A DNA stretch of 38,986 nt, from positions 1 to 38,986 of the forward strand of contig CAIUCY010000018.1 of assembly GCA_903897765.1 (NCBI GenBank). The letters run 5' to 3'. Of the stretch, positions 1-38,986 are shown piece by piece. Origin of the DNA: an uncultured Candidatus Marinamargulisbacteria bacterium (GTDB lineage: Bacteria; Margulisbacteria; Riflemargulisbacteria; GWF2-35-9). Made by a program: the position numbers and the translations under genes. Every line of letters starts with the position of its first letter. Position 1 is the first letter of the stretch. Under the pieces are notes generated by a model. It had not been told where the DNA came from. It saw only the letters and a list, made by a program, of their open reading frames with translations, and did no database searches.

Positions 1-882
1 CTGACTATTCTTCTCGAAAATCGTTTCAGAGAGGAAGCCAAACAAACAAAAGCTTTGGCCATAATCTGTGCCGACAGAGATGTAGTCCCTTTACATGTTA
101 TTCTCGTGCGTCAGCCACGGAAAATATTGGCTAAACTGTTAGCATTATTTGATCCGTTTGTTGCTCAACACGGTATACACCCTTCGGCCATCGTCCATTC
201 ATCCGCAACAATAGGAGAAGGGGTTTGGCTTGATGCCTTTGTGTCCGTGGGTGAAAATAGTGAGATAGGATCATCGTGCCAAATTCACGCAGGGGTTCGT
301 ATTGGTCGAAATGTTTCCATCGGAAGCGGATCGATTATCTATCCAAATGCTGTGCTATATGACAATACCATCGTTGGAAGCCGAGGTATTCTTCATGCAG
401 GATGTGTGCTAGGCGCTGATGGTTTTGGGTTTGAGCCTGACAATGAGGGTCACTTTATTAAGGTTACCCAGCTTGCTAGGGTCGTTTTAGGTGACGATGT
501 TGAGGTTGGGGCCAATACATGTATTGATCGGGGTGCCATTCAGGATACCGTTATAGGAGATGGGACCAAGTTTGATAATCTGATCCAAGTGGGACATAAC
601 ACCACAATTGGTCAGCATAATGTTTTCTCGGCGGCCTGTGCGATCGGTGGGTCAACGACGATTGGTGATCATAATATGTGGGGTGGTCAAACTGCCACGG
701 CCGGACACGTAAGGGTCGGGAATAACGTGACGGCCTTGGGGCGGTCGGGGATAACAAAGGATGTGCCTGAGGGGATGACCATTCAAGGGTTTCCGGCGCA
801 ACAGTATAAAACGGAATGGAAAGAGCAGGCCGTCCTGCGAAGATGGGCGAAAGCCCAATTGAAAAAAGGAGAAAAAGCATGA
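1..882 (+). CDS. lpxD: UDP-3-O-acylglucosamine N-acyltransferase LpxD, 5' end cut by the window edge
   Basis: The frame is open from nt 1 with no upstream stop, so the ORF-track start at 55 is internal. Long run of left-handed beta-helix hexapeptide repeats ([27 protein letters not shown]) and a GADGFGFEP motif typical of LpxD. Sits beside lpxC. Confidence 0.85.
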
Positions 883-1541
883 ATAAAATAATTCGATTGA
901 GTATATTAGGGATGATGAGCACCTTTTTATGGGCAGTCCCCTCCACTATTGGCGTAAATGGACTGATCAATATGCCAACAGCCTATTCGATCAATCCAAA
1001 GGAGGTCGATTTAGGTTTTAACTTAGTGAGCTCCAGTACACCCGGTCTTCCCAACTGGAAATATTATAGCAATCTCGGTGTTTTTGATGGGGTCGAGCTA
1101 GGGTTCATTGGTAATAATTTAACAGAAGGGGTGTTTATCAATTTAAAGTTTTTTATGATCAGTGATAAGAACTCCGTATCACCTTTACGGATTGCGGGCG
1201 GGTTTACAAACATTGCTTCCCATACCAATACCGACCTATATTTGGTATTAAGTAAGTCCTTTTCAAAGCAAGTGGCTGGCCATTTTGGATTTACGTCGAA
1301 TGTACGAGCTAGCAATATCAAAGCCAATGTTATGTTTGGAATGGAGATGGGCCTTAATCCAGATACATCGCTTATTGCCGATATGGTTGGCGCTGATAGC
1401 AGTTGGGATCTTGCAGCGGGGATTCGCTATAAACTGAGCAATGAGTTCCAAGTCAACGCCTATATCGACGATATTGGAAATAATACCCCTAACAAAGCAT
1501 CTCTTTTGTTAGGAATGTCTTGGTTTGGCTTGCTCCAATAA
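879..1541 (+). CDS. Secreted protein, putative outer-membrane beta-barrel, between lpxD and lpxC
   Basis: The ATG at 879 overlaps the lpxD stop (ATGA). N-terminus [19 protein letters not shown] looks like a signal peptide. Alternating hydrophobic/polar pattern, aromatic-rich C-terminus. No recognised family. Confidence 0.5.
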
Positions 1542-2356
1542 TGGGGTATACGATAAAAAAAGAAGTCAGGTTGACTGGGGTGGGCATACACTCGGGTCAG
1601 CAAGTGAGTCTGTTGGCACGACCTACCAAATCCGGAGGAATACGGTTTGTGGGACAAGGGGTAACGATACCGCTCGGATTGCGATATATCGTTGCTCAGA
1701 ACTTAGGGACGAATCTTGTTCATGATGGGGTCACCATTAAAACCATTGAACATTTATCAGCAGTTCTGTGGTATTTCCAGATCACAGATCTCATCCTTGA
1801 GGTCATGGGCGGGGAAGTTCCGATTATGGATGGTAGTGGGGAGCTTCTTTACGAGGCTTTTAAAAAAGTTGGCCGTCAAACCACAAAAACACAGCAAAAA
1901 GTGTTAACCGTGTCCCAACCTGTTCATATGTTGTATAAAGATATTTTTTTGATCGCACTCCCTGCCAATAACCTTCAAATTAATTACACCATAAATTTTC
2001 CGCAGAATCCTCTCAAAGCTCAAAACATTGTTTTCAATAAAAGAAACGACTTCCTTTCTTCAATCGTTTCAGCGCGCACCTTTGGAAATGTCGAGGATGT
2101 TAATAAGCTTCATGCATCGGGGAGAGCCTTAGGGGCAACTGTCGAGAATGTGTTGGCCTATAACTCCAAGGAATATGTGAACGAGCCTCGTTTTGAAAAT
2201 GAGGCAGTGCGACATAAGGTGCTTGATCTACTGGGTGATCTTTATGCAAGTGGCTATGATGTACACGCAAAACTAATCGCCTATAAAACGAGTCACGCCT
2301 TTAACAACAAAAGTATCAAAAAACTTGTACGCTTGTTCGGGCCTAGATCGAGTTAG
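1541..2356 (+). CDS. lpxC: UDP-3-O-acyl-N-acetylglucosamine deacetylase LpxC
   Basis: [22 protein letters not shown] start and TIEHLSAVL, MDGSG and HKVLDLLGDL motifs typical of LpxC. The ATG at 1541 overlaps the upstream stop (TAATG). Confidence 0.85.
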   Translation: MGYTIKKEVRLTGVGIHSGQQVSLLARPTKSGGIRFVGQGVTIPLGLRYIVAQNLGTNLVHDGVTIKTIEHLSAVLWYFQITDLILEVMGGEVPIMDGSGELLYEAFKKVGRQTTKTQQKVLTVSQPVHMLYKDIFLIALPANNLQINYTINFPQNPLKAQNIVFNKRNDFLSSIVSARTFGNVEDVNKLHASGRALGATVENVLAYNSKEYVNEPRFENEAVRHKVLDLLGDLYASGYDVHAKLIAYKTSHAFNNKSIKKLVRLFGPRSS

Positions 2357-3392
2357 CGACGAGATCTCCTATTTCGGTGGTGCTAAACCCCATCTTCCCA
2401 GCGGACTGACTTGTCATTTTTGCAATGGTTGTAATAACGGCGGTTTCAACGGCAACAGCCGCTTCTTTTTCGCCGATGTAATCCAGTAGCATTTGGGCAG
2501 CCATGATAGCGGCGATAGGATTAATGACATTTAGACCGGTGTATTTGGGTGCACTTCCACCAATGGGTTCAAACATCGAAGAGCCTTCAGGATTAATATT
2601 TCCGCCAGCGGCAACCCCCATTCCGCCTTGGATCATGGCGCCAAGATCGGTGATAATATCCCCAAACATATTGTCAGTCACAATGACATCAAACCATTCA
2701 GGATTTTTGACGAACCACATAGTAGCGGCATCAACGTGAGCGTAATCGGCCTTTATGTCAGGATAGTCAAGGGCAACTTCATTAAAAGCTCTTTGCCACA
2801 GATCAAAGGCAAAGGTCAGCACATTTGTTTTTCCCACAAGGGTGACTTTCTTGCGCCCATTATTTTTGGCATATTCAAAGGCATAACGGATACAGCGTTC
2901 AACGCCTTTTCGGGTGTTGATAGATTCTTGAATGGCGACTTCATCAGGGGTATTCTTTTTTAGGACACCGCCTGCTCCGGCATAAAGACCTTCGGTATTT
3001 TCGCGTACAACAACGAAGTTGATATCGTCAGGACCTTTGTCTTTAATAGGCGTTTCGATCCCCGGATATAGTTTGACCGGTCTTAAATTAATATACTGAT
3101 CAAGTTCAAATCTCAAGCGTAATAAAACACCTTTCTCGAGGATACCTGGGGCAACCTTCGGGTGGCCGATCGCACCCAAAAAAATGGCTTTATACTGTCG
3201 AATGGTCGCTATATCTTTGTCGGTTAGGGTGATGCCGGATTTTAAATAGCGTTCACCACCAAAGTCAAAGGTATCATAGTTAAACGTGAACCCAAATTTA
3301 TTGCCGGCAGCATTTAAAACTTTTAGTCCTTCTGCGACAACCTCTGGGCCAGTTCCATCACCGGGAATTACTGCGACATTATACGTTTTCAT
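2343..3392 (-). CDS. Isopropylmalate/tartrate dehydrogenase family oxidative decarboxylase (TtuC/LeuB-like)
   Basis: [12 protein letters not shown]-terminus, [19 protein letters not shown] and GSAP motifs of the beta-decarboxylating dehydrogenase family. GGAGG Shine-Dalgarno upstream. No other leu genes nearby, so the substrate is not assigned. Confidence 0.8.
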
Positions 3393-3466
3393 AGAGCCTC
3401 CTCTAGTTTATTGATGGGAACGCCTAAACTATAAAGGAAGTCTGAAAGTTAAGCAAGCGTACGAAA

Positions 3467-4312
3467 TTACATTTTCCCAAATTTGCTCCGAAGTCGTTGT
3501 ACACTTTTAGTTGTCGGAATGGCAAAGGCCTTACCTACTACAGGCCGGTTAATAACACGTCCAATCCGTTCAATACGTCTTTCTATTTCATGGTTGGAAA
3601 TAGGAACATCATGTGATCTTTTGTTTAGAGATTTATCGAGATGAGAGGCAAACTGGGGTTCGATATCCGGGGTATTTTCGTGTTCGAATATTTCATCTTT
3701 TTCAAAAGGAACCGATGATTTGTTCGGAAGTGGATTTTGTTGTGGGATGATATGGTTGAATAGGGGCTGATCCTCTTGTTCAAATTTTGAAGAGTGGCTA
3801 GAGCCAAGGAAGGCTTCATTGAAATCCGGTGATGATTTGGAGGCTCCTTCAATAATTTCATGGGTTTCAACGTTAAACAATAGGAGCTCTTCTTCAGCCG
3901 TTTCATCATCTTCATGCGGTGAACTGATCGGGCCGGTTTTCTTTTGGATCTGAACCTGTCCGACATCATCAAGAATTCGCCTAGAACCATCTGAGCCTGC
4001 TATTATTTCTTTCCGACGGCTGATCAAAGCGTTTTGTTCTCGGACTTGATTCAATCGAGTTTCTTCGCGTTGTTGGATCACGTTCAGTTCATTTTTTAGC
4101 CCATCTTTTTGAGAAAGGTACTCAACGGTATTGACTAAGTCACCGGATTCATTGATTGTTGCTTGCTGAGATGGGCCTGATTTGACAGAGGATGTCTTAG
4201 CATCAGGTACTAAAATCCCTTGAAGATCATTAAAGAGTGAATCAAGTTTGCCCATGAGTTCGGTCGATTGGGTATGATCCTGAGAAAGACTTGATGTAGC
4301 CGAGGAATTCAT
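3467..4312 (-). CDS. Hypothetical acidic, low-complexity protein with a basic C-terminus
   Basis: 281-aa ORF abutting the upstream gene with no gap. Ser/Glu/Asp/Gln-rich, no recognisable domain. Confidence 0.4.
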   Translation of the reverse strand: MNSSATSSLSQDHTQSTELMGKLDSLFNDLQGILVPDAKTSSVKSGPSQQATINESGDLVNTVEYLSQKDGLKNELNVIQQREETRLNQVREQNALISRRKEIIAGSDGSRRILDDVGQVQIQKKTGPISSPHEDDETAEEELLLFNVETHEIIEGASKSSPDFNEAFLGSSHSSKFEQEDQPLFNHIIPQQNPLPNKSSVPFEKDEIFEHENTPDIEPQFASHLDKSLNKRSHDVPISNHEIERRIERIGRVINRPVVGKAFAIPTTKSVQRLRSKFGKM

Positions 4313-4756
4313 TTATTGCTCCTCTTTACTCTGGTAAAACATTTCAATGCTTAATGCTTCGGACCCAGCACCATTTAAATGCATAAACGTAAGGGCATTC
4401 TTTAATTTTTCTAAGGACAAATCATCGTTGAGATAGTGAATCATTTGGCCATATTTTTCGAGAGCTTTATCCGATAATCCTTTCTGAACATAGAAATCCC
4501 CTAAAACCTTAAAAGGGAGTGGTGAGTATAGATATTTTTTTTGTAAGCTCTGGAAAAGAACCTCGGCTTCATTTATGATGGCGTGTCGATCGGAAGATTT
4601 GGTTTTATTGGCGGCCTCGTTCTCAACAACGATATGAACGATCCCCGTTTCAACCGGTCGTGGTTTAGGGAGTTTATTTCTGAAGAGCCAGATAACAAGG
4701 CCCATCAAGAATATCGTTACGAGAATGAGTTCCATGGTATAAGTTAATATGCCCAC
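4313..4756 (-). CDS. Hypothetical N-terminally membrane-anchored protein with a TPR-like helical tail
   Basis: Hydrophobic helix ELILVTIFLMGLVIWLF followed by a helical repeat-like region. The ORF-track start at 4756 is GTG. An ATG at 4735 preceded by TATTAA (4744-4749) is an alternative, leaderless-type start. Confidence 0.45.
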   Translation of the reverse strand: MGILTYTMELILVTIFLMGLVIWLFRNKLPKPRPVETGIVHIVVENEAANKTKSSDRHAIINEAEVLFQSLQKKYLYSPLPFKVLGDFYVQKGLSDKALEKYGQMIHYLNDDLSLEKLKNALTFMHLNGAGSEALSIEMFYQSKEEQ

Positions 4757-4853
4757 GATCGAAATGGCTTAAACCATGAAATTACAAGCGCACCTCTTTA
4801 CGCTTCACCGTTCCCTGAAGTAAGATTGGGAAAGAATCTTGGGGGAGGTTTGC

Positions 4854-5564
4854 ATGCAGTCCCTGTTTAGTCTTATTGATAATTTTTTCCAATATGTTTT
4901 TGGGCATCCTGATTCGCTTATTTTTTTTGTGCCTCTTTTATTGCTTTCATTTATTGTTGTGAATCGTTTTGGCGTCATTCCTAACAAGTTCCAAACCTTT
5001 GTAGAGGTTATCTTCGAATTTCTCGAGTCACAATTTAAGCCTCTTTTCAAGGAAGAGGCTCATTACAAGAAGTGGATGCCTTTTTTCCTTACTATATTTT
5101 CCTACATTCTCATTTTGAATATGGTCGGGTTGATCCCAAGGTTAACGGCGCCCACGTCCGATATTTGGCTAACGGGGTCAATGGCGATCATGATCTTTCT
5201 CATCAGTTTCTTTTTGGGGATCAAACACAATGGTCCGATTAAATATTTTATTTTATTAACGCCGAGTGGTATTCCAACCGTCATTCGAGTGATGATGTTC
5301 CCGATAGAGATCATTTCAATGTTTGCAAAACCGTTCTCATTGGCAGTTCGACTTTATGCGAATATGTTTGCGGGTCATACGATCGTTAGGACTATTTTAG
5401 GGCTAACGGAAATATTTCATAGCAAGCTTATTCTGCCTGTGGATCTATTGTTCGTAGTCATCCTTCTTGGGTTTGAGGTTTTTGTGGCGCTCATACAGGC
5501 GTTTATTTTTGCCTATCTATCGGCGATATATATTGCAGATAGTCTATATATGGGTGACCATTAA
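4854..5564 (+). CDS. atpB: F-type ATP synthase Fo subunit a
   Basis: Polytopic membrane protein with the LAVRLYANMFAGH motif (essential Arg). ATG at 4854 with a GGGGGAGG Shine-Dalgarno at 4841-4848. First gene of the atp operon. Confidence 0.9.
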   Translation: MQSLFSLIDNFFQYVFGHPDSLIFFVPLLLLSFIVVNRFGVIPNKFQTFVEVIFEFLESQFKPLFKEEAHYKKWMPFFLTIFSYILILNMVGLIPRLTAPTSDIWLTGSMAIMIFLISFFLGIKHNGPIKYFILLTPSGIPTVIRVMMFPIEIISMFAKPFSLAVRLYANMFAGHTIVRTILGLTEIFHSKLILPVDLLFVVILLGFEVFVALIQAFIFAYLSAIYIADSLYMGDH

Positions 5565-5589
5565 TTTAACGAAAGGAGGCAGATGTAGT

Positions 5590-5811
5590 ATGAACATGTT
5601 ACAGTATTTAGGTGCAGCAGTTGGTATGGGGCTTGCGAGTTTAGGAGGGGCTATCGGTATTGGTCTTGTTGCGGCAAAAGCGATAGAGTCGATGGCGCGT
5701 CAACCCGAACAAGCGAACAGCTTACGTGCAACCATGTTTATTGGTATCGCATTCGTTGAAGCAACCGTTCTTTACACCTTGGTTATTGCGTTTATTCTTC
5801 TTGCGAAATAA
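5590..5811 (+). CDS. atpE: F-type ATP synthase Fo subunit c
   Basis: 73-aa hairpin protein with a Gly-rich helix 1, an ARQPE loop and the carboxylate in FVEATVLY. AAAGGAGG Shine-Dalgarno just upstream of the ATG at 5590. Confidence 0.9.
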   Translation: MNMLQYLGAAVGMGLASLGGAIGIGLVAAKAIESMARQPEQANSLRATMFIGIAFVEATVLYTLVIAFILLAK

Positions 5812-5823
5812 GTAGGAACTATT

Positions 5824-6321
5824 ATGGAAAATGTTGCCAGTTTGAAAGTCATTGTTCTGAACTTCATTGCGTTTTTTATTTTGCTTTTTGTCATGGCATA
5901 TGTCATCTGGCCAAAAATTAATGCATTTCTTGAGGCTCGCCAGAAGAAGATCGAAGACTTGCTGAAGCTATATCAAGATCGTAATGATGAAGTTTCGAAA
6001 ATGATCGAGCAAATGAAGCAAGAGAATGATGCCGCATACTCCCATCGTCAAAAACTACTTGAAGAAGCAAAAAAAGATAGCATGGTCCTTCGAGAGGAAA
6101 TGATCGAAAAAGCCTATCATGAAGCTGAAGGGATGATCGAGCGTGCGAAGCAGGATATTACCAAGCAACGTGCTGATATGGTTATTGAATTGCGTGAAAA
6201 CATTTCCAAAGTAGTGGTGCATGCCGTTGAAACGATCCTTGGGAACGTGATCGATGAAGAGTTAGATCATAAGGTTATTCTTGAAACGGAAAAAAGGGTC
6301 AATATTCAGGCGCCAGCATGA
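5824..6321 (+). CDS. atpF: F-type ATP synthase Fo subunit b
   Basis: One N-terminal TM helix followed by a long charged coiled-coil. Position between atpE and atpH. Confidence 0.8.
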   Translation: MENVASLKVIVLNFIAFFILLFVMAYVIWPKINAFLEARQKKIEDLLKLYQDRNDEVSKMIEQMKQENDAAYSHRQKLLEEAKKDSMVLREEMIEKAYHEAEGMIERAKQDITKQRADMVIELRENISKVVVHAVETILGNVIDEELDHKVILETEKRVNIQAPA

Positions 6322-6866
6322 AGCATAAAGTCTTTCGTCAATTTTGTTTCGAGTCTTTTGCCGATCGTGTCCCCATCGAAGAGGTGGCTCGGATCTTCAA
6401 TGAACTCTACCAGATACGATGGAGATTGGCAGAGATGGATGAGGTTAAGTTCTTTATAGAGAATAATAATGTTAGTACGGTTGTTCGAAAGAAGTTGTTA
6501 GTTAAATTTTTAGAATGTTTTGATGAACCCGTTTCAGACTATACCCTCGCTTGTCTGTTTTATTTATTAGAAGACAGTCTTGTCCCTCGATTAGGCTATT
6601 TCATTAATGTGCTAAAGATATTTTACGCACAAGAACGGGACTTGATGTTGGTTGAGGTGTTTTCTCGTTTCGATCTGGGTCAGTCAAACCTACAAATATA
6701 TCAGGCAAGTCTTGAGTATTTGTATCAGAAGAAGGTCGAATATATTTTTAAAAAAGATGATTCTTTGGTGGGTGGATTCCGTTTACGTTGGTATAACGGA
6801 GAACTTGATTTGACGATCCGCCATCAAATTGATCGTGTAAAACAAACTATTCTGCAAGGAAGGTGA
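6318..6866 (+). CDS. atpH: F-type ATP synthase F1 subunit delta (divergent)
   Basis: Position between b and alpha, length of 182 aa, 4-nt start/stop overlap with atpF. The sequence itself is weakly conserved. Confidence 0.65.
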   Translation: MKHKVFRQFCFESFADRVPIEEVARIFNELYQIRWRLAEMDEVKFFIENNNVSTVVRKKLLVKFLECFDEPVSDYTLACLFYLLEDSLVPRLGYFINVLKIFYAQERDLMLVEVFSRFDLGQSNLQIYQASLEYLYQKKVEYIFKKDDSLVGGFRLRWYNGELDLTIRHQIDRVKQTILQGR

Positions 6867-6873
6867 GAAGGAA

Positions 6874-8388
6874 ATGAATGAAGACATTGAACAGAAAGTA
6901 AGCCTTGTTGATGAAATTATTTCCCAGATGAGGGCTTGTACCCAAGATATTACCAATGAAGAGGTTGGGATCGTTCTTGACTCTGGCGATGGTATTGCCC
7001 GTATTGGTGGATTGCCAGGAGCGCTTGTCGGCGAAATGTTGGATTTTGGTGATGGTGTTTTCGGGGTTGTTTTTAATCTAGAAATGGAAGAGATCGTTGC
7101 CATTATTTTCCAACGTCATGTGATGGTCAAAGAGGGTCAATCCGTTCGTCGTACCTCTCGCATCATCGAGGTTCCCGTTGGCGAAGCATTGCTAGGACGC
7201 GTGGTCGATGCCATGGGGACTCCCATTGACGGACTAGGCCCAATCAACACCAATGTGTACCGTTCTATTGAAACCTCCCCACCTGGTGTCATTGAGCGAA
7301 AGCCGGTGGATACACCGATGCAAACGGGCTATATGGTCATTGATGCAACCGTTCCGATCGGTCATGGTCAGCGTGAGTTGATCATTGGAGATCGTCAAAC
7401 CGGCAAAACAACCCTCGCCATCGATGCGGTATTGAATCAAAAAAATAACGATGTGATCTGTATCTATGTGGCGATCGGCCAAAAGAATACGACCGTGGCC
7501 AAAGTTCGTGATACGTTGGCCGAATATGGAGCCATGAGCTACACCATTATTGTAAATGCCCCCGCTTCAAGTCCGTCATCCATGCAATATTATGCCCCCT
7601 ATGCGGGCTGTGCTATGGCCGAACACTTTATGCACCAAGGACGCCGCACTTTAGTTATTTATGATGATTTAACCAAACATGCGCATGCCTACCGAAATAT
7701 TTCCCTGTTGTTGAAGCGACCGCCGGGACGTGAGGCCTACCCTGGGGATATTTTCTATGTTCATAGTCGTTTGCTCGAACGCGCTTCCCAAATGAATGAT
7801 CAATTGGGCGGGGGATCAATGACCGCTCTTCCTATTGTTGAAACACAAGGGGGTGACGTCTCGGCCTATATCCCGACGAATGTCATCTCGATCACAGATG
7901 GCCAAATATTTTTGTCGGGGGAATTGTTTAACGCTAATGTCCGTCCAGCGATTAACCCAGGCATTTCCGTTTCTCGTGTTGGGGGTGCGGCTCAAATAAA
8001 AGGCATGAAAAAAGTCGCCGGTCTTCTTCGACTCACGTTGGCTCAATTTAGAGAAAAAGAAAAGTTTTCGTTGTTTGCGGCTGATTTGGATGAAAAAACC
8101 GTTGAACAGCTTAAACGCGGAAAGGTCTTGATCGAAACCTTAAAGCAAAAGCCGCATCAACCGGTGGATGTTATTCATCAGGTCTTTATTTTATTTGCCG
8201 CCGTCAACGGCTATATGGATGAAGTGCCCATCGAGAACGTTGGTCGCGCTCGTGAAGAGTTGATCTCAAAAATAAAGGCACGCGCAGGACATCTTTACGA
8301 TCAAGTCGAACGCGAGAAAACCATCGATGATACCATTATGCCCGAACTGATATTGACCATTCAAGATATATTAAAGGACTATAAATAA
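6874..8388 (+). CDS. atpA: F-type ATP synthase F1 subunit alpha
   Basis: Walker A GDRQTGKT, LIIYDDLTKHA-like VIYDDLTKHA, PGREAYPGD. Confidence 0.95.
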   Translation: MNEDIEQKVSLVDEIISQMRACTQDITNEEVGIVLDSGDGIARIGGLPGALVGEMLDFGDGVFGVVFNLEMEEIVAIIFQRHVMVKEGQSVRRTSRIIEVPVGEALLGRVVDAMGTPIDGLGPINTNVYRSIETSPPGVIERKPVDTPMQTGYMVIDATVPIGHGQRELIIGDRQTGKTTLAIDAVLNQKNNDVICIYVAIGQKNTTVAKVRDTLAEYGAMSYTIIVNAPASSPSSMQYYAPYAGCAMAEHFMHQGRRTLVIYDDLTKHAHAYRNISLLLKRPPGREAYPGDIFYVHSRLLERASQMNDQLGGGSMTALPIVETQGGDVSAYIPTNVISITDGQIFLSGELFNANVRPAINPGISVSRVGGAAQIKGMKKVAGLLRLTLAQFREKEKFSLFAADLDEKTVEQLKRGKVLIETLKQKPHQPVDVIHQVFILFAAVNGYMDEVPIENVGRAREELISKIKARAGHLYDQVEREKTIDDTIMPELILTIQDILKDYK

Positions 8389-8397
8389 GGCTCTATT

Positions 8398-10615
<2,218 letters not shown>

Positions 10616-10616
<1 letters not shown>

Positions 10617-10855
10617 TGCACTTGAAGGTTAAAGGTCCGGAGAAAATACTCTTTGATGACACCGTCTTTGGGTTTATGGGGCGTGCTCTTGATGGCGATA
10701 TTGTTTGCCTCGATCATCACATCGACTATTTAAGTATTATAAAAAAAGGCGATCTGACCCTTTTAGATGAACACCTAAAAGCGACCCAAACGTTAGTCCT
10801 CGATGGTGACTTTATCCTGATGATAGAGAATAATCAGGCGGTATTGTTTAGGTAG
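10616..10855 (+). CDS. atpC: F-type ATP synthase F1 subunit epsilon, short form (beta-sandwich only)
   Basis: Last gene of the operon, TAATG overlap with atpD. 79 aa, corresponding to the N-terminal beta-sandwich only. Confidence 0.7.
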
Positions 10856-10882
10856 TAGAAACGCGATTGATCTCGTTTCTAC
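10855..10882. terminator. Hairpin between convergent atpC and mscS (putative bidirectional terminator)
   Basis: GTAGAAACG (10855-10863) pairs perfectly with CGTTTCTAC (10874-10882), 10-nt loop. Overlaps both stop codons. Confidence 0.55.
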
Positions 10883-11916
10883 GTTGTTAATTGATTCACC
10901 ACTGTCTGTGTGGGTAGAGCGAGGCCTATATTGTTCACAGAAAAGACTTCTTTGATCGCGAGCAGGATCTGCTCCTTGCGATCCATAAACACATTGTAAT
11001 CTGGTGTTTCGACATAGAAGACCGTCTCAAGAATAATGCGGTAATCAGAAAAACTCTCGATGTGAACACGATCCAGTGTGATATCAGGGGTGGCTTCAAT
11101 CGTTTTTTTGACGAGTTCTTTGGCTAACAGAAGATTCTTTGACGTGGTGCTATAGACCAGTCCCAGTTGAAGAACCACTCGCCGTCGACTCATTTCTTGG
11201 AAGTTTTGAATACGGCTTTTGACCAGATCGGTGTTGGGAATGACGAGCAGTTCACCATGTATAGAACGAATACGGGTTGTTTTGATGCCAATATGTTCAA
11301 CCGAACCGGATTCAGCCCCGACGGTGATCGAATCACCCAATTTAAAGGGTTTGTCAAAAATGATTGAGAACGAATTGATCATATCACCTAAAATATTTTG
11401 AACAGCTAACGCAATGGCGATACCCCCAATTCCAAGGCCAGTAATAAGGCTGGTGACGTTATAGCCCATATTCCCAAGCAACATCAAAATGCCCAGAGCC
11501 CAGACAAATATATTGGCTAGGATCTTTGAGAATTGTAAGGTGTTCACGACAGAGGGATTATTATGTTTCTGTTTTTCGATCAACGTTTCAAGGGTAAAAG
11601 TAACTAAAGATTGGGCCATAAAGATCCCTAATAGGGTAACCAGTAACATGAACCCCTTCATGAGAACAACTTTGACAGATGGGATCTCAATAAAGAGATT
11701 AATCCCTAAATAAAAAGAGGCTAAAAGATAGATCGGCCAAAAAAACCGTTTGATAAAGAGGATCGCAAAGTGAAGAAACGGGTCATTGCGCTCGAAAAGA
11801 TGAGAGCGTTTAAGCGCAAACAAGAAAAGCCGACGAATAAGATAAAGGGTAATGAGGGAACCTCCAAGAAGGAGCCCGATGTTAATTATCCGTTCAGGGA
11901 TGATCCAGTCATTCAT
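10879..11916 (-). CDS. Small-conductance mechanosensitive channel (MscS family)
   Basis: N-terminal TM helices followed by GDSITVGAESGSVEHIGIKTTRIRSIHGELLVIPN, typical of the MscS beta-domain. Confidence 0.85.
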   Translation of the reverse strand: MNDWIIPERIINIGLLLGGSLITLYLIRRLFLFALKRSHLFERNDPFLHFAILFIKRFFWPIYLLASFYLGINLFIEIPSVKVVLMKGFMLLVTLLGIFMAQSLVTFTLETLIEKQKHNNPSVVNTLQFSKILANIFVWALGILMLLGNMGYNVTSLITGLGIGGIAIALAVQNILGDMINSFSIIFDKPFKLGDSITVGAESGSVEHIGIKTTRIRSIHGELLVIPNTDLVKSRIQNFQEMSRRRVVLQLGLVYSTTSKNLLLAKELVKKTIEATPDITLDRVHIESFSDYRIILETVFYVETPDYNVFMDRKEQILLAIKEVFSVNNIGLALPTQTVVNQLTT

Positions 11917-11923
11917 ATTGACT

Positions 11924-11963
11924 TATTATATACTAAGACTTAATTGTTTTGCGGAACAATTTT
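11924..11963 (-). promoter_or_regulatory. 40-bp promoter/operator-like module, copy 1 (faces mscS)
   Basis: The reverse complement reads aaaattgttccgcaaaacaattaagtcttagtatataata. 39/40 identical to 38638-38677. TATAAT (11925-11930) lies 8 nt before the mscS ATG. Contains the inverted repeat AAATTGTT-N6-AACAATTT. Confidence 0.6.
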
Positions 11964-12012
11964 AGTCTTCGTTATGCTGAGCTTGTCGAAGTATACATGG
12001 TAGAATACGCTC

Positions 12013-13236
12013 GTGCGATATTTCATTTTTTTATTTCTCTTAACCTTGACGCTAGCCGATAATCCCGTCATAAAAATCGTTTCACCGATCGATGATGACC
12101 CGATTGTTGCTTATAAAGAGTTAACGATCTTGGGTGAAATTCGTAACGCGAATAAATTGACGGTAAATGGGTACAAAGTTCAAATTGAAAAAGGGTTGTT
12201 TCGACTAAAGTTTAAGTTTTCAGATACGGGGCCGCGAGAGTTTGTTTTCCTTGCTGAGAATGATTCTGGACGAATAGAAAAGAAAATTAAAGTGATCAGC
12301 CTGGAAACGTACCCTGATATAAAACGCTCTGATTATCAGCGTGAGATCGAAATGGCCTGTACCTTAAAGTACATGTTTGGATATCTTGGGTCTGATTTTT
12401 TCCGCCCCAGAACGTTTGTTCGTAAAGGGGACATGGCAAGGCTATTACTAGCGCTGAAAGGTATCTCCCCAACAATAGGTCCCAATCATCAATATGAGTT
12501 TAGAGATGTACCGGCTTCACATTGGGCAACCCCGTATATTCAACTTGCTCTCGATAATAACCTTATTAGCCCGATGAGTCCCGTTGATTTTGGGCCGAAT
12601 CGAATCATGACAAGGCAAGAAGTGCTGTCGCTACTTCGACGTTTTTATAAATTTCAACGAGAAGAAAGTCGGTCGTTTTATAAGGATCTAAAAGGCGAAA
12701 ATAGCGAAGTGCGATGGATATCTGCACTTGCGGCGCAAGGGATGCTTCCTTTGGCATGGGTTCAGACAGACACCTTTTATCCAAATCGACCGGTGATGCG
12801 AGAAGAACTCGCGGCTTTGCTTTGTCGGATGGATACGGTTGCTGTCCAGATTAAAGACCAGTATGGGATTGAGTTTCGATGCTACAAAAAGAACATGGCC
12901 AAAGTAGGTGTGTTTAATCAACTCGACATCAGTTTTAGAACAATCAGTCATGATGTTTATGCGATCGAATGTTCCCCGGATAGAGATAAAAACCCCATGT
13001 TTGTTGAGTTCTCGATGATGGATGGGCGCGAAAAAAGCGTGGTTCTATTGATGGATGATGGACAAGGTGTCGATCAAATAGAAGGCGATCGAGTATATTC
13101 GGGGGTGATCAACTTGTCTCGATTCCACTCATATACTTATCAATATACATATAAGCTCTTTGACGACTATAATCTCATTTATAAGGTAGGCGAGGGGAAA
13201 ATACGTAACGATAGAGGGTTGCTTGTTTCAAGTTAA
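12013..13236 (+). CDS. Secreted SLH-domain envelope protein
   Basis: Signal-peptide-like N-terminus (GTG start). Central S-layer-homology repeats, e.g. FRDVPASHWATPYIQLALDNNLISP...FGPNRIMTRQEVLSLL and FYPNRPVMREELAALLCRM. Confidence 0.75.
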   Translation: MRYFIFLFLLTLTLADNPVIKIVSPIDDDPIVAYKELTILGEIRNANKLTVNGYKVQIEKGLFRLKFKFSDTGPREFVFLAENDSGRIEKKIKVISLETYPDIKRSDYQREIEMACTLKYMFGYLGSDFFRPRTFVRKGDMARLLLALKGISPTIGPNHQYEFRDVPASHWATPYIQLALDNNLISPMSPVDFGPNRIMTRQEVLSLLRRFYKFQREESRSFYKDLKGENSEVRWISALAAQGMLPLAWVQTDTFYPNRPVMREELAALLCRMDTVAVQIKDQYGIEFRCYKKNMAKVGVFNQLDISFRTISHDVYAIECSPDRDKNPMFVEFSMMDGREKSVVLLMDDGQGVDQIEGDRVYSGVINLSRFHSYTYQYTYKLFDDYNLIYKVGEGKIRNDRGLLVSS

Positions 13237-13263
13237 GGAAAAGATGAAGGAAGATCGTTCCCT

Positions 13264-14421
13264 ATGAGTAATACTATTTGTGGATATATTTGGTTGCGAT
13301 CAATTGAATGGATAGGTTGGTCAGACGCTACCCTTGAGGCAAGATATCAAGCGCCGTTTTCTCCACATGATCCACATGGTTGCCATGAAGCTCTGATGGG
13401 TATCGTTCAACACATCGACCCCGATCACAACATTTTCGACTGGATCGTTATTCAAGGTGATCAAGATCGTCAAGAACGATATGACCAATGGAGCCAAGAC
13501 CCAACGGATGATTTTTTGGCAAACTTAAATCTGCGCATTGATAATGATCATGGGTTTACTCACTATTATAAATTGATCACGGAGCGGCCTCAAAAGAAAG
13601 TAGATTATGTTGTGGGTGCATTTCGTGTGGCAAATAATATCGAGCGAATGATTGAACTGTCCCTCCCTCGCTCGAGTCGAATTCGATGGGTTCCCTTGGG
13701 GTATTTGGCTACAAAGGCAAAGGGGATCGAACAGAACCCCCTCATTATTTTAATATCTTCAAACCAAACTGTGGCTCTTTGCATGGAAGGGGGCGAGGTT
13801 CGAGATATCCGCGTCTTCCAGTTTTGTGTAGATCGATGTTTAGATCAATTGCGCCTTGATCATTTTTCTGATAATCAGGCACGTCAATTATTGGAAATAG
13901 ATTTTTCTTTTATGACTTATTCTCAACAGGAGCGGCTTTTATCTTTAAAAATTGAGGTGGATCAGTTTATTGAGGACCTTAAACGGCTTTTCTTGACGCG
14001 GATCAACACATCCAAACAACCTGTTTGGATCGCTGCTGATGCGTTTAGCCATCATGATGTTGTTCCGGCCATTCAAGCCTTGACGGCGAATGCCGTCTCC
14101 ATCCTTTCTGAGAAGGAGTGGGTACGGGGTGGCGGAAAAAATTGGGGGCAAAATCAAGAACGCTTTCTTCATATACCTCAAAGAAAACAAGCTATGATGG
14201 TGGAGCCACCCGCATCTCGAATAGGTAAGCCGCTGATGTGGGGGATCGTTGTGATCCTGCTTGTTTTGATCTTTATAGGGCGTGTCAAACTAAAGCATCG
14301 ACTGATGGAGCAAATCAATCAATTGACGCAGACCCGAGAGGATCTGTCTTCAATAAGAGCGCAGTATTTGCTGAAGCTACGTAGCCCTTCGGTTAAAGAA
14401 ATGAAAGGAACTAACCCATGA
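13264..14421 (+). CDS. Hypothetical protein with one C-terminal TM helix and a coiled-coil tail
   Basis: 385-aa ORF. Hydrophobic segment LMWGIVVILLVLIFIG near residue 330, then a charged helix. No catalytic motifs recognised. Confidence 0.45.
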   Translation: MSNTICGYIWLRSIEWIGWSDATLEARYQAPFSPHDPHGCHEALMGIVQHIDPDHNIFDWIVIQGDQDRQERYDQWSQDPTDDFLANLNLRIDNDHGFTHYYKLITERPQKKVDYVVGAFRVANNIERMIELSLPRSSRIRWVPLGYLATKAKGIEQNPLIILISSNQTVALCMEGGEVRDIRVFQFCVDRCLDQLRLDHFSDNQARQLLEIDFSFMTYSQQERLLSLKIEVDQFIEDLKRLFLTRINTSKQPVWIAADAFSHHDVVPAIQALTANAVSILSEKEWVRGGGKNWGQNQERFLHIPQRKQAMMVEPPASRIGKPLMWGIVVILLVLIFIGRVKLKHRLMEQINQLTQTREDLSSIRAQYLLKLRSPSVKEMKGTNP

Positions 14422-14606
14422 AATGGATGCCTGAAGGGAAATCCTATCTGCTAGGGGTTCTTATTGGCCTATGGGTTTTTCTTGTCGCGGAGTATGCCTT
14501 ATATCCCTTATGGTTAAAAGTAAAGGTTAATGACGGACTCATTCGGCGTTATCAAGCGCAAAATGCAGAGTATCAAACAAAAATTAAGCTGCTTACCACA
14601 CCTTGA
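14418..14606 (+). CDS. Small membrane protein, translationally coupled to the upstream ORF
   Basis: 62 aa, 4-nt overlap (ATGA) with the preceding gene. One TM helix, YLLGVLIGLWVFLVAEYALY. Confidence 0.4.
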   Translation: MKWMPEGKSYLLGVLIGLWVFLVAEYALYPLWLKVKVNDGLIRRYQAQNAEYQTKIKLLTTP

Positions 14607-14654
14607 GATATTTGTTACAATAAGATTAAACCCTCTAGCATAAAGGAGTGCATC

Positions 14655-15890
14655 GTGTTGGACATCAACCAGATCATGGAAATCCTTCCGCATCGTTATC
14701 CATTCTTACTTGTGGATCGTGTTCTTGAATTTGAATATGGTAAGCGGGTCGTTGGCATAAAAAATGTCACCATGAACGAGCCCTTTTTCCAGGGTCATTT
14801 TCCAGGGCAACCGGTTATGCCGGGGGTCTTGATGATAGAAGCCATGGCTCAATTGTCGGGGATCATCTTATTATCTTTTCCTCAAACCAAAGGAAAAATG
14901 TCCTATTTTGCTTCGATCGAAAATGTTCGATTTCGCAAGCCTGTTGTTCCTGGAGACCAAATCCGGATGGAAGTGGATCTCTACAAAATGAAGGGGCCTG
15001 TCGGAAAGACGCGAGGGAAGTGTTATGTGGATGGAAAGGTCGTTGTTGAAGCGGAAATGACCTTCTCCATGGCAGATGCAGCGGTTACATCGAAGATCGA
15101 TTCGACAGCAACCATTCATCCTAGCGCAGAAATTGGCAAAGATGTCGTCATTGGACCTCATGCCTACATTGGTGAGGGGGTTAAACTTGGGAACGGGGTC
15201 ACGATCGAGGCGAATGTCGTGATCGAGAAGTGGACAACGATCGGGGATGAAACCCATGTTCATTACGGCGCCATTATTGGCAACGCAACACAGGATAAAA
15301 AGTTCAGGGGCGAGAAAAGTTATGTCCGTATCGGAAAGCGAAATGTCATTCGTGAATACGTCACGATCAATCGAGCCACTGCCAAAGAAGGCGAGACGAT
15401 CATTGGTGATGACAACTTGCTATTAACGATGGTCCATATTGGTCATGATTGTGTGCTGGGGAATAATATTATTATGTCAAACGCTGTTCAGGTCGCTGGT
15501 CACGTGATCGTTGAAGATAATGTCGTGGTTGGCGGTATGGCGGGCTTTACTCAATTCAGTCGAATTGGAAAAATGGCTATGGTGGGAGGCTATTCGAAAG
15601 TCAATCAAGATGTGCCCCCTTTTACGCTAGTCGAAGGAAGCCCAGCGACCATACGAACATTGAATACCGTTGGCATGGAACGCAACGGGGTGACTAACCC
15701 AAATGCCATGAAAAAAGCCTATCGTATATTTTTTAGATCTAAGATCAATCTTTCCCAAGCCCTAGAAAAGGTCGCCTCGGAGATAGCGCAAACCCCCGAA
15801 GTGATCTACTTAACGAATTTTCTAAAGGCTGAAAGTCACAATGGGGTTATGCGAGGAAAGGCAGACTCACCTATTGAGGAAGAGGAATGA
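14655..15890 (+). CDS. fabZ-lpxA: Fused 3-hydroxyacyl-ACP dehydratase FabZ / UDP-GlcNAc O-acyltransferase LpxA
   Basis: Residues 1-140 carry FabZ motifs (LPHRYPFLLVDRV, FFQGHFPGQPVMPGVL). Residues from about 155 carry LpxA hexapeptide repeats and IGHDCVLGN, VNQDVPPF. The frame is continuous. AAGGAG Shine-Dalgarno before the GTG at 14655. Confidence 0.85.
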   Translation: MLDINQIMEILPHRYPFLLVDRVLEFEYGKRVVGIKNVTMNEPFFQGHFPGQPVMPGVLMIEAMAQLSGIILLSFPQTKGKMSYFASIENVRFRKPVVPGDQIRMEVDLYKMKGPVGKTRGKCYVDGKVVVEAEMTFSMADAAVTSKIDSTATIHPSAEIGKDVVIGPHAYIGEGVKLGNGVTIEANVVIEKWTTIGDETHVHYGAIIGNATQDKKFRGEKSYVRIGKRNVIREYVTINRATAKEGETIIGDDNLLLTMVHIGHDCVLGNNIIMSNAVQVAGHVIVEDNVVVGGMAGFTQFSRIGKMAMVGGYSKVNQDVPPFTLVEGSPATIRTLNTVGMERNGVTNPNAMKKAYRIFFRSKINLSQALEKVASEIAQTPEVIYLTNFLKAESHNGVMRGKADSPIEEEE

Positions 15891-17026
15891 ACTCTCTCAA
15901 AAGCGTCTTGATCATCACGGGTGAAGTCTCAGGTGATGTTCACGGTGGTTATTTACTCAAAGCACTGAAAAAGGAAAATCAAAAATTAAACATGTTTGCG
16001 GTGGGTAGCACCCATCTTCAGGAGGCGGGGGCAACGCTTCTTGCTGATCTTACTCGACGCTCAACCATTGGGTTTATCGAAACGCTGAAACATATTCCCG
16101 CCCTTCTGTTTCTGAAGAACAAACTCTCTAGACTTCTCTCATCGGGTGCTGTTGATACGCTGATCTGTATCGACTATCAGGGGTTTAATATGATCATGGC
16201 CGATATCGCGAAGAAAAAAGGGATCCGCGTTGTTTATTATATTCCACCCCAAGAATGGGTGTGGGGGTCGAGTAAGGGCATGCAAAAAGTGGTCAATTTG
16301 ACCGATCAGATCATAACGATATTTCGACAAGAATATGAGCATTATCTTCCTTATACAGATAAAGTAGAGTTTTATGGCCATCCCTTGGTGGGTATGATCG
16401 AAGACTTTCTTCAAAGTCAGGTAATACTGCCAACCCTTATTCCAAAGCGAATCAGTGTTTTTCCTGGCTCGCGAGAACAAGAGATCCGCTATGTCTTTCC
16501 TGTAATGGTTGAGACCATGCAACGTCTTCACAAGATGGATCCCACGATTACGTTTGAAATAAACTTGCCCAATACCCACTATATAAAACAAATCGAACAA
16601 CGATTAACCCGACTTCCGTTTCAAGTGCCCATACAAATCGGCAAGACGTATCAGGTTTTGGCCCAGAGTGAATTTGCGTTGCTGACGTCGGGAACGATTT
16701 GCCTAGAAGCCGCCATTTTGGGCGTTCCTCATGTGTCGCTCTATAAATTTAGCCGACTATCCTATCCAATCATCAAACGCGTTCTTGATAAGAAGTTTAA
16801 GTATGATTGGTTCACCTTGCCCAACATCGTAGCGGGCAAAGAAGTGATCCGTGAGTTTCTGCAAGACTTTACAGCCAAGGAACTTTCCCTTTATATTCAT
16901 GATCTAATGACAAACCCAGACGCTTTAGCGACTATCCGCCAGGACTTAGTTGCGGTGAAACGACAGCTTCAAGTGGATGGGCGAATTGATGTTATTCAAC
17001 AGATTGCCAAGGCAATTCTTAAGTAG
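15887..17026 (+). CDS. lpxB: Lipid-A-disaccharide synthase LpxB
   Basis: ITGEVSGDVHGGYLLKAL N-terminus typical of GT19. 4-nt overlap with fabZ-lpxA. Confidence 0.85.
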   Translation: MNSLKSVLIITGEVSGDVHGGYLLKALKKENQKLNMFAVGSTHLQEAGATLLADLTRRSTIGFIETLKHIPALLFLKNKLSRLLSSGAVDTLICIDYQGFNMIMADIAKKKGIRVVYYIPPQEWVWGSSKGMQKVVNLTDQIITIFRQEYEHYLPYTDKVEFYGHPLVGMIEDFLQSQVILPTLIPKRISVFPGSREQEIRYVFPVMVETMQRLHKMDPTITFEINLPNTHYIKQIEQRLTRLPFQVPIQIGKTYQVLAQSEFALLTSGTICLEAAILGVPHVSLYKFSRLSYPIIKRVLDKKFKYDWFTLPNIVAGKEVIREFLQDFTAKELSLYIHDLMTNPDALATIRQDLVAVKRQLQVDGRIDVIQQIAKAILK

Positions 17027-17038
17027 AAGGGAGTCGTA

Positions 17039-18259
17039 ATGGATAATATTGTGGTGCAAAAATATGGAGGAACCAGTGTCGGCAGCCCCGAGAAGATCAT
17101 GCGGGTAGCGGATCGTATTCTGGCAACGCAGGCGCAAGGCAAGAAACTTGTGGTTATTGTCTCTGCCATGGGGGATTCAACCGACGATCTGATCAAGCTT
17201 GCCAAAGCGATCGACCCAAATCCACAGGGTCGTGAGTATGATGCGTTGATCTCAACGGGTGAAGCCGTCTCAGCGTCATTGATGGCGATAGCGATCAAAG
17301 CTAAGGGCAACGATGCGATTTCATTATCGGGTCGTCAGGCAGGGGTATATACCGAGGACAATCATCTTAAAGCACGTATTCTCGATGTCAAACCCGACCG
17401 TATACGAAAAGAACTTAATTTAGGGAAAGTGGTTATTGTCACGGGGTTTCAGGGTGTCAATAGCTTCGATGATGTCACCACGATCGGTCGAGGGGGGTCA
17501 GATACCTCAGCGGTGGTGATCGCAGCTGCACTTAAAGCGGAGCGATGCGAGATCTATACCGATGTGGATGGGGTTTATACAGCCAATCCAAATTTGATCA
17601 AAGATGCGCGTAAATTATCGGTTGTTAGCTATGATGAAATGTTGGAGATGGCGAGTCTCGGGGCGCAAGTATTACATCCGCGTTCTGTTGAAGGGGCGAA
17701 AGCCTATGGCATAGAACTCCACGTCAAAAGCAGCTACAATTTTAATGAAGGAACGATAGTAAAGGAGGTTTCGACCATGGAAATTAAAAACCCAGTAACA
17801 GGGGTCGCGTATGATGAAAATACCGCAAAGATCTCGATTCAAGGACTCCCTGACCAACCCGGAACGGCCGGTGATCTGTTTAAAAGACTAGCCGACAGCA
17901 AGGTCAATGTTGATATGATCGTTCAGAGCAATCAGGTCAATCATAAGAACAGCATCGCCTTTACGGTCAATGATGATGACTTTTCTAAAGCCATTGAGAT
18001 CACCGAGTCGTATGCCAAAGAGATCAAGGCAGAGCGGGTCATTTTTGATAAAGATATAGCAAAAGTATCGATTATTGGGGTCGGTATGGTGTCGAGCCCA
18101 GGGGTGGCGGCAGATATGTTCTCGATGCTCGGAAAAGCGGGGATCAATATCGACCTTATTTCAACCTCAGAGATAAAAGTGTCATGTATACTCGCTAAGA
18201 AAGATACGCACAAAGCTGTCAAAATATTGCATGATGGTTTTGAATTGTCGAAGGGATAG
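17039..18259 (+). CDS. lysC: Aspartate kinase
   Basis: VVQKYGGTSVG, GRGGSDT, and two C-terminal ACT-like repeats. Confidence 0.9.
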   Translation: MDNIVVQKYGGTSVGSPEKIMRVADRILATQAQGKKLVVIVSAMGDSTDDLIKLAKAIDPNPQGREYDALISTGEAVSASLMAIAIKAKGNDAISLSGRQAGVYTEDNHLKARILDVKPDRIRKELNLGKVVIVTGFQGVNSFDDVTTIGRGGSDTSAVVIAAALKAERCEIYTDVDGVYTANPNLIKDARKLSVVSYDEMLEMASLGAQVLHPRSVEGAKAYGIELHVKSSYNFNEGTIVKEVSTMEIKNPVTGVAYDENTAKISIQGLPDQPGTAGDLFKRLADSKVNVDMIVQSNQVNHKNSIAFTVNDDDFSKAIEITESYAKEIKAERVIFDKDIAKVSIIGVGMVSSPGVAADMFSMLGKAGINIDLISTSEIKVSCILAKKDTHKAVKILHDGFELSKG

Positions 18260-18267
18260 GCCAAACC

Positions 18268-18834
18268 ATGTTGCTCATTTTGGGAATGCTCCTTGCCTAT
18301 GGGATCGCGTGTTTGCCTGGGTGGATGTATGCCCTTGAGAAGATCGAGGGGGGAAAGCCCTTAACTCGTTTTGCGCTGCCAGATGGAACGCGTATCCAGC
18401 AATATCTTGATTTCCCGCAGATCTGGTATGCCACTATTTTTGAAGCGATCAAAGTCGTGGTTTTCTTGGCCCTCTTTACGTCTCAAAATCCGTGGTTGTT
18501 TTTGGCCTTTTTATTAGGGGTTCTTGTACCCTATTGGCGTCCGATGCCGTTTCGAGAACTATCACTTTTTGTGTTTTTTTATTTATTGGCTACTCAGTTT
18601 TCCATTGGCATGCTCTTTGGGTTGGCGTATGTTGTGGCTACAGTGACCCGTCAACCATTCCAACCCTTTCTTGGGGTGGGGTTTTGTCTGATCGCAGGGC
18701 TGGTTCAATGGGTCTCAGGGGCTGATCTGCTTGCGGTGGGGTTAACCCTCATGATCCTTATTTTAGAACTGGCTCGGATAGGTGTCCCTTTGTTTTGGGT
18801 TAAAAGAAAGAAAACTCCCCTAACCCCTCTTTAG
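18268..18834 (+). CDS. Polytopic membrane protein of unknown function
   Basis: 188 aa with about 5 hydrophobic helices. No diagnostic motif. Confidence 0.45.
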   Translation: MLLILGMLLAYGIACLPGWMYALEKIEGGKPLTRFALPDGTRIQQYLDFPQIWYATIFEAIKVVVFLALFTSQNPWLFLAFLLGVLVPYWRPMPFRELSLFVFFYLLATQFSIGMLFGLAYVVATVTRQPFQPFLGVGFCLIAGLVQWVSGADLLAVGLTLMILILELARIGVPLFWVKRKKTPLTPL

Positions 18835-18845
18835 AAATAGAGGGG
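18824..18845 (+). terminator. Hairpin overlapping the stop codon of the upstream membrane-protein gene
   Basis: CCCCTCT (18824-18830) pairs with AGAGGGG (18839-18845). A second short GGGCA/TGCCC stem followed by TTTT lies just downstream. Confidence 0.4.
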
Positions 18846-18901
18846 CATTTGCTGCCCTTTTCGGTAAACACCTTTTAGGATACAATTAGTCAGCTTAATG
18901 T

Positions 18902-18978
18902 CGGGATGTAGCGCAGTCCGGTAGCGCACTTGTCTGGGGGGCAAGTGGCCGTGGGTTCAAATCCCGCCATCCCGACCA
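18902..18978 (+). tRNA. tRNA-Pro (anticodon GGG)
   Basis: Folded by hand into a 77-nt cloverleaf. Acceptor CGGGATG/CATCCCG, D arm GCGC/GCGC, anticodon stem CTTGT/GCAAG with loop CTGGGGG, T arm GTGGG-TTCAAAT-CCCGC, encoded CCA. Confidence 0.9.
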
Positions 18979-19019
18979 TTAAATAATGATCTCCCACGAA
19001 TCCTTGAAAAAATTTTGGT

Positions 19020-19688
19020 CTATTTTGGATTATCAAAAAGCGGACCAAAGAGCATCATTTTTGGTTTGATGAGTTTAATAAGAAGATTTTCTAAATGAAT
19101 CATAAATGTGCCAACTTTATGACTTTTCATTTCACTAACATGCTCAACGATTCCATTAATATTTGAGAAGAAATAATACTTATAATTTGACTGTTCATAT
19201 GAGTGAGATGAGCTTATATTTTTTGGCATATCTCGAAGGAAGAAGGAAAGGATATCTTTTTCTTGATCAGTGAGATTAGATTGAGGATTGTTTTTATTAA
19301 AGACTTCCAATATTTTTTTCTCTGGCCGAAGCTCATGGTTAGTAACTAGATCGTCACTGCTGCTCTCGTTTTTCAACCAAGAAGACCAGATTCTAACCTC
19401 TGTGGTTTCGATCCCTTCTCTTACAATTGGGTTATTTGTGGATTTATATAGTTCTCTAATATGGGTCTCGATGAAATTTCTTAGAATTTGTGGAAAATTA
19501 TTTCGAACACCACTAATAACGATACTTAAACTATTTATTCCATTCACGGTCTGCAAACGTAATTGACCGGCACATATAACCGTAGGGTATTTGTGCCCAT
19601 CGCTTATTATTTTATTCTTCATCAAATCCCCCAGAGTGGCAGTAGCATCTATATATAATTTATCGAGAGGATTTTCGGGATATTTCAA
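19020..19688 (-). CDS. Orphan hypothetical protein in a visibly AT-rich segment next to tRNA-Pro
   Basis: 222-aa ORF (TTG start per the track). Asn/Lys/Ile/Ser-rich composition unlike its neighbours. No recognised domain. Confidence 0.45.
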   Translation of the reverse strand: MKYPENPLDKLYIDATATLGDLMKNKIISDGHKYPTVICAGQLRLQTVNGINSLSIVISGVRNNFPQILRNFIETHIRELYKSTNNPIVREGIETTEVRIWSSWLKNESSSDDLVTNHELRPEKKILEVFNKNNPQSNLTDQEKDILSFFLRDMPKNISSSHSYEQSNYKYYFFSNINGIVEHVSEMKSHKVGTFMIHLENLLIKLIKPKMMLFGPLFDNPK

Positions 19689-19741
19689 TATTCAACAAAT
19701 AACAGAAACTTTAAATAAGAGAGATAAGTTGGGGCAGAGAA

Positions 19742-20044
19742 TTACTCCTCAGATCGACGTGTACTACAACAGCCCCCAACGATACGGATCTCTTTGAGAT
19801 TGAGGAGGGCGTCAGCTATTTTGGAATGAGCAGAGGATAAGATCCGCGATACGGTCGTTCGATGAACCCCCATCTGGGTCGCTACGGTGTCTTGTAGCTG
19901 GCCTTGTTGGTCACAAAGGCGAATCGCTTCAAATTCGTCGAGGGTCAGCGAAACGCCATCAAGGCGGCTCGAGCCTTTACACACCGGACGGAAAAGGCGT
20001 TCTTCATGGCTGCAACAGACAAAACGTTGTTTCTTAGGACGCAT
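19742..20044 (-). CDS. DUF134 (UPF0251) family putative DNA-binding protein with extra Cys pairs
   Basis: From the internal ATG: MRPKKQRFVCC...F.P, LTLDEFEAIRLCD, and an HTH-like MGVHRTTVSRIL, matching the DUF134 pattern. Start is 1 nt after the hgcB stop. The longer track ORF (to 20131) would overlap hgcB. Confidence 0.7.
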   Translation of the reverse strand: MRPKKQRFVCCSHEERLFRPVCKGSSRLDGVSLTLDEFEAIRLCDQQGQLQDTVATQMGVHRTTVSRILSSAHSKIADALLNLKEIRIVGGCCSTRRSEE

Positions 20045-20045
20045 G

Positions 20046-20336
20046 TTAGCAGCATCCGCCGCCTGAACAACCACACGTGGGCTCTGTTCCTTTGACCACG
20101 CCAAGTATAATGCCTGCAGCACAACCCACACCCTTTTTTACGTAAATTGCCTCTGCCACACAGTTGGTTTGGCAGGCACCACATTCCATGCAACGATCTA
20201 GGTCGAGTACGGTGGCTTTCTTTTCTTGGAGGGCAAACACATTATGAGGGCAAACCACAACACACATGCCGCAGCCGATACATTTATCGACATTCAGGGT
20301 TAGTGTTGAAACGTTTTTTAGATAAGTAGTTTGCAT
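20046..20336 (-). CDS. hgcB: Mercury methylation ferredoxin HgcB
   Basis: Two CX2CX2CX3C motifs (CIGCGMCVVVCP, CMECGACQTNC), a GVGCAA segment and a C-terminal GGGCC. Starts 3 nt downstream of the hgcA stop. Confidence 0.85.
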   Translation of the reverse strand: MQTTYLKNVSTLTLNVDKCIGCGMCVVVCPHNVFALQEKKATVLDLDRCMECGACQTNCVAEAIYVKKGVGCAAGIILGVVKGTEPTCGCSGGGCC

Positions 20337-20339
20337 AAT

Positions 20340-28577: not shown

Positions 28578-29075
28578 ATGACCACCCCTTGGCAACACCG
28601 TCTAAACGATCGCCCCGACTGGGCCAAAGTTGTCAAGGCAATCGCCGCATGGTCAGACGTTCAACAGCAACAGCTCAGCGACTGGGTCGAGCAGTTCCAC
28701 TTAAACCCGAACATGGCCCTTGAGGCCGCGATATTAATGGAGGAATGTCGGCTTCAAAGGAAAACTATCGAAACCCTTTCAACCCTTGATCCCGACAAAG
28801 GCCAAGCCTCTGCGGTGTTCATGAAGGCACTTCGAACCCTTCGTTATCCCCAGTTACAGGCTTTACGTGACGAGATCGCGCAACTTAAGAAACAACTGCG
28901 ATCACCCAACGCCCAAATCCATTACAGCGATGATCTCGAAAGCGATGCCTTTGAACTGCGCTACCGTGTGCGGTCTATGCAAGACTGGGACGCCCTCGCA
29001 ACCTACATGCAGACCCATCGAAACGAAGCAGATGCCTTGCTTCAAACCATTAAGACCGGCCATGTGGACACCTAA
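28578..29075 (+). CDS. Hypothetical helical protein coupled to the SPL-like radical SAM gene
   Basis: 165-aa ORF, Gln/Leu/Ala-rich helices. Its end overlaps the next gene's ATG by 14 nt. Confidence 0.5.
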   Translation: MTTPWQHRLNDRPDWAKVVKAIAAWSDVQQQQLSDWVEQFHLNPNMALEAAILMEECRLQRKTIETLSTLDPDKGQASAVFMKALRTLRYPQLQALRDEIAQLKKQLRSPNAQIHYSDDLESDAFELRYRVRSMQDWDALATYMQTHRNEADALLQTIKTGHVDT

Positions 29076-30117
29076 CGTCCTCGTTGTTCTTTCAGAGGCA
29101 AGGGCATTCCCCCTAACCCAAACGGTGCTTAGCCGACTTCCCGATGTTCCTGTTGTAGAGGTCAAAACCGAGGCCGAACTTTCACCTTATCTATCCGATA
29201 AAAAATCGCTTATTTTGCGACCCATAAAAGGGGCGCTATTGAAAGCATGTCCTGGCACGACCGCCTATCGGTGTTGTGGTTATCAGATACTCAATACAGG
29301 ACTCAATTGTGGCTTTGACTGTACCTATTGTATTTTACAGGACTATTTGGAAATCCCCGCTCAAACCGTTTTCGTCGATCTACCGGAACAGTTGGAGGCA
29401 CTCAAAAAGCAGATCCAAACCGAACCCCTGCGACAGTGGCGGATCGGGACAGGCGAGTACACGGATAGTCTCATCCACGACCCGTGGACGGGGTTGTCGG
29501 GCTTATTGATCAATTGGGTGCGGGATATGCCAAACGTTATCCTTGAACTAAAGACAAAATCTATTCATGTTGACGAGCTGCTTCGTCATATGGCCCCACC
29601 GAATGTAGTGGTGGCGTGGTCGGTCAATACCGTGCAGGTAACAAAGGATCTCGAGTTGGGCACACCAACGCTTCATCAGCGATTGGAGGCAGCCAAGAAA
29701 GTCGTAGACCATGGTTACTCGGTGGCGTTCCACTTTGACCCGATCGTTCCCTACACAGGCTTTGAGCCAGCGTATCAACAGGTTGTTAAATCCATCCTCT
29801 CCATCATTCCGGCTTATAAAATTAGATGGGTAAGCTTTGGTGTTCTGCGTTTTACGAAAGGCATGTACGACCGTTTCAAGCGCCGCTCCCCAAAGTATCT
29901 GGGTGAGATGATCTTGGCTCCCGATCAGAAGTGGCGATTTTCAAGACCCCTTCGTATCCGTGCGTATCAAGCGGTACAGTTGATATTTAAACAACAAGCC
30001 CCGAATGTTTATACCTATTTATGCATGGAGTCCCCACAGGTTTGGGAGGCCGTTTATGGCATTGACCATGGCAGCAATGATGTCTTTGAGCATGCGTTTA
30101 ATGAGGCGGTATATTGA
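29062..30117 (+). CDS. Radical SAM protein of the spore-photoproduct-lyase (SplB-like) family
   Basis: CGFDCTYCILQ contains a CX3CX2C cluster motif in an SPL-like context, and length (351 aa) and architecture resemble SplB. Start set at ATG 29062, because the upstream part of the track ORF overlaps the previous gene out of frame. Confidence 0.65.
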   Translation: MWTPNVLVVLSEARAFPLTQTVLSRLPDVPVVEVKTEAELSPYLSDKKSLILRPIKGALLKACPGTTAYRCCGYQILNTGLNCGFDCTYCILQDYLEIPAQTVFVDLPEQLEALKKQIQTEPLRQWRIGTGEYTDSLIHDPWTGLSGLLINWVRDMPNVILELKTKSIHVDELLRHMAPPNVVVAWSVNTVQVTKDLELGTPTLHQRLEAAKKVVDHGYSVAFHFDPIVPYTGFEPAYQQVVKSILSIIPAYKIRWVSFGVLRFTKGMYDRFKRRSPKYLGEMILAPDQKWRFSRPLRIRAYQAVQLIFKQQAPNVYTYLCMESPQVWEAVYGIDHGSNDVFEHAFNEAVY

Positions 30118-30968
30118 AACTCTCTCATATCGCCTTGGGCGGCTGGATCATGGGCAGAGACGGCTGGTCAAATGTCGACGATGCCGATTCTGTCGCGGTC
30201 ATTCATGCCGCATATGATAAAGGGATCAACGCAATAGACACAGCTCCATTTTATGGTAAAGGCCATGCTGAAGAACTCATTGGAGTCTCGCTTCAAGGCC
30301 AGCGCGATAAGTGGATCATCGCCACCAAGTGTGGTTTGCGTTGGGAAGAGGGCAAAGGGGTGTTCCACGATTTGTCGCCGGCTCGGGTGCAAACCGAGCT
30401 CGAGGATTCGCTTCGTCGTCTCCGAACGGACTATATCGACCTGTATCAGCTTCATTGGCCGGATCCCAACACACCGCTTGAAAATACACTTGAGGTGATA
30501 AAGAAGGCCATCGACAAAGGTCAAGTCAAGCAAGTGGGGCTGTGTAATTTTTCGCTAGAGGATATTCAACTGGCGCGAACCATCATGCCGATTGCCTCTT
30601 TGCAACACCCCTATTCATTGCTAAACCGAGATGTTGAGGCTGATATTCTTCCGTTCGCTAAAGAGCAGGGGCTCGCCTTTATGGCCTACGGCCCGTTACA
30701 TGGGGGGCTGCTTTCGGGCAAATATACGCATCGTCCGAGTGCACCGAAAGGTGAGGCGAAAAGCTATTTTTACGAACACAACAAAGAAGCGACATGGCAA
30801 CAAGCCGAACCGATAATAGCGAGTCTTCGCCAAAAGGCTCAAGAAAGTGGCCGTTCCGTGGCTGCCGAAGCGATACAATGGATACTCTCCCAAGCTGGCG
30901 TCACCACGGCCATTGTTGGTATGAGAAATATTGTGCAGTTAGAGGAGAATTTTCAAGGACGTTTTTAG
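30114..30968 (+). CDS. Aldo/keto reductase
   Basis: DTAPFYG (Asp, Tyr), ATKCG (Lys) and LYQLHWPD (His) make up the catalytic tetrad. The TTG start overlaps the upstream stop. The N-terminus is about 10 aa shorter than usual for the family. Confidence 0.8.
   Translation: MKLSHIALGGWIMGRDGWSNVDDADSVAVIHAAYDKGINAIDTAPFYGKGHAEELIGVSLQGQRDKWIIATKCGLRWEEGKGVFHDLSPARVQTELEDSLRRLRTDYIDLYQLHWPDPNTPLENTLEVIKKAIDKGQVKQVGLCNFSLEDIQLARTIMPIASLQHPYSLLNRDVEADILPFAKEQGLAFMAYGPLHGGLLSGKYTHRPSAPKGEAKSYFYEHNKEATWQQAEPIIASLRQKAQESGRSVAAEAIQWILSQAGVTTAIVGMRNIVQLEENFQGRF
30890..30923 (+). repeat. Direct repeat, left copy (inside the AKR 3' end)
   Basis: ccaagctggcgtcaccacggccattgttggtatg is 31/34 identical to 31882-31915 by manual alignment. 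Confidence 0.8.
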
Positions 30969-30970
30969 GC

Positions 30971-31789
30971 TTAAGGTTGAGAAGATTTTCGACTTTCCAA
31001 AATATGATTCAATAAATCACTGGCCACAATGAAATTTTTGCCGCTCTCTGAGTTTGTTCTAGATTTGAATTTATCGGAGAGTTGTTGAATGATTGAGTGG
31101 GCATCCTCGACTTCTTTCCATTCAGAAAGAGCTTTTCGTGTAAATACGAAAACCCTCTCATTTTCAAGAGAAATTGACACAAGCGTTTCAGTATTTTGTG
31201 TTTTCCATGAATAAGTGAAGACCGGATGGAGCATACTGACCGTAAAATCTTCGACATGTGGTCGTTTCCCTAGATGAAAGAGAATCGTCCTATCCTCTGA
31301 TTTGTTCAATTGATCGGCTAAAGCAATGGCGAGGCCCATGAAGGACGTGTCTACTATTTTGTTTTGTTCCTGTATCAAATTAAACAAGAAATCTCGTGCA
31401 CCACCATAGAGTTTCTGATTTGCTTGACTGCTTTTGCATGCAGCACAAAATTTATCATATAAAAGATTACTTGCTTGTTTCCATAGATTACTTCCAAAAA
31501 GAATAGAAGAGGATAGTGTTAGTGGATCGGCACGATTTATAAGCACTTTTCCTTTTTTTATATCTTGCGTAGAAAGTCTAAACACTAATTTCATATTGTT
31601 AGGTTCATTGTATTCAAAAACGAGCATATGCGCCTTGTGTCCTTGAGAAGTGATCGAGACTTTAGCGCCCTTATAAAACCCCATAATCATTGCAGAAGGA
31701 CTGCTTTTAACTTGGCCAGTTAATGACATAGCAAGCAGCTTATAAGTATCTGCTTTAGGAGTAACTAACGCCACTATTTTTTTCTTCAC
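30971..31789 (-). CDS. Orphan hypothetical protein carried on the inserted segment
   Basis: 272-aa ORF, GTG start with a GGAGG Shine-Dalgarno 8 nt upstream. AT-rich. No recognised domain. Confidence 0.5.
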   Translation of the reverse strand: MKKKIVALVTPKADTYKLLAMSLTGQVKSSPSAMIMGFYKGAKVSITSQGHKAHMLVFEYNEPNNMKLVFRLSTQDIKKGKVLINRADPLTLSSSILFGSNLWKQASNLLYDKFCAACKSSQANQKLYGGARDFLFNLIQEQNKIVDTSFMGLAIALADQLNKSEDRTILFHLGKRPHVEDFTVSMLHPVFTYSWKTQNTETLVSISLENERVFVFTRKALSEWKEVEDAHSIIQQLSDKFKSRTNSESGKNFIVASDLLNHILESRKSSQP

Positions 31790-31879
31790 CAGAATGCCTC
31801 CGAGCAGTATATAAAGTTATCGTTTATATTTGGGCGTTTCCTCAACCAATGTGGATGTATTAAGAATATTCCATATATA

Positions 31880-31972
31880 CCCCAAGCTGGCGTCACTACG
31901 GCCATCGTTGGCATGCGTAATGTCGCTCAGCTTGAGAGTAATCTAAATTTTGGGCACGTGCCCAAAATTTAG
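31880..31972 (+). pseudogene. Relic 3' end of an aldo/keto reductase gene
   Basis: Translates to QAGVTTAIVGMRNVAQLESNLNFGHVPKI*, against QAGVTTAIVGMRNIVQLEENFQGRF* at the end of the intact gene about 990 bp upstream. No upstream ORF continues it. Confidence 0.75.
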
Positions 31973-31975
31973 ATT
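31940..31975. terminator. Perfect 36-bp palindrome (18+18), putative bidirectional terminator
   Basis: AATCTAAATTTTGGGCAC|GTGCCCAAAATTTAGATT. Lies between the AKR relic and the stop of the convergent Spy-like gene. Confidence 0.55.
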
Positions 31976-32471
31976 ATCGATGTTTCGGTCCGCCCATCAT
32001 TCCGCCCATAAGGCCTTCTCCGGCGTGACGATCTTGCATTTTCTTTTCCATTTTATCGATGTGGTCATTTAGCTTTTTCTGCTGTTCGGGTGTCAGGATC
32101 TTTTTGTACTCCTTGGCATATTTGACATGCTCTTGAAGCACTTTCTTTTGATCATCAGCGAGCTGGTTAACGATCTCATCCACTTTTCTGTCATCGATCT
32201 CACTTTTGGCAAGTTCTTTTCGGAGCGCCTGATGACGACTACGAAGCTCTTTGCCGACCTCGCGGCCTTCTTTTTCCTGATCTTTACGAAGGTGCTCTAC
32301 CTTTTCACGTTGATCTTTGCTCAGATCAAGATCTTTGACCATATTCATCATCATCCCTTTGCCATCCTTAGGTTCACCAAGAGGGCCCTTGCCCCCGTTG
32401 GTTGGTTGTTCAGCTGCAAACAAAGCCCCTGAGAGGCCTATCACTAATATTATGGTATAAAGTCGTTTCAT
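31974..32471 (-). CDS. Periplasmic Spy/CpxP-family (LTXXQ-motif) protein
   Basis: Signal peptide, then highly charged helices with LSKDQ and LTPEQ motifs. AAGGAG Shine-Dalgarno. Downstream of the sigma/anti-sigma pair. Confidence 0.65.
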   Translation of the reverse strand: MKRLYTIILVIGLSGALFAAEQPTNGGKGPLGEPKDGKGMMMNMVKDLDLSKDQREKVEHLRKDQEKEGREVGKELRSRHQALRKELAKSEIDDRKVDEIVNQLADDQKKVLQEHVKYAKEYKKILTPEQQKKLNDHIDKMEKKMQDRHAGEGLMGGMMGGPKHR

Positions 32472-32533
32472 GTTGCTCTCCTTTTATATCAAATAAGTTC
32501 CAAACGCTGCCGTAATTCCTCCCTTCATAAGCA

Positions 32534-32803
32534 TTAAATGTCCCAACTCACCAAGAGATCGCTGCTATTAGGTGCGAAGATCTTTATAATACTCTGACTT
32601 GTTAAGTTATTTTCGATAATATGCCGAACCTCAAAGGTTCCCATCGATAGGAATAAGCTTGCAACAACCGCAGCTGGAAGAAGTCGATGAAGCCAATGAA
32701 ATGTTTTTTCTCGACTCGATACGGACGTCTTGATACGATCCCATACCCAAGGTGGCGGTTCCAATTGCGTCGCCTTTATGTGTTCAAATAACGATTTCTC
32801 CAT
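32534..32803 (-). CDS. Putative single-pass anti-sigma factor
   Basis: 89 aa with one TM helix (LLPAAVVASLFLSMG). GGAGG Shine-Dalgarno 9 nt before the ATG at 32803. Overlaps the sigma gene end by 20 nt. No zf-HC2 motif. Confidence 0.5.
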   Translation of the reverse strand: MEKSLFEHIKATQLEPPPWVWDRIKTSVSSREKTFHWLHRLLPAAVVASLFLSMGTFEVRHIIENNLTSQSIIKIFAPNSSDLLVSWDI

Positions 32804-33326
32804 GTTGCTGCACCTCCGCATATTTCTCTTTTAACAATTTTCGTCCTCGATTAAGCCGAGATCGAACGGTTCCAATAGGGATACCGAGGAACTGGCCAAT
32901 AGACTCATAATCTAGCCCTTCGATATCCTTTAACAAAATCGGTGCCCGATAAGCTAACGGCAAGGTTGCCACAAGATTGACCAATACATTCTCCTCGTCT
33001 GACTCAAGCACCGAGGTTTGAGCCAGGTCTTGAACAAAGGTTTGTTCCCAATGTTGACGACGACGCTCTCGCTTTAATGTGTTAAGCGTTAATCGAATAC
33101 CTGCTTTCATCGTCCATGCCTCTAACGATCCCGTAGGGACAAATTGCTTTCGTTTCTCGTATACATGAACAAAGGTGTCATGTGTTAGATCTTGCGCAAG
33201 ACCTTGATCCCGCACCATTTTGTAGATAACGGAATAGGTGCGACCTGCGACTGCGTCATATAATTCTTTCAGGGCAGCTTGATCGCCACGAATAAAATCA
33301 TCAATAACCGTTTTGCTGATCGTCAT
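32784..33326 (-). CDS. ECF-type RNA polymerase sigma factor
   Basis: Region 2 (DLTHDTFVHVYEKRKQF) and region 4 HTH (YESIGQFLGIPIGTVRSRLNRGRKLL). Start set at ATG 33326. The track start at 33455 would overlap the divergent gene. Confidence 0.8.
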   Translation of the reverse strand: MTISKTVIDDFIRGDQAALKELYDAVAGRTYSVIYKMVRDQGLAQDLTHDTFVHVYEKRKQFVPTGSLEAWTMKAGIRLTLNTLKRERRRQHWEQTFVQDLAQTSVLESDEENVLVNLVATLPLAYRAPILLKDIEGLDYESIGQFLGIPIGTVRSRLNRGRKLLKEKYAEVQQHGEIVI

Positions 33327-33395
33327 CTTTACTATCATAACAAAAACCAAGCGCAAAAAGTTCCCTTTAGTGAAAGCATCCGCTACAATACCGAC

Positions 33396-34205
33396 ATGCT
33401 TCGATATAAACTGGCCATGATAGGGATGTTGTTGAGCCTTTGCTTGGGTTGGCAAAGTGTAGATTCCTTGGGCATGGGGAATTCAAATATCGTCTTAGGG
33501 TTTCGTGGCGATATGTTGTGGATAAACCCTGCTTATTGCCATAATCTGGGGTGGAGCTATGGTCAACAGACTATTGATACGCAGCATCGGGACTATCCTC
33601 TTTATGAGGCTCAGTATTGGACGCTGGGAAATCTTGCCACAGGAAAGCTTCATATTATTGATGCCCTTGGACAGGATTGGCAGATCGCCATGACGGGATT
33701 GGGTGTGGAGTTACCAAACAGTGGTAAGGCCGGTATTTCCTATGAAAGCGTCGTCATGACCAGTGGGAATGTAGCGCTTAACGCTTGGTCGACCCTCGTG
33801 GGTGTTTCGGTTCCGATCCGACAACCTTTTCAAGGATGGTTAGGGCTGACGCTAGAAAATGTTTTTAGGCAAGACCCTTTACCGGTGGGTCTCGAATTGC
33901 CACCGCGGTTTTCCGTAGGCTTGGGGCTGCTTCCAGCTAACAATTGGTTGTGGACGAATTTGATTGAATATACACGCCAAGAAGGTCAATCACTTCAATA
34001 TCGAACAGGGGTCGCGATGCTAATGGAAAACAAATGGACTTTATCAGCAGGTATCGCCAAAGAGGGGGTTGCGTTGGGGTTTTCGCTTCCCCTCGGGATC
34101 GGGAAGTTCCCTGATCTTACCCATTTCTCCATGTCGGTGTTGATGCCCAACGATATTAAGGAAGAGCTTCGATATAGCTGGGCATTCTCAATTGGCGGGA
34201 AATAA
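33396..34205 (+). CDS. Secreted protein, putative outer-membrane beta-barrel
   Basis: Signal-peptide-like MLRYKLAMIGMLLSLCLG. Alternating beta-strand-like pattern. The start could also be 33417. Confidence 0.45.
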   Translation: MLRYKLAMIGMLLSLCLGWQSVDSLGMGNSNIVLGFRGDMLWINPAYCHNLGWSYGQQTIDTQHRDYPLYEAQYWTLGNLATGKLHIIDALGQDWQIAMTGLGVELPNSGKAGISYESVVMTSGNVALNAWSTLVGVSVPIRQPFQGWLGLTLENVFRQDPLPVGLELPPRFSVGLGLLPANNWLWTNLIEYTRQEGQSLQYRTGVAMLMENKWTLSAGIAKEGVALGFSLPLGIGKFPDLTHFSMSVLMPNDIKEELRYSWAFSIGGK

Positions 34206-35148
34206 ACTACGCGGTTTTCTAATGATTGCATTGTTGCTGGCACTGGGGGGAATAGCCTATCAGTTCAGGGTTCCCCTTGAAACGACGCTCCCTTTTGTCT
34301 TGGCCCCGACGCAAACGCTTTATCAGCTTTATCTGACCGATTCAGGATATGTCGCCGTGACAACAACCCCCTCGGGCGATTATTTTATCCAAACAGAAAA
34401 ACAAACAAGGGGCCCCTTTCGCTCACTCGGCGTCACAAGCGCCCCCATCGTGTTGACTAAAACGAAGCGCAACGCCCAACTCCAACATGTCGCCAGTCTC
34501 AGTGACATTTGTTTTTTTACACGATTTCGCTGGCCTGGGGACAGTGTGTTCGCCTGTAAGCAAAAGGGAAAGTGGTATGTCAAAGAAGGTCGACATCTCG
34601 TCGGGCCTTACTTGAAGGTCAAATCGCTGACGCTTGACCCCGATCGAGCCCAAGTCATGGCTGTGGTGACGGGCCCTTCTGGCGATTATCGTCTTGTTGA
34701 CCGTAAAACAAAAGGTCCTTACAGCGAGGTGTTGCCAGTGCTTACTTGGAGTCCAGATGGTCGAGACCTTGCCTTTGTAACCCGACGAGGACAACGATAC
34801 TTTGTCCAAACCAATAAACGCACATGGGGGCCTTACGAGGCAGTGCGCGAAATCCGATGGTCCGCAACCGGCTTTGATCTTGCTATTCTTGCCAAGGTTG
34901 CAGGCCAATGGTGGGTGTTTTCGGATTGGGGTCGTTTTGGTCCCTTGCCACCCTCCGTCCACGCCCTTCAAGTCTGGCCACAAAAGAGCCGTTTTAGCTT
35001 TCAAACCCTCGACGGTCGAATATTAACCACACATTTCTGGTGGAATCGAAAGCCCTTCATCGGCTCCATCATCACCGACCCGCGCGGCCTTCCCGCCGGC
35101 AGTGTTTACTATGACCCGCTAAAACACGTCGTGGTTAGGATGCGGTAG
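34192..35148 (+). CDS. Membrane-anchored or secreted repeat protein, PD40/TolB-like beta-propeller repeats
   Basis: About six units of roughly 38 aa sharing [YW]-[FYV]-[IV]-x(4-7)-GP[YF]. One is WSPDGRDLAFVTRRGQRYFV (PD40-like). 14-nt overlap with the upstream gene. Confidence 0.55.
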   Translation: MAGNKLRGFLMIALLLALGGIAYQFRVPLETTLPFVLAPTQTLYQLYLTDSGYVAVTTTPSGDYFIQTEKQTRGPFRSLGVTSAPIVLTKTKRNAQLQHVASLSDICFFTRFRWPGDSVFACKQKGKWYVKEGRHLVGPYLKVKSLTLDPDRAQVMAVVTGPSGDYRLVDRKTKGPYSEVLPVLTWSPDGRDLAFVTRRGQRYFVQTNKRTWGPYEAVREIRWSATGFDLAILAKVAGQWWVFSDWGRFGPLPPSVHALQVWPQKSRFSFQTLDGRILTTHFWWNRKPFIGSIITDPRGLPAGSVYYDPLKHVVVRMR

Positions 35149-35152
35149 CGTT

Positions 35153-35719
35153 TTAATTCACCCTTGTCATGGCGAGGTCGAGCCCCTCTGAGATGATCGT
35201 TGAGATAACAGTGGGCACATCAGCTAGGACTGGCTCAAGTGCCTTTAACTCAGCCTTGGTAAAGCGTCCTAGCACATAATTCGACAGGTCCGAAACAGGA
35301 TGGTCAGGCAGAATGCCAACGCGCAATCGAGGAAAATCTTGCCCCAACACACCAATGATAGATTTCATCCCATTATGCCCCCCCGCAGAGCCGTTCTTGC
35401 GAAGGCGGATCTTTCCAAACGGCAGGGCAATATCGTCATAAAGAATAAATATATTTTCAGGTGGAACCTTGTAGAATTGAGCCACCCACGCAACAGCCTG
35501 CCCCGAAAGGTTCATATAGGTAATGGGTTTTGCAAGCACAACGGCAGCCCCCTCGACGCTATATCGCCCATGCTCGACAACGCCGCGTTCGCGCTTTAGT
35601 GCCGAACCCCCAGCTGAAGCGATCAGCTGATCGATCGCCATAAACCCCACATTATGGCGGGTTAGCTCATACTCTTTTCCGGGATTGCCGAGACCAATAA
35701 AGGCGAATAGGTTAGACAT
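35153..35719 (-). CDS. pth: Peptidyl-tRNA hydrolase
   Basis: FIGLGNPGKEYELTRHNVGF and GGHNGMKS motifs. Start set at ATG 35719 (MSNLFAFIGLGNPG). Confidence 0.9.
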   Translation of the reverse strand: MSNLFAFIGLGNPGKEYELTRHNVGFMAIDQLIASAGGSALKRERGVVEHGRYSVEGAAVVLAKPITYMNLSGQAVAWVAQFYKVPPENIFILYDDIALPFGKIRLRKNGSAGGHNGMKSIIGVLGQDFPRLRVGILPDHPVSDLSNYVLGRFTKAELKALEPVLADVPTVISTIISEGLDLAMTRVN

Positions 35720-36599
35720 GAATCTTCGAGATCTTCCAGACACCCTTTTCCCTGAAGGCTGGAATGGCTTGTCGTTTAGCCTTATTTAGCAAGCCATTGA
35801 GAGGGACTTCACGAGATTTTGCGTAAGTAGATAATCGAATAATGTCACTTGCGCGCAGATAGGCGATCCGCTTATGAAGAGATTCCATGAGGGCGAGCGT
35901 CAAAACACGCTCCATGGTAGAGGATACTTTTTTTTCGCTTTTCCGATATTCATCGAATGAACGATAATAGACGGCTTTCTCTTTATCTCTGATAATAAGG
36001 GGGGGGAACCCGAGTTGCATCAGCTGATAGTTAATAAGGACTCGGCCAATACGTCCATTTCCGTCCACAAACGGATGGATGGTTTCAAACTCCAAATGAA
36101 ACCGAGCCAGCCGTTCAATAAAATATTGTCGATGCTGACTAGAATAACGAGTTAATGCTTGGTCGAGCATCTCCGCAATATTCTCTGGAGCAGGTGCAAT
36201 ATGGGTTCCTACTCGAACATATTCGTTTTCGTTTCGAAACCGCCCAGCGATCTCATCCTTAATATTGCCAATCAGCATCTGATGAAGAAGGAGGATCAAT
36301 TCTTTATTGATCATATTTGACCCCATCTTGGTCTTAATATATTCAAACACCCGACCTAAGTTTTTGGCCTCAAACACCTCTCGAACGGAAACATCGCGAG
36401 ACACTTCCATTTCGAGAAGAATTTTTTCTGTTTCAGAAATGGTTAAGGTCGAGTTCTCAATCGCGTTGGAGTTATAAACGGACTCGGGAAGCTCCGCTTC
36501 AAAGATAATATCGAGCAGCGATTCCTTGTTGGGCTTCAAGGAATCATACGTGTGTTTAAGGTCATCGAGTTGTTTTCTTGTTCCATTTGAAAGGGTCAT
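35712..36599 (-). CDS. Fic-family protein (class II, N-terminal inhibitory motif) with a C-terminal excisionase-like HTH
   Basis: Catalytic HPFVDGNGRIGR. SNAIEN matches the [ST]xxxE[GN] inhibitory motif upstream of the core. C-terminal ...RQAIPAFREKGVWKISK resembles HTH_17. Stop overlaps the pth start by 8 nt. Confidence 0.85.
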   Translation of the reverse strand: MTLSNGTRKQLDDLKHTYDSLKPNKESLLDIIFEAELPESVYNSNAIENSTLTISETEKILLEMEVSRDVSVREVFEAKNLGRVFEYIKTKMGSNMINKELILLLHQMLIGNIKDEIAGRFRNENEYVRVGTHIAPAPENIAEMLDQALTRYSSQHRQYFIERLARFHLEFETIHPFVDGNGRIGRVLINYQLMQLGFPPLIIRDKEKAVYYRSFDEYRKSEKKVSSTMERVLTLALMESLHKRIAYLRASDIIRLSTYAKSREVPLNGLLNKAKRQAIPAFREKGVWKISKIHV

Positions 36600-36611
36600 A
36601 TTAATGTTTGC

Positions 36612-36655
36612 ATTTTACACATATTCACGACAAAACGTCAATTCATCGTGAATAT
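36612..36655 (-). promoter_or_regulatory. fic promoter with an overlapping 10-bp inverted repeat (candidate operator)
   Basis: Minus strand: TTGACG (36641-36636), an 18-nt spacer, TAAAAT (36617-36612), then 12 nt to the ATG. ATATTCACGA (36621-36630) and TCGTGAATAT (36646-36655) flank the -35. A third ATTCACG lies at 36674-36680. Confidence 0.5.
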
Positions 36656-36719
36656 TCGTCAAATATGCCAAAAATTCACGCTTGATTTGCCCAGAGGCTT
36701 CAACGTATACCCCATGCTT

Positions 36720-37964
36720 TTAGAAAACATATCGGTCAAGTTCCCAAGCTAAAAGATGCTCGATCCCGTTCCGATTCCCGTAGGAAACATCGTCGAGCGT
36801 GATGACCACCTTCCTATGGGCATCATGAATCAGTTCAAGATTGCCGAATTCACGAGCCACAACGCTTTCATCCGACAAGGTGTGGGCAACCTGGATATAA
36901 ATTCGCGTTCCATTCTTCTCGGCGATAAAGTCTATTTCAAGTTGATTTAATTTACCGGTATAAACCTGAAAGCCTTTTCGTCTAAAGTGCAAATAGATGC
37001 TGTTCTCCAAGGGCTTACTCAGACTGGGATCAAATTGGGATGAGAGATATGCCCGAAACCCCAGATCATTTAAATAGTACTTCCGACTGCTTGAAAGGAT
37101 TTCCTTCCCCTTTATGTCATAACGGTCAACTTCGTGTAAGAGATAGGTTCGAGTGAGATAGCTTAAGTAGTTTGATAGTGTTTCCACGTTTGTTTTGATG
37201 CCATGGCTTTTTAAGTGGTCCACGATTTTATTAACGGAGAACAAATTGCTGATATTGTTGGTAAGGAATAAGAATAGCCGTTCGAGTAAAAAGGTGTCCT
37301 TGATATGATAGCGAAAGGCGATGTCTTTGAGGATAATCGTGTCAAGTAGCGACATTATATAGTGTCGTCGAAGCGACTCGTTTTGGAGGTGAAACATTTC
37401 CGGCAGCCCCCCTTGTTGCAAAAATTGAATATAGCTAGCTTTGCTTTTTTCCTGTTTCGTGATGCCACAAAATTCGTCATAGCTAAACGGGAGAATCTCA
37501 AAAACAATATATCGCCCACTCAGAAGGGTTGCCAATTCACCCCGAAGGAGGTCTGAGTTAGAGCCAGAGATGATAATATCATAAGCATGGGAGGGGTGTT
37601 GGGAGAGTGAATTGACCGCTTTCTCCCATCCAGAAATCCATTGAATTTCGTCGAGAAAGATATAAAGCTTTTTATCAAGAGCATGCTTTAGTTTATGGGC
37701 CTCAATGAGCGCAATTAGCTGCTTATAGTCGGCGATGTCATCAAATTCATTCAGTTCTTTGTTTAGATAAAAAATTTCTTCTGGGGCGATGCCCTTTTCA
37801 ATAAGTGATTGGATTATCTGTCTCAATAGGTAGCTTTTCCCTGCTCGTCGTTGCCCCATGAGCACTTTGACCAAGCGAGTATTGAGTGCGGATAACAGTT
37901 GTTCAAGGTGTTCAACCCGAGGCTGGCCGGTATCCCCCAATAATAGTTTCACATTTTCAATCAT
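36720..37964 (-). CDS. AAA+ ATPase of the AAA_14/DUF4143 (COG1373) type
   Basis: Walker A GQRRAGKS, Walker B-like IFLDEIQ, and length and C-terminal region typical of this family. Confidence 0.75.
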   Translation of the reverse strand: MIENVKLLLGDTGQPRVEHLEQLLSALNTRLVKVLMGQRRAGKSYLLRQIIQSLIEKGIAPEEIFYLNKELNEFDDIADYKQLIALIEAHKLKHALDKKLYIFLDEIQWISGWEKAVNSLSQHPSHAYDIIISGSNSDLLRGELATLLSGRYIVFEILPFSYDEFCGITKQEKSKASYIQFLQQGGLPEMFHLQNESLRRHYIMSLLDTIILKDIAFRYHIKDTFLLERLFLFLTNNISNLFSVNKIVDHLKSHGIKTNVETLSNYLSYLTRTYLLHEVDRYDIKGKEILSSSRKYYLNDLGFRAYLSSQFDPSLSKPLENSIYLHFRRKGFQVYTGKLNQLEIDFIAEKNGTRIYIQVAHTLSDESVVAREFGNLELIHDAHRKVVITLDDVSYGNRNGIEHLLAWELDRYVF

Positions 37965-37971
37965 ACTTGAT

Positions 37972-38000
37972 AAAATACGCTATTTTTATCAAACATTCAA
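37972..38000 (-). promoter_or_regulatory. Promoter abutting the AAA ATPase start (leaderless geometry), overlapped by a 9-bp inverted repeat
   Basis: Minus strand: TTGAAT (38000-37995), a 17-nt spacer, TATTTT (37977-37972), then 7 nt to the ATG at 37964. The inverted repeat TTGATAAAA (37967-37975) / TTTTATCAA (37984-37992) overlaps it. Confidence 0.5.
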
Positions 38001-38126
38001 GTCTATTTGAAAATATTTGACAACCCACCAAATAAAATCCATATAACATCTGTCCCCCCAAACTGCAACAAATCCCTTTTCCGATCGATGAATTGTATAG
38101 ATATCAAATTAAAGTTGGAGGAAAAG

Positions 38127-38588
38127 ATGTTAAAAGTCATATCCCTTAAAAGTGACTGGTTTGCTGTAGTAGTAGAGAGCTCCTTTAATCAATTTGGCGA
38201 GGAGTACACAAATTGCGAGGGTCTAAGGACGACAGGCCCAAACGATACTGCCTCACAATTTTATACCCATTACAGGAATGTTGAACTACCAACCCTTAAA
38301 CAGCTTGTTGACTATATGACAATGGTAGAATGTTCAGGATATGGGGGTGTTATCTTTGGCCCCGCTGTAGGGGTTGAAGTAAACAAAGAAACGAATATTG
38401 GAATCTACACTCTAGGGAAAGATTGGAAGCCAATACATTTCAAGGAAACCTTTGGAGCTTTTGATGGTTCAGATATTACAAGTACATACGAAACAGCCGA
38501 TATTGAAGCAATTCAAGAAAAGAATCTTTCTTATCTGCAGCAACGGATAGAAATAAAAGAAGGGAAGATTTCATTCAAAGTTCCATAG
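38127..38588 (+). CDS. Orphan hypothetical protein
   Basis: 153 aa from the ATG at 38127, with a GGAGG Shine-Dalgarno at 38117-38121. AT-rich. No recognised domain. Confidence 0.5.
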   Translation: MLKVISLKSDWFAVVVESSFNQFGEEYTNCEGLRTTGPNDTASQFYTHYRNVELPTLKQLVDYMTMVECSGYGGVIFGPAVGVEVNKETNIGIYTLGKDWKPIHFKETFGAFDGSDITSTYETADIEAIQEKNLSYLQQRIEIKEGKISFKVP

Positions 38589-38637
38589 GTAGATTGTTCT
38601 ATTGAATGAAACGGGTGCCAACGGGCCTAGTTCAGGA

Positions 38638-38677
38638 AAAATTGTTCCGCAAAACAATTTAGTCTTAGTATATAATA
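38638..38677 (+). promoter_or_regulatory. 40-bp promoter/operator-like module, copy 2
   Basis: aaaattgttccgcaaaacaatttagtcttagtatataata. TATAAT (38671-38676) lies 7 nt before the ATG at 38684. Confidence 0.6.
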
Positions 38678-38683
38678 CCCCCC

Positions 38684-38986
38684 ATGCGCTACGCGAACTA
38701 TGGAAATGGCCGGCCTTTGATGTGGCTAGTTGTCCTTGTTTTCCTTTTCTTTGGGGGCTTTCGTGTTATGTCGGTCATGCTGGGTCTCGTTTTTGCTCTA
38801 TTCCCGCTTATTCTTTTTTCAATAGCAGCGTTGTTTATTTTCCAAACGTTAACGAAGAATCAGATCATCGGGGGTTATATACATACTCAATCGGCCACCC
38901 ATAATCAGTTTGTTGAATTGCTTGTTCGCTTAGCTGTTCACGTGATCGCGGCCGACGGGAAAGTCGAGACCGTCGAGATCCAAACC
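38684..38986 (+). CDS. Membrane protein with a TerB/DjlA-like N-terminal region, 3' end cut by the window edge
   Basis: Frame open from the ATG at 38684 to the window end (101 codons), so it is absent from the ORF track. Two hydrophobic helices, then FVELLVRLAVHVIAADGKVETVE, which resembles a TerB-type motif. Preferred over the overlapping track ORF 38602-38904. Confidence 0.55.
   Translation, partial: MRYANYGNGRPLMWLVVLVFLFFGGFRVMSVMLGLVFALFPLILFSIAALFIFQTLTKNQIIGGYIHTQSATHNQFVELLVRLAVHVIAADGKVETVEIQT

Follow-up and report, generated by a model that had tools for sequence, protein, structure and literature searches.

What does a 100-residue protein of the DUF134 (UPF0251) family do when its gene sits one nucleotide behind hgcB? 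The question is raised by the window analyzed here, a 38,986-bp stretch of DNA in which three minus-strand genes lie in tandem: hgcA (20340–21299; 319 aa; NCBIfam HgcA_corrinoid, 416.8 bits, cut-off 275), the ferredoxin gene hgcB (20046–20336; 96 aa with a C-terminal GGGCC; NCBIfam HgcB_ferredoxin, 122.5 bits, cut-off 99), and the DUF134 gene (19742–20044; Pfam PF02001, 66.2 bits, cut-off 27). The literature searched contains no published function for any protein of the family (PF02001, COG1342) and no publication that ties it to arsenic or to hgcAB. The gene bears on the regulation and native function of hgcAB, for which control has been characterized only in one Desulfovibrionaceae strain, where it is exerted by an ArsR-like repressor. 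A sequence-only reading of the window had left two roles open for the DUF134 protein, that of an additional HgcAB component that might deliver Hg(II) and that of a thiol-based metal-sensing regulator of the locus. The distribution of the family speaks against the former. The latter is now the best reading, and the protein is predicted to be an operator-binding repressor, because the hgcA promoter carries the operator of its clade, within the intergenic stretch that had been flagged earlier.

Layout and promoter of the hgc locus

The tandem order and tight spacing described previously are confirmed by the ORF list and the sequence. The hgcA stop codon (TAA, 20340–20342) is followed by ATT and then by the ATG of hgcB at 20336, a gap of 3 nt, and the hgcB stop codon (TAA, 20046–20048) is followed by a single C and the ATG of DUF134 at 20044, a gap of 1 nt. 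The peptide motifs that had been quoted (RFVCCSHE, PVCKG, LTLDEFEAIRLCD, MGVHRTTVSRIL, IVGGCCSTRR, and the HgcB tail GGGCC) are likewise all present. Over the stretch from hgcB to the end of DUF134, neither an internal promoter nor a terminator was predicted, and in relatives the stop and start codons of this operon overlap or abut, both of which support the predicted tight operon of three genes. From this layout in the window and its relatives, we infer that hgcA, hgcB, and DUF134 are co-transcribed. A longer DUF134 ORF of 129 aa, with a GTG start at 20131, was dropped, as every homologue begins MRPKK. The sequence of the locus is present in DNA runs from freshwater and lake metagenomes.

The start of hgcA is the ATG at 21299 (MSIIKT..., MSIIKTSSTLSL...), and the N terminus counted from this position has the length found in relatives. 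A 350-aa hgcA ORF from an upstream ATG at 21392 was rejected: it is out of frame in an 84%-identical relative, L164, and it opens with codons that, read as reverse complement, form the start of a divergent HAD-phosphatase gene. The divergent genes, at 21379–23090, encode a HAD-type phosphatase (PF06888) and an Fe-ADH_2 (PF13685) protein, the latter from a family that includes glycerol-1-phosphate dehydrogenases. The two genes overlap by 4 nt, and the pair starts 79 nt from the hgcA start.

The best sigma-70-like site in a scan of 18800–21600 is the hgcA promoter, with a −35 hexamer TTGACA (21329–21334, minus strand) and a −10 hexamer TATTAT (21306–21311, minus strand) that together match 11 of 12 positions across a 17-nt spacer. 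This geometry is also seen in the relatives L001, L164, L004, and L166. Read along the minus strand, the region runs TTGACA (21334–21329), 17 nt, TATTAT (21311–21306), GCACAT, ATG, AGCATAA, and the hgcA ATG starts 7 nt past the −10 hexamer. As there is no space for a leader between the −10 hexamer and the ATG, the hgcA mRNA is predicted to be leaderless and probably is so.

On its other side, the locus is bounded by a convergent tRNA-Pro(GGG) gene (18902–18978, plus strand), which also stands beside the locus in L164 and L165. In L165, acr3 lies between DUF134 and this tRNA gene, a synteny from which acr3 appears to have been lost secondarily in the window. The position that acr3 holds in relatives is taken in the window by an ORF of 222 aa (19020–19688, minus strand) with a GC content of 34%, compared with 44% for the window. 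This ORF matches no Pfam or NCBIfam family, has no homologues outside its own contigs, and is absent from the 84%-identical L164, where nothing occupies the position. It is an orphan insertion or non-coding filler and could, but need not, be a genuine fourth gene of the transcript. No gene for Acr3, ArsC, or any other ars protein was found downstream of DUF134 or anywhere else in the 39-kb window, which leaves hgcAB as the only recognizable cargo of the DUF134 regulator.

An ars-type clade of DUF134 proteins

The PF02001 match spans residues 2–92 of the 100 and places the protein in the DUF134 family, with a score below threshold for the NCBIfam equivalog PRK04217 (52.7, cut-off 115). The protein consists of a basic N-terminal arm (MRPKKQR), cysteines at positions 10, 11, and 22, an HTH at about residues 35–81 with the recognition helix HRTTVSR, and a C-terminal GGCC that contributes Cys92 and Cys93. 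The HTH-like core recognized from the sequence stands up well, as a DNA-binding-type HTH with conserved cysteines and a confidently predicted fold. The AlphaFold model shows a strand, three helices, and a strand, with pLDDT above 90 for residues 30–90; the N-terminal arm and cysteine region are disordered in this monomer model (N-terminal pLDDT below 50). Sigma-70 region 4 and the DeoR operator-binding domain are the best structural matches in the fold search, in which all matches had E values above 0.04 and covered the HTH only. Among solved structures, no DUF134 structure was found, and matches were at the level of the HTH. The protein has no Pfam match to the ArsR/SmtB winged-helix families HTH_5 and HTH_20 or to MerR, and the promoter spacer is 17 nt, not the 19–20 bp of the MerR type.

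We define an ars-type clade by an N terminus of MRPKKxR, Cys11, Cys22, and a C-terminal GGCC. The window protein, whose gene is intact, carries all of these marks, which are kept at 116–120 of 120 relatives, and since it belongs to the clade alignment (A2), it carries every residue that is invariant there. Among the 120 best homologues, Cys11 is found in all 120, Cys22 in 116, Cys92 in 118, and Cys93 in 116. Most members have Cys17; Cys10 is found instead in 13 of the 120, including the window protein and P0001–P0008. The members linked to arsC and acr3 keep only Cys11, Cys92, and Cys93.

These counts do not bear out the idea that the terminal cysteine pairs are specific to hgc-linked copies: the C-terminal pair is present in 116–118 of 120 clade members whatever their context, an outcome that had been set out beforehand as speaking against the idea. 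The likeness of this tail to the GGGCC of HgcB had also been pointed out. Because the tail is kept in clade members regardless of context, ars-only operons among them, the likeness is best regarded as coincidental or convergent. GGCC is specific to the clade, being found in none of 120 proteins retrieved with a Clostridia-type DUF134 query (from L048), which have GGNY, GGHY, or GGSY, a different Cys-rich tail, and the N terminus MPRPRKCR.

The Clostridia-type clade without GGCC (L048 10765–12436 and P0121–P0240) has a tail that reads CCRRHNGxCxxKGCEKCxxCxxC, and the DUF134 gene of L048 adjoins one for an Mrp/NBP35-like P-loop ATPase. One metagenomic contig, L092, bears two DUF134 genes, an ars-type copy (5001–5306) and a generic-type copy (8468–8956) with a zinc-ribbon-like C-terminal extension, CxxC...CxxC. 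DUF134 may be a family of small HTH proteins with interchangeable cysteine sensor tails.

The genes for the five closest homologues of the window protein (69–93% identical) and for a sixth (62%) all lie directly after hgcB. At five of these six hgc-linked loci, HgcA is only 53–86% identical to that of the window, and the adjacency of hgcB and DUF134 is more than chance. The order is hgcA-hgcB-DUF134 in P0001 and P0002, hgcA-hgcB-DUF134-acr3 in P0003 and P0004, and hgcA-hgcB-DUF134-arsC-acr3 in P0005 and P0020. In all, there are seven distinct Margulisbacteria-type hgcA-hgcB-DUF134 loci, four of which continue with acr3 or arsC-acr3. On a neighbor-joining tree, ars-only operons interleave with the hgc-linked ones. 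The order is DUF134-arsC-acr3-arsD-arsA in P0007 and DUF134-arsP-trx-trx-dsbD in P0016.

Among the 80 nearest DUF134 loci in JGI metagenomes (52–63% identity), none contains hgcA. The gene directly downstream could be called in 73 of the 80 and is of ars type in 69 of those 73: an ArsP_1 permease gene in 55, LMW-phosphatase ArsC in 5, Acr3 in 4, an ArsM-like methyltransferase in 3, and an aquaglyceroporin (MIP) and ArsA in 1 each. ArsM-like (12), DsbD_2 (11), Thioredoxin_3 (5), Acr3 (4), and ArsC (3) genes recur in the second and third places after DUF134. With ars genes directly behind it, the clade holds the slot that ArsR has in classical ars operons.

The same neighborhood was approached from hgcA by scanning GTDB, at one genome per species, with an alignment of HgcA proteins. 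The best 80 of at least 590 confirmed loci (46–55% identity, many phyla) were probed with an HMM built from the 120 DUF134 relatives. A DUF134 gene directly follows hgcB at one of these best 80 loci of at least 590, L004 from a Marinamargulisbacteria MAG, and a copy is found within 6 kb at two more of the best 80. In this set of 80, DUF134 is thus not a general partner of hgcAB, and its co-occurrence with hgcAB across methylators is not that of an obligate third HgcAB subunit.

The arsenic neighborhood of hgcAB is already known (PMC7438021, PMC11984097), and it is reproduced among the best 80 of the 590 or more loci. In this set, acr3 and/or arsC flank hgcAB in about 36 loci, hgcA is immediately preceded by an ArsR-family gene at 22 of 72 loci and by arsC at 16 of 72, and hgcB is immediately followed by acr3 at 15 of 62. 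DUF134 is a rare, lineage-restricted substitute in this neighborhood. Across L004–L083, arsC is often just upstream and acr3 just downstream of hgcAB, and several MAGs labeled Bacteroidales have the order arsC-hgcA-hgcB-acr3. Other HgcA proteins from Margulisbacteria and Saganbacteria (L015, L020, L033) cluster with the DUF134-linked ones on the neighbor-joining tree. At those three loci, there is no adjacent regulator and no operator, which confines the DUF134 linkage to a sub-lineage.

A promoter palindrome and the recognition helix

A common DNA element was found in the 110 nt upstream of the metagenomic DUF134 genes. In almost every one of these regions, a sigma-70 promoter (TTGACA-17-TATAAT-like) is directly followed by the palindrome TTATG[A/C]ACATATGT[T/G]CATAA, which in its clade form, TTATG[A/C]AC-N4-GT[T/G]CATAA, overlaps or closely follows the −10 element. 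At two mismatches or fewer, the palindrome occurs in 68 of 78 upstream regions, compared with 0.035 expected from shuffles, and the exact 16-mer core is present in 38 loci. Its center lies a median of 25 nt from the start codon of DUF134, a distance that can accommodate a Shine-Dalgarno leader.

Six of the remaining upstream regions have the same half-sites around a center of CATA or TATA. These regions, in which CATA or TATA stands in place of ATAT, belong to one sub-clade (L121, L135, L147, L149, L150, and L161), and in its proteins residue 66 is Thr, not Ser (…TFTRIL). This may be a second case of protein–DNA covariation, between operator center and residue 66, in a single clade only.

The fourth base of the half-site tracks residue 63 of the recognition helix perfectly in raw counts over 80 loci, in which about three independent events are evident. 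ATGCAC occurs with Ser or Thr63 in 30 of 30 cases and ATGAAC with Pro63 in 50 of 50. By tree order, L117/L142/L127 and L135 are nested in the Pro/A clade and have switched both characters together; these two nested switches and a deep split make up the roughly three events. These operons encode no further regulator. Binding of DUF134 to the palindrome is strongly suggested by this pattern.

As elsewhere in the ars-type clade, the operon of the window protein has a cognate operator at its promoter. The 20-bp near-palindrome TTATGCACATATGAGCATAA (21290–21309, minus strand), the predicted binding site of a DUF134 dimer, overlaps the −10 hexamer, about the last three bases of which form its start. 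It also covers the site where transcription is predicted to begin and the start codon of hgcA, and the ATG itself (21297–21299) is the center of the palindrome (CATATG). When the 38,986-bp window is searched with the pattern TATGMACATATGTKCATA at up to three mismatches, the sole match is 21291–21308, with one mismatch, where 0.04 matches are expected. L001/L002, L164, and L166 have the identical arrangement of promoter, operator, and central ATG, and L004 has the same arrangement with a degenerate right half-site. In the window and in L001, L164, L166, and L004, the first three residues of HgcA (M-S-I) are encoded by an operator half-site.

An operator identical to that of the window (…ATGAGCATAA) is found in L168, an ars-only operon of the Margulis type, with a leader and a Shine-Dalgarno sequence between operator and DUF134. 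The asymmetric form ATGAGC is kept in at least five Margulis-type loci, one of them an intact ars-only operon. In L042, from a Bacillota MAG without DUF134, a palindrome TATGAGCATATATGCATA with two mismatches (4231–4248) starts an arsR-acr3-arsD cluster beside hgcAB. Palindrome-like matches in L042 and L065 occur at the chance rate over about 0.9 Mb, and that in L042 is probably due to chance, although it could be convergence.

Proposed regulation and comparison with known systems

Our preferred reading, which we consider likely to be correct, is that DUF134 is a small dimeric HTH repressor from an ars-operon clade that has captured hgcAB and that probably responds to As(III) or MAs(III). The protein would probably switch hgcAB on and off rather than aid in mercury handling. 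The usual role of the clade would be autoregulation of ars-type operons (arsP, arsC, acr3, arsM, thioredoxin/DsbD). Without effector, the protein is expected to sit on the operator, where it would shut out RNA polymerase and prevent the leaderless hgcA-hgcB-DUF134 transcript from being initiated. Cys11 of the basic arm at the N terminus and the vicinal pair Cys92-Cys93 of the tail, with help from Cys10 and Cys22, would then bind a thiophilic metalloid, and this binding would lift arm and tail off the DNA and de-repress the operon. ArsR proteins coordinate As(III) through three thiolates, which often include two neighboring cysteines of a terminal extension. For DUF134, the surrounding genes make As(III) or methyl-As(III) the likeliest ligand, with Sb(III) and Hg(II) as further possibilities.

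The simplest history, on present evidence, is that an ars operon under DUF134 control in the Margulisbacteria-type lineage took up hgcAB between its operator and its regulator gene. Later loss of acr3 in the sublineage of the window would have left hgcAB as the sole known cargo of the regulator. The larger claim, that the clade is a new metalloid-sensing repressor family unrelated to ArsR and that hgcAB in these freshwater bacteria has become arsenic-inducible by a second independent route, could in our judgment equally well prove right or wrong.

A repressor that binds this operator might answer to a signal other than arsenic, such as thiol or redox stress, Fe-S, structural Zn, Hg(II), or Cd(II). 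Many clade operons include thioredoxin and DsbD/CcdA genes, what ArsP_1-family permeases transport has mostly not been tested, and the four or five conserved cysteines exceed what an As(III) site needs. Another DUF134 clade has a different Cys-rich tail and lies beside an Mrp-like Fe-S ATPase, and no ars gene is left in the window. However, we judge a non-arsenic signal to be unlikely, if still a serious competitor, as clear arsenic genes (ArsC, Acr3, ArsA/ArsD, ArsM-like) directly follow the regulator at many loci and the three-cysteine members are the very ones linked to arsC and acr3.

It is also conceivable that the adjacency is incidental, with DUF134 a remnant of a decayed ars operon and the palindrome inactive or the site of another factor. 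The state of the window, in which acr3 is gone, an orphan ORF is inserted, and the operator has one symmetry-breaking mismatch, fits such decay, but the asymmetric operator is the one kept in five or more Margulis-type loci, the DUF134 gene is intact with all clade-invariant residues, no other regulator is found in these operons, and helix residue 63 tracks the operator base. We therefore hold this explanation to be very improbable.

Least probable of all, and largely refuted by distribution, is a third methylation component in which DUF134 serves as a thiol carrier that hands Hg(II) to HgcAB through its CC pairs: the 1-nt gap to hgcB, the vicinal cysteines like those of the HgcB tail, and the retention of DUF134 with hgcAB after acr3 loss in the window, P0001, and P0002 are outweighed by its place after hgcB in only one of the best 80 hgcA loci (of at least 590), by the lack of hgcA at all 80 nearest metagenomic relatives, by a CC tail that is kept in ars-only operons, and by an HTH fold whose recognition helix covaries with a DNA palindrome.

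If the arsenic-responsive repressor reading is correct, a second, non-homologous regulator derived from ars operons and found in a different phylum would provide independent support for the link between arsenic and hgcAB. DUF134/UPF0251 gains a first testable function, an operator, and a candidate ligand site, and both the operator and the specificity-determining residue of a new repressor family would be readable from sequence. The unit of promoter, operator, and leaderless ATG is compact, and if the arsenic response is confirmed, protein and operator together would be a potential metalloid biosensor part.

Among solved structures, the N-terminal HTH of the Bacillus subtilis DeoR/SorC family (PDB 7bhy, 8r7y) is the best match to DUF134 (E value of 1.2e-6). 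The two share the motif ...Q..IA..L.(I/V)SRPTVSR.L..A, and DeoR also binds palindromic operators. DeoR, however, has a large sugar-phosphate effector domain, whereas the HTH of DUF134 has just short Cys-bearing arms. Generic DUF134 proteins (Clostridia type, near Mrp/NBP35-like ATPases) resemble the window protein in their Pfam match and in the succession of N-terminal basic arm, β strand, HTH, β strand, and GG, but they start with MPRPRKCR and have GG(N/H/S)Y in place of GGCC (0 of 120). At the one such locus considered, L048, the neighbors are a TetR-like gene, a membrane protein, and the Mrp-like ATPase, unlike the ars context of the window's clade.

As(III) sensors of the ArsR/SmtB family use three cysteines, in some cases with a vicinal pair, as in R773 ArsR, AfArsR (Cys95/96/102), and CgArsR (Cys15/16/55). 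DUF134 similarly has three invariant cysteines, a vicinal pair among them, which lie beyond the HTH in terminal extensions, and its ars-type relatives are encoded by the first gene of the ars operon, with an operator at the promoter and predicted autoregulation. DUF134, however, shares neither sequence nor fold homology with ArsR/SmtB, and its cysteines, a candidate metal site, are split between the N-terminal basic arm and the GGCC tail.

The closest functional parallel is Pseudodesulfovibrio mercurii ND132, in which an arsenic-responsive ArsR-like repressor controls hgcAB (bioRxiv 10.1101/2022.10.17.512643); arsR-like genes precede hgcA in many methylators (bioRxiv 10.1101/2022.10.17.512643; PMC7438021; PMC11984097). 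Both systems have a small regulator co-transcribed with hgcAB (as we infer here), linkage to acr3 and arsC, and a repression that arsenic relieves, or in our case is predicted to relieve. They differ in the regulator itself, as DUF134 has an HTH of the sigma-70 region 4/DeoR type and no ArsR/SmtB winged helix, and in its place, after hgcB rather than before hgcA. They also differ in that the DUF134 system has a defined palindromic operator containing the hgcA start codon and is found in the Margulisbacteria-type lineage only. Compared with ArsR–hgcAB, the system in the window is a non-homologous variant with another gene order and a defined operator.
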